Assembly: GCA_002390225.1 (NCBI GenBank) | Contig: DGOW01000054.1 | Location: 71,364-135,363, forward strand | Direction of reading: 5' to 3' | DNA: 64,000 bases | DNA from: Gemmatimonadales bacterium UBA4456 | GTDB taxonomy: Bacteria > Gemmatimonadota > Gemmatimonadetes > Longimicrobiales > Gaopeijiaceae | Shown here: in pieces, positions 1 to 64,000 of the stretch | Layout of the letters: each line of letters opens with the position of its first letter | Position numbering within the stretch: position 1 is the first letter of the stretch | Position numbers and translations under genes: made by a program | The notes under the pieces: model-generated | The model's input: only the letters and a program-made list of their open reading frames with translations | The model's database searches: none | Told to the model about the DNA's origin: nothing

Positions 1-582
1 GTAGTACCCTGAGTTGTTGTACCGGTACGCCTCGCCGGGAGCGAAGTCGAACGGCTCGTCCTGGAAGAGCTCGAGCATCTCGGTGTGGGTGAGGTCCAGT
101 AGTCCGGCCTTCAGCCAGAAGACGTCTCCGAGGCTCGTGTAGCTCTTGATCCCGGACGTATGCGTGAGGAGGTGCCGAATGCTCACCTCGTGACCCTGAG
201 TGGGATAGTTCGGCAAGTACTGCGTCATCGAGTCGTCGAGGCCGATCAGACCTGCCTCCACCAGCTGCATGACCGCGGCGGCCGTGAACTGCTTCGTGAG
301 AGACCCGATCCGATACACGGTCTCTGCTGTCATCGGTACGCTGTTCTCGATGTCCGCGTCTCCGTAGCCCTTCACCAGGAGCAGATCAGCGCCACGCTTC
401 ACGCCGATGGTCAGGCCTGCAACCGGCCCATCACGGAGCGTCGCCTCAGCAAGAGAGTCGATCCGGGCAACCAGCGCTCCTCCCCATATGGCGTCCTGAG
501 ACGCCGCACAGGTTGGGAGGCCCGAGAAAAGACAGGCCAGGATGGCGACATGAACGATCGGTCTCGAAGTCACCTTACTCAT
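1..582 (-). CDS. serine hydrolase, beta-lactamase/PBP-like family (partial; C-terminal part lies beyond the left window edge)
   Basis: Not in the ORF track because it is cut by the window edge. Hand translation of the reverse strand from ATG (582-580) gives MSKVTSRPIVHVAILACLFSGLPTCAASQ (signal peptide). It continues ...YRIGSLTKQFTAAAVMQLVEAGL with the S-x-x-K motif. The frame stays open to position 1. Confidence 0.8.
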   Translation of the reverse strand, partial: MSKVTSRPIVHVAILACLFSGLPTCAASQDAIWGGALVARIDSLAEATLRDGPVAGLTIGVKRGADLLLVKGYGDADIENSVPMTAETVYRIGSLTKQFTAAAVMQLVEAGLIGLDDSMTQYLPNYPTQGHEVSIRHLLTHTSGIKSYTSLGDVFWLKAGLLDLTHTEMLELFQDEPFDFAPGEAYRYNNSGYY

Positions 583-853
583 GGTCTCTCCAGATGGGGA
601 GCGGTGGGGAGTGTCTGCTCGTTGACCCTGCGTTGCTCACAGCTCCGGGGCTCTGCTGCGGGCCCATGATGCCGCCCCGGGGCGTCAGCCGCCAATTCGC
701 GCTGGACGATGGGGCACCAGGAGCACGATTCCCACTGAGTCAGCTGTGGAAGCGTGCGTCTGCGGAGTCATCGAAGCCCTCGGCGGTCTGGGCGCTCAGA
801 GATACGATCGGTAGTGCGCAGAGGGAGTGGAGTGAGTAGATCGAATTGCGTCA

Positions 854-1714
854 TCAGTTCTGTGCGCCAAGGCGCTCGAGTCCCCCACCGGCCTTCCACG
901 CGTCAAAGCGCATCCGCAGCGTGGCCACCGGGCTCGCGCTCTCGTCGGTAGCGGTGTTCTCGTCGTCCACGTCGATGAACAGTGAATACTCGCCGTCGCT
1001 GTGCCCTTCTCCGACCGGGTCCTCGGGGCGAGCCGCAGCGATGTAGGCGACGTGCGCTCCACGGTGCCGACATCCGGCCTCGGTCTCGGGCACGGGCTGA
1101 CTCCGACAGCTGCAGCGCGCGTCACCACCCGCCGCAGAAGCGGCTTCCATGCCGGCCATCACCCGATCGACGATGGTCCCCTCGTCGGCCAGGATGGCCT
1201 CGACCGCCTCGAGCACGACGTCGTGATTCTCGAGGATGTTACCCTGAACGGAGAAGTAGATGTTCTCCTCCCGGATCTCACTCTGGACGGCGAGGGACGC
1301 GTATCCGTTCCCCGTCCCGGAAAAGCCCGCCATCCGCCCCTCAAGATCGACGATCCCGAACTGGCGTCGTTCAAAGGCTGGATCTTCGGAGAGCATCCGG
1401 ATGATTTCGTCTGGGTCGGTGCCGGCACGTATCTGCTCGAAAATGAGCATCTGATTCTGGCGTGTGCCATCCACACTGGCCTGAGCGGCGGCGACGCCGA
1501 TCCCGGGCACGATCACCGCCTGGATGCTCTTGAGTCCGCCTCTAGTCCGTAGCCCCTCGGCTGTCACGCACGTAGCCGAGGCGATGACGACCAGACCCGT
1601 CTCTGCATCCACTGCGATGATCGACCACGTGGCCGATACCGGTCCGGGACTCGCGCTGAAGGATAGTGCGAGAAGGGCGAAGAGGATCGCCGCTGGGCTC
1701 CTGCTAACGTGCAT
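854..1714 (-). CDS. DUF1028 family (Ntn-hydrolase-like) secreted protein
   Basis: Track ORF 854..1804. Start moved to the internal Met that begins a signal peptide (MHVSRSPAAILFALLALSFSASP). The mature end TWSIIAVDAETG resembles the DUF1028 N-terminal Thr signature. Confidence 0.75.
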   Translation of the reverse strand: MHVSRSPAAILFALLALSFSASPGPVSATWSIIAVDAETGLVVIASATCVTAEGLRTRGGLKSIQAVIVPGIGVAAAQASVDGTRQNQMLIFEQIRAGTDPDEIIRMLSEDPAFERRQFGIVDLEGRMAGFSGTGNGYASLAVQSEIREENIYFSVQGNILENHDVVLEAVEAILADEGTIVDRVMAGMEAASAAGGDARCSCRSQPVPETEAGCRHRGAHVAYIAAARPEDPVGEGHSDGEYSLFIDVDDENTATDESASPVATLRMRFDAWKAGGGLERLGAQN

Positions 1715-1858
1715 GCGAGGGCTACCTGCGAGAGAGTGGAACGGAAGGGACGCTGAAAGTCCCTTCGTCGGCGTGCGCGAGCAAGGCGCTCCCCCGCGTT
1801 CCACGGCCCAACGACTCGGCGCCCGGCGACGAGTCGTTGGGCTGCAATCTCAGTTGGT

Positions 1859-4111
<2,253 letters not shown>

Positions 4112-4508
4112 TCATCCATCGTGTTGTGTGGCCTGATTTCAGCCAAGCAAAATCCGCATGCGCAGGTATTACGTCAAATCGCCAGATACTACGGATCAGA
4201 AAGCCAACTGGGGTGAGCGCTGAAGAGGACGGGCGTCGTGAGGCGACCGGGAGATCGTAAGGGAGGTCTGGGGTCGTGAGCGTGGGTATGGGGGGGCTTG
4301 TACAGGCGGATACGCAGGAGCGCCCGGATGATGCGAGGATGAGCGGCGGGTGCGCAGGCGGCGGCTGAGCCCGGGTGGGTGATGTTTCAGGCACTCCAGG
4401 TTCCGTCGTCCCAGGGAGGCCCTGATCGAAGGGATCAGGGCCCGGGGCCGTATCGCTTACGGTGTCCCATGGCGAGGGCGGGTCAGCCGCGAGCAGTTCG
4501 GCCTAGGG

Positions 4509-4517
4509 CGGGGTGGG
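4509..4517. repeat. left copy of 9-bp direct repeat CGGGGTGGG bounding the low-GC segment
   Basis: The identical 9-mer occurs at 5731-5739, immediately after the truncated sulfotransferase stop. The motif is G-rich and similar strings recur nearby, so a chance match is possible. Confidence 0.4.
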
Positions 4518-4584
4518 GGCGACGGGCTGCGGGTGCTCTGGTTGATTCAATACATGCTTGCGGCAAGAACACCACTCATGTGGT

Positions 4585-4959
4585 CTACATCATCTTCCTT
4601 AAAAGCGAACACAGAGATTCAAACTCCTTGGCTGTCAGAACAGAAAAATCAAATTGATTCTTCACCTGTTCGACTGCTTCCTGAATCTTCGCCTGACTCA
4701 CACCAGATTTCACAAGCTCATTCAGATCAATCTCGCGGGCCTTCACAAAGGACCCCAAGGTTAGATCCTTATCTTCCCGCAAGTGCTTGGCGAGCTCCGC
4801 CAGAGCCGAGATGGCCCGGTCACCTGTCTTGTGTGTGCCAGCTTTTTTCTTTTCGAAGACATGGCCGCACGTCTGACATTCACGTGTCCGTACGCCCATC
4901 AATTCGTCGCATGCGGGACACTGTTTTTTGCCGCGAGTGGGAGATTTCTTCTTTGACAT
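4585..4959 (-). CDS. hypothetical zinc-ribbon protein (basic N-terminus)
   Basis: 124 aa. MSKKKSPTRGKKQCPACDE...CQTCGH forms a C-x2-C...C-x2-C ribbon, followed by a helical acidic/basic tail. It lies in the low-GC segment. No family recognised. Confidence 0.55.
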   Translation of the reverse strand: MSKKKSPTRGKKQCPACDELMGVRTRECQTCGHVFEKKKAGTHKTGDRAISALAELAKHLREDKDLTLGSFVKAREIDLNELVKSGVSQAKIQEAVEQVKNQFDFSVLTAKEFESLCSLLRKMM

Positions 4960-5156
4960 GTCGTTCCTTGCGACTTACGCCGCTGGTCTAAAAGGGTGGT
5001 GCCGGTTTTATTTAGTCGGCCAGTCTGTCGGGTCCACTCCGATGTCATTTATCCTGACATCCACGGATAAGAAATCCAATTATGTGAATTCAAGCAAATG
5101 TTCTGTTTTTGACTTGCTTGTTTACCAAAAACATCCTAACAGCCTGATATAAAAAT

Positions 5157-5720
5157 ATGCCTGGTATCGCTCGAGACATCGCCGCCTTATTGAACCAATC
5201 GGCCCGTAGGTTGACGGCCTCGTCACGAGCTCTCCCCAATTTTATCATGGCCGGAGCTCAGAAGTCAGGGTCCAGCTCGTTGTACTCCTATCTGACCCAA
5301 CATCCGCAGGTGTTGCGAGCAGCCCATAAAGAAATTCACTATTTCGACTCATTCTTTCATAAGGGCTCAGCTTGGTATCGGAGCCAATTCCCGCTTAACG
5401 GTCAACTCACTGAAGAGAAAATCACTGGAGAAGCAACGCCCTCGTATCTTTTCTATCCAGGTGCAGCCAAACGGATCGCCGAGTTGGTACCTGACGTGAA
5501 GCTGATTCTCCTGCTCCGCAATCCCGTCTCACGTGCCATTTCCCATTACCACCATCAAATTCGAATGGGTAATGAATCCCTAGGCCTCATGGAGGCCATT
5601 GACGCCGAAGAGGAGCGTAGCCGAAAAGCTCGAATCATACTTCAGAAAGACCCATCCAACTATCGAGCCAGTAAGGATCTACGTCAGTTTTCCTACAAGG
5701 AACGCGGTGTCTGCGGATAG
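5157..5720 (+). CDS. PAPS-dependent sulfotransferase family protein, apparently C-terminally truncated
   Basis: Has the 5'-PSB loop AGAQKSGSSSLY and the 3'-PB motif LLRNPVSRAISHY. It is only 187 aa and ends ...SYKERGVCG*, where homologues normally continue about 100 aa. The stop coincides with the low-GC/high-GC boundary. Confidence 0.7.
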   Translation: MPGIARDIAALLNQSARRLTASSRALPNFIMAGAQKSGSSSLYSYLTQHPQVLRAAHKEIHYFDSFFHKGSAWYRSQFPLNGQLTEEKITGEATPSYLFYPGAAKRIAELVPDVKLILLLRNPVSRAISHYHHQIRMGNESLGLMEAIDAEEERSRKARIILQKDPSNYRASKDLRQFSYKERGVCG

Positions 5721-5730
5721 GAAATCCAAA

Positions 5731-5739
5731 CGGGGTGGG
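5731..5739. repeat. right copy of 9-bp direct repeat CGGGGTGGG
   Basis: See 4509-4517. Confidence 0.4.
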
Positions 5740-6000
5740 TCGGTTCACGAAGGTAAGGTGGTGAGGCGTTTGAGGAGGGCGCAAGCGAGGGGTGGGATGG
5801 TGCGGATCGGGCTGAGGCGGTTTTGACCGGGGTGGTCCGGGCCGGACGAAAAGACTGACTGTTCCAATCTTACCGGATATTGAGGCCATTCGACCCGAGC
5901 GGTCAGGAGGGACGGTGCCGCGCCGTCCGGATATGCGCAGCTTGATTCGGGCGCCCCGATCACAGGAGATGCTTGTGTGAGGTCACGCTCACATCCCGCG

Positions 6001-6729
6001 CTACGACCTGAACCAGATCCACCCCTCATTTCGCGCAACATCCAGATCCCCGGGCTCCACCACGTACCCGGTCAGGAAGTCACGTGCGGTGAGCAAACAA
6101 AGCACCGCGTCGAGCGCGTCGTCTGATGCCAGGGCGGCGTCAGCATGGCTCCCGAATTCAACGTACGGCTCCAAGTCCTGAAGGATGGAGGCCCGCCGAT
6201 CTCGGGCCGCAGGGTCGGTGCCCTTGTACCCCGTGTCTGGAATGCCCCGTGCTCGGAGGGTGAGCGCCGGATAGACCTCGATTGTCGAGGTCTCCTCGGT
6301 GGGGCCCGGTGACCACGCGAGGGGGAGGGCGAGGCCGCTTCCGTCTCGCAGCGCCTGTAGGAGGTTCACGGCCTTCAAGGCCGCTCGTGCAATCCTGTCG
6401 GCTCCCACCTCCATGGGGCGCTTACCCGTATGCTCTCGGACAACGCGGTCGGTATGACGATGGAACAGGTCGTCGGCGGCGTATGGAATGGCCTCGCCCG
6501 CAGCGTGCTCTGCGAGTGCAGCGCCCATGGGCTGCGGCCACCCGAGGGGTGCATCAATCGCGATCAAGTTCGGTGCGTTGTCTCGTATCCAGGGCAGCAG
6601 AATCGGGACGATGCTGGTCTGTTTGGTCATAACCTCGAGTACGCGAATGCGATCGGCCTCGATGACGCCCAGCGCGAGTCCGCACTTCTTGTCCTGCGCA
6701 GCGCAGTCGATGCCGATGAGGTGGGTCAT
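6001..6729 (-). CDS. DUF429 domain protein (predicted RNase H-fold nuclease)
   Basis: 242 aa. The blocks IGIDCA, AIDAPLGWP, EVYPA and DDALDAVLCLLTA match what I recall for DUF429. Confidence 0.75.
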   Translation of the reverse strand: MTHLIGIDCAAQDKKCGLALGVIEADRIRVLEVMTKQTSIVPILLPWIRDNAPNLIAIDAPLGWPQPMGAALAEHAAGEAIPYAADDLFHRHTDRVVREHTGKRPMEVGADRIARAALKAVNLLQALRDGSGLALPLAWSPGPTEETSTIEVYPALTLRARGIPDTGYKGTDPAARDRRASILQDLEPYVEFGSHADAALASDDALDAVLCLLTARDFLTGYVVEPGDLDVARNEGWIWFRS

Positions 6730-6885
6730 GCTCCCGCAGGCTCCAGAAATTCCACTGCTGTTCCTTTCGACTCGACCTGGCGCCCCGGGACGACTGCATG
6801 CCGTGGTCAGCTTACCGCCATCAAATGGATCGGTCGAGATCGTGCGCGCGGTCGCGCGGCTGTGTGCCCCCTGAGCTAGCCACCC

Positions 6886-7980
6886 TCACACCCACGCGTC
6901 CAGCGCCGCTCCCAGCCGCGTCAGCCCCTCCTCCAGCACATCCGCCCGACCCGCCACCGACACCCGGAAGTGCGCCGGCGCGCCAAAGAACCGGCCGGGT
7001 GTCACGCCTACTTCGAAGCGTTCAGCGGCGAAGTCCACGAACGGCTCCGCGTCCTCGACGCCCCGCAGGCGCGGAAAGCCCACGGACCCACCGAGTGGCT
7101 CGATCCACTCGAGCTCGTCGCGCGTCTCCATGAACGCCTTGAAGCGCGCCGCACCGGGTCCGAGCACGCCCCGCGCTCGCTCGAGCAGGCGGTCGAGGTG
7201 CTGGAAGGCGACGGCCCCGATCGTCTCTGACGGAATGGATCCGACCCCGTCGAAGACGTCGCGCACCCGTAGCGCACGCTCGGTCGTCTCAGGGTCGGCG
7301 ATCATCCAGCCGACGCGCACGCCGGCAAGACCGTACGACTTGGTGAGGCTGTTGGTGGAGACGAAGACCGGGTCCCGCGTGGCGACGGGAGATCGGTCGA
7401 CGCCCTCGAGCGCATCGAGGTATACCTCGTCGACGATGACCTTTGCTCCGACACCCCGTGCCAGGTCGCCGACGGCGGCCAGGGCCTCGGGCGTCGCGTA
7501 CACGCCCGACGGGTTGTGCAGGTTGGTCAGCATGATCGCGCTCACCTCGGGTGTGAGTGCTGTCTCCACTGCGTCCGGGTCGAGTGCGAAGCCACGTTCC
7601 CAGCTGCGGTCGAAGGTCACGACGTCGGCACCGAGGAAGCGCGCGGTCCCCATGTGAGGATCGTATCCGGGCCACTCGGCGAGCAGGGTGTCCCCGGGCC
7701 GCAGCAGCGCGGCGAGCGCAAGGAAGTTGGCCCCGGACGCACCCGGCCCGGTCGCGATTTGCTGTGCCTCGACGCCGTATCGCGCGGCGATCGCCTCGAC
7801 GAGAGGTGGCCAGCCGTCGTCGTTACGCCCGTACAGCTCCATAGCCTCGCGAGCCTCCGGGAACTCGTCGAGCGTGCACGGCAGGAGGTTCGAGCCTGAT
7901 AGGTCACAGCCGGCTTTGTCGTGGTGCTTGGACCACGTCATGTAGGGAGCCCAGGTGTCAGGCCAGCGAAGGTCGGTCAT
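6886..7980 (-). CDS. PLP-dependent aminotransferase, class I/II
   Basis: 364 aa. Contains LTNLHNPSG, VIVDEVY and NSLTKSYGLAGVRVGW (Schiff-base Lys context). Confidence 0.9.
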   Translation of the reverse strand: MTDLRWPDTWAPYMTWSKHHDKAGCDLSGSNLLPCTLDEFPEAREAMELYGRNDDGWPPLVEAIAARYGVEAQQIATGPGASGANFLALAALLRPGDTLLAEWPGYDPHMGTARFLGADVVTFDRSWERGFALDPDAVETALTPEVSAIMLTNLHNPSGVYATPEALAAVGDLARGVGAKVIVDEVYLDALEGVDRSPVATRDPVFVSTNSLTKSYGLAGVRVGWMIADPETTERALRVRDVFDGVGSIPSETIGAVAFQHLDRLLERARGVLGPGAARFKAFMETRDELEWIEPLGGSVGFPRLRGVEDAEPFVDFAAERFEVGVTPGRFFGAPAHFRVSVAGRADVLEEGLTRLGAALDAWV

Positions 7981-8024
7981 GTCATCAGGTGCGGTCGAAG
8001 GGCGGAACGGCCATCTTGGCTGCT

Positions 8025-8585
8025 ATGAATATCCTAGATGTCATCTCTGCGCGCCGCTCCATCAAACAGTTCACGGACCGCCCGATCTCGAACGAGGCGA
8101 TCGAGCAGCTCCTCTCCGCCGCGGTGCTTGCACCGAACCACCGCATGACCGAACCGTGGCGCTTCTACGTGATGGGCCCGGAGGCGCGCACCGGTTTCGG
8201 CAAGGCGCTCGGACTCCGTAAGGCGAAGCGCGTTGATGAGCCGGACGCAAAATCAGCGGTCATCGAGAAGGTGCAGGCCACGCACCGTGCGTTGCCCGCC
8301 ATGCTCGCCGTGGCGACGACGCTCGATGACAATCCGGAGATCCGGGAAGAGGACTACGCGGCCACGTACATGGCGATCCAGAACCTCTGCCTCGCGGCTC
8401 ACAGCCTCGGACTCGGGACTCATGTGAAGAGCGGGGGCGTCATGAACGACCCCGTGGCGCGTGAGGCGATGGGCATCCGGGAGGGTGAGCGCGTAATCGC
8501 GACGATCGCCGTCGGCGAGCCCGCGGCGGTCCCGGACCCCAAGCCCCGACACAGCGCAGACGAATTCACCACGTGGGTGCCGTGA
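8025..8585 (+). CDS. nitroreductase family protein
   Basis: Track ORF 7989..8585 starts at a GTG. ATG at 8025 gives MNILDVISARRSIKQF, a typical nitroreductase N-terminus. 186 aa. Confidence 0.9.
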   Translation: MNILDVISARRSIKQFTDRPISNEAIEQLLSAAVLAPNHRMTEPWRFYVMGPEARTGFGKALGLRKAKRVDEPDAKSAVIEKVQATHRALPAMLAVATTLDDNPEIREEDYAATYMAIQNLCLAAHSLGLGTHVKSGGVMNDPVAREAMGIREGERVIATIAVGEPAAVPDPKPRHSADEFTTWVP

Positions 8586-8637
8586 CGGTACCTGCGTTCG
8601 AACCCATTCGATCGATCCACACGAACAGGACATCAGT

Positions 8638-10074
8638 ATGACGATCCGCCGCTTTCTCGCCTCGGCTGCCATGGTCGGCGCCACACTCGGCGTCACCACG
8701 CCGGTCTCGGCCCAGACCATGCCGCCCGACGAGTACATGGAGCTCTCCCGGACGATCTTCTCCGAGCTCATTGAGATCAATACGACAGACTCCGAGCGTG
8801 GCAACAACACGCTCGCCGCTCAGGCGCTCGCACGTTACCTGCTCGATGCGGGCTTCCCGGAAGAGGACGTGCACGTGCTGGTGCCCGATGATGCACCGAC
8901 GAAGGGCAACCTGGTCGCTCGGTATCGGGGCCGGGACAGCAGCCTCAAGCCGATCCTCCTGCTCGCGCACATCGACGTGGTCGAGGCGCTACCCGAGGAC
9001 TGGTCGGACGACCTTAACCCCTTCGCCTTCACCGAGCGCGAGGGCTACTACTACGGACGCGGCGTTACGGACGACAAGGACGAGGCGGCGATTTACACGG
9101 CCAACTTCATCCGCATGCGACGTGAGGGCTTCATGCCCGAGCGAGACATTGTCGTCGCGCTCACGGCGGACGAGGAAGGAGGTCCCCGCAACGGCGTGGC
9201 GTTCCTGCTCGAAGAGCACGGGGAGCTGATCGACGCGGCCTACGCCCTCAATGAAGGTGGCGGTGGCATGGAGAGGGACGGCCGCAGGATCTCCAACAAC
9301 GTCCAGGCGGCCGAGAAGAAATTCCAGTCGTTCACCTTTCAGGCGACGAACCCGGGTGGGCACTCGTCGCTTCCGGTCCGCAAGAATGCGATCTACGACC
9401 TGTCCGCCGCGCTGCTCGCTGTGCAGAACTACGACTTCCCGATCATGCTGCATGAGGTGACAGAGGCGTTCTTCGAGGGCTCTGCCGAGATCGTAGGTGG
9501 CGAGATGGGCGAGGCCATGCGGCGCATCGTGGAGAACCCGAGCGACGCGGAGGCTGAGCGTGTTCTGGCTCAGGAGACGAGCTACAACTCGCGACTGCGC
9601 ACGACGTGCGTGGCCACGCTGCTCTCGGGAGGCCACGCAGGCAACGCGCTTCCGCAGCTGGCCGAGGCGACGGTGAACTGCCGGATCTTTCCGACTCAGG
9701 ATCCGTCGGAGGTCCTGGCCTCTCTGCAGGAGGTCGCAGCGCCCTATGACGTCGAGGTCATTCCCCAAGGTGAAGCGCGCCCGAGCCCTCCCTCACCTCT
9801 GGTCGATGAGGTGCTCGGCCCGATCGAGCGTATCACGGAGCAGATGTGGCCTGGCGTGACGGTGCTGCCCGTGATGTCGACGGGCGCGACCGACGGCCTC
9901 TACCTGCGACGTGCGGGTATTCCCGTGTACGGCGTGAGCGGCATCTTTGGTGACATGGACGACACGCGTGCCCATGGCCAGAACGAACGCATTCTCATCG
10001 AGCACTTCTATGAGGGGCAGGAGTTCTTGTACCGCCTGGTGAAGGCGCTTTCAAGTGGAGGGATCGCGCAGTAG
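8638..10074 (+). CDS. secreted M20-family metallopeptidase
   Basis: 478 aa with a signal peptide. LLLAHIDVV, GRGVTDDK and ADEEGG are metal-ligand blocks. Confidence 0.9.
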   Translation: MTIRRFLASAAMVGATLGVTTPVSAQTMPPDEYMELSRTIFSELIEINTTDSERGNNTLAAQALARYLLDAGFPEEDVHVLVPDDAPTKGNLVARYRGRDSSLKPILLLAHIDVVEALPEDWSDDLNPFAFTEREGYYYGRGVTDDKDEAAIYTANFIRMRREGFMPERDIVVALTADEEGGPRNGVAFLLEEHGELIDAAYALNEGGGGMERDGRRISNNVQAAEKKFQSFTFQATNPGGHSSLPVRKNAIYDLSAALLAVQNYDFPIMLHEVTEAFFEGSAEIVGGEMGEAMRRIVENPSDAEAERVLAQETSYNSRLRTTCVATLLSGGHAGNALPQLAEATVNCRIFPTQDPSEVLASLQEVAAPYDVEVIPQGEARPSPPSPLVDEVLGPIERITEQMWPGVTVLPVMSTGATDGLYLRRAGIPVYGVSGIFGDMDDTRAHGQNERILIEHFYEGQEFLYRLVKALSSGGIAQ

Positions 10075-10100
10075 GTGCAGCTTCGCGCTCCATAGTGCCC

Positions 10101-11807
10101 ATGTCTTTCATCCGTTTCACGATCGTTCTGGCTGCGTTGGCATGCTGTGCCGCGCCGTCGAACGTACAGGCGCAGACCGTGCTGGCGCGGGTCATCGATG
10201 ACGCCAACGGTCAGCCGATTGTGGGTGCCCAGGTCTATCTCCTGGGTGCGGACGGTGAGGTCGCGCGCAGCGCACTGACAGACGACCTGGGTCGCGCCCT
10301 GTTCGTCGGTGTGTTCGGTGACGCCTGGAGCCTTCGAGCCGAGATGATCGGCCGCGCGATGACCGAGATCGAGGCGTTCGGGGTCGATGCCGGTGAGACT
10401 GTGTCGCATGAGATCCTCATGGCATCGAGTGCGATCGTACTTGAGGGGATCGAGGTGGCGGCCTCGGGGCGCTGCGAGATGCTGAATCGCGCCGAGGGAC
10501 TCGCCGTGGCCGATGTCTGGAACGAGGCGCGCAAGGCACTCGCCGCGGCGTCGATCACGGACCAGCGTGGGCTCTACCGGTATGAGACGGTTCGGTACGA
10601 CCGTCAGATTGATGCGTTCACGAGCTCGGTGATCTCGGAAGAGAGACAGAGCCGTGACAGCTACATGCGCACGCCGTTCGAGAGTCGGCCTGCTGACGAG
10701 CTCGTCCGCGACGGCTTCGTGCAGCAGGACGCCGGGGACGATGTGTATTACGCACCGGACGCCACGGCGCTGCTCTCTGATGTCTTCCTCAATGCGCACT
10801 GCTTCAGGCTAGCCCGTGAGAGAAACGAGGAGGGGCACCTCGGTCTCGAGTTCGAGCCGACAGAGGACAGGGGCGTCCCCGATGTCCGCGGCGTGCTCTG
10901 GCTGGATGCCTCTACGGGTGAGCTGCAGTGGCTAGAGTACAGGTATACCGGCCTGCGACGGGAACTTCGCTCGCCGCGGGCGGGTGGGCGTGTCGACTTC
11001 CGCCGGCTGCCTGACGGATCATGGATCGTTCCGGAGTGGTGGATCCGTATGCCGGTCATCGCCATGCGCGAGGATTTCGAAGGCAACGTGAATGCACAGG
11101 TCGTTCGCTTCCACGAGACGGGCGGTCTGGTGACCGATGTGCGCGAGGCAGGCGGTCGGGGGCTCGGGGCGATGGCCCAGACCGGCGGGATCGAGGGCGT
11201 CGTGCGAGATAGTCTGGGTGTTCCGTTGCGGGGCGTCCGGGTCGGGGTCGTGGGATCCAACCAGGAGGTGTACTCGAACGCTGAGGGCCGTTTCGGCATT
11301 ACCAGTCTCCCGGCGGGTCGCTACCGAGTCAGCTTCACGGACGAGCGGCTCGACATCATGGGATACCGACCCGAGCCGATCGAGCAGGACGTGGTCCGAG
11401 GCGAGATGAGCTGGCTCGAGTACGTCACCCCGTCCGTCGGCGACGTGCTCTTCGAGGCGTGCCGCGATGAAGACGTGACCAACGGATTCACGCGGCTGGC
11501 TGGGTTGGTCGTCGATCGGGCAGGTGACGGCGTGCCGCTGGCCAGCGTGCGGTTGGAGTTCAGTGGGTTTCGTATGCCCACCGGCGTGATCTTCCAGGAC
11601 AACACCTGGATGGAGACGACGACTACGAACACGGGCTTCTTCAAATTCTGCGGGGTTCCACCTGACACTCGCCTGATGCTGGATGCCACGCTGGGCGACC
11701 TCGCGGCCGAGCAGCAGGTCCTGAACCTTCCCGACTACGAGACCGGTCGTGTGGTCGTGCTTCGACTGATCAGCGGAACCGACCCAGGCGGTGTCCCGTA
11801 TCAATGA
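10101..11807 (+). CDS. secreted carboxypeptidase-regulatory-like (CarboxypepD_reg) domain protein, paralog A
   Basis: Track ORF 10095..11807 (GTG); ATG at 10101. Signal peptide ends ...NVQAQ. It has Ig-like CarboxypepD_reg-type segments (VIDDANGQPIVGAQVYL; GIEGVVRDSLGVPLRGVRVGVVG). It is colinear with the next gene. Confidence 0.85.
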   Translation: MSFIRFTIVLAALACCAAPSNVQAQTVLARVIDDANGQPIVGAQVYLLGADGEVARSALTDDLGRALFVGVFGDAWSLRAEMIGRAMTEIEAFGVDAGETVSHEILMASSAIVLEGIEVAASGRCEMLNRAEGLAVADVWNEARKALAAASITDQRGLYRYETVRYDRQIDAFTSSVISEERQSRDSYMRTPFESRPADELVRDGFVQQDAGDDVYYAPDATALLSDVFLNAHCFRLARERNEEGHLGLEFEPTEDRGVPDVRGVLWLDASTGELQWLEYRYTGLRRELRSPRAGGRVDFRRLPDGSWIVPEWWIRMPVIAMREDFEGNVNAQVVRFHETGGLVTDVREAGGRGLGAMAQTGGIEGVVRDSLGVPLRGVRVGVVGSNQEVYSNAEGRFGITSLPAGRYRVSFTDERLDIMGYRPEPIEQDVVRGEMSWLEYVTPSVGDVLFEACRDEDVTNGFTRLAGLVVDRAGDGVPLASVRLEFSGFRMPTGVIFQDNTWMETTTTNTGFFKFCGVPPDTRLMLDATLGDLAAEQQVLNLPDYETGRVVVLRLISGTDPGGVPYQ

Positions 11808-11837
11808 GGTCCTCTCGCACGGATTGATGCCCGACAC

Positions 11838-13544
11838 ATGATGCACTTCTCCCGCCCGCTGCTCGCCCTTGTGGCTGCCCTGCTCGTGGCCCCTGCCGCA
11901 GCGTCTGCGCAGACAATCCTCGTCCGCGTCGTGGGTGACGACGGTGGCCGCCCCATGGTCGGGGCTGTCACCTCCCTGCTGAACACGTCGGGCCAGATGG
12001 TGACGAACACCCTGACGGACGAGAGGGGGCGTGCGCTCTTCATCGACGTTCCGCTCGGGACGTTCTCGGTTCAGGCCGAGATGATCGGGAAGGCCACCGC
12101 CCGGACGGAGGCGTTCGAGATTACGGCGGGTTCGACGGTGTCGCGCGATCTCATGCTGGAGTCGAGCGCGATCATTCTCGAGGGCATCGAGGTCTCGGCC
12201 GACGCGGGTCGGTGCCAGGTCCGGCCCGGTGGGGAGGGCCTGCTGGTCGCGGACGTATGGGCGGAGGCACGCAAGGCGCTCGCCGCCGCGTCGATTACCG
12301 ACCAGGGAGGAGCCTATCGCTACGAGTTGATGAGCTATGATCGCCAGCTCGATCGGCAGAGCGGCACGGTTCTGTCCGAGGAGCAGACGCGGCGGGAGGG
12401 ATACATGACGACGCCGTTCGAAAGCCGGCCTGCCGAGGACCTGATCGAGAATGGCTTCGTCCAGCCCGAGGGGCGGGACTTCCTGTATTACGCGCCCGAC
12501 GCGTCGGTGCTGCTCTCCGACCCGTTCTTGGACTCGCACTGCTTCAAGATGGTCGCTGCTCGCAACGATGACGGGCTGGTCGGTCTCGGCTTCGAGCCCA
12601 CAGGTGACGAGAAGAGCGTGCCGGATATTCAGGGCACCATGTGGCTCGACCCGCAGACGGCCGAGCTCCAGTGGCTCGAGTACCAGTACACCTACCTCGA
12701 TGAGGAGATGACCTCGGAGATGGTCGGTGGCCGCGTCGATTTCGAGAAGATGCCGAACGGAACGTGGATCGTCCCCGAGTGGTGGATCCGCATGCCGATC
12801 ATGGAGAACCAGACCGGGTTCGATCGTCGTGTGCGCAGCTATATCGCGCAGTATCACCAGACCGGTGGCCTGGTGCTCGAGGTGCGGGAAGCCGGTGGGC
12901 GGAGCCTCGGCCAGCGCGCCGAAACGGGGGGGATCGAGGGCGTGGTGCGTGACAGCCTCGGGGTCCCCCAGCGTGGCGTCCGAGTCGGCGTGGTGGGTTC
13001 GAATCAGGAGGTTTATTCGAACGCCGAGGGTGCGTTCAGCATCACGGGCCTGACCGACGGGCGTTATCAGGTGCGGTTCGTGGATACACAGCTCGAGGCC
13101 ATGGGGTACATCCCCAATCCGGTCGAGCGCGATGTGATTCGGGGTGAGATGGCGCTCCTCGAGTTCTTTACGCCCTCGATCGGTGACGTGCTGATCGAGG
13201 CCTGTGAAGGTGTGGAGCGGGAGCGGGGCAGTGTCCTGTTGGCCGGAGCGGTCGTCGACGCGCGAGATCGTCCTGTCGTCAATGCTGAGGTCCAGGTGGT
13301 CTGGGAGGGTTTCTCGACCGCGGGCGGTGGAAACGTCGAACGTGTTCAGGATCTCACCGGGAGCACGTCGGGCTTTTCCACCACATCGAACCAGTCCGGC
13401 TTCTTCAAGTTCTGCGGTGTACCCGCGGGAGCCCGCCTGCAGATCCAGGCGTCGGTCGACAACAACCGCAGCGACGAGGTGGAGTTCATGATTCCGTCTA
13501 CGCAGACCGGTCGGATGACGGTGCTCACGATCGAGGGTCGCTAA
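11838..13544 (+). CDS. secreted carboxypeptidase-regulatory-like domain protein, paralog B
   Basis: 568 aa, alignable end to end with 10101..11807. Shared blocks include SAI[VI]LEGIEV, VADVWxEARKALAAASITDQ, WIVPEWWIRMP and GGIEGVVRDSLGVP. Confidence 0.85.
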   Translation: MMHFSRPLLALVAALLVAPAAASAQTILVRVVGDDGGRPMVGAVTSLLNTSGQMVTNTLTDERGRALFIDVPLGTFSVQAEMIGKATARTEAFEITAGSTVSRDLMLESSAIILEGIEVSADAGRCQVRPGGEGLLVADVWAEARKALAAASITDQGGAYRYELMSYDRQLDRQSGTVLSEEQTRREGYMTTPFESRPAEDLIENGFVQPEGRDFLYYAPDASVLLSDPFLDSHCFKMVAARNDDGLVGLGFEPTGDEKSVPDIQGTMWLDPQTAELQWLEYQYTYLDEEMTSEMVGGRVDFEKMPNGTWIVPEWWIRMPIMENQTGFDRRVRSYIAQYHQTGGLVLEVREAGGRSLGQRAETGGIEGVVRDSLGVPQRGVRVGVVGSNQEVYSNAEGAFSITGLTDGRYQVRFVDTQLEAMGYIPNPVERDVIRGEMALLEFFTPSIGDVLIEACEGVERERGSVLLAGAVVDARDRPVVNAEVQVVWEGFSTAGGGNVERVQDLTGSTSGFSTTSNQSGFFKFCGVPAGARLQIQASVDNNRSDEVEFMIPSTQTGRMTVLTIEGR

Positions 13545-13613
13545 GCCCGATCTGGCGGGTCTGTTCGGCAGCTATGTAGCTTCGGCTGCTCCTCGACTGC
13601 AGCCCCGGAAGCC

Positions 13614-16298
13614 ATGTCTTGCTCCTCCCGCACGTTCCGTTCCGCCTTCCTCCTGGTCGCGGCCCTCTCTGTCGCGATCCCAGCTGCGGCACAGGACCGC
13701 ATGTCGGCCACGGAGCGTCTCGCAGAGTTCGAGCGTCACCGTTCCCTCGTCGCGACCTCTCCCTTCCGCGGCCTGCCCTGGCAGCGCCTCGGGCCGACAA
13801 ACATCAGCGGGCGGGTCACGGACGTGGCCGTCGCCGAACCTCGTGGTGAGACCTACACCATGTATGTGGGCGCGGCGGGCGGCGGCGTGTGGAAGACCGA
13901 AAACGAGGGCGTGACCTGGACGCCGGTCTTTACCGAAGAGGTCACAGCCTCGATCGGTGACATCGCCATCGCTCCATCCGATCACGACCAGGTCTGGGTC
14001 GGCACGGGTGAGGCGAACATTTTCCGCTCCTCACATGCGGGCGCGGGCATCTACAAGTCGACGAATGCCGGCGACTCCTGGACTCACATGGGGCTCGCGG
14101 AGACGCAGACGATCGGTCGCGTCATCGTGCATCCGACCGATCCGAACACGGTCTGGGTCGCAGCCAGTGGGCACGAGTACCGCGACAACCCGGACCGGGG
14201 TGTGTACCGCACGCGTGATGGTGGGCAGACGTGGGAGAACGTGCTGTACGTCGATGAGATGACGGGCGCGATTGATCTGGTCATTCATCCGGAAGATCCG
14301 AACACCCTATTTGCCGCGACATGGCAGCGCCGTCGCGCTGAGTTCAACGATCCGCGCAACGAACCTGCATTCACGGGCTCGAACGACTACTTCACGGGCT
14401 CCGGTGTCTGGAAGAGCACGGACGGTGGCTCGACCTGGCGTCAAATCAACGACGGACTGCCTGAGGCACGCTACCGGGGTCGCATCGGCCTCGATATCGC
14501 CCGGTCGAACCCGGACGTCGTGTACGCGTTCGTCGATAACTACGAGATCGCGCGCGAAGCCCCCGAGGGCGCGACGGATGCTTACGGCCGCCCGCGCGGT
14601 GGCGTGATCCGGGGTGCGACAGTCTTCCGCTCGAGCAACGGCGGTGAAGGGTGGATGCAGACGAGCGAACAGAACGAGTACATGGAGGGTCTCGGCGGCA
14701 CGTACGGCTGGGTCTTCGGCCAGATGCGCGTCGATCCGAACGAAGAGAACAGGATCTACGTGATGGGCGTGCAGCTGCACGTTTCGGAAGACGGCGGGCG
14801 CACGTTCGAACGGATTTCCGGCATGCACGTCGACCACCATGGCCTGTGGATCGACCCGAACAACTCGGACTACCTGGTCAACAACAATGACGGGGGCGCC
14901 TACGTCTCCTACGACGGCGGAGAAAACTGGCGGTTCTTCGTCGAGATCCCGGTCGTGACCTTCTTCAACGTCAACTTCGATCTGGGTGATCCGTTCCGTG
15001 TCTACGGCTCCGTGCAGGACCACGGATCGTACTCGGCCGAGGTCGATCTCAGCCAGGGCCGTCACGCAATCCCGGCCGTCGCGTGGCAGAACGCACCGGG
15101 CGGCGAGGGCAGTCACCACGCCATCGATCCGATCGACGAGGACATCGTCTACTCGGCCGGCTTCTACGGTTCGATCTCCCGCACCGACGTTGGCACCGGA
15201 GAGTCGACCCCGATCATGCCGCAGGTCGAGGAGGGGGCGGACCCGCTTCGTGGCCAGTGGCTCGCGCACTTCATCCTTTCGCCGCACAACGGCGACGTGA
15301 TCTATCACGGAATGAACTACGTCTTCCGATCGACCGATCGTGGAGACACCTGGATGCGGATCTCGCCCGATCTGAGCGCGAACGATCAGGATCGACTCGG
15401 AGACATCCAGTTTCAGACGATCACCGCGCTGGCCGAGTCACCGATCCGTCAGGGTCTGCTGTACGCCGGGACGGACGACGGGTACGTCTGGGTCATGCAG
15501 AACCCGGAGGACGGGTGGACGGAGATCACCGACGGCATGCACCCTGGCCGATTCACCTCGGAGATCGTGGCGTCTCAATACGACGAGTCGACGGTCTACG
15601 TGACGCAGAATGGGCGTCGTAGCGACGACTTTGCACCGTACCTGTGGCGCTCGACGGACTACGGTCAGAGCTGGGAAAGCCTGGCGGCCAATGTGCCCAC
15701 GGGGCCGGTGAACATCCTCCGTGAGGACCCGAAGAACGAGAACATTCTCTACGTCGGCACGGACGTAGGTGTGTATGTCTCGTTGGATCGAGGAGATACC
15801 TGGCAGGCCGTCGCGAACGGTATGCCGAGCACCTTCGTGCACGACCTCGTGATCCACCCGCGGGAAGACCTCATGGTGGCGGCGACGCACGGACAGGGCA
15901 TGCTCGCCTTCGACGTACGCCAGCTGCAGCAGCTCACGCCGGAAATCATGGCTGCAGATGCGCACCTGTTCGCTCCTGAGGACGGCTTCCTTCCGCCGCA
16001 GGGCGGAGGCTTCGGTGCTCAGCATCAGAGTGCCTGGATGCACGTGTGGCTCGGCGACGACAGCACGGGGACGATCGAGATTCGGGATGATGCCGGAGAC
16101 GTCGTGACTCGCCTCGAGGTCGGGGGGTTCGAAGGCCTGCATAAGGTCGAGTGGGGCCTCGAGCCGCAGTTCTCCGCAGGTGGGCAGGGCGGCGGGTTCT
16201 TCCGCCGCCGGAACTACGTGCCCGCGGGCACCTACACTGCGGTCCTCCAGGCGAACGGTATCGAGCTGTCCTCCACGGTGACCGTAGGACGCCGCTGA
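13614..16298 (+). CDS. secreted BNR/Asp-box repeat protein (sortilin/VPS10-like beta-propeller, glycosidase-like)
   Basis: 894 aa with a signal peptide. At least eight Asp-boxes S-x-D-x-G-x-[TS]-[WF]: STNAGDSWT, TRDGGQTWE, STDGGSTWR, SEDGGRTFE, SYDGGENWR, STDRGDTWM, STDYGQSWE, SLDRGDTWQ. Confidence 0.85.
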   Translation: MSCSSRTFRSAFLLVAALSVAIPAAAQDRMSATERLAEFERHRSLVATSPFRGLPWQRLGPTNISGRVTDVAVAEPRGETYTMYVGAAGGGVWKTENEGVTWTPVFTEEVTASIGDIAIAPSDHDQVWVGTGEANIFRSSHAGAGIYKSTNAGDSWTHMGLAETQTIGRVIVHPTDPNTVWVAASGHEYRDNPDRGVYRTRDGGQTWENVLYVDEMTGAIDLVIHPEDPNTLFAATWQRRRAEFNDPRNEPAFTGSNDYFTGSGVWKSTDGGSTWRQINDGLPEARYRGRIGLDIARSNPDVVYAFVDNYEIAREAPEGATDAYGRPRGGVIRGATVFRSSNGGEGWMQTSEQNEYMEGLGGTYGWVFGQMRVDPNEENRIYVMGVQLHVSEDGGRTFERISGMHVDHHGLWIDPNNSDYLVNNNDGGAYVSYDGGENWRFFVEIPVVTFFNVNFDLGDPFRVYGSVQDHGSYSAEVDLSQGRHAIPAVAWQNAPGGEGSHHAIDPIDEDIVYSAGFYGSISRTDVGTGESTPIMPQVEEGADPLRGQWLAHFILSPHNGDVIYHGMNYVFRSTDRGDTWMRISPDLSANDQDRLGDIQFQTITALAESPIRQGLLYAGTDDGYVWVMQNPEDGWTEITDGMHPGRFTSEIVASQYDESTVYVTQNGRRSDDFAPYLWRSTDYGQSWESLAANVPTGPVNILREDPKNENILYVGTDVGVYVSLDRGDTWQAVANGMPSTFVHDLVIHPREDLMVAATHGQGMLAFDVRQLQQLTPEIMAADAHLFAPEDGFLPPQGGGFGAQHQSAWMHVWLGDDSTGTIEIRDDAGDVVTRLEVGGFEGLHKVEWGLEPQFSAGGQGGGFFRRRNYVPAGTYTAVLQANGIELSSTVTVGRR

Positions 16299-16347
16299 GG
16301 TGCAGACGGCCAGGCTGCCCGAGGGGGTCCGCAGGAGCGCAGGGCGC

Positions 16348-17508
16348 ATGGGCATAGTCCGCGCGGGCGTGACTCTCCTGTTCATGATGACGCTGGCCAT
16401 CGGGCCGGCTGACGTCGTGGGCGCCCCGCCCACCGGCGACGAGCTGACCGCGTACCTCGACTCCCTCGTTGCAGAGATGGGCATCCCTGGCATCACGGTC
16501 GGTGTCGCGTGGCCGGATGGCTCCGTGACCGGCCTGGCAGCCGGCGTGGCAGACACCGTGACGGCAGCGCGTCTCGGCCCGGATAGCCGTATGCTCCAGG
16601 GATCGGTGGGCAAGACCTACTTCGGTGCTGTCGCGCTGCAGCTGGTCGCAGAAGGCCGGATCCGTCTGGATGATCGTCTCTCGAGATATCTGGGCGATGA
16701 GCCGTGGTATCCGCGGTTACCCAACGGAGCGGAGGTCACCATCCGGCAGCTCATGAGCCACACGAGTGGCATCGTCCGCTATGAGTTCAACCCAGCCTTC
16801 CTCGAGGATCTCCGTGCCGAGCCGATGCGGACCTTCTCACCGACCGAGCGGCTCGACTACCTGTTCGGCTTCGACCCCCCGTTCGCCGCAGGAGAGGGGT
16901 GGGAGTACTCCGATACGAACTTCATTCTGCTCGCGATGGTGATCGAGGACGTGACCGGAGCAGCTGCGTATGACGAGATCCAGCGTCGTCTCCTCGACTC
17001 GCTCGGGCTCAGTGAGACCATCCGGTCGGACGCTCCGAGCGTGTACGGCCTGGTGAACGGGTACGCAGGCTCACAGAATCCGTTTGGCGTATTTGACGCG
17101 ACAATGGAGCACGGGCGGCTCGTGTTCAACCCGCAGTTCGAGTGGGGTGGTGGAGGGTTCGCGAGTACGGCGGGCGATCTGGCGGAGTGGACCCGGCATG
17201 TACATGAGGGCCGGGCGTTCGACGAGACCCTGCTCGACGAGATGCATCAGGGCACGCCCGCGCCACTCGGCCCGGAGGCGTCGTACGGGCTCGGCGTGAT
17301 CATGATGCAACTCTCCCACGGCACGGCGTGGGGCCACAGCGGATTCATGCCCGGCTACCGCACGGAGGCCTACTACTTTCCGGACCACGGCTTCGCGATC
17401 GCCGTGCAGATCAACACGACGGACAACAGCGTTCTGACGCGGTCGCCACTTCGTATTCTGGACGAGCTCGCCGGACGCATCATCACAGACCTCGAGGAGC
17501 GGTCATGA
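16348..17508 (+). CDS. serine hydrolase, beta-lactamase family (possibly AmiE-like MurNAc-L-Ala amidase)
   Basis: Track ORF 16300..17508 (GTG); ATG at 16348 starts a signal peptide. SVGKTYF is the S-x-x-K motif. Its stop overlaps the NamZ start (ATGA). Confidence 0.85.
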   Translation: MGIVRAGVTLLFMMTLAIGPADVVGAPPTGDELTAYLDSLVAEMGIPGITVGVAWPDGSVTGLAAGVADTVTAARLGPDSRMLQGSVGKTYFGAVALQLVAEGRIRLDDRLSRYLGDEPWYPRLPNGAEVTIRQLMSHTSGIVRYEFNPAFLEDLRAEPMRTFSPTERLDYLFGFDPPFAAGEGWEYSDTNFILLAMVIEDVTGAAAYDEIQRRLLDSLGLSETIRSDAPSVYGLVNGYAGSQNPFGVFDATMEHGRLVFNPQFEWGGGGFASTAGDLAEWTRHVHEGRAFDETLLDEMHQGTPAPLGPEASYGLGVIMMQLSHGTAWGHSGFMPGYRTEAYYFPDHGFAIAVQINTTDNSVLTRSPLRILDELAGRIITDLEERS

Positions 17509-18683
17509 CACATCTACGGGCAATGCCGGGCCTCGATGTGCTTCTGGCCGGTCAGGGTCCGGACCTTCGGGGCGAACGTCTGGGGCTGATCCTGCACCCT
17601 GCATCGGTGACGGCAGATCTGCGTTTCTCCGCCGATGCGCTCCTCGACGCCCACCTCCAGATCGAGGTGCTCTTCGGCCCCCAGCACGGTGCGCGCGGGG
17701 AGAAGCAGGACAATATGATCGAGTCGGATCACTACACGGATCCGGTGACGGGACTCCCCGTGCACTCCCTGTACAGCGAGGTGCGCAAGCCGACGCCGGA
17801 GATGCTCGACGGCCTCGATGCCGTGCTCTTCGACCTCCAGGACGTCGGGGTCCGGGTGTACACCTTCGTCTGGACCATGGCGCTGGCCATGGAAGCGTGC
17901 GCTCAGGCAGGCGTCCGCTTCGTCGTGCTCGACCGCCCGAACCCGATCGGAGGGCTGGTTCGTGAGGGGCCGGTGCTGCGGGAAGGCTACGAGTCTTTCG
18001 TCGGACTTCACCCCATTCCCCTGCGGCATGGACTGACGGCGGGAGAACTGGCCCGCTGGCTCGTGCGTAAGAGGGGAATCGACGTCGACCTGACCGTCGT
18101 GCCCTGCAGTGGCTGGCGACGGTGGATGGTGTGGGACGACACGGGATTGCCGTGGGTCCTGCCGAGCCCGAACCTGCCGACGCCGACTTCGTGTGACGTC
18201 TACCCGGGCATGGTGCTGTTCGAGGGCACGCTGCTGTCAGAGGGGCGCGGGACGACTCGGCCCTTTGAGCTATTCGGCGCTCCCTGGCTCGATCCCAGGG
18301 TCATGACGGACGCGCTCGGAACGGGCCTGGGCAAAGGGTTGGCTGTGCGGCCCTGCCACTTCGAGCCGACCTTCCAGAAGTACGCGGGTCAGGTGTGCGG
18401 TGGTGGCCAGCTCCACGTCACCGATCGGGACCGACTGCGCTCCGTTCGGGCGGCCGTGGCGCTGCTGGCTGCCTGCAGGAAGGTCGGTCCGGATCCGTTT
18501 CCCTGGCGTCCACCGCCCTACGAGTACGAGGAGACTCTCATGCCGATCGACATCCTCTGGGGCAATGACGGGCTACGGACCGGCATCGATGCCGGGGCGG
18601 GACCGGACGAGATTCTCGACGGTGTCGACGTCGAGCTGACGCGGTTCAGTGCTGAGCTCGAGCCCGACCTTTTGTACGAATAG
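17505..18683 (+). CDS. namZ: DUF1343 / exo-beta-N-acetylmuramidase NamZ family
   Basis: Internal Met of track ORF 17328..18683. Contains FGPQHGARGE, SLYSEVRKPTPEML, FDLQDVGVRVYT, LDRPNPIGG, PSPNLPT and SEGRGTTRPFE blocks characteristic of DUF1343. Confidence 0.9.
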   Translation: MTHLRAMPGLDVLLAGQGPDLRGERLGLILHPASVTADLRFSADALLDAHLQIEVLFGPQHGARGEKQDNMIESDHYTDPVTGLPVHSLYSEVRKPTPEMLDGLDAVLFDLQDVGVRVYTFVWTMALAMEACAQAGVRFVVLDRPNPIGGLVREGPVLREGYESFVGLHPIPLRHGLTAGELARWLVRKRGIDVDLTVVPCSGWRRWMVWDDTGLPWVLPSPNLPTPTSCDVYPGMVLFEGTLLSEGRGTTRPFELFGAPWLDPRVMTDALGTGLGKGLAVRPCHFEPTFQKYAGQVCGGGQLHVTDRDRLRSVRAAVALLAACRKVGPDPFPWRPPPYEYEETLMPIDILWGNDGLRTGIDAGAGPDEILDGVDVELTRFSAELEPDLLYE

Positions 18684-18698
18684 GTCTCGCCGTGAGGG

Positions 18699-19091
18699 TC
18701 AGCGGCAACCCGCGGTCTGCTGGAACACTGCCGCGATCTGCAACTCCAGAATGTCCCCCGGGTCGACCTGCATCTCCTGGGTCTGGCACTTCGGGCCGGC
18801 GACCATGTTGATCTCGATGCTCATGAACGCCGACATTCGCCAGTCCATCTCGAACTCCTCTTCCTGCTTGCCACCGACATGACCGATCGACGTGCGACCG
18901 CTCGGTGAGAGCGCGAAGAGGCGCACGTCGTTGAAGTTCATGTTCCGCACCACGATTCGGACCTGCGGGGGTCGACTGGTCGAGGTGAACGCGTACGGAT
19001 CTTCCGCGACGTCGGGGCTTCCTGTCGCACAAGCTGAGAGCCCGGCACACAGCAGCAGAGCCAACGGGGCCGATCGATAGAGGGTACGCAT
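18699..19091 (-). CDS. small lipoprotein, unknown function (paralog 1)
   Basis: Internal Met of ORF 18699..19130. MRTLYRSAPLALLLCAGLSAC is a lipobox. It shares the NMNFNDVRLFA motif and two Cys with the neighbouring gene. Confidence 0.65.
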   Translation of the reverse strand: MRTLYRSAPLALLLCAGLSACATGSPDVAEDPYAFTSTSRPPQVRIVVRNMNFNDVRLFALSPSGRTSIGHVGGKQEEEFEMDWRMSAFMSIEINMVAGPKCQTQEMQVDPGDILELQIAAVFQQTAGCR

Positions 19092-19108
19092 CACGGGAAG
19101 CTGCCGGA

Positions 19109-19525
19109 TCAGCGTCGACCGGCCTGGCACGGCTGCAGTCCCATATTGGCAGGAACCACGAGCCAGACTCGGGCGTTGGGCTCCACCGCGAGCGAATTAC
19201 TGCGGCATCCGCGTCCCCCCACGACATCGACCGAGAACGAGATCGGTATCGCCGCGTTCCATGCGATGCGGAATCGCTGGTCGGTCTTGCCCGTTACCCG
19301 ACCGAGACGGATTCGCTGACCGGATCTCATCGCCCAGATGGTGACATCGTTGAAGTTGCTGTTCTGGATGTCGATCTGGATGGGATCTTCGGACGGGCTA
19401 GCGTTCGGAATCGACGAGGGGTCGAACGGATTGTGGCCAGCCGCCCCACCACCACAGCCCGCCAGGGCGACGGCGAGCGCGAGTGGAATCGCGCGGATCA
19501 TCGATTTCAGAGAAGTCATGGTCAT
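19109..19525 (-). CDS. small lipoprotein, unknown function (paralog 2)
   Basis: ORF 19109..19537; exact start uncertain (Met at 19537, 19525 or 19519). Lipobox LAVALAGC. The NSNFNDVTIWA motif parallels paralog 1. Confidence 0.65.
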   Translation of the reverse strand: MTMTSLKSMIRAIPLALAVALAGCGGGAAGHNPFDPSSIPNASPSEDPIQIDIQNSNFNDVTIWAMRSGQRIRLGRVTGKTDQRFRIAWNAAIPISFSVDVVGGRGCRSNSLAVEPNARVWLVVPANMGLQPCQAGRR

Positions 19526-19623
19526 CGTAACGCACATCGTACGAGATGGTTCCGCCCGGGGCCACGCGCAGGGTACCGGTGTGTTTACCCCGCGGGCTCC
19601 GGTTGGATCGGCCCGGTCCGACG

Positions 19624-21183
19624 CTAGCTGCGCCGGCTGAGCTCCTCGTCGAAGCTGATGAGGTCGTACGGCTCCTCGACGTCCACGCGGTCGAGCACGG
19701 GGAGGTACGCGCCAAGGTCTGAAGATTCACCGACAAGCTCGCGATCGAAAAGCTCGAGGTCGCGTTTACCGGCGCCTTCCGCGGAGTCCGACGTCGAGAA
19801 GACAACCTCCCCGAGCTGGCGCTTGTCTAGCTTGAGGAATCGCCGCACCGTGTCACTGGCGCTGTACTGATCTCGGATGGCCGTGAAGCGGTAGTAGACC
19901 TCTCCATCCTCCGCGACCGAGACCTCCCCGTCGAGCGCCGCCACCAGCTCGTCCAGCAGGGTGGCGATCCCATTTCTGGTGGTTGTGGCGTTGGGCAACT
20001 TCGACTCCACGTGTGCGTGGGCCTCGCTCAGCGGCAGCGGGCGGCCCCGAAGTGCCTTGTCGTACACGAAGCCCGTGAGCACGCGCCGGACGTTACGACG
20101 CCCCCTCCTCCGGTTCTCGAACGTCACGCCCGTCATACGGACGAGCGGGCCGGTGAAGAACAGGACGCTGAAGACGACGGGCACGATCACCAGGGCCCAG
20201 AACGCGGCAGGGCCGCTGATGCCGAGGCGCGGAAAGATGAACCAGGGCGAGGTCGCCGCCGCGATCAGGGTGAAGGAGTTCATGCTCGCGACGATTGCGT
20301 TCGCCCCAGCCGTATTCCCGGTCAGCTCCAGCTCGGGCTCCAGCCTCATCCACGCGGGGTTCGGAGCCCGCTTCTTCTTCGAACCCTGTGTCGACGCCAT
20401 GAGACCGGGGAAGGCGTAGACCAGTTCTCCGTCGGGCGACACAGCGGCTTCGCCGTCATAGGCACCGAGCAACCGGCCCATCTCGTCGTCTGCTTCCGGG
20501 AACGTCGAACCGGTGTGTTCGACCAGCTCAGCAGTCGTGAGCACACCGGAACGGGCCCGGATCAGTCGCAGCTTGCTTCGGTCGAGTTGCTTCTGAGTCG
20601 GCTTCGGCTGGTCGGGCCCGAATACGAACGCGAAGACTTTCTTGTAGAAGGGGACCCGATCTTCCTTCGGCAGCGTCCGCTCCCACCGGTGACCGTAGTA
20701 CGGACGACCGATCCGCCAGCGCGGCCCCCAGATCCAGTACCAGTAGATCGGGTCGAAGCCGATCGACCCACCGCCTCGCCGACCGCCACCCAGACCACCT
20801 CGCGAGTTGTTGCCTCGCTGGCTGGCGAACAGTGCGGCGATCACGAGAACGACCATGACCACGAAGTAGACGACGAGCATGATCACGATCCATGCCTTGA
20901 ACGCCCCGCGAGCCAACTGCCGGAACCGCGACCAGGCGCGGGCGAGAACTGGCTCGTTCCCCCGCTCGATCACACGGGCATCGAAGTCGTAGACGAGTTC
21001 ACCGGAGTCGGTCACGGCCAGGTGCCCATGGTGCGACTCGAGCAGCGCTTTCAGGCCGGCGCGCACGGAGTCGGCCGGAAGCCCCGAGTCGGCGACGACG
21101 TCACCGACGGTGCCTGTCCCCTTCAGACGCCGAAGCGACGCGAGGATGTTGGCCTGTTCACCGGCCAGTACGAGTGTGCTCAC
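19624..21183 (-). CDS. hypothetical multi-pass membrane protein with three repeated winged-helix-like modules
   Basis: 519 aa. The GTG start overlaps the upstream stop (GTGA). Three modules end in GE[LV][VY]Y-x-F, with hydrophobic segments and a Gly/Arg-rich stretch between them. Confidence 0.7.
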   Translation of the reverse strand: MSTLVLAGEQANILASLRRLKGTGTVGDVVADSGLPADSVRAGLKALLESHHGHLAVTDSGELVYDFDARVIERGNEPVLARAWSRFRQLARGAFKAWIVIMLVVYFVVMVVLVIAALFASQRGNNSRGGLGGGRRGGGSIGFDPIYWYWIWGPRWRIGRPYYGHRWERTLPKEDRVPFYKKVFAFVFGPDQPKPTQKQLDRSKLRLIRARSGVLTTAELVEHTGSTFPEADDEMGRLLGAYDGEAAVSPDGELVYAFPGLMASTQGSKKKRAPNPAWMRLEPELELTGNTAGANAIVASMNSFTLIAAATSPWFIFPRLGISGPAAFWALVIVPVVFSVLFFTGPLVRMTGVTFENRRRGRRNVRRVLTGFVYDKALRGRPLPLSEAHAHVESKLPNATTTRNGIATLLDELVAALDGEVSVAEDGEVYYRFTAIRDQYSASDTVRRFLKLDKRQLGEVVFSTSDSAEGAGKRDLELFDRELVGESSDLGAYLPVLDRVDVEEPYDLISFDEELSRRS

Positions 21184-22679
21184 GGGGCTGCGGGTTCCAC
21201 ACGGTTAATGCCGTCGGCTTCGTCCATGAGGGCGAGCACACGCTCGTCCGCCCCGTCTGCCGTGTTGAGGCTGACGAGCAAGAACGCCGCTGTCGACAGC
21301 ACCATCGCTGGGAAGACCTCATGCAGGATCTCAGAGCCCGGCACGTACTCCCACCCCAGGAGCACACCGATGCCGACCACGAAGGACGTGATGACTCCGG
21401 CTCCACTCCCGCGGCGCCAGTGCAGCCCGAAGATGATGGCCGGGAAGAAGCAGGCACCGTAGAGGCTCCCGCTGAACGCCGTCAGCTCGACAATGCCGTC
21501 CGGAGGATTGAGTGAGATGACCGCGGTGATGAACGCGAAGACAGCGACCCAGGCGCGCGTCCAGAACATTTCGGCCTTCTCGGTTCGACCGGGTCGAAAA
21601 ACGCTCACGATGTCGCGCTCGGTCGTGGAGGCCATGACCAGCAGGACCGAGTCGAGTGACGACATGGCGGCAGCGACCATTGCGACCAGAAGGAAAGCCC
21701 CGGGGCCTGGCCCGAAGACGTCGGTCAGCAGGGTCGGCACCACGAGGTCGGTGTCCTCGAGACCGGCGGGCAGGACGCGCCGTGCGTAGATGCCCACCGG
21801 GATCAGCAAGGAAAAGACCGCTGCGAACGTTACGGATGAGACGATCATCCCGGTCCGGATCGCTTTCTCACCTTGGAGCGCGAAGAAGCGGGACAGCTGG
21901 CGGGGCTCCACCGCGAACTTCACGAGCCCCGCGAACATCGTCCCCATCAAGACCGGAATCGCCACACCTCCTCCCCATGTGAAGAGCGCCTCACCTCCAG
22001 GTTGCGCTCTCACCTCGGTGATCGAGCCCAACCCGCCGGCTGCGTTCACCGTTCCGGTGAAGAGAACGATCGCCGCCAGGATCATGACTACGCCCTGAAC
22101 CGAATCGGTCTTCACTACGGAGATGAAGCCGCCGACCATCGTGTACGTCATGACGATGAAGAACACGATCACGATCGAGACTTCGTACTGGATCTCGAGG
22201 AAGGTCTCGAGGAGGTTGCCGATACCTTTGAACACGGCCGTCATGTAGAACAGCGACGCCGCGATCATGATCAGCGCGGATAGGACCCGGGCTGGTGTGC
22301 TGCCGAAGCGGAAGCCGATGAAGTCCGGGATCGTGAGCGAGTCCATCGCCGCCGTGAAGGCCCGCAGGCGGGGCGCAACGACGATCCAGGCGAAGAGCGA
22401 AAAGGCGACCGCTGTGGGAATGAAGAGCAGCCACGGCAGCCCCCACTCGTACGTCCGGCCGGAGAAGCCTACGAACGAATTCGTGCTCGCGTAGGTGGCG
22501 AAAAACGAGAGGCCGATGACCCAGCCGCTCATGTTCCGACCGCCGACATAGTAATCGGCCAGACCCTTGGTCTTCCGATTCCCTGCCCATGCATGGTGCC
22601 CGATCATGACGGTGTAGAGCAGGAGCAGCGAGTGCACCATCCAGTACTCGCGCAGATTGCTCAGCACGGCGTCGATCAT
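21180..22679 (-). CDS. sodium:solute symporter (SSS) family transporter
   Basis: 499 aa with about 13 hydrophobic segments and an SSS-like N-terminal block ...YYVGGRNMSGWVIGLSFFATYASTNSFVG. Its ATG overlaps the upstream stop (ATGA). Confidence 0.9.
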   Translation of the reverse strand: MIDAVLSNLREYWMVHSLLLLYTVMIGHHAWAGNRKTKGLADYYVGGRNMSGWVIGLSFFATYASTNSFVGFSGRTYEWGLPWLLFIPTAVAFSLFAWIVVAPRLRAFTAAMDSLTIPDFIGFRFGSTPARVLSALIMIAASLFYMTAVFKGIGNLLETFLEIQYEVSIVIVFFIVMTYTMVGGFISVVKTDSVQGVVMILAAIVLFTGTVNAAGGLGSITEVRAQPGGEALFTWGGGVAIPVLMGTMFAGLVKFAVEPRQLSRFFALQGEKAIRTGMIVSSVTFAAVFSLLIPVGIYARRVLPAGLEDTDLVVPTLLTDVFGPGPGAFLLVAMVAAAMSSLDSVLLVMASTTERDIVSVFRPGRTEKAEMFWTRAWVAVFAFITAVISLNPPDGIVELTAFSGSLYGACFFPAIIFGLHWRRGSGAGVITSFVVGIGVLLGWEYVPGSEILHEVFPAMVLSTAAFLLVSLNTADGADERVLALMDEADGINRVEPAAP

Positions 22680-24214
22680 TCGTCGTTCTCCTCGATGAAG
22701 AGGTCGCGTACGGCAGGCTTGGTGACTTTGCCCATCGCGTTTCGGGGCAGTTCCTCTAGCAGGAGAACATCCTTAGGCACCTTGTACGGCGCCAGACGCT
22801 TCTTGCTGAAGCTCCTCAGGGCCTCGGCGGATGTGATTTCACCGGGCCGGAGTACAACGGCAGCGCACACACGATCACCCCAGTCCACATCGGCCACGCC
22901 GACGACTGCACAGTCGGCAACCGCGGGATGAGAACGCAGTGTGTCCTCGATCTCGAGGGCGGAGATCTTCTCTCCGCCCGTTTTCAGAATGTCGACCGAG
23001 TTTCGGCCGAGGATTCTCCAGGCACCGTCTTCGACGACGGCCTGATCACCTGTCTGGAACCAGCCCCCGACCGTGAACGCCTCCGCTGTCTCGTCCGGGC
23101 GGTGCCAGTACTCCCCGAAGACGGCGGGGCCACGGACCTGGATCGTGCCGGGAGTGCCCTCCTGCACTTCGAGATCGTCGTCGTCGACCAGTCGTGCTTC
23201 GACGCCAGGCAGAGGTGTGCCCACGAAGCCGGCACGACGCGCTCCTTCGAGCGGGTTCGACAGCCCCATCCCGATCTCGGTCATGCCGTAACGCTCCAGG
23301 AGTCGATGCCCTGTGATCTCCTCCCAGCGCTCGAGCGTGGGGACGGGCAGTGCCGCAGAGCCCGAGACCATCAGTCGGCATGCGCGCGCTCCCTGGCTCC
23401 AGGCCTCCCGGGTGTCCGTGTCAGCCGCGTCCCATGCGTCGATGAGCCTTCGGTACACGGTGGGTACGGCCATGTAGAGCGTGACCTCGCACCGGGCCAG
23501 ACGCTCCCATACGTCGACGGCCCGGAATCTCGGGAGGACCTCACACGTCGCTCCGTGCCAGAGGGCGGATGTCAGCACGTTCACGATGCCGTGCACGTGG
23601 TGAAGCGGAAGATGCAGCAGGATGTGATCGTCCTGAGTCCATCCCCACGCTTCCGAGAGTGCCTCGACCTGCGCACGGAGGTTCGCGTGTGTTAGGACGA
23701 CCCCCTTGGGTTTCCCGGTCGTGCCCGAGGTGTAGAGCATGAGCGCGGGATCCGACTCATCCACCTCCGGCAGTTCGGCGCGCGGGCCATCACGGAGCAG
23801 AGCGGGCGTCAGGAGCAGGGGGATCTTCCTGTCATTCGTGAGGTCCTGCAGGCGCCCGGCCAGCGAGGGGTGCGCGACGACCGCTTCGGGTTTCGCGTCG
23901 TCCAGGACCCAGGCCAGCTCTCGCTCCGGATGAGACGTCGCGAGCGGTACACCGAACCCTCCTGCCCGCCAGACACCCCACTGCATCGCGGTGTACGCCC
24001 AGCCGGGCGGAGCCAGGTAGCAGATCCGTTCACCATCGAGGCTGTCGCGGCCTGCGAGCAGACCTGTAGCGACGGCTGCAGAAGCGCTCATCAGATCGTC
24101 AAAGGTGAACGCTCCCTCGGGAGCGAGCAGTGCCGGGCGGTCATGAAAGGTGCCCGCGCGTTCGACGAGGCGCAGGCCTGAGGAATGGGAGTCCATGCGG
24201 AGAGTCTTGGGCAC
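22676..24214 (-). CDS. AMP-dependent acyl-CoA synthetase/ligase (MatB/FadD-like)
   Basis: 512 aa. Contains LYTSGTTGKPKGVVLTH (AMP-binding P-loop), GYGMTE-like ERYGMTE, TGD and a C-terminal K in GKVTK. Confidence 0.9.
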   Translation of the reverse strand: MPKTLRMDSHSSGLRLVERAGTFHDRPALLAPEGAFTFDDLMSASAAVATGLLAGRDSLDGERICYLAPPGWAYTAMQWGVWRAGGFGVPLATSHPERELAWVLDDAKPEAVVAHPSLAGRLQDLTNDRKIPLLLTPALLRDGPRAELPEVDESDPALMLYTSGTTGKPKGVVLTHANLRAQVEALSEAWGWTQDDHILLHLPLHHVHGIVNVLTSALWHGATCEVLPRFRAVDVWERLARCEVTLYMAVPTVYRRLIDAWDAADTDTREAWSQGARACRLMVSGSAALPVPTLERWEEITGHRLLERYGMTEIGMGLSNPLEGARRAGFVGTPLPGVEARLVDDDDLEVQEGTPGTIQVRGPAVFGEYWHRPDETAEAFTVGGWFQTGDQAVVEDGAWRILGRNSVDILKTGGEKISALEIEDTLRSHPAVADCAVVGVADVDWGDRVCAAVVLRPGEITSAEALRSFSKKRLAPYKVPKDVLLLEELPRNAMGKVTKPAVRDLFIEENDE

Positions 24215-24242
24215 ACGGCGTCAGGGTCGCCGCAACAGACCT

Positions 24243-25199
24243 CTAAGGACTGCCTACGGCAAGGCGTCGCAGCGCGGCCTTGAATCGAGCCCTGAGCGTC
24301 CAGCCGTATGCGAGTACCGTCCGCTCGAGTCGTGGACGTCCCCACGGTGAGCCCGGCCCGGTCACGTCCCGAATCAGCGCGAGCGGGAGGGGGCTCAGGT
24401 AGCGCACCTGATCCTCGAACCACTTGCTTCGGGCTGCGCTCCACGCCTGATCTGTGTGCGTCTCGCTCGTAGGTGCGACCTGGGCTGAGACGAAGTCCAG
24501 AAAGCGGCGCCCGGCCTGGATTTTCTCGGCCTGGTGGCTCTGGTGCGCACCCGTGATGTTCACCCGACTGGCGCGCCAGCGGACCCGAGGGCCTGTGATG
24601 GTGACGATCGGCTCATCTCCAGCGAAGGTGAACCACGCCGCATCGTCGGCGCACCAGGCGGCTGGATAATCAGGGAATCCTCCAGCGCCATCGAAGGCCG
24701 AGCGTCGGAAGATGTACTCGACGACGTAGCTGTTTCTGAGGCCCAGGAGCCGATCGAACACGAACTCCGCACCGGACTCCGTGGCTGGGTGCGTCGGGTT
24801 GTGCGCGCGAATGTCGCCGGCCTCATCGATGACGTCGGTATCGAAGCGCACGACGGAGACCTCGTCGGGGAGGCTCTCCAGACGCTGATGGAAGTGCGCG
24901 ACGCACTCCGGGTGCATCTCGTCATCGTCCCCGAAGAGCCATACCCACGGTTCGCTGGTGAGCGCGATGGCGCGGTTCCAGTGATCCGTGAGCGACGTGC
25001 CCCCCAGGTTTTCGTGAAAGCGGTGGTAGACGAGATCCAGGCCGTCGTACTGACGGCACATCTCGGCGATCGCGGGCGGCCCGCCGTCGTCCGCGACATA
25101 CACCGTGAAGCGCTGATCCGTCTGGGCGTGGATCGACGCTATCACCGATCTGAAGAAGTCGGGCTTCCATGCCGGAATCACGATGGCGAGTTGATGCAT
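24243..25199 (-). CDS. glycosyltransferase family 2
   Basis: Internal Met of ORF 24243..25319. MHQLAIVIPAWKPDFF...VYVADDGGPP is a GT-A N-terminus. LFGDDDEMHP is a DxD-like motif. Confidence 0.85.
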   Translation of the reverse strand: MHQLAIVIPAWKPDFFRSVIASIHAQTDQRFTVYVADDGGPPAIAEMCRQYDGLDLVYHRFHENLGGTSLTDHWNRAIALTSEPWVWLFGDDDEMHPECVAHFHQRLESLPDEVSVVRFDTDVIDEAGDIRAHNPTHPATESGAEFVFDRLLGLRNSYVVEYIFRRSAFDGAGGFPDYPAAWCADDAAWFTFAGDEPIVTITGPRVRWRASRVNITGAHQSHQAEKIQAGRRFLDFVSAQVAPTSETHTDQAWSAARSKWFEDQVRYLSPLPLALIRDVTGPGSPWGRPRLERTVLAYGWTLRARFKAALRRLAVGSP

Positions 25200-25268
25200 G
25201 GGAAGAACGTCCCTCGACAGGATGGGGGCGTCAACGCGGAGCGTGCCGACTATACTTGAGGCTCGCGC

Positions 25269-27164
25269 ATGCCGTCTACGATCCTGCCACACGAGGTCTG
25301 CATGAAGCCGGCGGACCATTCGGCTCCTGTCACCCCCCGAGGTCTGCTACGCCACTACTGGCGTGTTGCGGACGTGCGCCGGTGGCATTTTTCGCTACCA
25401 GTCGGGCTGATTCTGCTCGCGGGTGCGTTCGAGGCGGCGTCGTTTTCCCTGCTGGTTCCGCTGACTGACGCCGTTTCCCAGAACTCGTTCGACTTCCTCG
25501 ACAGCTCACGAGCGTTCGGCTGGATCACCGCACTCGTGCCGGACTCCGTCGCGAGCGGCCCGGGGCGTGACGCGTATCTGGTCGTCGTTACGGTCGGCCT
25601 GATCATCATCGGGCGGGTCACCAAGCTCGTGCTTGAGTACCTACGAAAACTCTTTGTCGTCTCACGAAACGAGCGGTACCGGGTCGCGGTCACGAACGAC
25701 ACATTTTCGCGGGTGCTGTCGTTCGGCCGTCAGTATTTCGAAGGCCAGTCGCTCGGACGCGTGGATGCGGAGGTAGGCTGGTCCAGCGCGGTGATCGGCC
25801 TGCTGGTGGCCGCCGAAGAGCTCCTGCGCTTTGGGGTCGGTCTGGTGGTCAAAGCCGCGGTCATGGTCGCAATCAGCATTCCCCTGTCGATCGCGTTCAT
25901 CGTATCGCTCCCGTTCGTGAACATCTTCATGAGAACGATCAACCGGGCGGTAACCCGGATCTCGAGAGAAGGCGTCGAGGTCGAGCGGCGCCAGCGTGGG
26001 CGGGTGCTGGACCTGCTCGGCTCCGTGCCGCTGGTGAAGGCATACTCGCAGGAAGAGTCGGCCGCCGGGGCGTACGCCGAGGTGCTCCGGGAGGCGGAGG
26101 ACATCGCCGTTCGCCGGGATCGCATTGTGAGCCTGCGCTATCCGGTGGAGGAGATCTTCATTCTGCTGGTGATGCTCGTCGTGCAGGCGGTCGTGATCTA
26201 CGTGTCCGGAGAGGGCTTCCGACCGGGTGACCTGGCTGCCTTCGGTGCCTTCCTGCTGCTCCTTCAGCAGGCTCTGCCGGACTACAAGTATCTGAGCCTC
26301 TTCAGTCTGAAGGTGTCCGAGGAGTTGCCCCGACTCGAGGCACTGAGCGGTCTGTACTCGGACGACGGGAAGTTCATGGTGCCCTCGGGTCCCGACACCT
26401 TTGCCGGGCTGGGCAGGGCGATCGAGGTGGACGGGCTCACTTTTGGATATCGCTCGGATGTCCCGGTGCTTCACGACGTCACTGCGACCTTCCCGGCCGG
26501 CAAGGTGACGGCGGTGGTAGGTCGGAGCGGGGCCGGGAAGACGACCCTGGTGGACCTGATCGCGCGCTTCTACGAGATCGAGCCCGACACTGTTCGATTC
26601 GATGGCGTGGACGTCCGCTCCTTCTCCCTCGATTCACTGCACCGGGCTATGGCGATTGTCAGCCAGGACGTCTGGCTACTGAACCGGACGGTGCGGGACA
26701 ACCTGACCTTTGGACTGGGTCGGCCGGTCGAGGACGACGAGCTCTTCGGTGCGCTTGGAGATGTCCTTCTCAAGGACTTTGTCCTGGGGATGGACTCGGG
26801 ACTCGAGACCGAGGTGGGCGATCGCGGCGTTCGTCTGTCCGGCGGCCAGCGTCAGCGTTTAGCGCTGGCCCGCGCACTACTCCGTGACCCTCAGATTCTC
26901 ATTCTGGACGAGGCAACGTCCGCGCTCGACAGCGTGGTGGAAGCGAACGTGGCGAGGGCCATCCAGCAGAGGTCGGCAGGACGGACGCTGATCATCATTG
27001 CACATCGACTGTCGACGATTCGTGACGCCGATCAGATCCTCGTTCTGAACGAGGGACGTCTGGTGGAGTCGGGTAGCTGGGAGGAACTACTCGCGCTGGG
27101 TGGTCACTTCTCCAGGTTGCACACGGCTCAGTACGGATCCGGTTCGTTGCCGAGCCGAAGCTGA
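25269..27164 (+). CDS. ABC exporter, fused permease/ATPase (MsbA-like type I exporter)
   Basis: 631 aa with six N-terminal hydrophobic helices. Walker A GRSGAGKTT, signature LSGGQRQR, Walker B ILILDEATSALD. An alternative start is Met at 25302. Confidence 0.9.
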   Translation: MPSTILPHEVCMKPADHSAPVTPRGLLRHYWRVADVRRWHFSLPVGLILLAGAFEAASFSLLVPLTDAVSQNSFDFLDSSRAFGWITALVPDSVASGPGRDAYLVVVTVGLIIIGRVTKLVLEYLRKLFVVSRNERYRVAVTNDTFSRVLSFGRQYFEGQSLGRVDAEVGWSSAVIGLLVAAEELLRFGVGLVVKAAVMVAISIPLSIAFIVSLPFVNIFMRTINRAVTRISREGVEVERRQRGRVLDLLGSVPLVKAYSQEESAAGAYAEVLREAEDIAVRRDRIVSLRYPVEEIFILLVMLVVQAVVIYVSGEGFRPGDLAAFGAFLLLLQQALPDYKYLSLFSLKVSEELPRLEALSGLYSDDGKFMVPSGPDTFAGLGRAIEVDGLTFGYRSDVPVLHDVTATFPAGKVTAVVGRSGAGKTTLVDLIARFYEIEPDTVRFDGVDVRSFSLDSLHRAMAIVSQDVWLLNRTVRDNLTFGLGRPVEDDELFGALGDVLLKDFVLGMDSGLETEVGDRGVRLSGGQRQRLALARALLRDPQILILDEATSALDSVVEANVARAIQQRSAGRTLIIIAHRLSTIRDADQILVLNEGRLVESGSWEELLALGGHFSRLHTAQYGSGSLPSRS

Positions 27165-27171
27165 AGCCAGG

Positions 27172-28041
27172 TCACCGCCAGATCTTCAGGCGCTCCAGCC
27201 AGCGCCTTGGGCGCGCCCTCCGCTCGAGACTCGCCTGTTCGGCCACCCAGTGGTCGGCACCGGTCCACGGCACTCCAGCAGTCTCACGACGATCTTCGAC
27301 CACGCGCATCAGCTCACGGAAGGTGCGGTCGGGCAGCGGCGCGATGAAGTGCAGCAACGGCTTGGTGGGCCGGTCCGGGTCGAGCGAGTCGAACTCTGCG
27401 GGCCAGTACATCTCGCCTGGCTTGGGGAGTGGTGGGAGCTTGTGTCGCCCTCCGATGAGGCCGATCGCGATCTCGTCACCCAGCCACGCACCGCGGAGCC
27501 GAGACAGGCGCAGCTTCGGTTGGGCTTCCTCCAGGAAGCAGCGAAGACACTCACGCATGAACAGCTCGGCGGGTGCCTTCCGGAAGGCGAAGAAGCCACT
27601 GTTCGTCTTGAGGTAGTTGTCGAGGCCGAAGGTGCTCATGAGCCGGCGTGTCGAGAATCCGTGATGATGCTCGTTGTCGTCGCGGGTGAGCAGCTCGCCG
27701 AGAAAGGCGAGGGGACGGTCTGTGAGCGCGTCGAACGCGTGATCCAGAGCTCCGAGTACGAGGCAGTCCGCATCCACGAAGATGGCCTGGTCCCAGGGAG
27801 ACGCTTCGGCGACCCCGTACTTCAGCGCCCGCCCGTGACGGAAGTCCGGGCCGACGGGTGCGACGCAGTCGAAGACCGTCCCGTACCTGGCCGTGACCGT
27901 CTCGGCGGTCGCCTCGTCGCAGACGAGCCCGATCGGATGGCGAGTGTGCTCGCGGAGCGACAGCGCCATGTCCACGGCCATCTCGAGATAGCGTGAGCTG
28001 CCTGCAGCGAGGGTCAAGTAGCCGCGTGTCGGGACGGACAT
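27172..28041 (-). CDS. nucleotide-diphospho-sugar transferase, GT8-like
   Basis: Internal Met of ORF 27172..28128. GYLTLAAGSSRYLEMAVDMALSLR and IFVDADCLVLG (DxD) resemble GT8/glycogenin-like GT-A proteins. Confidence 0.6.
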   Translation of the reverse strand: MSVPTRGYLTLAAGSSRYLEMAVDMALSLREHTRHPIGLVCDEATAETVTARYGTVFDCVAPVGPDFRHGRALKYGVAEASPWDQAIFVDADCLVLGALDHAFDALTDRPLAFLGELLTRDDNEHHHGFSTRRLMSTFGLDNYLKTNSGFFAFRKAPAELFMRECLRCFLEEAQPKLRLSRLRGAWLGDEIAIGLIGGRHKLPPLPKPGEMYWPAEFDSLDPDRPTKPLLHFIAPLPDRTFRELMRVVEDRRETAGVPWTGADHWVAEQASLERRARPRRWLERLKIWR

Positions 28042-28049
28042 CCCCCGAC

Positions 28050-29615
28050 TCAGGCCGTGGTGGTGGTCAACTGCTGCTGGGCGACGATGCCGAGGCAGAT
28101 GGCCCAGAACACGAGGGGTACGGCCCACAGGCCTTCACCCGCAGTCATGAGTACGGCAGTGCTCGCCAGACAGTACGCCACCACAAGGAGCTCCACAAAG
28201 AAGCTCCAGTGGAGCGGAGCCAGGTAGGCGTCGGGGGTGGCACGTTCCGGCTCGATCTCGCTGGGCATGTGGTGGGCCTTCGGCGTCCGGACGAACTCTC
28301 CGCCGGACGAGAGAAAGCCCTGGACCTGGCCGATGGTGTTGTTCACCATCAGGCCGATCCCTACACAAACGCTCGATACGATTTGCACGACCGAGCGCAA
28401 CGACAGGCGTTCGTCCCGCTCGAGCACCGTGAGCGCGAAGCTGACCGGCGCCACGATGACCACGAGTGCCATGATCCCCTGGATCACCCAGAAGGTGGTG
28501 CGGTCCATGTACAGGACCGCCAGGGGCCAGAGCAGCAGGTTGGTCATCAGGATCGGGTGGATGCCGTACCCGGCAAGGAGGAACGCCTCGTCGATGCGGT
28601 CTTCGAGCACACTGCCGGCGGACAGGATCCGCGCGGTCAGCAGGCGGAAGCACTGTGCGTTGCCCTTGGCCCAGCGCTGCTGCTGCTGCTTGAAGGCGCG
28701 CATGCCCTCGGGTAGCTCGTTCACGACCGGGACGTCGCGCAGATACCGCCCCCTCCACCCGTTCAGGGCGCACCGATAACTCAGGTCCAGATCCTCGGTG
28801 AGTGTCTCGGCCGACCAGCCTCCGACCTCGTCGATCGCCGTGCGGCGCCAGATGCCCCCGGAGCCGTTGAACGTCGCGACGTTGCCGATGAATGCGCGGG
28901 TCGGCTTCTGTACGAAGAAGTGTCGGTCCAGGAGGAGGGCCAGAGACGACGCGAGAAAGCCCTGGATCGGCTCGCTCCACGCCCATCGGGTCTGCACGAA
29001 CGCCACGTCATCCTGGTCGAATCCATGCCGGTCGACGAGCACCGTGCGCAGGAAGGACGGGTCGGGCACGAAGTCAGCATCGAAGACGGCCACGAATTCT
29101 GCGTCTGAGTGCTCGAGCCCCTCGGAAAGAGCGCCCGCCTTGTAGCCGGATCGATGGGTACGGCGAATGTGCTCCACGCGAATGCCATCGGCGCGCATAT
29201 CGTCGACGACGCGGGCCACGATGTTCACGGTTTCGTCGTCCGAGTCGTCTAGGACCTGCACGTCGAACCTGTCCTTCGGATAGTCCTGAGCAGAGGCCGC
29301 TCGGATGATCTGTTCGGCCGCGCGCCGCTCGTTGTAGAGGGGCAGCTGGATGGTGACGAGTGGCAGCGGACCGGTGTCGCTGTCGTCGTCGTGATCCGCA
29401 TCAGGCCGCGGGCTGCTGGTGACCATCGTCCGGATCTCTCGGCGATTGCGCAGGAAGCGCCACAGCATCCTGAACTCGACCGCTGCGAACGCCGCACCCG
29501 TAAGCGCAGCGATCCCGTACACAACGGTGATCATGGATGACATCAGGGCGGGGACGTGAGGTCGTCGATTCTGAGGAGGAACAGAGGTAGACGGTATGAA
29601 GATTCCCGGGATCAC
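28050..29615 (-). CDS. membrane-embedded processive glycosyltransferase family 2 (cellulose-synthase/CslA-like)
   Basis: 521 aa with an N-terminal TM segment. Contains LPLYNE, VLDDSDDET, FDADFVP and the QQQRWAKG (Q-x-x-R-W) motif, plus about 4 C-terminal TM helices. An alternative start is Met at 29543. Confidence 0.88.
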   Translation of the reverse strand: MIPGIFIPSTSVPPQNRRPHVPALMSSMITVVYGIAALTGAAFAAVEFRMLWRFLRNRREIRTMVTSSPRPDADHDDDSDTGPLPLVTIQLPLYNERRAAEQIIRAASAQDYPKDRFDVQVLDDSDDETVNIVARVVDDMRADGIRVEHIRRTHRSGYKAGALSEGLEHSDAEFVAVFDADFVPDPSFLRTVLVDRHGFDQDDVAFVQTRWAWSEPIQGFLASSLALLLDRHFFVQKPTRAFIGNVATFNGSGGIWRRTAIDEVGGWSAETLTEDLDLSYRCALNGWRGRYLRDVPVVNELPEGMRAFKQQQQRWAKGNAQCFRLLTARILSAGSVLEDRIDEAFLLAGYGIHPILMTNLLLWPLAVLYMDRTTFWVIQGIMALVVIVAPVSFALTVLERDERLSLRSVVQIVSSVCVGIGLMVNNTIGQVQGFLSSGGEFVRTPKAHHMPSEIEPERATPDAYLAPLHWSFFVELLVVAYCLASTAVLMTAGEGLWAVPLVFWAICLGIVAQQQLTTTTA

Positions 29616-29648
29616 GGCACCCCTGCCTCGGGGCCGGGATCTCTGGAT

Positions 29649-29963
29649 CTAGCGGCGGAACCGGAACAGGAAGATTGCGCCGACGAGGGCGAAGCCGACG
29701 GCTGCCTTCATGATCGCTTCCCGGTCCCATTCCTCGGTTCGCAGGGTGCGGGAGCGCCGTTCCTGATCGACGTGGATGCTGCAGTACGACGATTCGGTTT
29801 GGGTGTCACGCCTGCAGCGATCTCCCTTCTTCGTTTTTCCTTCGCACTGTGCCACGATCAGCCCCCTTCGCTGCAGTGCCGACGCCAGTTGTCGGTTCGT
29901 ACTGGTACTACGGTTGGACCATCGATTCGGTTCACCGATGATGCACGGATGTTCGGCGTTCAT
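29649..29963 (-). CDS. hypothetical small C-terminally anchored protein with a Cys/His zinc-finger-like motif
   Basis: 104 aa. Has CEGKTKKGDRCRRDTQTESSYCSIH (C-x9-C-x12-C-x2-H) and a C-terminal hydrophobic helix AAVGFALVGAIFLF. The start is only 29 nt from the divergent gene, so it is uncertain. Confidence 0.45.
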   Translation of the reverse strand: MNAEHPCIIGEPNRWSNRSTSTNRQLASALQRRGLIVAQCEGKTKKGDRCRRDTQTESSYCSIHVDQERRSRTLRTEEWDREAIMKAAVGFALVGAIFLFRFRR

Positions 29964-29992
29964 GCTTCCGGGCGCATGACACGCCGGGTAGC

Positions 29993-30589
29993 TTGCCGGC
30001 CATGCCCTACATCGAACAGGTACCGGTCAGCGAGGCGAAAGGCCTCCTGAAGAAGCTCCTCGACGAGGCCATGGAGCGCGCGGGTCGCGTCTGGCACATC
30101 ATCCATATCATGAGTCAGAACCCACGGGCCATGGACGCCTCGATGGCGTTCTACGGCGCTATCATGTGCGGGCCGTCGCCGCTGACTCGCTGGCAGCGAG
30201 AGATGCTGGCGACCGTCACCTCGAAGGCGAACGACTGCTTTTACTGAACGCAGTCGCATGCGCATGACCTCCGGGCTGAGGTCGAGGATTTGTTCGAGAC
30301 GGACGAAGAGCGAGACGTCTTCGTGCACGAGATCGCGCGCGACTGGCGCGGCGCTCAGCTTTCGGAGGCTAACCAGGCGCTCTGCAGACATGCTGAAGTG
30401 CTCACGCATCATCAGCATTCGGCCGGCCAGCACTCGGTCGACGAGCTGCGTGCACACGGCTTTGACGACCGAGCCATCCACGATGCCACTCAGGTGATCG
30501 CGTACTTCAACTACATCACCCGCGTGGCGGACGGACTCGGAGTGGAGCCAGAGGATTTCATCGAGCCTTGGGGTCTGGAGCCGCTCTGA
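29993..30589 (+). CDS. AhpD-like / carboxymuconolactone decarboxylase-family peroxidase-related protein, predicted selenoprotein (TGA 30245-30247 read as Sec)
   Basis: Track ORFs 29993..30247 and 30290..30589 share one frame. The joined product reads ...SKANDCFY-U-TQSHAHDL..., matching the family N-x-C-x-Y-C-x-x-x-H motif. The C-terminal half (QVIAYFNYITRVADGLG) is still family-like. The start may be Met at 30002 (MPYIEQV). Confidence 0.7.
30266..30283 (+). promoter_or_regulatory. SECIS-like hairpin downstream of the in-frame UGA
   Basis: GACCTC-cgggct-GAGGTC is a perfect 6-bp stem with a G-containing 6-nt loop. It starts 19 nt after the TGA. Confidence 0.5.
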
Positions 30590-30664
30590 TGGGGGCTGGC
30601 GCGGCGGTGTATATTGCGGCGTTCTGTTGACGTGAGGAGCGCTCGGCGCTCCACGCCTCCGACC

Positions 30665-31651
30665 ATGATGCCCATGGATACCAAGCGCCCGACCGTTGCT
30701 GCCGCCGAGGAAATTCTCGGCAGCTATTTTCCGGTACTCGACCACGGCTTCGTTTCACTTGTCGACTACATGGGGTCGGACGACGACGTCGAGCGCGCGG
30801 CTCGGGTCAGTTACGGCTTCGGGACACGGAAGGTCTCCCAGACACGTGGGTTGGTGCGTTACCTCCGGCGGCATCGTCATACGACGCCGTCCGAGATGGT
30901 GGAGTTCAAGTTGCATTGCGCGATGCCGATGTTCGTGGCCCGCCAGTGGATCCGGCACAGAACGGCCTCGGTCAACGAGTTGTCGGCGCGCTACAGCCTC
31001 ATGCCGCTTCTGTTCTATACGCCCGAGCAGGAGCAGTTCGAGCTCCAGAGCCGGTCGAACAAGCAGGGTCGGGAGGGCGGTGCCTCGCAGGAGGTGTACC
31101 GAGAGGCCGTCGAGCGATGGGAGCGACTTCGGGCCGACGCCGGTGAAGCGTATTCGTGGATGCTTGAGGAAGACGTCGCGCGTGAGCTGGCTCGCATCGA
31201 CCTCCCCGTTTCGACTTATACGCAGTGGTACTGGAAGATCGACCTCCACAACCTGCTGCACTTCCTGTCTCTGCGGGTCGATACCAGAGCGCAGTGGGAG
31301 ATCCAGCAGTTCGCGCGGGTGATCGCAGGCATGGTAAAACGCGTCGCTCCGCTCTCGTACGAGGCCTGGGTCGACTACGAGCTGGGATCCGAACCACTGA
31401 CCCGCGTCGAGCGAGATCTGCTCTCCCGGGTGGTCGAGGGGGACGACAAAGGGATTCGGGCGCGTGACGGCGCGAGTCTCAGCATGGACGAGATGAAAGA
31501 GGCCGGTCTTTCGCCCCGTGAGGCTCTCGAAATGATGGAAAAACTGAGTGCCCCATCGATTCCCGATTTCGAGCTGGACCTGTCGACCATGGTCGACGCG
31601 GACACGATGGCGTCGAAGATGTACGAAGCCGTGCCGAGCAGCTTCGAGTAG
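30665..31651 (+). CDS. thyX: FAD-dependent thymidylate synthase
   Basis: Internal Met of ORF 30614..31651. Has the ThyX signature RHRTASVNELSARY (RHRxxSxxxxSxRY). Confidence 0.95.
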   Translation: MMPMDTKRPTVAAAEEILGSYFPVLDHGFVSLVDYMGSDDDVERAARVSYGFGTRKVSQTRGLVRYLRRHRHTTPSEMVEFKLHCAMPMFVARQWIRHRTASVNELSARYSLMPLLFYTPEQEQFELQSRSNKQGREGGASQEVYREAVERWERLRADAGEAYSWMLEEDVARELARIDLPVSTYTQWYWKIDLHNLLHFLSLRVDTRAQWEIQQFARVIAGMVKRVAPLSYEAWVDYELGSEPLTRVERDLLSRVVEGDDKGIRARDGASLSMDEMKEAGLSPREALEMMEKLSAPSIPDFELDLSTMVDADTMASKMYEAVPSSFE

Positions 31652-31657
31652 GGCAGC

Positions 31658-33025
31658 CTACTTCACCCAGACCGTCTTTGCGTTCGTGAACTCGAGGAGG
31701 CCGAGCGGGCTGAGCTCGCGCCCGTAGCCGCTTTCCTTCGTGCCGCCGAATGGCAGGCGCGGGTCCGACTTCACGATCCCGTTTACGAAGCAGTTCCCGG
31801 CGTCGAGCAGCTCGGCCGCGATCTGCTCACCTCGCTTTGCGTCCCCGGTGTAGATCGAAGCTCCCAGCCCGAATGACGTGTCGTTGGCGATACGGATCGC
31901 GTCTTCCTCGTCTTTCGCCGAGATGACCGTGGCCACAGGGCCGAACAACTCCTCGGAGTAGGCGGCCATACCGGGTTCGACGTCGGACAGGATCGTCGTG
32001 GGGTACCATGCCCCGTCCCGCCCCGGCAGCTCACCGCCGATCACGAGCCGCGCACCTTCCGAGATCGAGCGGGAGACCTGGTCGTGCAGTGTGTCTCGGA
32101 GGTCTTCACGTGCCATGGGCCCGAGGGCCGTGTCCGGGTCGGCCGGATCACCGACCGCCCAGTCGTTCATCGCGTCGACGAGCTTCTTCTCGAAGGCGTC
32201 GCGCACCGACTCTACGACCACAAAGCGTTTGGCGGCGACGCAGCTCTGACCCGTGTTGATGAGACGTCCCATGGCACAGCTTTTCGCTGCCGCGTCCAGA
32301 TCGGCGTCGGCGAGGACCACGGAGGGGTCGCTGCCGCCCAGTTCCAGGACGCACGGTTTGATGGCGGCCCCGGCGCGTGCGGCTACGGCCCTGCCGGCTT
32401 GGACACTACCGGTCAGGCTGACTGCGCGGACCCGGGGGTCGTCGATCAGGTCGCCGGCCGTGTCCACACCAATGAACAGGTTCGCGAACAGCCCTTCGGG
32501 ATACCCGGCATCATGGAAGAGCTGCTCGAGTGCTGCAGCGCACCCCGGCACACACGGTGCGTGCTTGAGCAGAGCGGCGTTACCAGCAGTGAGTGCCGGA
32601 GTGGCAAAACGGATGACCTGCCAGAAGGGGAAATTCCACGGCATGATGCCGAGCACGATACCAAGAGGGCGATACGTCCAATAGCTCGCCGTGCCGTCCG
32701 TAGGCGCGTCAACGGGCATCAGCAGGCCGGATGCCTGTTCCGCATAGTAGTCGCATATCCAGGCGCACTTGGCGGCCTCGGCCACCCCCTGGCTGATCGG
32801 CTTGCCCATCTCCCGGGTCATCAGAGCACCGTAGTCGTCCTTCCGTTCGCGAAGCAGACGACCGATCTCGAGCAGGGGCTGGATCCGGTCCTCGATCGAC
32901 TGGAGACGCCACTCCAGGTGAGCCGCATGTGCTGCCGCGATCTTCTGTTCCACGGATGTGGATGACTCGAACGGTACCTCGGCGATCCGCTCTCCGGTGG
33001 CGGGATCGACGGCGATGAACGACAT
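31658..33025 (-). CDS. NAD(P)-dependent succinate-semialdehyde/aldehyde dehydrogenase
   Basis: ORF 31658..33058. Met at 33025 gives MSFIAVDPATGERI, a typical ALDH N-terminus (455 aa). Contains VLELGGSDP and GQSCVAAKRF catalytic blocks. Confidence 0.9.
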   Translation of the reverse strand: MSFIAVDPATGERIAEVPFESSTSVEQKIAAAHAAHLEWRLQSIEDRIQPLLEIGRLLRERKDDYGALMTREMGKPISQGVAEAAKCAWICDYYAEQASGLLMPVDAPTDGTASYWTYRPLGIVLGIMPWNFPFWQVIRFATPALTAGNAALLKHAPCVPGCAAALEQLFHDAGYPEGLFANLFIGVDTAGDLIDDPRVRAVSLTGSVQAGRAVAARAGAAIKPCVLELGGSDPSVVLADADLDAAAKSCAMGRLINTGQSCVAAKRFVVVESVRDAFEKKLVDAMNDWAVGDPADPDTALGPMAREDLRDTLHDQVSRSISEGARLVIGGELPGRDGAWYPTTILSDVEPGMAAYSEELFGPVATVISAKDEEDAIRIANDTSFGLGASIYTGDAKRGEQIAAELLDAGNCFVNGIVKSDPRLPFGGTKESGYGRELSPLGLLEFTNAKTVWVK

Positions 33026-33146
33026 GGGGAGGGGCTTCCTTTCGACGGGTCGAGACAATGAGGCGCCATTCTAGCGGAACCCCGTTCGTCTCGCCGGGAT
33101 TGCGTGGACGAGGTTACCATGCTGCCCCGCCCACCTCACCGATTCA

Positions 33147-34100
33147 ATGGGAATCCAGCTCCCCCAAGCTACGCCACCGAACTCGACGCCGGCGCCATCA
33201 GCAGATGTTGAAGAGGCGCCGACGGTCGAGTTGCGCGCGCTGGATCAGCTGTGGTTCCAGGTCTCGGGGACGGTGTGCAACCTCCGCTGTAATCACTGTT
33301 TCATCTCGTGCTCGCCCGAGAACCACTCGTTCTGGTTCATGTCCCGCGACGAGGTCAGGGCGTCGCTGGATGCCTCGGTTCGCCTTGGCGTGAAGGAGTA
33401 CTACTTCACGGGCGGCGAGCCCTTCATGAATCGGGACATGCTGGGCATTCTCGAGGATGCCCTGGCGCTCGGGCCGGTCACGGTGCTGACCAATGCCACG
33501 CTGCTGCCTCAGCGGACGGTCGATGCGCTGGCGGTGCTGGCGGCGGCGTCCCCGTACACGCTCGAGATGCGGGTGAGCATCGACGGGGTCACGGCGGAGA
33601 TGAACGACGCGATTCGCGGGGATGGTTCGTTCGACCGTGCGATCGGGGCTGTCGGACGCCTCGCCGCAGCCGGTTTTCTGCCGATCATCACCACGATGCA
33701 GACGTGGTCCGAGGTCGAGACCGACGGCATCCTCGCCGCGTTCTGGGACGTCCTCGGGAAGGTTGGGTACGACCGCCCGCGTCTGAAGATCCTGCCTCCG
33801 CTACGCATCGGTGCCGAGGCCTCACGTGATCGCGGCTACGACGAATTCGAACGGGTGACCCATGACATGATGGCGGAGTACCCGGCGGAACTCCTCCTGT
33901 GCTCGAGTGCCCGTCTCGTGACGGCGTCGGGTATGTGGGCGTGCCCGATTCTGCTCGACTATGAGTCCGGACGGCTTGCGCACACGCTGGAGGAGGCGGC
34001 GGCCAGGCCCGCCGTCCTCGCGGAACAGGCGTGCTACACCTGCTGGGTAAACGGAGCGATCTGCTCCAACATGCCCGGCTTCGCTGCCGATCCGGCGTGA
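33147..34100 (+). CDS. radical SAM protein with C-terminal SPASM/twitch-like cysteine cluster
   Basis: 317 aa. CNLRCNHCF is the CxxxCxxC motif and FTGGEPF a SAM-binding GGE-like block. The C-terminus has C-x13-C ... C-x2-C-x6-C (CSSARLVTASGMWAC ... CYTCWVNGAIC). Confidence 0.85.
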   Translation: MGIQLPQATPPNSTPAPSADVEEAPTVELRALDQLWFQVSGTVCNLRCNHCFISCSPENHSFWFMSRDEVRASLDASVRLGVKEYYFTGGEPFMNRDMLGILEDALALGPVTVLTNATLLPQRTVDALAVLAAASPYTLEMRVSIDGVTAEMNDAIRGDGSFDRAIGAVGRLAAAGFLPIITTMQTWSEVETDGILAAFWDVLGKVGYDRPRLKILPPLRIGAEASRDRGYDEFERVTHDMMAEYPAELLLCSSARLVTASGMWACPILLDYESGRLAHTLEEAAARPAVLAEQACYTCWVNGAICSNMPGFAADPA

Positions 34101-34116
34101 CGGTGGGCCGGCGACC

Positions 34117-34926
34117 ATGATCGGAGTCGAGGCGGGGGGGACGTACACGAAAGTTGCAGCGTTCGGTGGCGTCTACTCGAATCACCTCGCGCTCGGAGCT
34201 GCCATCGACGACGCGCTCAGTCGTGGAGCCGAGGCCGCGATCTGTCTCGGTGATCTTGGAGCCTTCGGCCCCAATCCTGACAAGGTCTTCCCGCTTCTTC
34301 GGGAGCACGGAGTCAGCGTGGTTCGAGGCAACTACGACGACTCGATAGCACGCGGCCTGGAAGACTGTCAGTGCGGGTACACGGATCCCCGGGACAATCA
34401 CTACGCACGCCTCTCCTACCAGTACACGTTCCAGAACACCTCGCCGAAGAACCGCAGCTGGATGGCGACCTTCCCCGAGGAGATCCGATTCCGGATGGGA
34501 GCGCTGGACGTCCTCGCGTGCCACGGGAGTCCGCGCCAGACGAACGAGTTCCTCTGGGATTCCGCCACACCGACCCACTTTCTCGACAAGCTGGCTCAGG
34601 ACTTCGATACGGACGTGATCGTCGGCACCCATACGGGCGTCCACTGGATGCGTCGCTGGGGAGACCACCGGGCCTATGTGAATGTCGGGGCCCTCGGGCG
34701 ACCGGCGAACGATGGAAGGACTGACGTCTGGTACGCCATGCTGGAGGTTGTCGATGGCGACCTCGCCGTCGACTTCGTTCCGATCGGCTACGATCACGCG
34801 GCTCTGGCCATAGAGATGCGAGACGAAGAGCTTCCCGAGGAATTCGTCGAGACGATCCTCACCGGATGGTGGACTACGTGCCTGGAAATTCTGCCTGGAA
34901 AAGAGAGAGCCGCCGGGCGGTTCTGA
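34117..34926 (+). CDS. metallophosphoesterase-fold protein with non-canonical active-site motifs
   Basis: 269 aa. The order of MPP blocks is retained, but they read GGVYSN (usual D-x-H-G-N), LGDLGAFGP (GD kept), GNYD (usual GNH[DE]), CHGSP (H kept) and GTHTG (usual GH-x-H). There is also a DCQCGY Cys pair. Confidence 0.75.
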   Translation: MIGVEAGGTYTKVAAFGGVYSNHLALGAAIDDALSRGAEAAICLGDLGAFGPNPDKVFPLLREHGVSVVRGNYDDSIARGLEDCQCGYTDPRDNHYARLSYQYTFQNTSPKNRSWMATFPEEIRFRMGALDVLACHGSPRQTNEFLWDSATPTHFLDKLAQDFDTDVIVGTHTGVHWMRRWGDHRAYVNVGALGRPANDGRTDVWYAMLEVVDGDLAVDFVPIGYDHAALAIEMRDEELPEEFVETILTGWWTTCLEILPGKERAAGRF

Positions 34927-34945
34927 ACCTGTCGCGGGGCGGCCG

Positions 34946-35446
34946 GTGAACGGTGCTATCCGGCTCTTCGTGACAGGAGGCACGTTCGACAAGGAATACG
35001 ACGAGATTCACGGCACGCTCGACTTCCGGGCCACACACATTCCGGACATGCTCGCCATGGCTCGGTCGAGGATCGACGTTCGGATTCGAACGCTGATGAT
35101 GGTCGACTCCCTGGAGATGACGGAGGCCGATCGGGCTGTGATCGCGGACAACTGCCGCGACGTGCCCGAGCCGCACATCGTCATCACGCACGGCACCGAC
35201 ACGATGGTCGAGACGGCGCGGGTACTCGCCGAACACGCATCGGACAAAACCATTGTCCTGACCGGCGCGATGATCCCAATTGCCTTCGGGTCGTCCGACG
35301 GGCTGTTCAATCTGGGTGGTGCCTTGACCGCCGTTCAGGTGCTGCCGCCCGGCGTGTACATCATCATGAACGGGTGCGTATTCCCGTGGGACAACGTGCA
35401 AAAGAATCGCGAGACCGGGGTGTTTGAAGCGGTCGAGCAGGGCTGA
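34946..35446 (+). CDS. asparaginase N-terminal-domain-only protein
   Basis: 166 aa, GTG start. VTGGTFDK (TGGT motif) and THGTDTM blocks of L-asparaginase/GatD-type N-domains. No C-terminal domain. Confidence 0.75.
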   Translation: MNGAIRLFVTGGTFDKEYDEIHGTLDFRATHIPDMLAMARSRIDVRIRTLMMVDSLEMTEADRAVIADNCRDVPEPHIVITHGTDTMVETARVLAEHASDKTIVLTGAMIPIAFGSSDGLFNLGGALTAVQVLPPGVYIIMNGCVFPWDNVQKNRETGVFEAVEQG

Positions 35447-35460
35447 GTCAGTCTGGCGGT

Positions 35461-35682
35461 CTAGCGGCCTGGCGGCCTTCGGCTCACCGGGAAGCCCAGA
35501 CCCGTGGCAACGACCAGGAGGCGCAGCCCACCCTCACCGATCCCGAATGCCGGAAAGACGATCTTCGCGAGCCGGGGGATCACGAACGCTGCCGGCCCGT
35601 CGCTCACAACATCGACTCGGTACCCGGCGCCTTCCAGAATGGACTTGAAGAGCGTCGGTTGTCCTGCTTCGTCATCGACCAC
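35461..35682 (-). pseudogene. possible degenerate response-regulator receiver fragment
   Basis: The reading frame gives (HHIL)VVDDEAGQPTLFKSILEGAGYRVDVVSDGPAA, a receiver-like N-terminus. It then loses the phospho-acceptor region and stops after 73 aa. There is no ATG and no well-placed SD. Confidence 0.3.
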
Positions 35683-36056
35683 GAGGATGTGGTGGCTGCC
35701 TGGCCTCCTGGTTCAGCGGGAATGAGTGCCCCAGGTCGACGCTCTTCCGTGTCCAGGTCAGCCACCGCGAGTTCTGCCTGCCCGGCGAGGCTCGCCGCGA
35801 GATCCTCGAGCGACACCTCCGCAGCCTGGCAGACGGGATCCCATGCTTGAGTCATCTGGGCGGTCGCCGCGGTGTCCGCGTCTGCTGCACCGGTGACGTC
35901 GAGAGCTTCGCGGGAGGATTGTGGCGGAACGATCGAGACTGCCTCCTGAACTATCTTATTATGCGGTCGCGCAGCTGAAACGGTTGTTCGGGTGCCCCGG
36001 CTCCTCCGCTTTCGTAGATTCTCGACTTCAGGTGGCTGTCATCTAGCCTCCGCGGA

Positions 36057-37901
36057 GTGTTCAACCAGGAGTCCAGTCTGAGCTCGCCCCAGATCGCTTA
36101 TGTCGACGGTCCGCGCCTCCGGCGCTCGCTGATCGCGGCTTGCGAGTACGCGGAGCGCCAGCGCGCCGAGCTGAACAGGATCAATGTCTTCCCGGTTCCA
36201 GACGGAGACACAGGCACCAACCTCGCCCTCACCGTCCGTTCGATCGGGGACCATCTCCGTGGGAGCAGGGGCCGTTCCGTCTCCGGTGTTGCGAGCGAGG
36301 CGGCAGAAGGAGCGGTTCTTGGCGCGCGCGGCAATGTCGGAATGATGCTCTCGCACTTTCTGCTCGGGTTCGCCGACAGCGTGCAGGACCGGACACGGAT
36401 CACGACCGGTGAGTTTGGTGCGGCCCTTGGAGCAGGGGTCGAGCGCTTATACTCGTCTTTGGAGAATCCGGTCGAGGGCACCATCCTGACCGTCATGCGC
36501 GACACGGCGACGGCCGCTCGCCAGTCCGAAGCGGACGATTTCGTCACCCTCGTGGTTGAGGTTGTCGAAGAGGCTCGAGTGTCACTCTCTCGCACGCCCG
36601 AGCAGCTTGCAGTCCTCAAGAAGGCGGGCGTGGTCGACGCGGGCGCGAAAGGCTTCGTCAGCATGCTCGAAGGTGTCCTCATGTTCCTCGAGGGTGTGAC
36701 CGACGCAGTCGACGCCGGTACGCGCGAGAGCGCGGGCCTCTCTGCCGTCGCATTGACGGAGTATCCGGAGGCAGAAGAGCAGTACCGCTTTTGCACCGAG
36801 GCTCTAGCCCGCGGCGACGCGCTGCCCACTCAGCTCGAGGCGCGCGACGTCCTCCGCGAGTTCGGGGACTCGCTGATCGTGATCCGATCCACGGACGTGC
36901 TCAAGGTGCACGTGCACACCGATGAGCCAGAGGACGTCTTCGCCTATCTGCGGTCCGTCGGCGACCTGGTCACGCACAAGGCTGAGGACATGCGGGTCCA
37001 GCACGCGACGATCGGCTCCTCTCGCGGTCACATTAAGTTGGCGCGCCGGCCGGTAACAATCGTGACCGACTCCGCGTGCGACCTGTCGGAAGAGATCATC
37101 CGAGCCCATGGAATTCATGTCATCCCGATGACCTTGGTGCAGGGTGAGCAGACCTGGCGAGATGGCGTCGATCTCTCCGCGACCGAGTTCCACGAACGAC
37201 TTCGGACGGACGAGACCCTCCCGACCACGAGCCAGCCTGCGCCCGCCGAGTTCCTGGAGACGTTCCGGTCCGCCGGTGAGGAGGGTGAAGAGGTTGTCGG
37301 CGTGTTCGTCGGATCCACGTTGAGCGGCACAGTTGGGGCTGCGGAGGTTGCGGCGGGTCGGGTAGAGGATGTTTCGATCCGGGTCGTCGACTCACTGGGT
37401 GCCTCACTGCTCCAGGGCTTGATGACGCTCAAGGCCGCCGAGCTGGGTGAGCTCGGGTGGGACGCCGACAAGATCAAGGACGAGCTGATACGCATTCGGG
37501 GTCAGTCGGGGATCGTGTTCACAGTCAGCACGTTCGAGCGGCTCATCGCCTCGGGTCGGGTCGGACGCGGTAAGGCGCTTCTGGGGCGATTCCTGGGGGT
37601 CAAGCCGATCCTGGGTATGACGCCTGAGGGTGCCGTCGCTCCGTTCGGAAAAGCCTTCGGTGACAAGCGTGCGCGACCGGAACTGTTGCGAGTGGTGCGC
37701 GACCAGATACCGGCGGACACCGAAAAGGTGCGATTCGGCATCGTCCAGGTCGACATTCCGGAGGTTGTGCCGGAGATCACGCAGGCGCTCAAGGTCGAAT
37801 ACGGTGACCATGTCGATGTGCTGTCAGCGCCGGCCACCCCGGTGATCGCTACGCATACCGGTACCGGTGCGTGGGGCGTAGCTTGGCTCGTGGAGGACTG
37901 A
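36057..37901 (+). CDS. DAK2 domain - DegV domain fusion protein (FakA-like kinase module fused to FakB-like fatty-acid-binding module)
   Basis: 614 aa, GTG start. The N-terminus has PVPDGDTGTNL (Dak2 phosphate-binding motif) and DAGAKGF. Residues from about 335 onward (VTIVTDSACDLSEEIIRAHGIHVIPMTL...TSQP...) are DegV-like. Confidence 0.85.
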   Translation: MFNQESSLSSPQIAYVDGPRLRRSLIAACEYAERQRAELNRINVFPVPDGDTGTNLALTVRSIGDHLRGSRGRSVSGVASEAAEGAVLGARGNVGMMLSHFLLGFADSVQDRTRITTGEFGAALGAGVERLYSSLENPVEGTILTVMRDTATAARQSEADDFVTLVVEVVEEARVSLSRTPEQLAVLKKAGVVDAGAKGFVSMLEGVLMFLEGVTDAVDAGTRESAGLSAVALTEYPEAEEQYRFCTEALARGDALPTQLEARDVLREFGDSLIVIRSTDVLKVHVHTDEPEDVFAYLRSVGDLVTHKAEDMRVQHATIGSSRGHIKLARRPVTIVTDSACDLSEEIIRAHGIHVIPMTLVQGEQTWRDGVDLSATEFHERLRTDETLPTTSQPAPAEFLETFRSAGEEGEEVVGVFVGSTLSGTVGAAEVAAGRVEDVSIRVVDSLGASLLQGLMTLKAAELGELGWDADKIKDELIRIRGQSGIVFTVSTFERLIASGRVGRGKALLGRFLGVKPILGMTPEGAVAPFGKAFGDKRARPELLRVVRDQIPADTEKVRFGIVQVDIPEVVPEITQALKVEYGDHVDVLSAPATPVIATHTGTGAWGVAWLVED

Positions 37902-37910
37902 GACGAGCGG

Positions 37911-38351
37911 TCAGCTCGACTTCTGCTTCCCGGCCACCAGCACGTCGTAGGTCGCCCTCTGAGCCGGACTCAGGTTGGGTGGCAGTCCAACGAGCAGGGT
38001 CTTTGTGCCTGAGTCGGACGGCATGTGGAGGACGAGTCCGCCTGCCTCGGGCCCTTCGTACGGGTGGGAACGACCGGTGTCATCGATGCGGACAGTGTCG
38101 CCGGGTGCCAGCGCGATAGCGAGGCGGCGGCCGTACTCGGTCCACGCGTGCATGGGGTTCACGTTTCCAGAGGCGACAGAGGGGATCAACGTATCCCGGT
38201 AGTAGGCGACCGCGTCCTCGTACCCGGTCGGGTTTGCTTCGCGTAGCTCACGCATCCGTTCGCGGTAGAACTCCCGCGGATCGCGGGCTCCACTGTCTTC
38301 GAGTGCTTCGTTGAGCCGTCGATCGGCCTGTGCGGTGATATCAGTGGTCAT
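37911..38351 (-). CDS. hypothetical protein
   Basis: ORF 37911..38381; start ambiguous (Met at 38381 or 38351). GC-rich third positions support coding. No family recognised. Confidence 0.5.
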   Translation of the reverse strand: MTTDITAQADRRLNEALEDSGARDPREFYRERMRELREANPTGYEDAVAYYRDTLIPSVASGNVNPMHAWTEYGRRLAIALAPGDTVRIDDTGRSHPYEGPEAGGLVLHMPSDSGTKTLLVGLPPNLSPAQRATYDVLVAGKQKSS

Positions 38352-38412
38352 GTGGTGAGCATCTCGACGTACGTGTTTCACGTCAACGTCAGCTTTTCTC
38401 TAGCTTTCGTGC

Positions 38413-38970
38413 ATGAACACACCGAACTCCCGTCATCCGGATCCCTTTGCACCCAAGCAGAACACGATTCCTGATGAGTTTCTCGAGATCGATTGGGCGT
38501 TCTTCGGCGAGTTATGCAGGGCGCTCGCGCTGAAAGTCGCTCGTGAATTCAATCCCGACGTGGTGGTCGGGATCGCGCGGGCCGGTGTCATTCCCGGGGC
38601 CGTGATCGCCTCGATGCTCCGCCTCGACTTCTATTCGATGAAGATCTCGCGTCGGAGTTGGGACGACACGATCAGAGACCGTCCTGAGGTCCTCTCCTCG
38701 GCGCCTCGGCAGCTCGAGGACAAGCGTGTCCTCATTGTCGACGAGATCACGACATCGGGAGATACGCTCCGTCTCGCACTCGCTGCGGTTCGCGACGTGC
38801 ATCCCGCGGAGGTTCGGACTGCGACCAGCTTTGCACGGACGGGCGGTTATGAGCCCGACTTCAGTGCGATCACCATGAGTGCTAATGTCATTTTTCCGTG
38901 GGATCGGAAAATCTTCGACGGCAACGACTTCGTGGTGAACCCTCGATACGAAGGCTTCCTGGACGAGTAG
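38413..38970 (+). CDS. phosphoribosyltransferase (purine PRT-like)
   Basis: 185 aa. PRPP-binding loop VLIVDEITTSGDTL. Confidence 0.85.
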   Translation: MNTPNSRHPDPFAPKQNTIPDEFLEIDWAFFGELCRALALKVAREFNPDVVVGIARAGVIPGAVIASMLRLDFYSMKISRRSWDDTIRDRPEVLSSAPRQLEDKRVLIVDEITTSGDTLRLALAAVRDVHPAEVRTATSFARTGGYEPDFSAITMSANVIFPWDRKIFDGNDFVVNPRYEGFLDE

Positions 38971-38972
38971 CG

Positions 38973-40232
38973 TCAGACGCCGCGGGTCATCTCGTCGAGA
39001 AACTCGTCATTCGTCCTCGTCATCTTCATCCGGCTGATGAGAAACGAGATCGCTTCCTCCGGGGGCATGTCCGAGAGGAAGTTTCGCAGCAGAAAGACGC
39101 GGTTCAGTTCTACGTCCGTGAGCAGTAACTCTTCCTTGCGCGTGCTCGACCTGTTCAGGTCGATCGCTGGAAAGATCCGCTGCTCTGCGATCTCGCGAGC
39201 GAGCACGAGCTCCATGTTCCCGGTACCCTTGAACTCTTCGAAGATCACTTCGTCCATGCGGCTTCCGGTTTCGATCAGAGCCGTAGCGACGATGGTCAGC
39301 GACCCACCGTCCATGATGTTGCGGGCCGAGCCGAAGAAGTGCTTCGGCTTCTGGAGCGCCTTGGTGTCGAGGCCGCCGGACATGATACGGCCTGAGCGAC
39401 GGATCGCGGCGTTGTAGGCTCGCCCAAGCCGCGTAATGGAATCCAGCAGGATCACGACGTCATTCCCGTGCTCGACCAGGCGCTTGGCTTTTTCCAGGAC
39501 CATCTCGGCCACCTGGATGTGTCGCTTCGCTGATTCGTCGAAGGTAGACGCGATCACTTCACCCTGGACCTTCGCCTTCATCTCCGTCACTTCTTCGGGT
39601 CGCTCGTCGATGAGCAGAACAATGAGGTGAACGTCGGGCCAATTTTGAGAGATGGCGTCGGCCATCTGCTGAAGGATCATCGTCTTTCCCGCCTTCGGAG
39701 GCGACACGATCAGACCTCGCTGCCCCTCGCCGATAGGGGCGATGAGATCGACGATACGCATCGCGATTCCCTGGTCGTCGTCGGGCACCTCGAGGCTGAG
39801 TCGCTTCTCCGGGTAGCGCGGCTTTAGCTTGTCGAACTCGCCACGCTCGAGGGCGTGTTCCGGATCGGTTCCATTGAGGGAATCGATCTTCTCGAGCGCG
39901 ATGTACTTCTCTCCCTTTCGTGGCGGGCGCACCTGGCCGACGAGCGTATCGCCGGTTCGGAGCTGGAGTCGCTTGATCTGCGCAGGACTGATGTAGACGT
40001 CGTCCGGGCTGCTCACGTAGCTCCACACCTGAGAGCGCAGAAACCCATAGCCCTCGGGGAGAATCTCGAGCACACCCTCACTGGTCAGTGAATCCCCCTG
40101 CTCGAGCAATGCGTGCTCGATCGCGAGGACCAGATCCTGCTTGCGAAGGGCAAGGTACTGACTGAGGTTCAAGCCTTCAGCCAGATCGTGTAGCTCTCCG
40201 ACGTTCTTGCTCTGAAGCTCGGCGATATCCAC
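38973..40232 (-). CDS. rho: transcription termination factor Rho
   Basis: 419 aa. Has an N-terminal Rho_N (ELQSKNVGELHDLA), an RNA-binding OB region, Walker A PPKAGKT, and the full-length Rho C-terminus. Confidence 0.97.
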   Translation of the reverse strand: MDIAELQSKNVGELHDLAEGLNLSQYLALRKQDLVLAIEHALLEQGDSLTSEGVLEILPEGYGFLRSQVWSYVSSPDDVYISPAQIKRLQLRTGDTLVGQVRPPRKGEKYIALEKIDSLNGTDPEHALERGEFDKLKPRYPEKRLSLEVPDDDQGIAMRIVDLIAPIGEGQRGLIVSPPKAGKTMILQQMADAISQNWPDVHLIVLLIDERPEEVTEMKAKVQGEVIASTFDESAKRHIQVAEMVLEKAKRLVEHGNDVVILLDSITRLGRAYNAAIRRSGRIMSGGLDTKALQKPKHFFGSARNIMDGGSLTIVATALIETGSRMDEVIFEEFKGTGNMELVLAREIAEQRIFPAIDLNRSSTRKEELLLTDVELNRVFLLRNFLSDMPPEEAISFLISRMKMTRTNDEFLDEMTRGV

Positions 40233-40411
40233 AGAGATTTCTGTGCGGGGGAGGAGCCGGGCGCGACCCCGATGGGTGGCGCACGTACAATGAGAGAAGT
40301 GGCCCTCGGGCCGATGAGGAGCTGAGTGCCAGCGATCTCACGCTCCAATTACGTGGAGCGGGCTGGCAATCAGGAGACCGAACCGTCGTTCCTTCGATCC
40401 GGGCGAACGTA

Positions 40412-41572
40412 ATGAGCGCGAAAAATGGGGTCAAGCATGATCCCTCAGCCTGGTTCGAGCTGCTCTCCGAGTATCGGCTGACGACACTGCCGTATGACAC
40501 CGTGTTAAGCGGTGTGCTGCGGGAGGATCTTTCACCCGATCACCCGGACGTTCTGGAGGCGATCGCAGCGTGGCCGGCGCCGGTTCACCTGGAGCACGGC
40601 GTTGACGGGATCGATGTCGTGCTGGTGTATCAGTTGAAGGCTCCGAAGAAGGACTCCTTGCTCGTACACGCGCTCCTCCTGCTCGCGACGCTCGTGACGA
40701 CGCTGGGGTCGGGTGCATTGATGGCTGGCGCAGATCCGTTCGCGACCCGCTTCCTCGAGCTGCCGGGCTTCACCCTGCCGTACCCGTCAGGCTTCGACGG
40801 CGTGAAGCTCTGGCTCGGTGCATCGTTCGCGCTCCCGTTTCTGGGCGTGCTGCTCTCGCACGAGATGGGCCACTTTTATGCAGCGCGTATGCACCGGGTG
40901 CGGGCGAGCCTTCCGTACTTCCTTCCGTTTCCGCCCTACTTCTCGGTGATCGGGACCCTGGGTGCCTTCATCCGTCTTCGGGGCCCTACGGTTCGTCGGT
41001 CGAGCCTCTTTGACATCGGGATTTCTGGTCCGCTCGCGTCGTTCATACTCTCTCTCCCGATGTTTGCCCTCGGACTCACTTGGTCGCAGGCGGTGACGGT
41101 CCCGGCCGATGCGCTGACACCCTTTGCGATTCGCTTCGGAGCTCAGACGGTCTGGCTGGGCAACGGCGTGCTGACCCACGTACTAGCGAGCGTGTTCGGG
41201 CCTGGCTCCTTTGGAGAGCAGCTGATCGTGCTGCATCCGGTTGCGCTTGCCGGGTGGCTGGGTCTGTTCGTGACGGCGTTGAACCTGCTCCCGCTCGGTC
41301 AGCTCGACGGTGGCCATATCCTCTACGCGCTGTTCCCTCGACGGCACGATCGCATTGCTCAGACGTTTCTTCTCCTGCTCCTTCCGCTGGGATGGTTGTG
41401 GTGGGGGTGGTGGGCGTGGGCTGCTCTTATCCTCGTGCTCCACCGAGGCAGGGTAAGTCACCCCAGCGTGGTCCTCCCGGAGTCGGTCATGGACGGGCCT
41501 CGCCGCGCGCTGGGTTGGGTGATGATTCTGATGTTTTTGCTGACATTTGCTCCGGTACCTCTGACGTTGTAA
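40412..41572 (+). CDS. site-2 protease family (M50) membrane metalloprotease
   Basis: 386 aa. HEMGH zinc motif inside a TM helix and multiple TM segments. NLLPLGQLDGGH is the LDG motif. Confidence 0.88.
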   Translation: MSAKNGVKHDPSAWFELLSEYRLTTLPYDTVLSGVLREDLSPDHPDVLEAIAAWPAPVHLEHGVDGIDVVLVYQLKAPKKDSLLVHALLLLATLVTTLGSGALMAGADPFATRFLELPGFTLPYPSGFDGVKLWLGASFALPFLGVLLSHEMGHFYAARMHRVRASLPYFLPFPPYFSVIGTLGAFIRLRGPTVRRSSLFDIGISGPLASFILSLPMFALGLTWSQAVTVPADALTPFAIRFGAQTVWLGNGVLTHVLASVFGPGSFGEQLIVLHPVALAGWLGLFVTALNLLPLGQLDGGHILYALFPRRHDRIAQTFLLLLLPLGWLWWGWWAWAALILVLHRGRVSHPSVVLPESVMDGPRRALGWVMILMFLLTFAPVPLTL

Positions 41573-41625
41573 ATCCCGAAAACTGTGAATGCGCTAACGG
41601 GCATGTGCTAGGTATCTGAAGCGCT

Positions 41626-42078
41626 TTGTGGCGATATCGATATCGAAAATCCTTGACTATTAAGGATGTGAAACGAAGCTTCGGGCAGATCGCTTTTTCC
41701 AGAAAATTACAAAAGAGTTTCGGCGTGGCACGACACAATCGTGAGGGATCTGGCGCAGACCAGCGCGGCTTCGAGTACGCGGTCAGCTATCAGCCGGACT
41801 GGCTGAAGCGTGTGACGGTCACGCGACAGCTCGAAACGGGCCGGCAGTCGACGAAGACGCTCTTCCGAAGCCCTGCGTCCGGTTCCGAGACCGAGCCTGG
41901 CGACCGGATTCGTACCCGTATCGTGTCGGCCGACCAGTCATTGGACTTCGAGGTCGCCCTGACTGACCCTCGCGCCTCCGTGAAGCGGATGCGCATCTCC
42001 TACGAACTGCCGGGCGGCAATGGACGAATGGAAGAGGTCGAGTTCATGTTGGAAAGTCAGGACCCTTCGGGAGACTAG
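41626..42078 (+). CDS. hypothetical protein (start uncertain)
   Basis: ORF opens at TTG 41626, but the first ~100 nt are AT-rich and non-coding-like. The distal two thirds have GC-rich third positions. Possible GTG starts lie near 41665 and 41722. No family recognised. Confidence 0.4.
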   Translation: MWRYRYRKSLTIKDVKRSFGQIAFSRKLQKSFGVARHNREGSGADQRGFEYAVSYQPDWLKRVTVTRQLETGRQSTKTLFRSPASGSETEPGDRIRTRIVSADQSLDFEVALTDPRASVKRMRISYELPGGNGRMEEVEFMLESQDPSGD

Positions 42079-42418
42079 CTGGTTCGTCCACTTTCCGGTT
42101 GTTGTATAATCGGAAATACCTTCTTTTCACGCCCCTGTCCGGACCGTCGGCCGTGGAGTTCTGCAGTCTCTCTCATCTGTCGCGCGGGTCGACTCCGCGT
42201 TCGTCTGTATGGATCGGATCGCGGCTCGGGTAGAGGCCGGAGAGGGTTCACTCGGTCGACTGCTCTCGGATTCCATGCTCGCCATCCGAGCGGAAGATGT
42301 TCTGTTTCAGCTCGACCTCCTTCTGTAGCGCATCTGGGTAAACCGACGCCGTCACTTTCGTCTTTCGATCTTCTGATTCAGGACCGTTGGGTCCGATCTG
42401 CTCAAGGGCCCTCCCGCC

Positions 42419-42886
42419 ATGTCTTTTACCGATGATGATGCCCCCTCGGCCCGCATAGAGATCAGCGCGGGTGGCGTCGTCGTGAGGGCGATTGCGGGTG
42501 TGCACCATGCCCTGGTCATCCGGGATCCGTATCAAAAATGGGGTCTTCCCAAGGGGCATGCGGAGGAAGGGGAGACCACGGAGGAGACCGCGTTGCGTGA
42601 GGTTCTGGAGGAAACGGGTCTGACCGATCTCCGCCTTGGCGACGAGTTGGTCACGATTGACTGGGTCTTCCATGCTCAGGGCCACAAAGTACACAAGTTC
42701 ACGACGTTCTTCCTCATGTACTCGGAGTCGGGAGATCCCACTCCAGAGGAACGCGAAGGGATCACGGCGTGCGAATGGGTTCGCCTCGATGCGGCCCATA
42801 ATCGGATCTCCTACGAGAACGCCAGTGAGGTCGTGAAGGTCGCGCAGCGGGTGTTGGACTCCGGCACGATCGAAGCTGCCGGCTGA
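42419..42886 (+). CDS. NUDIX hydrolase
   Basis: 155 aa. Nudix box GLPKGHAEEGETTEETALREVLEETG. Preferred over the overlapping antisense ORF 42248..42985. Confidence 0.9.
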   Translation: MSFTDDDAPSARIEISAGGVVVRAIAGVHHALVIRDPYQKWGLPKGHAEEGETTEETALREVLEETGLTDLRLGDELVTIDWVFHAQGHKVHKFTTFFLMYSESGDPTPEEREGITACEWVRLDAAHNRISYENASEVVKVAQRVLDSGTIEAAG

Positions 42887-43053
42887 CCAATCGCCCGGGC
42901 TCTGAATGTGGCCCGTTGCTCGCCCCCGGGGACCGATTAGACTTGAGGTCTGCCGGTCCTCACAACCCGTGTCGACCCTTTCCAATTCAGGACAGATCCC
43001 GACCCAGGGGCACCCTTCACCGGGCGCCGTAGGTGGTCGGGTTTCCGGAGCCG

Positions 43054-44061
43054 ATGGCTGACAACATCCGGGATATCACGATCATTGGTGGTGGGCCGAC
43101 TGGGCTCTTCGCCGCGTTCTACGCCGGAATGCGTGGTTCATCGTGTCGCATTATCGATTCGCTGCCTGAGCTCGGCGGACAGCTGGCTGCGCTCTATCCT
43201 GAGAAGTACATCCACGATGTGGGTGGCTTCCCAAAGGTGCTGGCGAAAGATCTTGTGCACGGGCTGGTCGAGCAGGCTCTCCAGTTCGATCCGGACGTGG
43301 TCGTGGACGAACAGGTGCGCGATCTGGAGCACACCGATGATCACTTCGTGCTTCATTGCGCGAAGGGGTCGTACGGTACGCGGTCGATCGTGATCGCGGG
43401 GGGGAAGGGCGCGTTCGAACCGATGCCCCTCAAGTGCCCGGGGTATGAGGAATTCATGCACAGCGGCGTCGAATACGCGGTGCGCGATCCCGAGGCTTTC
43501 CGCGGGCGGAAGGTTGTGGTCGTCGGGGGTGGAGACACCGCCCTCGACTTCGTGGTCATGCTCAAGGATGTCGCCGAGTCCATAACGCTGGTTCACCGTC
43601 GCGACGGCTGGCGGGCCCATGCTGCGACCGTGTCACAGGTGGAGCATGCAGCGTCTTCGGGTGAGGTCGAGCTGCGCACCTTCTACGAGGTGCGAGAGAT
43701 CCTCGGGGACGGCGTCGTCGATCGCGTGACGATCTTCGACAACCGCACCGATGAGGACGTGACCCTCGAGTGCGACACGGTACTCTCCTGTCTCGGATTC
43801 AAGCCTGACCTGGGCCCGATCAAGTCATGGGGTCTCGAGGTCGAGAAGAACCGCATTCTCGTCAACGCGCTGATGGCGACGAATGTGTCGGGAATCTTCG
43901 CTGCGGGTGACGTAGTGAACTACGAAGGGAAACTGGATCTCATCGCCACGGGTTTTGCCGAGGCCGCCGTCGCCGTGAACAATGCAGTGCACCACGTCGA
44001 CCCATCGGCCCGGGTGAACCCCGGCCATTCCACGAACATGAAAATCTTCAAGGACGAGTGA
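43054..44061 (+). CDS. thioredoxin-reductase-like ferredoxin-NADP+ reductase (YumC-type)
   Basis: Internal Met of ORF 43033..44061. Has [12 protein letters not shown] and [15 protein letters not shown] dinucleotide motifs and lacks the CxxC of TrxB. Confidence 0.85.
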
Positions 44062-44071
44062 GGAACCGAGC

Positions 44072-45085
44072 ATGATCGAACACGGCACGCCTCAACACGA
44101 AAAGGTCGTCATCATCGGGTCTGGCCCGGCGGGTTGGACCGCCGCGATCTACGCCGCCCGCGCAGAGATGAACCCGTTCGTGATCGAGGGAAGCATCAGC
44201 AGGACGATGATCCCCGGTGGTCAGCTCATGTTCACCACCGAAGTCGAGAACTACCCGGGCTTCAAGGAAGGCGTCGACGGCCAGGCCCTCATGCTGGAGA
44301 TGAAGGATCAGGCGCTCCGCTTCGACACGAGGGTTCTCACCGAAGACGTTGTGGAGATCGACAAGGACGTCCACCCCTTCCGACTCACGACAACCAGCGG
44401 CACTGTCGTGACCGCCGACGCCGTGATTCTGGCCACCGGTGCGAATGCGAACTGGCTCGGCCTTCCGAACGAGGAGCGGCTGGCTCAGAGCGGTGGCGGT
44501 GTGAGCGCATGCGCGGTCTGTGACGGGGCGCTGCCTCACTTCCGTGATCAGGTGCTGGCCGTGATCGGGGGTGGTGACACGGCGATGGAGGACGCCCTCT
44601 ACCTGACGAAGTTCGCGAAGGAGGTCGTTGTCGTGCACCGTCGTGATGAGCTGCGCGCGTCGAAGATCATGGCCGAGCGCGCCGTGGAGAACGAAAAGAT
44701 CACGTTCGCCTGGAACACCGTCGTGACCGAGGTGCTGGGCGACGATGTGATCACAGGCCTGCGGCTCAAGGACGTGAATTCCGACGAAGAGCGCGAGCTA
44801 GCTGTCGGTGGTCTCTTCGTGGCGATCGGGCACGCACCGAACACCGGATTCCTGAAGGGCGTCGTGGACCTGAAGGAGAACGGCTACGTCGAAACGCCGG
44901 TCGCATGGCGTACGGAGACGTCGGTCCCGGGCATCTTCGCCGCGGGTGACGTCATGGACGACTACTACCGTCAGGCCGTCACGGCGGCGGGGACTGGTTG
45001 CATGGCTGCGCTCGAGGCCGAACGGTGGCTGGCGCACGGTGGCGCTGAAGCGCACACCACGGAGGCTATCGCGGCGGGAGACTGA
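44072..45085 (+). CDS. trxB: thioredoxin-disulfide reductase
   Basis: 337 aa. IIGSGPAG, redox-active [21 protein letters not shown]. Confidence 0.95.
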
Positions 45086-45110
45086 CCGGCCAGCTCGGAG
45101 AGGCTGTTCT

Positions 45111-45863
45111 CTAGATCGGCGGTCCGGAGGGCCCGAGCAGCCTGCCACCGTCGACGGGCAGGATGTGGCCCGTGACGAAATCGGCCCCGATCAGATAGAG
45201 CAGCGCCTGAACGACGTTCTCCGGGCTTCCGGTGCGTTGGAGCGCGGCCCGTTCGGCAAGCGGCGCCCATCGCTCCTCCGGCCAGTCGTCTGGGGGTAGA
45301 ACCGCGCCTGGGGCGATCCCGTTCACGCGGACCTCCGGGGCCAGTGCCCGGGCCTGCACACGCGTGAGGTGGGCCAGTCCGGCCTTCGAGACCGCGTGGT
45401 GCGGGTATGCGCTCCACGCCTGCCAGGCAGACAGGTCCGTAATGTTGACCACACACCCCTTTGACTCGCGGAGCATGTCTGCGGCAGCGCGAACCATGAG
45501 GTGTGGTGCTCGAAGGTTCAGGTTCATAACCTGATCCCACTCGTCTGCGTCGACGTCCAGGAGTGAGACGGAGCGAAACGAGGCGGCCGAGTTCACGAGT
45601 ACGTCGAGGCGCCCGAACGACGTCCGCACGGTGTCGATGAGCCGGTCGGCAGCGCGTGCTTCACGCAGGTCGGCCTGAACGTGTACCAGCGTTCGACCCA
45701 GAGACGTGATCTCTTCGTCGAGCGTCTCCGCCTCGGCTGAGGACGACCGGTACGCGATCACGATGTCGTGACCGGCTTTCGCCAGACCGAGGCTGATCGC
45801 TCGGCCGACGCGAACGGCTCCGCCCGTCACTAGTGCTACGCGTTGCCTGTTACCGCCGGTCAT
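45111..45863 (-). CDS. SDR-family oxidoreductase, pteridine reductase/FolM-like
   Basis: Internal Met of ORF 45111..45926. TGGAVRVG matches the TGxxxRxG variant glycine motif of PTR1/FolM-type SDRs. YxxxK appears as YPHHAVSK. Confidence 0.75.
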   Translation of the reverse strand: MTGGNRQRVALVTGGAVRVGRAISLGLAKAGHDIVIAYRSSSAEAETLDEEITSLGRTLVHVQADLREARAADRLIDTVRTSFGRLDVLVNSAASFRSVSLLDVDADEWDQVMNLNLRAPHLMVRAAADMLRESKGCVVNITDLSAWQAWSAYPHHAVSKAGLAHLTRVQARALAPEVRVNGIAPGAVLPPDDWPEERWAPLAERAALQRTGSPENVVQALLYLIGADFVTGHILPVDGGRLLGPSGPPI

Positions 45864-45928
45864 CGCGAAACTCCTTGTCCCCGGCGCGATCGAAGCGCCG
45901 TTTTCATAAGGAATACGGAAAAGCATTC

Positions 45929-46642
45929 ATGCCGAACCTGACGGGCAAGGTCGCGATCGTGACGGGCAGTACCAAGGGCATCGGGCTCGCGATTGTGGAG
46001 CGGATGATCAACGAAGGGATGTCGGTTGTGGTGAACTCACGCACGGCCGACGACGTTCAGGCCGTGACAGACGGTCTCGGGAACAAGGCGATCGGGATTG
46101 CGTGTGATGTGGCCGATCCGGAAGCCTGCGCTCGACTCGTGGAGGAGACCGTTGAGCGTTTCGGGCAGCTGGATATTCTCGTGAACAACGCGGGGCTCGG
46201 CGTCTTCAAGCCGATTTCCGAGATGTCGATCGAAGAGTGGCAGCTCCAGATCAACGTGAACCTCGGCGCGGTCTTTTACCTGTCCAAGGCCGCGTTGCCG
46301 TATCTGAGCGCGACCGGAGACGGGTTCATCATCAACATCGGATCTCTGGCGAGCCGTAATACCTTCGCCAGTGGTACAGGGTACAACGCATCGAAGTTTG
46401 GTCTGCTTGGCATGAGCGAAGCGATGATGCTCGATGTCCGCCATGACGATGTCCGCGTCTCGATCGTCATGCCGGGCAGCGTGAATACGCACTTCAACAA
46501 CCATGAAATGTCGGCCGAGCGTAGTTGGAAGCTCGAGGCTGACGACTGTGCACTGGCCGTGATGCAGCTGCTGGAGTTTCCGAAGGAGGCGCACGTGAGC
46601 CGGGTTGAGATGCGCCCCAGTCAGCCGGGCTCGCGCTCGTGA
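45929..46642 (+). CDS. SDR-family oxidoreductase (classical)
   Basis: Internal Met of ORF 45833..46642. TGSTKGIG, NNAG and YNASK motifs. Confidence 0.88.
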   Translation: MPNLTGKVAIVTGSTKGIGLAIVERMINEGMSVVVNSRTADDVQAVTDGLGNKAIGIACDVADPEACARLVEETVERFGQLDILVNNAGLGVFKPISEMSIEEWQLQINVNLGAVFYLSKAALPYLSATGDGFIINIGSLASRNTFASGTGYNASKFGLLGMSEAMMLDVRHDDVRVSIVMPGSVNTHFNNHEMSAERSWKLEADDCALAVMQLLEFPKEAHVSRVEMRPSQPGSRS

Positions 46643-46712
46643 TTTAACAATCCGGGTGCGGAGTCGATTCAGAGATGTGGTCGGGAAATCGTGTAGATGA
46701 GAAAGGGGGAGG

Positions 46713-48194
46713 GTGATCAAGTACTGCGCGAATCTTCTGAGTGCTCTTTTGCTCGTTCTCACGGCCTGCGCATCGGATGTGAGCCAGCCTGACGTCGGTG
46801 GCGGACAGGGCGAGCCCGGCGATCTGTCGAGCTACTTCATCTCTCCTGCATTGTGTGCAGATGAAGAGGGCCCGGAGTGTGCGTCTCTGCGGCTCGGGGA
46901 TCCTCACCTGACCACGACCAGTCCCGCTCGGGGCAAGCTTTTCGCTTGCTCAGGGGGGAACCCGAACGCACCGGGGAGTGATCAGACACGCATCACCTGG
47001 ATCGATTGGGCGGCTGGTACGTGGAATCTGCTCACCAAACCGTTCCTGCCATCGGGCTCATTCTCCCCCGGGGAGGGCGTCGCCCGCGTATCGGAGTCCG
47101 ATGACGTTCGCAGTGTCGTCATCAACAACCTCCCGGTCGACGAAAAGATCGGTGATTGGCCTATGACCAAGTATCCTGAGTTGTCGGCGATCGATCGGAA
47201 TCCCGGGGTGCCGGCAGCGAGAAGCTTCACGTTCAATATCCCGATCGAGCCGGTCGTGAACGAGACACCGTTCTGCACGTCGCTCGGAGCGATCGGGGTG
47301 ACGCTGAACGGGGTGGTTCTGTATAACGCGGTCGATGCACGCGGAAACGATGCCGTCGCTCACGAAATTGTCGACGAGTTCGGCGGTCACCCGGCGATGA
47401 GCGATTACCACTACCACTTTCTGCCCGAGCGGCTTGATTCGGCGCCGATGGCGGACGGACACTCGGGGCTGGTTGGCTTCATCCGTGATGGATTCGGACT
47501 CTACGGGTACGATGGGTCCGGTGGTCTGGAATTGACCAATGCCGATCTGGATGAGTGTCACGGACACGACCACGCCCCGATGGGCTATCACTATCACGCG
47601 ACGATCGAATACCCATATACGATCGGATGTTTTCGGGGTGATCCCGAGCCTGCATTCCTAGCGTCAACGTTGGCGTCTGAGTCAGGTGCGGATGCCGACG
47701 TGGTGCCCGAGGTGGATACGCAGGCTGTCCTCCCGTTTCTGGAGCGCATGATCTCTCACCACCTCCAGGCTCTGGAGTTGACCGCTCTCGTTCCGGACCG
47801 CTCGGATCGAGTTGGCGTGCGCCAGATCGCGGAGCGAATGCGGATCGCACAGGCCGAGGAGATCCGTCTGATGGAGTACTGGTTGCAGAACGAGATCTCT
47901 TCGGGTGTGATTGGTGACTCAGGGGAAGTCGAGCCAGTGGGCATGCCCGGGATGCTTTCGCCTGAGCGCATGCAGCGGCTCCGTGGATTGGAAGGCCGTG
48001 AGTTCGACCGCCTGTTCCTTCGATCGATGGTGGAGCATCACCAGGGCGCTGTGCGTATGGCCGGGGCCCTGTTGCAACGTGTGGGGCCTGCCGCACGAGG
48101 ATCTTCGATCGACTGGTTTGTCCTGCACCTGGAGGCTGAGCAGGCTTTCGAGGTCAAACGCATGCTGCATATGCTGGACGACGTGTCGTCATAA
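46713..48194 (+). CDS. lipoprotein: YHYH-domain fused to DUF305 domain
   Basis: 493 aa, GTG start preceded by GGGGGAGG. Lipobox LLVLTAC. Has YHYH motifs (SDYHYHFLPE, GYHYHATIEYPY). The C-terminal DUF305-like helices carry MISHHLQA and MVEHHQGAVRMA. Confidence 0.8.
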   Translation: MIKYCANLLSALLLVLTACASDVSQPDVGGGQGEPGDLSSYFISPALCADEEGPECASLRLGDPHLTTTSPARGKLFACSGGNPNAPGSDQTRITWIDWAAGTWNLLTKPFLPSGSFSPGEGVARVSESDDVRSVVINNLPVDEKIGDWPMTKYPELSAIDRNPGVPAARSFTFNIPIEPVVNETPFCTSLGAIGVTLNGVVLYNAVDARGNDAVAHEIVDEFGGHPAMSDYHYHFLPERLDSAPMADGHSGLVGFIRDGFGLYGYDGSGGLELTNADLDECHGHDHAPMGYHYHATIEYPYTIGCFRGDPEPAFLASTLASESGADADVVPEVDTQAVLPFLERMISHHLQALELTALVPDRSDRVGVRQIAERMRIAQAEEIRLMEYWLQNEISSGVIGDSGEVEPVGMPGMLSPERMQRLRGLEGREFDRLFLRSMVEHHQGAVRMAGALLQRVGPAARGSSIDWFVLHLEAEQAFEVKRMLHMLDDVSS

Positions 48195-48307
48195 TCCGTT
48201 CCGGTCGGGTATGACCCCTTCATGTCGGGGTGCCAAGGCGTAGATTCTCGTCCGACGTTCGAGGGACACGCCGGCGTGTCCATTCCCACTGTAAGGACCG
48301 ATAGCCG

Positions 48308-49702
48308 ATGGCTGACGCGTTTCGCATCGAGAAGGATTCACTCGGAGAGATGAAGGTTCCGGCTGACGCCCTGTACGGTCCCCAGACCCAGCGGGCGCTA
48401 GAGAACTTTCCCATTAGTGGTCAGCGTTTCGGACGGCGTTTCATTCAGGCGATGGGCCTCATCAAGAAATCTGCCGCCACGACGAACGCCGAGCTTGGGC
48501 AGCTTGAGGTCGACATCGCCCGGGCCATCGAGGTCGCTGCGGGGGAAGTCGCGAATGGGCGCTGGGACGATGAGTTCGTGCTGGACATCTACCAAACCGG
48601 TTCGGGTACCTCGACGAACATGAATACGAATGAGGTCGTCGCTCACCGAGCTACGCAGATACTCGACGGTGAGGGGTCTGTGCACCCTAATGACCATGTC
48701 AACTTCGGTCAGTCTTCGAACGATACGATCCCGACGGCCATCCACATCTCGACCCGCGTCGCGATCGAAGAAGAGCTGGTGCCGGCTCTCCAGCATATGC
48801 ACGATGCACTAGCCGTGAAGGCCAGGCAGTTCGACGAGGTGGTGAAATCCGGGCGCACACATCTCATGGATGCGACCCCCGTCCGTCTCGGACAGGAGTT
48901 CGCCGGCTACGCGACGCAGATCCGTAAGGGGATCGAGCGCGTGCGTGCTGCCGGCGTGGAGCTGGAGGAACTCGCGCTCGGGGGGACAGCGACCGGCACC
49001 GGCATCAACACGCATGAAGAGTTTTCGCCGCGGACGATCGCGCGCATTGCGGAGGCGACCGGGATCGCGTTCCGGGAGGCGGACGACCACTTCGAGGCCC
49101 AGGGCGCGAAGGACGCGGCTGTCAGCACGGCGGGTGCGCTGAATACGGTCGCGACGAGCTTCATGAAGATCGCCGACGACATCCGCTGGCTCGGCTCAGG
49201 TCCGACCTCCGGGCTTCACGAAGTTCGACTCCCGGCCATTCAGCCTGGGTCGTCGATCATGCCGGGCAAGGTGAACCCGGTCATGTCCGAGGCGATGATG
49301 ATGGTCGCCGCCCGGGTCATGGGGAATCACACGACGGTGACCGTGGCCGGCAGCCGCGGCAACTTCGAGCTCAACGTCATGATGCCGGTTCTGGCGCACA
49401 CGCTGCTCGAGTCCGTCACACTTCTGACGAACATCGCGCGGGCGTTCACCGACCGGTGTGTGGTCGGCATCGAAGCCAACGAAGAGCGGGCGCGGGAACT
49501 CCTCGAGCGAAACCCGTCGATTGCCACCGCGCTGAACCCCTTCATTGGCTACGACGAGGCGTCCGTGGTCGCGAAGGAGTCTGCGAAGCGAGGAGTCAGT
49601 GTTCGCCAGATCGTGCGTGAGAAGAAACTGCTGCCGGAAGAGCAGATCGATGAGGCGCTGGACGTTCGCTCGATGACCGAGCCCGGGCTACCAGACGCCT
49701 AG
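48308..49702 (+). CDS. fumC: class II fumarate hydratase
   Basis: 464 aa. GSSIMPGKVNP signature and full-length aspartase/fumarase fold. Confidence 0.97.
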   Translation: MADAFRIEKDSLGEMKVPADALYGPQTQRALENFPISGQRFGRRFIQAMGLIKKSAATTNAELGQLEVDIARAIEVAAGEVANGRWDDEFVLDIYQTGSGTSTNMNTNEVVAHRATQILDGEGSVHPNDHVNFGQSSNDTIPTAIHISTRVAIEEELVPALQHMHDALAVKARQFDEVVKSGRTHLMDATPVRLGQEFAGYATQIRKGIERVRAAGVELEELALGGTATGTGINTHEEFSPRTIARIAEATGIAFREADDHFEAQGAKDAAVSTAGALNTVATSFMKIADDIRWLGSGPTSGLHEVRLPAIQPGSSIMPGKVNPVMSEAMMMVAARVMGNHTTVTVAGSRGNFELNVMMPVLAHTLLESVTLLTNIARAFTDRCVVGIEANEERARELLERNPSIATALNPFIGYDEASVVAKESAKRGVSVRQIVREKKLLPEEQIDEALDVRSMTEPGLPDA

Positions 49703-49746
49703 AGCCGGGCCGTCCAGTACTGCGCTCTCTGAGCTTGAGCGCGCAC

Positions 49747-50541
49747 TTACCTCCGGCGCATTCCAGACAGTGGGAGAGGGACGATCCTGTGCTCTGACAC
49801 ACGCTTCATGAAGGCCGGCGTGTAGACACGAATATGCGTCCCGCGGTTGTAGACCTCGACCATGTGGAACTCGCCCGGGGAGAATGAGGCGAGGTAGTCG
49901 AGGCCTCCCATGTGCAGGGACTCGTCGACGTACACGATGGGATCGACCCGGCGACCACGGGACCAGATGCAGCTGGAGCCGCGGGATCCGTTGCACCCCG
50001 TGTAGAACACCCCAGACTGTGCGGCAATGAAGTCACGCGCGTTCATCGTCGTGGAGCGCGTCAGATCATGGGAGTCGAATGCGAGTACGCTCGTTGCTGC
50101 GGCGTTACGGCGAGACTGGAATCGGTCCGCCATGACCCGGATCCCCTCGAGCAGGATCGGCTCGGGCACCATCTCGATCTGCACAGCATCACCGAGCGCG
50201 ACCTCTCCGGACCAGTTCAATGTCCGGTAGCCGAGCGCTTCGATCATTAGATCGAGTCGGCCGCCGGTGTGATCTGGAATTCTGAAGCGTCCGTCCGGAT
50301 TCGAAATCGAGCCCCACTCGGTCCCTGTCAGCCCGACCCAAGCGCCGACGAGTGGAGTCCCACTCTCCGAGTCGAGGACCTGCCCGAAGACAGCAGAGCC
50401 CTCGTCGGGCTGTTCCTGGGCATGCAAGCTGACGGGGAGCAGGACCATCGCTAGCGCAGCAGCCAGTGCGCCGAGGAGGGAGGGTCTGCCCAGTTCGGCG
50501 CTTGCTGTTCCCGACCGAGTTCTGGCGTTCAGCGTCGTCAT
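49747..50541 (-). CDS. secreted CarboxypepD_reg-like plus plug-like domain protein
   Basis: Internal Met of ORF 49747..50601 starts a signal peptide (...LPVSLHAQ). VFGQVLDSESGTPLVGAWVGL is CarboxypepD_reg-like. LLEGIRVMA resembles the N-terminal parts of TonB-dependent receptors. Confidence 0.7.
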   Translation of the reverse strand: MTTLNARTRSGTASAELGRPSLLGALAAALAMVLLPVSLHAQEQPDEGSAVFGQVLDSESGTPLVGAWVGLTGTEWGSISNPDGRFRIPDHTGGRLDLMIEALGYRTLNWSGEVALGDAVQIEMVPEPILLEGIRVMADRFQSRRNAAATSVLAFDSHDLTRSTTMNARDFIAAQSGVFYTGCNGSRGSSCIWSRGRRVDPIVYVDESLHMGGLDYLASFSPGEFHMVEVYNRGTHIRVYTPAFMKRVSEHRIVPLPLSGMRRR

Positions 50542-50708
50542 GAGGCAGGTGCATGGCAGGTCATCGAGCCTCCAAGAGCGAGTGACGCCAGGTGCGAGCA
50601 CCTGACGCCACTCTTTGCACGCCCCCCCAGGGCGTGTTGCCCACCCGTGCTGGCGTAGGACTTTTGTGCCGACCGGATGACCGAGGTCGAACCGAGCCGG
50701 CGCAATAT

Positions 50709-51155
50709 TCAGGCCGTTTTTCTCTCAAGGTCCAGATCGAAGATCATATCCGAGGTTACTTCCCCAAGCGGCGTACCGCCCCGAAGGATGACACGGGTTA
50801 CGTCGCCATCAAGATAAAGAGGGTAAGCCCAGCTCCCGTATTGTACGACCTGAATCAATTCTGGGGCGCTCGCACACGGGGACGGGCTCACTCGTTCAGT
50901 GATCGCCCGCCAGACCCGGTCGACCAGCGCCATGCGCTCCTGAACCGAATCTGCCCAAAGTGCCATGCGGATCCGCTTGCGCTCTTCGAGGGTTAGAGAC
51001 CGAACGATTCGGCGATGGCCACGGAACGAGTGCGAGAGGAGCAACGCAATCGCCTCGCCCTCGGGAATCGGCTCCAGTCCATGGTCATGGTAACCCGGCG
51101 TTCGCACTCGTCGGGTGTCAGATATGTCGAGGTAACCGTCGGCTGCGATTCGCAT
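50709..51155 (-). CDS. hypothetical protein
   Basis: 148 aa with somewhat lower GC than its surroundings. No family recognised. Confidence 0.5.
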   Translation of the reverse strand: MRIAADGYLDISDTRRVRTPGYHDHGLEPIPEGEAIALLLSHSFRGHRRIVRSLTLEERKRIRMALWADSVQERMALVDRVWRAITERVSPSPCASAPELIQVVQYGSWAYPLYLDGDVTRVILRGGTPLGEVTSDMIFDLDLERKTA

Positions 51156-51397
51156 CTCTCTCTCCGCGTCTTCGTCAATCAGACCGCTGGTTGAGCGCTC
51201 TGTGCCTTCCTATAAGGACAAGTCCTGTGCCCAACAGCGGCGATGCTTGAAATCGAGAAGTAAAATCACGTAAGTGTTTGTCAAAAAGAGTCTTGCGGTG
51301 TTCCTGCGGCGCAGGAAAGAAGACTTTCGGTGATGAGGTCACGGAAATTTTTCGCGACAATACTTCCGACATTGGCAAACTTTTCCGACCTTCTATC

Positions 51398-52264
51398 ATG
51401 ACTCACGACATTGATGAACTAGGGGCACACGTGTCCGCGAGCGGGGGCGTTGACCGGGCTCCCGGTCGGGCTCGGGACATCGACGCGGCAGTCCTTCAGC
51501 TGTTCACGAAGCAACCGAGCCGTTGGGCGGAGTCCGTGATCGACGAGGAGACCGCCAAGGCATTCAAGGCGGCCAGGGTCGAGCAAGGGGTTACGGTCGC
51601 GGGCGCCCATGACTCTTACCTGATCAACCTGTCCACACCGGACCGTCGGTTGTGGCGGATGTCCCAGCGCTCGTTCGAAGCGGAGCTGCATCGGTGCGCG
51701 CTCCTTGAACTCGACTTCCTCGTGACGCATCCTGGGAACGCAACGGACCAGGAATACGAGGCGGGCCTGGAGCGCAACGCGAAGGGTGTGACCGAATCTC
51801 TGGAGGCGGTGGACGGCCCCACGCGCGTGCTCCTCGAGATCACAGCCGGGAGCGGCACGAGTGTCGGCGCGACATTCGAGAACCTCCAGACAATCATCGA
51901 GATGATCCCGACGGAGCAGCGCCACCGGGTCGGCATCTGCTTCGATACGTGTCACGCTTTCAGTGCGGGTTACGACCTGGTCGATGACTACGATGGAGTC
52001 TGGACAGCCTTCGATGACATCATCGGTCTCGATCGACTGGGGCTGCTGCACCTGAATGACTCTCAGCATCCGTTCGACTCACGTAAGGATCGGCATGAAG
52101 CCATCGGGGAGGGGAGTCTTGGACTCGAGCCCTTTCGTCGTATCGTGCTGGACGAGCGACTGGTCGGGGTTCCCAAGGTGCTCGAGACCCCGAAGGGTGA
52201 CGACGGTGAACAAGCCGACATCCGTAATCTGACCGTGCTGCGCACCCTGCGCGTCGAGGGCTGA
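51398..52264 (+). CDS. nfo: endonuclease IV
   Basis: Internal Met of ORF 51278..52264 gives MTHDIDELGAHVSASGG. Contains HPGN, CFDTCH and LHLNDS metal-ligand blocks. Confidence 0.92.
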   Translation: MTHDIDELGAHVSASGGVDRAPGRARDIDAAVLQLFTKQPSRWAESVIDEETAKAFKAARVEQGVTVAGAHDSYLINLSTPDRRLWRMSQRSFEAELHRCALLELDFLVTHPGNATDQEYEAGLERNAKGVTESLEAVDGPTRVLLEITAGSGTSVGATFENLQTIIEMIPTEQRHRVGICFDTCHAFSAGYDLVDDYDGVWTAFDDIIGLDRLGLLHLNDSQHPFDSRKDRHEAIGEGSLGLEPFRRIVLDERLVGVPKVLETPKGDDGEQADIRNLTVLRTLRVEG

Positions 52265-52307
52265 GTACTCGTGACCCCTGGCGGCACAGTCCCGTCCCGA
52301 AAAAACC

Positions 52308-52337
52308 TTCGCAAATAGGCGCACCGTCGTCTATATT
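52308..52337 (+). promoter_or_regulatory. candidate sigma70-type promoter for the pterin-operon leader
   Basis: TTCGCA, 18 nt, TATATT. This is the only AT-rich hexamer pair in the spacer. Untested. Confidence 0.3.
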
Positions 52338-52343
52338 TTCCTC

Positions 52344-52551
52344 AGGCAGTCGAGGGGCTTTTTATTGAGCCAACACTTCGAAGCCGGGACTGACTCCTGG
52401 ACACGACGCTAAGCCCCGGAAGAGGGGAAAGCGGCAAGGTTTGGGGAAGTCGCCACTCGTGGATTCCCGGGCTTCAATGAATCCCCCCTCGGTTGCAGCG
52501 GGGGTCGTTGTGGGTTGCTTAGGCGACAGACATCGGCCCCCGCATTTTTTT
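52344..52551 (+). ncRNA. candidate cis-regulatory leader RNA (riboswitch/attenuator-like), class unknown
   Basis: Long-range helix 52380-52389 / 52465-52475. Internal hairpin CCCC-ggaaga-GGGG (52414-52427). Alternative pairing of the G-run 52498-52504 with C-runs at 52483-52488 or 52537-52543. Ends in T7. Confidence 0.5.
52498..52551 (+). terminator. intrinsic terminator-like element (GCGGGGG ... CCCCCGC + TTTTTTT)
   Basis: 7-bp G/C closing stem around a 32-nt interior with further pairing (GTCG/CGAC), followed by A and seven T. It lies 113 nt upstream of the operon ATG. Confidence 0.55.
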
Positions 52552-52664
52552 AGCGTTCCTCCACGGGTCGAGCATTAGGTTGGGCGCGGCGCGGTATGGA
52601 TCGCCCTGCGACTGTGCGGGTAGGCGTCGGTTCTGCTGAGGGACACTTTGAACGAGACGGAGCC

Positions 52665-53090
52665 ATGCCAACGGTTCGCGTGACCCGCCGAGCACACTTC
52701 TGCTCGGCTCATCGTCTGTATCGCCAAGACTGGTCGGATGAGCAGAACCGGGAAGTCTTTGGAGACTGCTCGAATCCGAACTGGCACGGGCACAATTACA
52801 TCCTCGACGTGACCGTCGAGGGTCCGGTCGATCCGGGTACCGGATTCGTGATGGACCTCAAGGCGCTCAAGTACGCAATGAAGGAGCGTGTGGTCGATGA
52901 GGTCGATCACCGTAACCTCAATCTCGAGGTTTCCTGGCTTGAGGGGATGATGCCCTCGACCGAGAACGTCGCTGTAGCCATCTGGAACAGGATTGCCGAG
53001 GTCATGCCGGATGGCGTGCGGCTGCATCGGGTCTTTCTGCAGGAGACTGCCAACAATTCGGCGGAGTACCTGGGCCGGGACGGAGAGTGA
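52665..53090 (+). CDS. 6-pyruvoyl-tetrahydropterin synthase / QueD-family protein (eukaryote-type PTPS-like sequence)
   Basis: Internal Met of ORF 52596..53090. FCSAHRL...[15 protein letters not shown]...TGFVMDLK...DHRNLN...[10 protein letters not shown] closely parallels the mammalian PTPS blocks (GKCNNPNGHGHNY etc.) as I recall them. Confidence 0.88.
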
Positions 53091-53094
53091 AAAC

Positions 53095-53691
53095 ATGACG
53101 TATGAGAGTGGTGCAGACCTTTCCGACGTAGACTTCGAGGATCTGGTGGCCGAGATGATCCGTCGGTGCGGAGACACGCCGGATCGGGAAGGCATGATGA
53201 AGACGCCCGAGCGCGTCGCGAAGTCGATGGCGTTCCTGACGAAAGGATATGGCGAGTCGCCGAAGGCCGTCGTCGGTGACGCGATTTTCTCGGAGAACCA
53301 CCAAAGCATGGTCCTCGTGAAGGATATCGAGCTGTACTCGCTGTGCGAGCATCATATGCTCCCGTTCTTCGGCAAGGCCCACGTCGCATACATCCCGAAC
53401 GGCAACGTGATGGGACTCTCGAAGGTCGCTCGACTGGTAGAGGTCTACGCACGCCGATTCCAGGTGCAGGAGCGGCTGACGGAGCAGGTCGCGCAGGCGG
53501 TCTGGGAGACGACGAACCCTCAGGGCGTCGCCGTCGTGATCGAGGCGTACCATCTGTGCATGATGATGCGGGGCGTACAGAAGCAGAACTCGAAGACTCT
53601 GACCTCTGCCATGCGTGGGATCTTCCTCCAGGACCACCGTACGCGGGACGAGTTCATGCGTCTGGTCACGAGCACGCACCCGCCCCTTTGA
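53095..53691 (+). CDS. folE: GTP cyclohydrolase I
   Basis: Internal Met of ORF 52993..53691. [37 protein letters not shown]. Confidence 0.95.
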
Positions 53692-54410
53692 TGAGCGAGA
53701 GCACGAGACTGTCCGGACTGACGTGCCTGGTGACCGGCGCGAGCCGTGGCATCGGGCGGGCGACCGCCGTGGCTCTGGCCGAGCGTGGTGCCCGAGTCCT
53801 GGCGATGGCGCGCAGCGTCGATGCCCTGCAGTCGCTCGAGCGCGATTGCGGTGCCACGCCGGTGGTCGCAGACCTCTCTGATGATACGGCTGTGTGGACG
53901 GCTCTCGATGAGGCCGCAGAAGAGGTCGGGGGCGTGCCTGACGTGGTCGTCAACGCGGCCGGTGTCTTCAGCGTAGAGGCATGCGCCAGTGAGACGGTGA
54001 AGTCGTTCGATGAGCATCTGGCGATCAACCTCCGTGGCCCGTTTCTCGTGACGCGCTCCGTGCTTCCGGGGATGCTGGAGCGTGGCTCCGGTCTGATCGT
54101 GAATATCGGATCGGTCGCAGGTCGGAAAGCGTTCCCGGGCAACGCGGCGTATTCGGCCTCGAAGTTCGGGCTGCGCGGTCTTCACGAGGTGCTCCTGGAG
54201 GAGATCCGTGGGACCGGCGTGCGAGCATCGCTGATCGAACCCGCCGCGACGGACACCACGTTGTGGGACGAACTCGATCCGGATGCGAATCCGGGCCTCC
54301 CAAATCGGGCGGACATGCTGACGCCTGAGCAGGTAGCGGCCGCTGTCGTATTCGTGTTGACGCGGCCGGCCGGTGTCACCGTACCGCACTTCGCTGTGGA
54401 GCGTGGCTGA
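53691..54410 (+). CDS. SDR-family oxidoreductase (candidate sepiapterin-reductase-like step)
   Basis: Internal Met of ORF 53343..54410; its ATG overlaps the folE stop (TGATG). TGASRGIG, NAAG-like and YSASK motifs. Confidence 0.85.
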   Translation: MSESTRLSGLTCLVTGASRGIGRATAVALAERGARVLAMARSVDALQSLERDCGATPVVADLSDDTAVWTALDEAAEEVGGVPDVVVNAAGVFSVEACASETVKSFDEHLAINLRGPFLVTRSVLPGMLERGSGLIVNIGSVAGRKAFPGNAAYSASKFGLRGLHEVLLEEIRGTGVRASLIEPAATDTTLWDELDPDANPGLPNRADMLTPEQVAAAVVFVLTRPAGVTVPHFAVERG

Positions 54411-54418
54411 CGCGCCGC

Positions 54419-55048
54419 ATGCACCTCCTGCTCACCGATCGTCTGACCTGTCCCCGCTGTGGTCCGGCGTTCGGCCTCATCCTCCTGGCCGACCAGCTGG
54501 CGGACCGTCGTGTCCGTGCCGGTATCCTGGGGTGTCCCAATTGTCGTGACTCGTTCCGGATCGACGAGGGGTTCGCTGACCTGCGTGCGCCGCCGCGCGG
54601 CCCTGTACTCGAAGGCCAAGCTGGTCAGCCTGAGCGTCCTGCACCTTCGGATGTCGAGCGGGTGGTGGCGCTGCTGGGGATCCACAGAGGACCGGGCACG
54701 GTTGCGGCATTAGGGGCGGCGGCGTTGTATGCCGTGTCACTGGCCGAGGCCGTGGAGGAGATTATGGTTGCTGCGGTCGACCCGGACACGAAGAGCTGGC
54801 CGGGCCATCCGGGGGTTACCCGCATGGTCTCGTCTCCCGGGCTTCCGTTCTTTGATCGCACACTCCGCGGAGCTGTCGTCGATGGCACTCTCGGCCCAGC
54901 GATGCTTTTCGAGGCGTGTCGCTGCACGGCGCCGATGAGCCGTGTCGTGGTCCTCCGTGCGAGTCCGGATGCACAGACGGTCATCGAGCAGGCAGGGCTC
55001 TCGGTGCTCGCCTCCGAGGACGAAACCGTCGTAGCCGCACGGGGCTGA
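54419..55048 (+). CDS. hypothetical protein with N-terminal Trm112-like zinc ribbon
   Basis: 209 aa. LTCPRCG...LGCPNCRDSFRIDEGFADL is Trm112/DUF343-like. The C-terminal part vaguely resembles a methyltransferase fold but has no clear SAM motif. Confidence 0.6.
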   Translation: MHLLLTDRLTCPRCGPAFGLILLADQLADRRVRAGILGCPNCRDSFRIDEGFADLRAPPRGPVLEGQAGQPERPAPSDVERVVALLGIHRGPGTVAALGAAALYAVSLAEAVEEIMVAAVDPDTKSWPGHPGVTRMVSSPGLPFFDRTLRGAVVDGTLGPAMLFEACRCTAPMSRVVVLRASPDAQTVIEQAGLSVLASEDETVVAARG

Positions 55049-55151
55049 GCGTTGCGCCCGGACCCGCCGGCTTTCTACCTTCAGCCTCCGCTTGGAAAAC
55101 GCCGTTCGGGGTGTGACCCGGCGGCAACCCCGGTTCTCTGACCCACCGCGA

Positions 55152-55637
55152 ATGGCGTTCTGGAAGAAGCTCCTCGGGAGCAACGACGATCAGCGCGTCG
55201 ATTACTACGACGAGGGCGTCAGTCTTCTCGAAGACGGGAAGGTTCACGAAGCGCTCACCTCGTTCCGTCTCGCCCTCAAAGCGGTGCCCGGCGATGCCGT
55301 AGCCCTTCAGCAGATCGCGATCTGCTATACGAAAATCGGGATGGTCGTCGAGGCTGCGAAGACGTATCGACACGTGTTGCAAAAAGACCCGGGCGCCGCC
55401 GGTGCGCATTACGGGCTCGCGTTCATCCTGCTTCGCAGTGAGTCACCCTCTGACGCGATCCCCCACCTCGAGTCGTTCCTCGCCGATGCACCACCCGACG
55501 AGGACGCGGGGGCGCACGTCGAACACGCCCGTTGGACGCTCGCCCAGCTGCGTGACGGGCACGTCATCGATTCGCACGGAGTTTCGACTCCCGATCCAGC
55601 CACATCACCACACAAGGAAGACCGCGATGTCGGGTAA
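55152..55637 (+). CDS. TPR-repeat protein
   Basis: Internal Met of ORF 55092..55637 (MAFWKKLLG). Two to three TPR-like helical pairs. Confidence 0.65.
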   Translation: MAFWKKLLGSNDDQRVDYYDEGVSLLEDGKVHEALTSFRLALKAVPGDAVALQQIAICYTKIGMVVEAAKTYRHVLQKDPGAAGAHYGLAFILLRSESPSDAIPHLESFLADAPPDEDAGAHVEHARWTLAQLRDGHVIDSHGVSTPDPATSPHKEDRDVG

Positions 55638-56043
55638 TGTCCGGCAGGCTCGCCTGCGCTGGACCGGCGAGGGCCTCGCGTTTCGAGGAGGTCCGGATGG
55701 TGCCGCGGAAATCGGCATCGACAGCTCCGGGGAAATCGGTCCTGCGCCCATGCACCTCCTGCTCATGTCGGTTGGCGCATGCATGGCGATCGACGTGTTG
55801 ATGATCCTGGAAAAGGGTCGGGTGCCCGTAGAGGATCTCGAAATCGAGACGATCGGTGTCCGTGCGGATGATCATCCGAAACGGTTTACTTCGATCGAAC
55901 TGATCTATCGAATCAGTGGACCGTCTAGGGACGACCAGACGAAGATCGACCGTGCGATCGAGCTGTCGAAGGACAAATACTGCTCCGTACTTCACACACT
56001 TGATCCGGAGACTCGTCTCTCGATCCGCAGTGAACGGGTCTGA
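55627..56043 (+). CDS. OsmC/Ohr-family peroxiredoxin-like protein
   Basis: Internal Met of ORF 55402..56043. 138 aa, with the two conserved Cys contexts (VGACMAID, KDKYCSV). Confidence 0.85.
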   Translation: MSGNVRQARLRWTGEGLAFRGGPDGAAEIGIDSSGEIGPAPMHLLLMSVGACMAIDVLMILEKGRVPVEDLEIETIGVRADDHPKRFTSIELIYRISGPSRDDQTKIDRAIELSKDKYCSVLHTLDPETRLSIRSERV

Positions 56044-56055
56044 GCAGGGGCTTCC

Positions 56056-57897
56056 GTGGCGACGATACTCGACTATTACGCGAATGAGACGCCGGTCCCG
56101 TCGGCTACGCTGACCGGACTCTTCCTCGAAGCGATCGACCGATTTGGGGATGACGTGGCGCTACGGCGCTTCACAAGTCCTGAAGAGATCGCGGATATCA
56201 GCTACGCCGAGGTGCTCCGTGACGTCATGCGGGTGGGCGGAGCGCTCCGCGCCTCTGGCCTAGCGCGGGGTGCTCGGGTGGCGATTCTTTCGGAGAACCG
56301 CCCGGAGTGGGCACTGGTGGATTATGGAGGCCTGTGCGCCGGCGCGTGGGTGGTCCCTGTCTACCCGACACTCACGCCACCCCAGGTCGAGTACGTGCTC
56401 ACGGACTCCGGCGCGAGTATTGTCTTTGCGTCGACCCCGGCGCTGGCTGCCAAGGCGCTGCAAGCGGCCGCCGGTTCTCCTCAGGACATCACGGTTGTCG
56501 CGTTCGATGTCGGCGCTCCGGACGGTGCACTCGCGTGGGAGGAGTTTCTGGCGCGTAGTGGGTCGGTCGATACCGACGAGGACCGGGCGAGCTTCCGCGA
56601 GGAAGCGCTGCGTGCCCAGCCCGAGGATGTCGCGACGGTGCTTTACACCTCCGGCACGACTGGCCCCCCGAAGGGCGTGATGCTGACGCACAACAACATC
56701 GCCTCGAACGTCCGAGCTACAGAGATGCATCTGAGCATCCTGCCCGGCGACACCACGTTCAGCTTTCTGCCGCTGTCGCACATCTTTCAACGGATGGCCG
56801 ATTACCTGAATTTCTGGGTTGGCGTGACGATCGCGTACCCGCGGTCGCTCGAAACATTGATCGTCGATCTCAAACGGGTGGCACCGACCGTGGTGGTCTC
56901 GGTGCCGCGTATCTACGAGAAGATCTACAACGGGGTGATGTCGGCCCGGGGGCCCAAGAAGAAGCTGGTCGACTGGGCCGCCGCTGTCGCCGATCGGGCG
57001 GCGGATCTGCGTCTCGCGGGACAGGAGCCTCGTGGCTTCCTCGCGCTCAAATACGCGATCGCGGACAAGCTGGTCTTCTCGAAAGTGAAAGCGGCCGTGG
57101 GGGGGCAGCTTCGTTTCTTCATCAGCGGTGGTGGGCCGCTCGCACCCTCACTGAACCGGTTCTTCTATTCGATCGGGTTGCCCATTCTCGAGGGCTACGG
57201 CCTTACGGAGACGAGTCCGGTCACGAACGCGAACAATGAGGAGTACTTCCGAATCGGCACCGTCGGGCGTCCGGTGCCAGGCACGGAGATCGGTATTGCC
57301 AAAGATGGCGAGATCATGGTCCGTGGATCGCAGGTCATGAAAGGCTATTACAACAAACCAGAGGCTACCGCCGATGTGTTGTCCGAGGACGGCTGGTTCG
57401 CCACGGGTGACATTGGAGAGATTGACGCTGATGGCTTTCTCTCGATCACGGATCGAAAGAAGGACATTATCGTGACCGCAGGCGGGAAGAATGTTGCACC
57501 CCAGCCGATCGAGAATCTGCTGAAGACCCACCTTCTGGTGGAGCAGGCGGTACTCATTGGTGATCGTCGGAAGTACTGTTCGCTGCTGGTTGTGCCTGCG
57601 TTTGGCGCCTTGCGACGGTGGGCAGACGATCGAGGTATCCAGACCAATTCGATCGAATCACTCGTCGAGCATCCTGAGGTCGTCGCCGGTGTTCAGGAGG
57701 AGCTGTTTGCGATGCTCGACCACCTGGCTTCTTATGAACGCCCCAAAAAGCTGGCGCTGCTCGCCGAGGAATTCACAGTGGAGAACGGTTTGATGACGCC
57801 GACCTTGAAAGTGAAGCGTCGCGAGCTCGGTGCCCGACTGGGCGATCGGATCGACTCCCTCTACGAAGGCGAAGCGGCGGATTCCACCGCAATCTGA
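56056..57897 (+). CDS. long-chain-fatty-acid--CoA ligase (AMP-dependent synthetase)
   Basis: 613 aa, GTG start. LYTSGTTGPPKGVMLTH, GYGLTETS, TGDIG, ITDRKKD. Confidence 0.92.
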   Translation: MATILDYYANETPVPSATLTGLFLEAIDRFGDDVALRRFTSPEEIADISYAEVLRDVMRVGGALRASGLARGARVAILSENRPEWALVDYGGLCAGAWVVPVYPTLTPPQVEYVLTDSGASIVFASTPALAAKALQAAAGSPQDITVVAFDVGAPDGALAWEEFLARSGSVDTDEDRASFREEALRAQPEDVATVLYTSGTTGPPKGVMLTHNNIASNVRATEMHLSILPGDTTFSFLPLSHIFQRMADYLNFWVGVTIAYPRSLETLIVDLKRVAPTVVVSVPRIYEKIYNGVMSARGPKKKLVDWAAAVADRAADLRLAGQEPRGFLALKYAIADKLVFSKVKAAVGGQLRFFISGGGPLAPSLNRFFYSIGLPILEGYGLTETSPVTNANNEEYFRIGTVGRPVPGTEIGIAKDGEIMVRGSQVMKGYYNKPEATADVLSEDGWFATGDIGEIDADGFLSITDRKKDIIVTAGGKNVAPQPIENLLKTHLLVEQAVLIGDRRKYCSLLVVPAFGALRRWADDRGIQTNSIESLVEHPEVVAGVQEELFAMLDHLASYERPKKLALLAEEFTVENGLMTPTLKVKRRELGARLGDRIDSLYEGEAADSTAI

Positions 57898-57901
57898 TCT
57901 G

Positions 57902-58237
57902 GTGCACTCCTCAGACCACCCGACCGCTGTCGTCGTGCTCACGACAATGCCTGACGAGGAGTCCGCTGGAGGACTCGCCGCGCGCCTGGTCGAAGATCGC
58001 ATGATCGCATGCGCCAATGTCGTTCCTGGGATCACGTCGATCTATCGGTGGGAGGGTGACGTGAAGCACGATCCCGAGGTGCTCGTCGTCATGAAGACGA
58101 GTGCCGGCCGGGCGGACGAGCTGACTCAGCGCATCGGAGCGATCCATCCATACGACGTACCGGAGGTTCTTGTGCTTCCCGTCCGCAGCGGACATGTGCC
58201 CTATCTCGACTGGGTCGCCGCGGAGGTCGCGCGCTGA
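57902..58237 (+). CDS. cutA: divalent-cation tolerance protein CutA
   Basis: GTG inside ORF 57830..58237. VVLTTMPDEESA...MIACANV...SIYRWEG...HPYDVPEV...YLDWV is the CutA1 pattern. Confidence 0.85.
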   Translation: MHSSDHPTAVVVLTTMPDEESAGGLAARLVEDRMIACANVVPGITSIYRWEGDVKHDPEVLVVMKTSAGRADELTQRIGAIHPYDVPEVLVLPVRSGHVPYLDWVAAEVAR

Positions 58238-59112
58238 TGGCGAAGCGTCGAGCGAAGAGCGCAGCCGAAAAGAAAAAGCGGGACAAGTCGCAGGTGGAGC
58301 TCCTGCCGGACCTGATCGAGCCCGCCGTCGACGAGGGGCAGGACGATGAGCCGGCCCATGAGGCATCGGCGCGTGAGGTGCCTGCGAAACCCGACGTCCC
58401 GAAGATTGATGACGTGCGGCTGAACGCGGAGCCCAAGGTCGTCAGACCAGCTCCTGAAAGGACTCCTCCCCCAGACGATGTGACGCCTCCTCTACCTCGA
58501 CCCCAGGGCAACCAGCTCGCGCGGGCTCGGGACCTGGTTCAGACGGGTCGAATCGAGGAGGCAATTGAGCTGTACTCCGAGATCCTGGGCGAGAACCCGC
58601 ACAACCTGCGGGCGCACAACAACCTCGGGATCCTTCTGGATGAATTAGGTCAGCACCACAGAGCCGTCGAGCACCTGGAGGCCGCTCTGGAGGTTGAACC
58701 GGACAACGTCGAGGTGCTGACCAATCTGGCGAGCGCGCTCACGGAGCTGGCTCGCTTCGCCGGGGCCGATGCCTCGATCCGTAAGGCGCTGCGACTTTCG
58801 CCCGATGATCCATCGGCTCGTCTCGCCCAGGGTATTCTGTCGTTTCGACGGGGGCTTTATATCGAGGCGGAGGAAGAATTGCGATGGGTGTGTGAGCGGG
58901 ACCCGGGGCTCGGCGAAGCTTTCTACTATCGTGCTGAGGCCCTGAATCGAACCAGCCAATTCCCCGAGGCTACCGAACTGATGCTGCGTGCCGCGGCGCT
59001 GCTTCCGGACGACTCTCGCCCCTTGTACACCCTGGGGCATCTATACGACCGGCAGGGCTGTCCGGTCGAGGCGGCCGAGATGTATCGGCGGGTACGCGAC
59101 CTGCAGGTCTGA
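58237..59112 (+). CDS. TPR-repeat protein with Lys/Pro-rich N-terminal region
   Basis: 291 aa. Its ATG overlaps the cutA stop (TGATG). Four to five TPR units from about residue 95. Confidence 0.8.
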   Translation: MAKRRAKSAAEKKKRDKSQVELLPDLIEPAVDEGQDDEPAHEASAREVPAKPDVPKIDDVRLNAEPKVVRPAPERTPPPDDVTPPLPRPQGNQLARARDLVQTGRIEEAIELYSEILGENPHNLRAHNNLGILLDELGQHHRAVEHLEAALEVEPDNVEVLTNLASALTELARFAGADASIRKALRLSPDDPSARLAQGILSFRRGLYIEAEEELRWVCERDPGLGEAFYYRAEALNRTSQFPEATELMLRAAALLPDDSRPLYTLGHLYDRQGCPVEAAEMYRRVRDLQV

Positions 59113-59465
59113 TGATTCGCGTCCTGGTCGGCAGCTTGAGTGAACAGGTCGTGGAGGGGGTAGTCCGACCGGTGCAGTCTGACTTTTCCTCGGTCAGCCA
59201 TGCCTCTAGAGATCTGGGTATAGCAGCTGGAGAGGCGATCGAGGAAAAGCTTCGGCGCGTGGGGTCGCTCCCGATGGGGGGAGCGGTGATCCTTGAGGCT
59301 TGGCCCGTCTACGCCTACCTGAATTCGCGCGTTCAGGATGGCACAGCGGAGGTAGGAGCGACGTCCCTCTTTTTCGGGGTCAGCGGCGCAGCCATCCTCA
59401 CTATCCTTGCTACATGGCTCCCCCTCCGTGCTGGAATCCAGAAAATCCAGTCGGTCGAATTCTGA
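59112..59465 (+). CDS. hypothetical protein; N-terminal macro-domain-like fragment joined to an unrelated hydrophobic tail
   Basis: 117 aa. Its ATG overlaps the upstream stop (TGATG). The first ~62 aa (IRVLVGSLSEQVVEGVV...AAGEAIEE...PMGGAVI) follow the macro-domain N-terminal pattern and then diverge. The tail (ILATWLPLRAGIQKIQSVEF) resembles FtsX-type permease C-termini. Confidence 0.5.
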   Translation: MIRVLVGSLSEQVVEGVVRPVQSDFSSVSHASRDLGIAAGEAIEEKLRRVGSLPMGGAVILEAWPVYAYLNSRVQDGTAEVGATSLFFGVSGAAILTILATWLPLRAGIQKIQSVEF

Positions 59466-59495
59466 TCACTGGCTAGCGAATCGGAGACGTATCCC

Positions 59496-59954
59496 ATGCT
59501 GGAATCCATCAAGAACTTCTTTGCAACTTCGATGACTCCCTCCTCGGAGAAAGAGGCGTCCACGGGTGCCGAGGACATTCGGCTGGCTGCGTGCGCGCTT
59601 CTCCTCGAACTCGCCAACGCGGACGACGAGTTCACGGATGATGAGCGCCAGCACATGGAGTCGGCCGTGCGTCGTCAGTTCGGTCTCGATGCGACGGAAG
59701 CAGAGCAGCTGCTGGAGCTCGCGCAGAAGGAGCGTGAGGAGGCCGTGGACCTTTGGCAGTTTACGAATCTGGTCGCCAAGAACTACTCGACGGGTCAGAA
59801 GATGGTGCTGGCCGAGATCATGTGGGGGCTGGTCTACTCAGACGGGAATCTGGCGAGCAAAGAGGACTACCTCATGCGAAAGATCTGCAACCTTCTTCGC
59901 CTGGAGCCTGGTTACCTCGCCGAGGCGCGGCAGCGATTCAACGTCGGGAGCTAA
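59496..59954 (+). CDS. TerB-family (tellurite-resistance-like) protein
   Basis: 152 aa. Acidic helical pattern LLLELANADDEFTDDE...VLAEIMWGLVYSDGNLASKEDYLMRKI is typical of the TerB/DUF533-like fold. Confidence 0.75.
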   Translation: MLESIKNFFATSMTPSSEKEASTGAEDIRLAACALLLELANADDEFTDDERQHMESAVRRQFGLDATEAEQLLELAQKEREEAVDLWQFTNLVAKNYSTGQKMVLAEIMWGLVYSDGNLASKEDYLMRKICNLLRLEPGYLAEARQRFNVGS

Positions 59955-60019
59955 TTCGGGGCTCGGTGCGGCTCATTCGGGGGTGACATCGGCATCCCGG
60001 ACGGGCATATTTCGAAGGA

Positions 60020-60199
60020 ATGAACGACCCACTCGAACGGCGTCAGACCATGCGCGATCTCGTCCCCGGCGGCTATCTCTTCACTCACGCGGTCTTCTGG
60101 ACCGTGGTGGGCATGGTTGCAGTCGGCACGAATGCCGTAGCGATCATTCTGTCGATCGGCCTGGGGCTTCTGGTCGTGGAGTCGCTGACACAGCGATAG
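60020..60199 (+). CDS. possible small membrane protein (59 aa, below ORF-track cutoff)
   Basis: Hand-translated: MNDPLERRQTMRDLVPGGYLFTHAVFWTVVGMVAVGTNAVAIILSIGLGLLVVESLTQR. Has an AAGGA motif just upstream and hydrophobic helices. Confidence 0.35.
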   Translation: MNDPLERRQTMRDLVPGGYLFTHAVFWTVVGMVAVGTNAVAIILSIGLGLLVVESLTQR

Positions 60200-60346
60200 C
60201 GACGGGTCTGCCCAGGTGGTCGAGTGGGCGTCTCCGTGTGCGGGGGCGCCTTTCCTGTGTCCATGATCCTGACGCTCAGGATGCAACCGGTTGCGGCGAC
60301 TGGCGTACGATGGACTTGAACGTACGAACCAACCCATGAGCTCTCG

Positions 60347-60616
60347 ATGACTGCTGTCTACTTGGTTCTCACGGCCCTTGTCGGTCTCGGGATCGGCCTT
60401 TGGTTTGGTATGCCCGGCCGGTTCTCTCAGACCCCGGACGACATCGAACAGATCATGAAGACCGGTGTGGGCCGACGCGTTCGTCGCAAGAAGACCTTCT
60501 CGCCCATCGCATGGATGCAGCGGCGGGTGAGCGCCAAGGACACGGCGTCCCGTGGACGACGTGGGGGACGTGGACGCGCCGGCTTCAAGCTGGAAGCGCC
60601 GGACGAGCGGGAGTGA
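60347..60616 (+). CDS. small membrane-anchored protein with Arg/Lys-rich tail
   Basis: 89 aa with an N-terminal TM (VYLVLTALVGLGIGLWF) and a basic C-terminus. Its stop overlaps the next start (GTGA). Confidence 0.5.
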   Translation: MTAVYLVLTALVGLGIGLWFGMPGRFSQTPDDIEQIMKTGVGRRVRRKKTFSPIAWMQRRVSAKDTASRGRRGGRGRAGFKLEAPDERE

Positions 60617-61533
60617 GTTTCACCGTGCGAGGGTCGCACGGTCTTATCGCGCGGGCTCTTGCCCTGATTCCGATGCTCGGACTCGGAGCCTGCAGCGAGA
60701 CGACAGGCCCCAATCCATTGCCGGCGGATGCGCTCATCGGCATCTGGGAATACGAGGTCCCGGGAGTCACCGAGGTGACAATCGAGATCGAGGACGGGGG
60801 GACTTGGTCAAGCATCGAGGCAGACCTCGTGAACCGCGTGTGCGATACCGCGGCTGGGGTCTGGAGTGCTACAGACGGTGTGCTCACCACCCAGACGACG
60901 GAGCGGTATGGAGGCCCGGTTTCTGAGCCTGCAGAGCAGACGCCCTACACGCGTTCAGGCAGCACGCTCACGCTCACCCCTCCCGGAGAGGCATCCAACA
61001 CCTACGCGTTGGGCGGATCATTCCCCGTCTGCTCGGACTACGGGTGGGCGAAGATCGTGCTGTTTGCAGAGCTCGATGGGGTCATGACGGAGTTCAGTGA
61101 CCCGTACGATGCTCAAATCAACCTCGAGACTAGCACGGCCGATGGAACCGTGAGCGTTGCGGGTCTTCTGGATCCCGAGGGCCTAGGCTCCGAGCAGTGT
61201 ACTGCCTGTAGCTGGCTCCTGATCGACCTGTACCATGAACTCGGCGTGGCACTCTACCCCGGAACCTATCCGATTGAGCAGTTCGGTCCGACGGGACTGC
61301 GTGCAGAAGCCACCTACTGGCCGGACTTCCAGAGTGCTGACCCGACCTACGGGTCGAACGACTCGGACCCGAGTCTGCAGCCGTGGACCGGTCAGGTGGT
61401 CGTCTCCACGCTGTCCCCTCTCGTCGCCGAGGGCTCTTTTGAGTTCACGGTCTTCGACTCGGGCTCCGGAACCGGGCCTCCGTACCCTTCAGTCGTTCTG
61501 ACGAACGGATACTTTCGCATCTCGTACAACTGA
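60613..61533 (+). CDS. lipoprotein, unknown function
   Basis: GTG inside ORF 60400..61533. Lipobox LGLGAC. 306 aa. No family recognised. Confidence 0.6.
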   Translation: MSFTVRGSHGLIARALALIPMLGLGACSETTGPNPLPADALIGIWEYEVPGVTEVTIEIEDGGTWSSIEADLVNRVCDTAAGVWSATDGVLTTQTTERYGGPVSEPAEQTPYTRSGSTLTLTPPGEASNTYALGGSFPVCSDYGWAKIVLFAELDGVMTEFSDPYDAQINLETSTADGTVSVAGLLDPEGLGSEQCTACSWLLIDLYHELGVALYPGTYPIEQFGPTGLRAEATYWPDFQSADPTYGSNDSDPSLQPWTGQVVVSTLSPLVAEGSFEFTVFDSGSGTGPPYPSVVLTNGYFRISYN

Positions 61534-61548
61534 CGTGGCTCTTCGTTT

Positions 61549-63132
61549 CTAGGGGCCGCCCAACCGCACCATCGCATCGACCGCGACCATCATCAGGCCG
61601 ATGATCGCACCCAGCACGTAACCGAGCCGCACGATGAGTCTCAGCTCGCGGTCCGTGACCTTCCGCACGATTTCTTCCATGCGGGCGGTGGGGAAGTGCA
61701 GGACCTTGTCCTCCACCCGTCGAGCCACGTCGATGCGCTCGACGATGGTCGGTACCTGAGTCTGTAGCCAATCCCAGATCGGGTCACCCAGGGTTGCCTC
61801 GATGCGCTGAGGTCCGTCCTTGGGGAACCACCGTGCGGGCCTACCGACAGGACGATCCATCGTCCTCGAAATGAGACGCTGTGCGCTCGTCTCGACGGCC
61901 TTACGTGCTACGTCCGTCCGGGCAGCGACGGTGAGGAAGTCAGCGATCTTCTCGGTCGGGACACGCTCCAGGACATCACCCCACGTGCGGGCCCCGGCCT
62001 TTTCCATGCCCTCGTTCAGCTTCTCGAGGAGAAACTCACGTGTGGCGGAGTCACGGGCCATCGTGACGACCCAGCCCGTGAGTGTCTTGCGAGTCTCGAC
62101 CATCGTCGGATCATCGGCGTCCCCAAGGACTTCGGTCACCGGGCGCCGCAGGAAGTCGACGATCGCCTGGTTCACACCCCGTGCGATCGCTTCCTGAGCC
62201 GCGGGATCACGCAGGATCTCCGAGAGGCGCTCGGCTCCCTCCGCCTCGATGGTATCGAGCACCTTGTCGATAGTGTCCTCGGTCATGACGACACGTGCAA
62301 CGACTCGCTGGTGGAACTTCAGGTCACGCAGGAATCGCTGAAGCAGGTCGTGGATCGTGGACTCGAAGCGCTCCCGGGTGTCCGGGTCCTCGAGCAGGCC
62401 GCCCAGCCTTTCCGCCGCGAGCGGCAGGTAGCTCGCGATGGCCTTCTCCAGCGATCCGACCAGCCCGAGCGGCAGGATCTCCTCGAAGTTGCGACCGGGC
62501 TGAAGGAGTTTCTCCGACGCACGCTCGAGATAGTCCGAGACGGCACCGGAGAAATCGTCACTCTCGACCAGGTTCTGAAGCCACTCCTCGACGGCGGTCT
62601 CGACCGCGGAGCCTCGAGCTGGCGTCAGTATTCCCGCGATCGGCTCATCGGCGAAGGCACCGACCAGATCGTCTGCGCGCCTGAGCATCGATTCTTCGAA
62701 GCGCTCCGATGCGACGTACTCATCGAGCTGCTCCAGTCCCCGCCCGAGCGCGTCTTGGATCAGGGCGTCGATGTCGTCGGACACCGCGGCGGGTATGAGC
62801 TCACGAAGCGTGCCTCGCTCCGTGTGTAGCATCTCGTCGAGGAAGGCCGCGAGGCGTTGATCGAAGGCGTCCCGGAATTCAACATTGGCGAACGTGGTGG
62901 TCAGGTCTTCGGGCGTGAGCAGTCGGCTTCCCACGGTGCGCCCGATGGCGGCAGCCAGTCGCGGTTGGTTCTTGGGCACGGCCCCGTGTAGAAAGCGGAT
63001 CGGCCACCGTCCGAAGAGTTTGGGTGGGTGGTAGGGGTGGAAGAGCATCCACACGGCGATCGTATTCGTCAGGCCGCCGGCAATCGCACCGAAGCCGATC
63101 TTCACCAGGGCGAGGACGAGTTCCTGGTTCAT
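61549..63132 (-). CDS. DUF445-family membrane protein
   Basis: Internal Met of ORF 61549..63198. GAIAGGLTNTIAVWMLFHP and LHGAVPKNQ N-terminal blocks, and a C-terminal TM with VRLGYVLGAIIG, as in DUF445/YjiN-like proteins. Confidence 0.8.
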   Translation of the reverse strand: MNQELVLALVKIGFGAIAGGLTNTIAVWMLFHPYHPPKLFGRWPIRFLHGAVPKNQPRLAAAIGRTVGSRLLTPEDLTTTFANVEFRDAFDQRLAAFLDEMLHTERGTLRELIPAAVSDDIDALIQDALGRGLEQLDEYVASERFEESMLRRADDLVGAFADEPIAGILTPARGSAVETAVEEWLQNLVESDDFSGAVSDYLERASEKLLQPGRNFEEILPLGLVGSLEKAIASYLPLAAERLGGLLEDPDTRERFESTIHDLLQRFLRDLKFHQRVVARVVMTEDTIDKVLDTIEAEGAERLSEILRDPAAQEAIARGVNQAIVDFLRRPVTEVLGDADDPTMVETRKTLTGWVVTMARDSATREFLLEKLNEGMEKAGARTWGDVLERVPTEKIADFLTVAARTDVARKAVETSAQRLISRTMDRPVGRPARWFPKDGPQRIEATLGDPIWDWLQTQVPTIVERIDVARRVEDKVLHFPTARMEEIVRKVTDRELRLIVRLGYVLGAIIGLMMVAVDAMVRLGGP

Positions 63133-63136
63133 GGCA

Positions 63137-64000
63137 TCATCGTCGTTCGTGCACGAGGACTCCGTGCACGTCGTAGACGTCGACCCCAACGGTGACACTG
63201 CCCGTCACTTCGAAGAGTGCACGCACGGGGAGTAGAGGCCCTGGACCCTCACCGGGGTGCATCTCGGCGGAGACGGCTCCCAGGCTGCCCTCGATCGCTC
63301 CGTCGGTGGACCATAACCGCCACTCGACAGGTACGTCACGACGCGCAGGCGGAAACGCCTCGGTACGCTCCCAGTCGACACGCACGTCGGACCATTGCAT
63401 CTGACGCTCCTCATGCAGACCCCACACCCGGTAGGCAGGGGGCGTCTCACCTCCGTACTCGGAGTCACCGGCAATGATGAAATGGGCCGAGTCTCCTGAC
63501 AGGAGGAACGCCCAGTCGCCTCCGGGCGGGAGAGACCCATCCGACGCGCGTGCCATGTCCAGGATCATCCCGTCGATACGCTGGTCGATGAGGTATGCCG
63601 ATCCGGAGAGAACCTGGTACCGGTCACCCCGTACGTCGGTCCAGGCGGGATTGGCGTTGCCAAGAGCGAGCTCGAGTGAGCGTGCTCCCTGCTCGTACAG
63701 GATCCCGTCGAGCGCATCGCCGTCACGGACCACGAATTGCAGTCCCAGGTGGGGTACGAGGCGGGTCGGCGCCCGCGTGGGTGCGGTTCCCCAGCGTTCA
63801 TTGTAGAAGCCGTCCCAGACACCCCCACGCGCCAGCCAGGCACGTGCTGCACGAGTCACGGTGTCGGGTTCTTCGACCGTTTGCATGAGCCAGGGAACGA
63901 TGAACACACTATCTGCAGACAGGGATGCGAATACGAAGTTCCGTTCGTAAAAGCGACGGCCCAGGTTTCCGCTGTCGGCGGCGGCGGCCCCGCTTGCAGG
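63137..64000 (-). CDS. hypothetical protein (partial; N-terminus beyond the right window edge)
   Basis: Track ORF 63137..63907 begins at a GTG. Hand translation shows the frame stays open upstream to position 64000 (PASGAAAADSGNLGRRFYERNFVFASLSADS-VFIVPW...). No family recognised. Confidence 0.6.
   Translation of the reverse strand, partial: PASGAAAADSGNLGRRFYERNFVFASLSADSVFIVPWLMQTVEEPDTVTRAARAWLARGGVWDGFYNERWGTAPTRAPTRLVPHLGLQFVVRDGDALDGILYEQGARSLELALGNANPAWTDVRGDRYQVLSGSAYLIDQRIDGMILDMARASDGSLPPGGDWAFLLSGDSAHFIIAGDSEYGGETPPAYRVWGLHEERQMQWSDVRVDWERTEAFPPARRDVPVEWRLWSTDGAIEGSLGAVSAEMHPGEGPGPLLPVRALFEVTGSVTVGVDVYDVHGVLVHERR

Follow-up and report, generated by a model that had tools for sequence, protein, structure and literature searches.

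According to our analysis, the gene at positions 30002-30589 of the window (the whole 64-kb stretch of DNA that was analyzed, from an uncultured marine member of the Longimicrobiales) very probably encodes a single 195-residue AhpD-like protein (COG2128/TIGR01926), in which codon 82, a UGA, is read as selenocysteine (Sec). The evidence comes from the reading frame, the family assignment, the Sec/Cys column of the alignments, the conservation of the TGA among relatives, selection on the downstream half of the gene, and an RNA hairpin located just past the TGA. The gene is an unannotated member of a catalogued selenoprotein family and not a new kind of selenoprotein. AhpD-like CxxU selenoproteins have been catalogued since 2005, with 27 sequences from the Sargasso Sea (PMC1088965) and 299 sequences from the GOS data (PMC2398784), and the family appears as “AhpD-like protein, TIGR01926, CxxU” in a 2026 review (PMC13188914); the original prediction was therefore right in calling this a recognized family. 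The features considered are the following:

30002..30589, plus strand: complete coding sequence of the predicted AhpD-like selenoprotein, 195 codons including Sec82, terminal TGA at 30587-30589
30245..30247, plus strand: predicted Sec codon, TGA (U82), second position of the C79-x-x-U82 redox motif
30200..30259, plus strand: active-site stretch, with E67 (30200-30202), C79 (30236-30238), Y81 (30242-30244), U82, and H86 (30257-30259)
30265..30284, plus strand: putative SECIS element, 7-bp stem (30265-30271/30278-30284) and 6-nt apical loop CGGGCU (30272-30277), encoding (H)DLRAEV
30002..30247, plus strand: N-terminal fragment of the public annotation, 81 aa, exact sequence on 42 contigs
30290..30589, plus strand: C-terminal fragment of the public annotation, 99 aa with a TTG start, exact sequence in the protein collection
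30665..31651, plus strand: thyX (FAD-dependent thymidylate synthase), 75 nt past the AhpD-like stop, outside the feature and given for context only
28050-29648, minus strand: glycosyltransferase, the other neighbor

On the plus strand, 30002-30589 forms a single reading frame with a sole in-frame TGA at 30245-30247. Re-reading of the sequence showed that the ORFs 29993..30247 and 30290..30589 share a frame and are separated by this TGA and 14 sense codons, and that the motif around the stop is NDCFY[TGA]TQSHAHDL, both as the original prediction had described. Its proposal of one joined protein also stands, but not the length of 198 aa: judging from the homologues, translation almost certainly starts at ATG 30002 rather than at TTG 29993, and the protein is therefore 195 aa long. 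All homologues open with MPYIEQ or MPWI, which fits this start; the 81-aa call likewise begins with MPYIEQ, and the version with the TTG start has no entry in the collection. The call at 30290..30589 is an artefact of splitting and does not represent a separate gene. As for the surroundings, the identity of thyX follows from an exact protein match (P0176) named “FAD-dependent thymidylate synthase” and from a match to Pfam Thy1. The order of the AhpD-like gene followed by thyX recurs in the related locus L024.

The joined protein matched the NCBIfam model TIGR01926 with 126.6 bits (cut-off 81.8), residues 6-185 being aligned to profile positions 5-177/178. The solved AhpD-like chains 6K40, 2OYO, and 2PRR span residues 14-186, and 2PFX and 3C1L also cross the TGA; the proposed membership in the AhpD-like fold rests on these matches to solved structures. 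With a TIGR01926 score above the cut-off and an end-to-end match with solved structures, the joined product is a full-length member of the AhpD-like family, as had been supposed. The TGA had further been placed where the CxxC motif has its second Cys, and alignment with Cys-containing homologues and solved structures confirmed this position. Cys occupies it in PDB 6K40, 2OYO, 2PRR, 2PFX, and 3C1L, where NRCVYCAVSH in the PDB homologues aligns against NDCFY[U]TQSH in the window, and also in P0021, P0057, P0062, P0064, P0069, and P0075; at the same column, the codon of L109 is TGC. E67, C79, Y81, and H86 were invariant in our alignments (A1 and A3). The relay positions E67/C79/Y81/U82/H86 are all present, with the spacing E-x11-C-x-Y-C-x3-H that is found in Pseudomonas aeruginosa PA0269, whose relay residues are Glu36/Cys48/Tyr50/Cys51/His55 (PMC3141380). 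By alignment, these five residues are the predicted counterparts of the AhpD proton-relay residues.

The second element of the prediction was a 6-bp hairpin, GACCTC-cgggct-GAGGTC, at 30266-30283. It was found there, with the RNA core GACCUC/GAGGUC and an MFE of -9.3 kcal/mol, and a seventh U.G pair extends it to 30265-30284. The published model of bacterial SECIS elements describes a loop of 3-9 nt, a stem of 4-16 bp, a G at the first or second loop position (with G/U usually next), a distance of 16-37 nt from the UGA, and an MFE of <= -7.5. The hairpin agrees with this model on every count (loop of 6 nt, stem of 6-7 bp, spacing of 24 nt, MFE of -9.3). The geometry originally proposed thus fits the published model; only the position of the loop, given as about 27-30 nt from the UGA, had to be corrected to +25 to +30 past the UGA, with 24 nt between. 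Folded as a single sequence, the region was no more stable than shuffled sequences (z = -0.80), and hence the significance of the hairpin comes from comparative data only. No Rfam match to the hairpin region was obtained, either at the gathering or at the E-value threshold.

In the comparison of 98 sequences, standard pairs filled 96.6% of the pair cells, and the observed pairing values were reached by 0 of 500 shuffles. Double changes from C-G to U-A occurred at two pairs with zero unpaired cells; the composition of pair 30-43 was CG 89, UA 6, and UG 3, with none unpaired. The MFE was <= -7.5 in 88/98 sequences, the loop showed G and then G/U in 97/98, and in five relatives it was narrowed to a GGUC tetraloop. 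The synonymous sites pointed in the same direction. Leu90 is encoded by CTC in 91/92 sequences (in other Leu columns CTC accounts for only 22-49), Glu93 by GAG in 92/94, and Val94 by GTC in 77/85. The Arg91 codon is CGG in 59, CGT in 34, and CGC in just one of 94 sequences; all other Arg columns have CGC as their most frequent codon. Based on this comparative evidence, with both covariation and suppression of synonymous variation seen, the SECIS-like hairpin at 30265-30284 is identified as a predicted SECIS element.

It seems improbable that the UGA is read through without selenocysteine, by a near-cognate or suppressor tRNA that inserts Trp, Cys, Gly, or Arg, with the hairpin acting as a general stimulator of read-through. 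Such a reading would be in line with the lack of visible Sec machinery in the window and the related loci, and with the relatives that have TGG, AGA, or GGA and retain the hairpin, which indicate that proteins with other residues at this position exist. However, the position is that of the attacking Cys of the CxxC motif, at which distant homologues and solved structures show only Cys. The rule of G followed by G/U in the loop, which bars the preferred Arg codon CGC, is the specific signature of the SelB-binding bacterial SECIS model, and the family itself is already catalogued as a selenoprotein family.

Sense codons one nucleotide away from TGA occur in a few relatives with the hairpin intact: TGG (Trp) was seen on 10 contigs, AGA (Arg) in two samples, and GGA (Gly) in one. 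P0002 has a genuine TGG at the Sec column, whereas the “W” of P0001 is a code-4 artefact. Therefore, some lineages live without Sec at this site. It is a tentative and rather doubtful idea that the family represents a natural record of selenocysteine loss, in which the TGG, AGA, and GGA lineages keep a useless “fossil” SECIS hairpin in an otherwise intact gene. Should the Trp, Arg, and Gly variants be functional, the AhpD-like fold would serve some purpose that does not depend on the attacking Sec/Cys, and DLRxEV, imposed by the hairpin, would illustrate how an RNA signal can fix a motif in a protein. Still less likely is a decoding of the UGA in Longimicrobiales that dispenses with canonical SelB.

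Several searches for the Sec-decoding machinery covered the window and the related loci. ARAGORN detected no tRNA gene in the 64-kb window and a single tRNA-Arg, with no other tRNA, in the 20 related loci. No SelA, SelB, or SelD was found among the 47 window ORF translations in NCBIfam and Pfam scans, and phmmer searches with the Escherichia coli SelA, SelB, and SelD sequences, confirmed as queries against Pfam, returned nothing in the 843 kb made up of the window and the related loci. A scan of the window for coding-flanked TGA codons revealed, as selenoprotein candidates, only the AhpD-like gene along with ordinary gene junctions. The pair 10014-11807 / 11808-13544, considered as a TGA-split candidate, was rejected, as the two are tandem paralogues. 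Our results imply Sec decoding in marine Longimicrobiales (Gemmatimonadota), in some Anaerolineales, and in one genome of Acidimicrobiia; in the searched literature, Sec use in Gemmatimonadota/Longimicrobiales is not documented.

Whether close relatives carry TGA or TGC/TGT at this codon had been named as a check of the prediction, and they keep the TGA. At the column in question it was present in 20/20 genome loci (identity of 53-93%) from Gemmatimonadota, Anaerolineales, and Acidimicrobiia, and in 77/80 metagenome loci. The TGA-bearing set from the genome and metagenome scans comprises 98 distinct sequences from three phyla, and the window and two looked-up loci also have TGA. One of the homologues, L019, is carried by a complete Longimicrobiales chromosome (OZ252109.1). 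This conservation bears on the possibility of a decaying pseudogene truncated at codon 81, or of two genes forming a split protein, to which we attach very little probability. All automated gene calls give two ORFs and fragments make up 88 of the 120 best database matches, as either version of this reading would have it. Decay, however, is at odds with the identical TGA throughout the set, with the finding that 0/94 homologous genes contain a further in-frame stop or a frameshift, and with purifying selection on the C-terminal part (dN/dS of ~0.09-0.13 for close pairs) that equals that on the N-terminal part. The part after the TGA measures 100-129 codons in all homologues. A second gene would be one without a conserved start: in the 94 homologues, the earliest in-frame ATG, GTG, or TTG past the TGA lies 0 to 85 codons downstream. 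Despite this variable restart position, the residues just past the TGA are conserved, including the invariant H86, and in most sequences this catalytic residue precedes any restart. Furthermore, the solved homologues are single chains of ~190 aa that cover both parts. The early argument against a decayed pseudogene is borne out by the lack of downstream decay in the relatives and by the selection acting on the C-terminal part.

Equally slight is the probability that the hairpin simply results from the DLRxEV peptide and codon bias, or that it serves as an intrinsic terminator or attenuator. The stem arms do code for conserved residues, and a terminator scan returned 30265-30284 followed by AGGATTTGTT. 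As an intrinsic terminator, however, the hairpin was rejected, since the count of predicted terminators was no higher than in shuffles and the T-rich tail was unconserved in the homologues. As to the peptide, when its synonymous codons were resampled according to the genes' own usage, full hairpins were expected in 17% of cases (31% at maximum), against 87/94 fully paired hairpins, or 93%, observed. Moreover, the DLRxEV peptide is itself peculiar to the TGA forms, the Cys forms having DLHAEA, DLRKVT, ALLHFW, and similar sequences together with no hairpin or only a weak fold. Thus, the Cys forms L117 and L118 lack the hairpin (MFE of -0.9 and about 0), and the folds of L109 and L095 are weaker (MFE of -4.1 and -5.4).

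It is hardly credible that the TGA arose through faulty sequencing or assembly, or that it is a sense codon under code table 4 or 25, as some database translations with W or G at the column and the calling of P0001 with a TGA=Trp code might suggest. The same population is represented by six independent assemblies from different samples (1-5 differences over 588 nt), and all of them carry the TGA. Marine samples in which the contig occurs include ERZ977842 and ERZ22156890. Among the true terminators of the window, TGA is the most frequent, ending 21/34 family-supported genes, the AhpD-like gene included, and therefore indicates the standard genetic code. The code-4 call of P0001, moreover, overruns a real TGA stop into non-homologous sequence. 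The final stops of the 94 homologues were TGA in 45, TAG in 33, and TAA in 15.

We infer the following scheme for the step with SelB and Sec, for the chemistry of the protein, and for its physiological partner. The hairpin, located 18 nt past the UGA and having a loop of the form C-G-G/U-G-N-N, would act as a bacterial SECIS and be bound by SelB.GTP.Sec-tRNASec, which would deliver Sec once the UGA has entered the A site. After the insertion of Sec, translation would continue to the true stop at 30587. By homology, U82 would replace the second Cys in the CxxC motif of AhpD, the residue that is exposed and makes the attack; in Mycobacterium tuberculosis AhpD, it is the second Cys, Cys133, that cross-links to AhpC (PMC6626918). 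C79 would be the resolving partner and form a selenenylsulfide with U82, and E67, Y81, and H86, together with a water molecule, may constitute the proton relay. The substrate could be a peroxide, although re-reduction of an oxidized peroxiredoxin-type partner appears more probable. A thioredoxin reductase encoded at 44042-45085 is, together with thioredoxin, a candidate reductant.

The main value of these results concerns annotation, and no new biological question is opened by them. Split annotation of the gene had been anticipated, and in GenBank and other gene calls it indeed appears as an 81-aa “carboxymuconolactone decarboxylase family protein” plus a 99-aa “hypothetical protein”; two unrelated fragments thus stand for the gene in GenBank, IMG, and further collections. 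The cluster mates of the 81-aa fragment are named “carboxymuconolactone decarboxylase family protein” or “alkylhydroperoxidase family enzyme,” and the cluster representative of the 99-aa fragment is [quoted passage not shown] Other database relatives, among the best 120, are mistranslated with Trp. Taken together, the fragments and the Trp mistranslations indicate that automated pipelines systematically miss a widespread marine selenoprotein. The set of 98 sequences also provides an unusually clean example of a SECIS in a coding region, with covariation, a preferred Arg codon (CGC) barred from the loop, and a peptide, DLRxEV, that is due to the RNA; the set is therefore of use in training predictors of SECIS elements and selenoproteins.

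Among the known systems, gamma-carboxymuconolactone decarboxylase was rejected as an identity for the protein. The true enzymes of this type have no CxxC relay (PMC3141380), whereas a CxxC/CxxU relay is present here, and the match to the Pfam CMD family (PF02627, 30.2 bits) is limited to residues 41-92. The NCBIfam model NF041238, AhpD_rel_CFYUT (“alkylhydroperoxidase-related (seleno)protein,” the Sargasso Sea “hypothetical protein 1”), shares the identical pentapeptide C-F-Y-U-T and a homologous C-terminal domain (74.2 bits, residues 59-185 on profile positions 216-337). The score is nevertheless far below the 175-bit cut-off, and the model, of 357 positions, has an extra N-terminal part of ~215 residues that is absent from the 195-aa protein, which, as judged by these matches, is a relative of NF041238 and not a member.

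The Cys-containing AhpD-like structures (Deinococcus radiodurans DR_1765 6K40, 2OYO, 2PRR, 2PFX, and 3C1L) have the same length of ~190 aa and align over their whole extent (E of 5e-20 to 2e-13), and they, together with P. aeruginosa PA0269 (2O4D), have the relay spacing E...C-x-[YH]-C...H in common with the window protein. They differ from it in having Cys in place of UGA/Sec, genes without the SECIS hairpin, and a different peptide following the motif (AALREF, for instance, against DLRAEV). M. tuberculosis AhpD, the reductant of AhpC, has the same catalytic motif (Cys130/Cys133/His137/Glu118), its Cys133 matching U82, and the window protein scores 29.3 bits against the AhpD core domain TIGR00778 (cut-off 27.8); the topology of the M. 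tuberculosis enzyme differs, however, as its active helices are C-terminal. In contrast to the canonical AhpC/AhpD system, with its adjacent ahpC, the neighbors here are a glycosyltransferase and thyX, and no peroxiredoxin was found among the scanned window ORFs.

The hairpin resembles bacterial SECIS elements (the E. coli fdhF type and the Zhang and Gladyshev bSECIS model) in its coding-region site right after the UGA, its short stem, and its small loop. Its sequence is unrelated to the E. coli fdhF element and no bulged U is evident in it, and its binding by SelB is presumed. The closest counterpart is the catalogued AhpD-like selenoprotein family (COG2128/TIGR01926, CxxU), which is alike in its motif, in Sec replacing the second Cys, in a SECIS just downstream, and in its origin from marine metagenomes. 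No difference of substance from this family was revealed; the present copy comes from an uncultured marine member of the Longimicrobiales (Gemmatimonadota) and is annotated as two fragments.

The AhpD-like gene of the window (30002-30589, forward strand) contains an in-frame TGA at 30245-30247. As originally described, the open reading frames 29993..30247 and 30290..30589 lie in one frame, with nothing but this TGA and 14 sense codons between them. Read through, the frame translates as ...SKANDCFY*TQSHAHDLRAEV... and runs to a terminal TGA at 30587-30589. Third-position G+C is 0.83 and 0.75 in the two parts of the gene (window G+C, 63%), which is as high as in real genes of the window. The TTG start proposed at 29993, with a product of 198 aa, was not upheld: MPYIEQ/MPWI is the N-terminus in all relatives, and the public collection holds an 81-aa product from the ATG at 30002 on 42 contigs, with the TTG-start version absent. 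The true start is therefore almost certainly ATG 30002, which gives 195 residues and makes the UGA codon 82 (U82). An antisense open reading frame (29960-30745, reverse strand, 261 aa) spans the entire gene. This is a shadow ORF, a frequent occurrence where G+C content is high, and no gene caller reported it in the six related contigs.

According to our analysis, UGA82 is very probably decoded as selenocysteine (Sec) via the elongation factor SelB, as suggested by conservation of the UGA, selection on the frame downstream of it and the SelB-type loop signature of the hairpin. The main rival explanation, in which the UGA is read through with another amino acid, appears highly improbable. No selA, selB, selD or tRNA-Sec was found within the 64-kb window or, using validated Sel query sequences, in 843 kb comprising the window and the fetched loci of relatives; a literature search gave no mention of Sec use in Gemmatimonadota.

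For the family searches, codon 82 was entered as Cys. Matches were obtained to NCBIfam TIGR01926 "peroxidase-related enzyme" over residues 6-185 (126.6 bits; cut-off 81.8), to TIGR00778, the core domain of AhpD (29.3 bits; cut-off 27.8), and to Pfam CMD. Membership in NF041238 "AhpD_rel_CFYUT (seleno)protein" was rejected, although the CFYUT pentapeptide is common to both, because the score was 74 bits against a cut-off of 175 and the match was confined to the C-terminal third of the longer model. The best solved relatives are AhpD-like proteins with one chain of about 190 aa: Deinococcus radiodurans AhpD 6K40 (E 5e-20), followed by 2OYO, 2PRR, 2PFX and 3C1L. The alignment (residues 14-186) is unbroken across the TGA. 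The solved relatives have N-R-C-V-Y-C-A-V-S-H where the window protein has N-D-C-F-Y-U-T-Q-S-H, which confirms that the UGA falls in the Cys/Sec column.

A scan with one genome per species yielded 20 relatives of 53-93% identity, mostly Gemmatimonadota/Longimicrobiales MAGs, plus two Anaerolineales and one Acidimicrobiia. The question of whether relatives carry TGA or TGC/TGT was answered in favor of TGA, which occupies the same codon in 20/20 genome relatives and in 77 of the 80 metagenome loci returned; the remaining three are one without the region, one frameshifted or masked, and the locus L095 with TGC. Removal of duplicates left 98 distinct sequences around the TGA and 94 complete genes. 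The view that the gene is a pseudogene or a split gene is contradicted by these data. None of the 94 genes contains another in-frame stop, and the part 3' of the TGA has 100-129 codons. The distance from the TGA to the next in-frame ATG/GTG/TTG varies between 0 and 85 codons, and therefore no restart is conserved; the invariant His86 is usually upstream of any possible restart. The C-terminal part is no less constrained than the N-terminal part: close pairs (window versus the loci L002-L004) give dN/dS values of about 0.09-0.12 for either part, and the medians over 1,905 pairs, inflated by saturation, are 0.37 and 0.42, respectively. An error or an alternative code is likewise contradicted, since the TGA is present in 6/6 assemblies made independently from this population, with 1-5 differences across the 588 nt, and the genetic code of the window is standard, with TGA terminating 21 of the 34 window genes with a family match, the AhpD-like gene included. 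The 94 homologues terminate in TGA (45), TAG (33) and TAA (15).

The predicted hairpin GACCUC-CGGGCU-GAGGUC at 30266-30283 was recovered and, with an added U.G pair, extends over 30265-30284. The single-sequence hairpin alone is no evidence, as its stretch folds no better than shuffles (z -0.80). When the 98 sequences are aligned over 60 columns without gaps, the helix (columns 27-33 x 40-46) has standard pairs in 96.6% of cells; pair 30-43 is C-G in 89, U-A in 6 and U-G in 3, pair 31-42 is C-G in 96 and U-A in 2, and neither is ever unpaired. The percentage paired, double-change count and covariation score observed were each reached by 0/500 shuffles, shifting the partner by 1-3 columns lowered pairing to 22-46%, and RNAalifold predicted the same helix. 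Independent double changes are few, and therefore the synonymous sites are the stronger argument:

Asp89, in the hairpin: GAC in 85/92
Leu90, in the hairpin: CTC in 91/92 (other conserved Leu columns: CTC 22-49, CTG 28-45)
Arg91, in the loop: CGG 59, CGT 34, CGC 1 (every other conserved Arg column has CGC most often)
Glu93, in the hairpin: GAG in 92/94
Val94, in the hairpin: GTC in 77/85

When the same peptides were given synonymous codons drawn from the genes' own usage (2,000 trials), the full 6-bp stem paired in 17% (maximum 31%), compared with 93% observed (87/94), which contradicts the explanation of the hairpin as only codon bias. The terminator explanation is contradicted as well: predicted terminators are no more numerous than in shuffles, and homologues do not conserve the T-rich tail. 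The published model of the bacterial SECIS, the RNA signal for Sec insertion, specifies a loop of 3-9 nt, an upper stem of 4-16 bp, a UGA-loop distance of 16-37 nt, MFE <= -7.5 kcal/mol and a G in loop positions 1-2, usually followed by G or U (PMC13188914). The window hairpin lies within all these ranges: the loop has 6 nt, the stem 6-7 bp, the spacing is 24 nt and invariant in length, and MFE is -9.3 kcal/mol (median -9.6; <= -7.5 in 88/98 sequences). The loop reads C-G-G/U in 97/98 sequences, and Arg91 excludes CGC and CGA, precisely as the "G then G/U" rule demands. In genuine Cys forms the hairpin is absent or folds only weakly (MFE -0.9 in L117, about 0 in L118, -4.1 in L109, -5.4 in L095), and DLHAEA, DLRKVT, ALLHFW and similar peptides stand in place of the DLRxEV of the Sec forms, in which DLRxEV is therefore partly a consequence of the RNA element.

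Several relatives differ at the Sec position:

L021:10001-10582 (also L022, L023): TGG/Trp; protein match P0002, 10 contigs up to 199 kb
L107:5001-5582 (also L108): AGA/Arg; P0014, two samples
L106:367-963: GGA/Gly; P0007
L095:580-1134: TGC/Cys with the first motif Cys lost (ANSTRYCAIAH), a single-Cys variant; its weak hairpin is kept with two G.U pairs
L117:789-1382 (reverse strand): a second, more divergent AhpD-like gene, whose in-frame TGA likewise falls at the U of CxxU (NRCHY*TESHAEFLRRL), back to back with the Cys-containing paralogue P0064 (115-669)

The TGG, AGA and GGA codons are each one nucleotide from TGA, the rest of the gene is intact and the hairpin is fully paired (MFE -7.9 to -9.4); these variants look like recent Sec losses with a "fossil" SECIS. 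L117:789-1382 lacks the DLRxEV hairpin and would therefore require a different SECIS. Farther along the Trp-variant contig (L021:12605-14132, 2-3.5 kb downstream) are two genes that may form a redox cluster: one for a secreted thiol peroxidase-like protein of the AhpC/Redoxin family, the other a second member of the CMD family, in which the CxxC is intact (NGCDYCMAAH).

The gene under study has two neighbors in the window:

28050-29648, divergent: glycosyltransferase
30665-31651, same strand: thyX, starting 75 nt downstream

The order AhpD-like gene-thyX is common to the window and the locus L024. A canonical ahpC-ahpD operon was rejected, as no peroxiredoxin adjoins the gene. Thioredoxin reductase (13 kb away) and KatG (26 kb) are no evidence for a partner. 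The former (44042-45085, forward strand; TIGR01292, 380 bits, above cut-off) overlaps a preceding TrxR-like paralogue (43033-44061, forward strand; 181 bits, below). Elsewhere, the in-frame ORFs 10014-11807 (597 aa) and 11808-13544 (578 aa) on the forward strand, with a TGA between them, are not a read-through case: they are 54% identical, both have CarboxypepD_reg domains and an N-terminus of their own, and they represent an ordinary junction of tandem paralogues. A marine Longimicrobiales MAG (locus tag P8L45_), whose NCBI proteins include MDG2282591.1 and MDG2282752.1, matches the window.

The expectation that annotation would split the gene proved correct almost everywhere, where public calls either split or mistranslate it. 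Among the best 120 protein matches, 88 are fragments of <150 aa, including 83 C-terminal parts (42 of them beginning with the codon that follows the TGA) and three N-terminal parts ending CxY; 15 full-length calls have W at the Sec column, and P0001, translated with a TGA=Trp code, also overruns the real stop. The family is thus systematically mis-annotated, and the practical value of the finding, well supported and ordinary for specialists, lies in annotation.

E67, C79, Y81 and H86 are invariant across our alignments, and E67/C79/Y81/U82/H86 are spaced exactly like the proton-relay residues of Pseudomonas aeruginosa PA0269 (Glu36/Cys48/Tyr50/Cys51/His55), whose equivalents in Mycobacterium tuberculosis AhpD are Glu118/Cys130/His132/Cys133/His137 (PMC3141380). 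Because Cys133, the second Cys of the M. tuberculosis protein, is the exposed one that becomes cross-linked to AhpC (PMC6626918), the UGA sits at the predicted attacking residue, a typical site of Cys to Sec replacement. That AhpD-like selenoproteins were already recognized is supported by the literature: in the 2005 Sargasso Sea analysis, "AhpD-like protein (COG2128), CxxU" ranked first in abundance among the new selenoprotein families, with 27 sequences (PMC1088965), and in GOS it counted 299 (PMC2398784). It is present in a few sequenced bacteria (PMC1794560), is browsable in BSepDB (PMC13326102) and is entered in a 2026 review as "AhpD-like protein, TIGR01926, CxxU" (PMC13188914). Judged by its sequence, the window gene has every feature of this family and is a new, unannotated member of it.

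Follow-up and report, generated by a model that had tools for sequence, protein, structure and literature searches.

A conserved structured RNA upstream of pterin biosynthesis genes in Gemmatimonadota, a candidate divergent 6S RNA

The window, that is, the whole stretch of 64,000 nucleotides from Gemmatimonadales bacterium UBA4456 that was analysed here, contains a non-coding interval between an nfo-like gene and a group of pterin genes. The nfo-like open reading frame (Pfam AP_endonuc_2) ends with a stop codon at 52262-52264. On the + strand it is followed by PTPS (52665-53090), GTP cyclohydrolase I (about 53095-53691) and an SDR gene that extends to 54410, as identified by the Pfam domains PTPS, GTP_cyclohydroI and adh_short and by synteny. 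An earlier note on this DNA had described the interval as a riboswitch-like leader with a terminator/anti-terminator switch. Its reading of the gene order, an nfo stop followed by PTPS-folE-SDR, agrees with the Pfam domains, and every sequence feature that it listed was located where it had been placed. The homologue comparison further bore out that a non-coding RNA, structured and conserved, lies 5' of PTPS-folE-SDR and has a putative promoter of its own as well as a 3' hairpin/terminator. The operon (52665-54410) is linked to this RNA but lies outside the RNA itself. Two short ORFs, of 45 aa (+ strand) and 31 aa (- strand), are fully contained in the region; both were rejected as coding sequences, since the homologues carry 1-2-nt indels and base-pair-compensating changes.

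Upstream of the RNA, a -35-like hexamer TTCGCA (52308-52313, + strand) precedes a -10 hexamer TATATT (52332-52337, + strand) that is conserved in homologues. This TTCGCA-18-TATATT arrangement (52308-52337), previously proposed as a promoter candidate, was also listed by our promoter scan as one of three sites, against 0.5±0.7 in shuffled sequences. The homologues display a -35 element of the form (C/T)TG(G/T)(T/C)C, TTGAC or TGGAC, likewise at a spacing of 18 nt, and TATATT is exact in 39 of the 49 loci having a -10 box. By its sequence, a putative sigma-70-type promoter is thus conserved before the RNA. The -10 box stands 6-8 nt before the first nucleotide of the closing stem P1 in 38 loci, and the predicted transcription start (about 52343-52345) coincides with the foot of this stem.

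Comparison of 51 Gemmatimonadota loci, reached by two independent routes (one anchored on PTPS, the other on the RNA), shows conservation of approximately 155 nt of the + strand together with the 3' hairpin. A model built from Gemmatimonadota RNAs, R1, matched the window at 52344-52498 with 137.9 bits. The conserved 6S-like core, delimited by R1, the Rfam 6S model and the 51 loci, spans 52344-52497 on the + strand (about 154 nt in the window and 152-158 nt among homologues); with the hairpin and the U-tract, a primary transcript of about 208 nt (52344-52551) is predicted. Folding of the + strand between 52340 and 52555 yielded -101.4 kcal/mol (z = -4.3 against dinucleotide shuffles), while an RNA on the minus strand was discarded, its fold reaching a z of only -1.1. 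R1 found no such RNA when applied to Bacteroidota, Ignavibacteria and other PTPS loci. A wider pattern scan for relatives returned about 100 chance matches, among which R1 found noise only; one locus from that scan (L100) looked coding.

The check for covarying base pairs that had been suggested for homologous regions was run on the 51-sequence alignment (A2). Covariation in this alignment supports an irregular rod: beyond a closing stem and a second stem, a large internal loop opens on both sides, and a long arm forms the apex. In the consensus rod, 94.4% of cells are paired, and double changes occur in 28 of 44 pairs, compared with 15.5±2.0 in shuffles (a value reached in 0/500). The covariation score was 0.316, and slid registers attained at most 0.16. 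For the window's own sequence, the minimum free energy fold is a multi-branched one at -67.0 kcal/mol; the rod, at -57.5 kcal/mol, is 9.5 kcal/mol less stable. Two local hairpins predicted for the window in this way were set aside: H1 (52384-89/52395-400), for which covariation is weak or absent, and H3 (52444-53/52459-68), predicted for the window alone and lacking covariation support.

The closing stem P1 pairs 52346-52357 with 52485-52496 (+ strand, 12 bp in the window). Double changes affect 10 of its 11 consensus pairs, and its native duplexes scored -22.5, compared with -16.3 for permuted ones. The second stem of the rod, P2 (UUAUUGAGCC/GGCUUCAAUAA), joins a 5' strand UUUAUUGAGCC (52361-52371, + strand) to a 3' strand GGCUUCAAUGAA (52470-52481, + strand, from the covariation alignment), with U52473 bulged. 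P2 is 98.4% paired, and double changes occur at four of its pairs; in L029, for instance, A-U is replaced by G-C, and in L032 C-G is replaced by U-A. Its pairs on the side of the internal loop are close to invariant (29/138 G-C in 51/51, 30/137 C-G in 51/51 and 31/136 C-G in 49/51). The internal loop, or central bubble, measures about 16 nt on its 5' side and 18 nt on its 3' side. The 5' strand, AACACUUCGAAGCCGG (52372-52387, + strand), is unpaired in the consensus, and its AAC and GAAGCC are nearly invariant among homologues. Meanwhile, the 3' strand (52452-52469, + strand) varies in both sequence and length.

Beyond the bubble, P3 pairs 52388-52402 with 52439-52451 (+ strand), as indicated by covariation and by homologue MFE folds. 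Double changes were found in 8 of 12 pairs of P3 (helices 4 and 5); pair 60/108, for example, changes from C-G to U-A in 8 sequences, and pair 65/103 has 17 double changes. The MFE folds of the individual homologues include P3 in 33/51 cases, and the pairs at the start of P3 are again strongly conserved (50/115 G-C in 47/51, the rest being G-U, and 52/113 C-G in 50/51). The apical part (52407-52433, + strand) contains P4 and P5. P4 joins CGCU (52407-10) to AGCG (52430-33) on the + strand; all four of its pairs show double changes, with pair 73/94 changing from U-A to C-G in 17 sequences. P5 joins CCCC (52414-17) to GGGG (52424-27) on the + strand, with double changes in two pairs. The small CCCC/GGGG hairpin noticed earlier at 52414-27 is therefore real, as it covaries as P5.

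The same cannot be said of the long-range helix that had been proposed to enclose it, between GAAGCCGGGA (52380-52389, + strand) and TCCCGGGCTTC (52465-52475, + strand), the latter overlapping the 3' strands of both the bubble and P2. Its complementarity is genuine, as the duplex reaches -17.1 kcal/mol compared with -8.1±2.5 in shuffles (p about 0.002), but its role as a ground-state aptamer helix was not upheld. Covariation of 52380-89 with 52465-75 amounted to one double-change pair, a level reached by 260 of 500 shuffles, and the pairing breaks in L029 and L062 in this test. As a ground state the helix was rejected, being non-covarying and mutually exclusive with the covarying P2 and P3. 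With the P2 5' strand blocked in silico, however, the alternative helix formed in 42/51 homologues; L029 retains the long-range complementarity with different sequences, while L033 and L062 are weak. These folding models make an alternative conformer possible, and the helix is a candidate for the bubble-collapse helix of 6S-type RNAs.

Immediately 3' of the rod lies a hairpin of 18 bp and -32.9 kcal/mol (52498-52543, + strand), seen in folds and in the comparison of homologues, followed in the window by a U7 tract (52545-52551, + strand) with which it would form an intrinsic terminator in this genome. The hairpin begins 0-6 nt past P1 in 51/51 homologues, and its strands scored -34.6 when native and -24.2 when permuted. 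A simple terminator scan missed it because the stem has internal loops. The proposal of a terminator was thus borne out in part: the stem covaries, the hairpin is universal among the 51 loci and the window carries U7, but a good U-tract is restricted to 21/51 loci. Of the eight nucleotides after the hairpin, at least 5 are U in these 21 loci; another 20 loci have 3-4 U there, and the remaining 10 have no more than 2.

The C-run at 52483-88, the GCGGGGG at 52498-504, the CCCCCGC at 52537-43 and the seven T at 52545-51 on which the switch had been based are all present. The anti-terminator pairing of the C-run with the G-run nevertheless failed, as it did not outperform controls that were re-paired or reversed. 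In the permutation test for co-evolution of the hairpin 5' strand with the P1 3' strand, the native pairing scored -8.99 kcal/mol and the permuted ones -9.04±0.20 (fraction 0.60), so that no co-evolution was seen; the reversed control gave -10.81 kcal/mol, and the positive controls 0/2000. Within the window, the complementarity between G-run and C-run did not exceed that expected from composition. The C-run is part of the P1 3' strand and is paired there, not free to act as an anti-terminator. The apparent terminator/anti-terminator arrangement is a composition artefact.

Between the hairpin and PTPS, a two-block motif GGATCGC-N12-CGGGTAG (52598-52623, + strand) forms a candidate alternative-sigma promoter of PTPS-folE-SDR. 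The motif is exact in 11/51 loci, and a looser GGA(A/C)(A/C)C…GGGTA occurs in about 10 more; its spacer is constant in length and variable in sequence. In this genome, 52598-52623 is probably the operon's own promoter. In many other genomes the gap from hairpin to start codon is 30-100 nt and holds no recognisable promoter. Where a poor U-tract coincides with a short gap, the operon is probably co-transcribed by read-through.

We propose, with moderate confidence, that 52344-52551 on the + strand is a divergent stand-alone 6S RNA gene, the equivalent of ssrS. 6S RNA is defined by a central bubble with conserved G-C pairs on both sides, a closing stem and a terminal loop (PMC4064990). A closing stem, a large single-stranded bubble and a terminal stem-loop are all present here with comparative support, and the bubble-flanking G-C pairs are found on both sides in the Gemmatimonadota alignment. 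The Rfam check that had been called for was run, and no family exceeded its gathering cut-off: neither 6S nor any riboswitch was matched in the window and 29 relatives. The earlier impression that the upstream part of the RNA matches none of several named families held for riboswitches, as THF-I, THF-II/folE motif, preQ1-I/II/III, ZTP and Moco gave no match at E values up to 10 in 52200-52720. For 6S it did not hold. 6S is the sole Rfam family with full-length, albeit sub-threshold, similarity to the RNA (RF00013: 52335-52509, 23.3 bits, E=0.01, model positions 1-187, gathering cut-off 46.4). Such sub-threshold matches were obtained in 3 of the 10 homologues tested, including L099 (19.5 bits) and L062 (17.6 bits), and a permissive Rfam scan of L032 returned no match at all. 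Other matches in the permissive scans were attributed to chance, namely sX14 and snoRNA/IRES families, BjrC68 in L062 (which covers the terminator hairpin only) and THF-II in L141 (21 nt, sub-threshold and about 930 nt from the RNA).

Reciprocally, a search of R1 against a 3.2-kb E. coli locus placed the annotated ssrS on top and at full length (11.7 bits, E about 0.02), a marginal score tied with that of an unrelated hairpin. The R1-ssrS alignment places UGAGCC, UCACC and GGGUUCAA together. CUGAGCC of E. coli 6S aligns with the P2 5' block of the window RNA and its GGUUCAAG with the P2 3' block.

The suggestion, originally a fallback, that the interval might encode an independent sRNA ending at the terminator comes close to our best reading, given its putative promoter and 3' hairpin. 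These two features would equally suit another kind of structured small RNA, stand-alone or co-transcribed, that acts by target pairing, protein titration, or mRNA stabilisation or processing, and whose 6S-like rod arose by convergence. The 6S similarity is sub-threshold and inconsistent among homologues, and the reciprocal match is marginal. The core is also somewhat short: 6S RNAs measure about 160-200 nt (PMC8414754), so that 152-158 nt lies at the lower limit of the usual range or beneath it. Nonetheless, only 6S-type RNAs combine a closing stem and a long terminal arm with a large two-sided bubble flanked by invariant G-C pairs, and the UGAGCC…GG(C/U)UUCAA blocks are placed in the structure just as they are in E. 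coli 6S. An alternative helix resembling bubble collapse exists as well. Furthermore, 6S RNA has been reported in nearly all bacteria (PMC8414754), and no other 6S candidate was seen in any of the loci (about 10 kb each). The RNA also lacks the long conserved single-stranded seed typical of base-pairing sRNAs; the bubble has one variable strand and another that is partly engaged in the alternative helix. We therefore regard a small RNA of another kind as unlikely, though it is the competitor to be taken most seriously.

The preferred 6S reading can be put as a sequence of steps. Transcription from the sigma-70-type promoter would begin where the 12-bp closing stem begins, and the RNA folds as an irregular rod running from P1 through P2 and the two-sided internal loop to P3-P4-P5. 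The strong 3' hairpin would end the RNA, aided in this genome by a full intrinsic terminator. By analogy with known 6S RNAs, the rod and its central bubble might mimic an open promoter and sequester the housekeeping RNA polymerase holoenzyme. During outgrowth, the polymerase would copy the 5' bubble strand, which we infer to be the template strand for a product RNA, starting near AAC (52372-74) and proceeding into the P2 5' strand. The product would be short, such as 5'-GUUGGCUCAAUAA, and its synthesis would strip P2 and free GGGCUUC. The freed GGGCUUC could then pair with GAAGCC(GGGA) of the 5' bubble strand, forming the long-range helix, whereupon the bubble would collapse and the polymerase be released. 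The position of PTPS-folE-SDR behind such an RNA would parallel that of fau/ygfA behind E. coli ssrS.

The RNA could instead be a new cis-regulatory element, either a riboswitch or a protein-binding leader, in which a pterin, folate or GTP-related signal gates read-through of the hairpin into PTPS-folE-SDR. Its genomic position invites this idea. The RNA immediately precedes PTPS (or folE, in loci lacking PTPS) in about 45 of 48 informative loci, including 16/19 of those found through the RNA. The frequent 30-100 nt gap with no recognisable promoter means that the RNA is, in those genomes, physically the leader of the operon mRNA. It also has two mutually exclusive conformers, P2/P3 and the long-range helix, and since no known riboswitch family matches, a riboswitch here would have to be a new class. 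Several observations argue against such gating. The supposed anti-terminator lacks co-evolution and is weaker than its composition control, and the alternative helix leaves the hairpin uninvolved, so it cannot gate termination. The riboswitch mechanism suggested before was not supported at either of its elements, the long-range helix being non-covarying and excluded by the covarying P2/P3 and the anti-terminator negative in its controls. Only 21/51 hairpins are followed within 8 nt by 5 or more U. One internal-loop strand is variable in sequence and length, unlike a ligand pocket, and the nucleotides that vary least sit in the base-paired P2. A separate promoter-like operon motif stands 3' of the hairpin in about 20 loci, the window among them. 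The linkage also has exceptions in both directions. In L146 and L168 the RNA, with promoter, rod and hairpin kept, precedes a cytochrome b gene; L024 and L030 have an intact operon without the RNA; and in L032 CopC and CopD intervene between RNA and PTPS (2.2 kb). We consider gated read-through distinctly improbable. The same low expectation applies to a cis-acting regulator of pterin synthesis across the phylum, whether a pterin/GTP riboswitch or a bifunctional 6S-like leader that would couple polymerase sequestration and release (through a GTP-initiated product RNA) to the expression of GTP cyclohydrolase I. If the riboswitch were real, it would be a new large pterin class and considerably more important.

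The reading with no functional RNA at all, which would explain the short ORFs and promoter-like elements as an unannotated small protein or as a DNA-level promoter/operator of nfo or the pterin operon, is scarcely credible, as compensatory base-pair changes across about 150 nt, a strand-specific fold signal and 1-2-nt indels that disrupt any reading frame stand against it, the covariation in the alignment appearing effectively to refute it already.

Gemmatimonadota are abundant in soil and water, with very few cultured species. Our literature searches found no paper combining 6S RNA with Gemmatimonadetes, Gemmatimonadota or Gemmatimonas, and none combining 6S RNA with folE/PTPS. If the RNA is the 6S RNA of this phylum, there is an annotation gap, with Rfam 6S at its cut-off finding 0/30 sequences (the window and 29 relatives), and the A2 alignment and R1 model would be usable for annotating the RNA. 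Tetrahydrofolate/pterin genes would then have a 6S-type RNA fixed directly upstream of them in two apparently independent cases, and the old unexplained ssrS–ygfA linkage would become a comparative question. We consider it more likely that the linkage of 6S to folate/pterin genes arose twice independently, with ygfA in Proteobacteria and with PTPS-folE here, than that the RNA is a cis-regulator of pterin synthesis. Such a repeated origin would imply a functional coupling, one that has never been explained.

Among known RNAs, THF-II (RF02977), THF-I and the preQ1 classes resemble the Gemmatimonadota RNA in lying upstream of folE or other pterin-pathway genes, but THF-II is a small hairpin of 39 model positions, compared with a 155-nt rod and hairpin. 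Ms1 RNA of Actinobacteria, about 300 nt long, offers the precedent of a lineage-specific 6S-related RNA that binds the RNA polymerase core, although its architecture differs from a 6S-like rod and no sequence or model similarity between the two was detected. According to a published account (PMC9130861), Ms1 was missed by generic 6S models and was traced via gene synteny.

The proposed mechanism is reminiscent of Bacillus subtilis 6S-1 RNA (bsrA). In 6S RNAs, the pRNA disrupts P2 and a central-bulge-collapse helix forms (PMC4793215). As in 6S-1, the P2 bordering the bubble would be opened by product-RNA synthesis, after which the 5' bubble strand could pair with the released 3' strand of P2 in a pre-encoded alternative helix. 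Unlike in B. subtilis, the collapse helix of Gemmatimonadota is an in-silico prediction, weak in the divergent L033 and L062. The closest likeness is to E. coli ssrS. Both RNAs form a rod with a closing stem, a G-C-flanked central bubble and a terminal stem-loop behind a sigma-70-type promoter (putative in the window), and in both UGAGCC and GG(U/C)UUCAA blocks border the bubble on its closing-stem side. They differ in length, 184 nt for ssrS against about 154 nt for the core of the window RNA. Whereas the window RNA has its own strong 3' hairpin/terminator, no feature is annotated in the 20 nt that separate the 3' end of ssrS from fau. The linked genes also differ, PTPS-folE-SDR in Gemmatimonadota and 5-formyl-THF cyclo-ligase in E. 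coli. E. coli ssrS, too, is located on the same strand as, and immediately 5' of, a folate/pterin gene, fau/ygfA (PMC4064990).

The intergenic element at window positions 52344-52551 is a real, conserved RNA gene. It lies downstream of an AP-endonuclease family 2 (nfo-like) ORF that ends at 52264 and upstream of a PTPS ORF (ATG at 52665), which is followed by ORFs for GTP cyclohydrolase I and a short-chain dehydrogenase (SDR). Folding of 52340-52555 yielded -101.4 kcal/mol on the plus strand (z = -4.3 against shuffles), while the minus strand displayed no fold signal (z = -1.1 against shuffles). Our first search, with single-sequence nhmmer over PTPS-anchored loci, retrieved the element from 29 Gemmatimonadota loci, each time on the PTPS strand, and from no PTPS-anchored locus of Bacteroidota or other groups. 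A profile search added L032, bringing these loci to 30. To avoid the bias of PTPS anchoring, metagenome contigs were scanned with a pattern derived from the RNA itself; the complete element was found in 20 of 120 loci, the remainder being chance matches. The window, the 30 PTPS-anchored loci and the 20 RNA-anchored loci make up alignment A2 (51 sequences).

RNAalifold and explicit pair counts over A2 (n=51) backed an irregular rod on the plus strand. P1 pairs 52346-57 with 52485-96, and P2 pairs 52361-71 with 52470-81 (UUUAUUGAGCC / GGC-U-UCAAUGAA). A large internal loop (5' strand 52372-87, 3' strand 52452-69) separates these from P3 (52388-402 with 52439-51), P4 (52407-10 with 52430-33) and P5 (52414-17 with 52424-27). 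Paired cells amounted to 94.4%, double compensatory changes occurred in 28 of 44 rod pairs as opposed to 15.5±2.0 in column shuffles (0/500), and the covariation score was 0.316, with any slid register reaching at most 0.16. Under the nearest-neighbour model, the rod of the window lies 9.5 kcal/mol above its multi-branch minimum-energy fold, and P3 was part of the homologue's own minimum-energy fold in 33 of the 51 sequences. The local hairpins of the window's own minimum-energy fold were rejected, as their comparative support was weak or absent.

The -10 box reads exactly TATATT in 39 of 49 loci and stood 6-8 nt before P1 in 38, with a -35-like element 18 nt upstream of it; given this set distance, transcription should start at the foot of P1. 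At the other end, a hairpin rich in G and C (11-22 bp, -24 to -44 kcal/mol) follows P1 by 0-6 nt in all 51 loci. At least five U occur in the 8 nt after the hairpin in only 21/51 loci, and the seven U found in the window's clade make a full intrinsic terminator. The hairpin stems of most homologues, across distant genomes, share a recurring GGGCCGG…CCGGCCC core (e.g. window 52498-52543), outside which the stem covaries freely. The terminator scan also flagged 52338-52357 (CCUC…GAGG, then CUUUUUAUU), which shares positions with the P1 5' strand and with the junction of P1 and P2. This candidate is probably incidental, since the relatives compared have other stem sequences there.

An earlier note had described the region as a riboswitch-like leader with a long-range helix and a terminator/anti-terminator switch. 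A sequence check found every element it listed in place; the specific riboswitch is unsupported. The long-range helix (52380-89 with 52465-75) displayed no covariation signal despite 92.5% "paired" cells, a figure owed solely to the near-invariance of both strands. The helix is broken in L029 and L062 and conflicts with P2 and P3, which do covary; where L032 has G changed to A in the shared 3' strand, the compensating change lies in P2, not in this helix. The anti-terminator, pairing the C-run (P1 3' strand) with the G-run (hairpin 5' strand), failed a direct duplex-energy test, with -8.99 kcal/mol for native pairs, -9.04±0.20 for randomly re-paired genomes and -10.81 for the reversed-sequence control. 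Applied to P1 and to the hairpin itself, this test gave a very strong signal in both cases. As the helix lacks covariation and the anti-terminator pairs no better than controls, the switch is a composition effect of the G- and C-runs.

At permissive Rfam thresholds, 6S RNA (RF00013) was the only family covering the RNA. The window matched model positions 1-187 of 187 with 23.3 bits (E=0.01; gathering score 46.4), and sub-threshold matches were obtained in the divergent L099 (19.5 bits) and L062 (17.6) and in none of seven other homologues. In the Rfam scan that the earlier note had proposed, no scanned locus (the window and 29 relatives) reached the 6S gathering cut-off. Conversely, a model built from A2 (R1) recovered the annotated ssrS as the top match in a 3.2-kb E. 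coli locus, at full length and with only 11.7 bits, in an alignment that matches up the UGAGCC, UCACC and GGGUUCAA blocks. The published definition of 6S RNA comprises a closing stem, a central bubble flanked by G-C pairs and a terminal arm (PMC4064990). Likewise, our RNA is a rod with a closing stem and a terminal arm, and its bubble strands of ~16 and 18 nt have near-invariant flanking G-C pairs. The RNA has the 6S architecture and falls short of the Rfam score; a divergent 6S RNA is the best-supported reading and on balance a probable one, while an unrelated structured sRNA is a doubtful alternative.

When characterised 6S RNAs template their product RNA, helix P2 opens up and gives way to a central-bulge-collapse helix (PMC4793215). 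When the P2 5' strand was blocked in silico in the 51 homologues, mimicking bound product RNA, the freed P2 3' strand paired with the 5' bubble strand in 42/51, and the helix so formed is the long-range helix of the earlier note. In the window, this duplex was significantly stronger than in shuffled sequences (p about 0.002). It is retained with different sequences and in a shifted register in L029, and it is weak in L033 and L062. The modelling is suggestive of a second conformer of the bubble-collapse type, without proving it.

The window originates from Gemmatimonadota, order Longimicrobiales, and its top PTPS match was 93% identical. With its C-x5-HGH motif, this PTPS looks closer to PTPS-II of the biopterin pathway than to QueD; together with folE and the SDR, it suggests that the operon (52665-54410) acts in a tetrahydrobiopterin-like pterin pathway, not in queuosine or folate synthesis. 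In L012, L021, L027 and L160, the SDR is directly followed by a second PTPS/QueD-like gene, a distant paralogue (27-29% identity) at about +1.9 to +2.2 kb relative to the RNA, and L013 displayed two folE matches. After the SDR gene of the window comes a 209-aa ORF (54419-55048, plus strand), conserved in several relatives (its homologues follow the operon in L108 and L138), with a zinc-ribbon-like motif (LTCPRCGPAFGL) at its N-terminus and no match in a Pfam search. A conserved hypothetical ORF (50709-51155, minus strand; …DGYLDISDTRRVRTPG…LLSHSFRGHRR…) likewise had no Pfam match; in L146 and L138 its homologues precede the RNA, and it remains near the RNA even without nfo and the pterin operon. 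L024 (CAMDFJ010000153.1), a contig labelled "Candidatus Kuenenia stuttgartiensis", carries a PTPS-folE pair 64-74% identical to the Gemmatimonadota genes, possibly through misbinning in the MAG concerned.

Between the hairpin and the operon start lies a two-block motif, GGATCGC-N12-CGGGTAG (52598-52623), also present in L001-L005, L007-L010 and L109, with looser forms in L012, L015, L018, L098, L104, L108, L141, L171 and L186. Generalised to GGA(T/A/C)C–N15-16–GGGTA, it occurs in this interval in about 20 loci including the window. Because the spacer keeps its length while its sequence varies, the motif looks like an alternative (ECF- or sigB/F-like) sigma promoter that would drive the pterin operon.

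Of 48 informative loci, about 45 have the RNA ahead of PTPS, or ahead of folE if PTPS is missing, a linkage much tighter than that to nfo; as an exception, CopC and CopD stand between RNA and PTPS in L032. A new cis-regulator of the operon is nevertheless improbable, as the RNA stands before cytochrome b in L146 and L168 with promoter, rod and hairpin all intact, and intact operons occur without the RNA upstream in L024 and L030. In E. coli, 20 nt separate ssrS from the folate enzyme gene fau/ygfA downstream of it, a linkage reported to be widely conserved (PMC4064990). By this analogy, the tight folate/pterin-gene linkage is compatible with a divergent 6S RNA and is no sign of cis-regulation on its own. 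The parallel between ssrS-ygfA and RNA-PTPS/folE is the most interesting by-product of our analysis.
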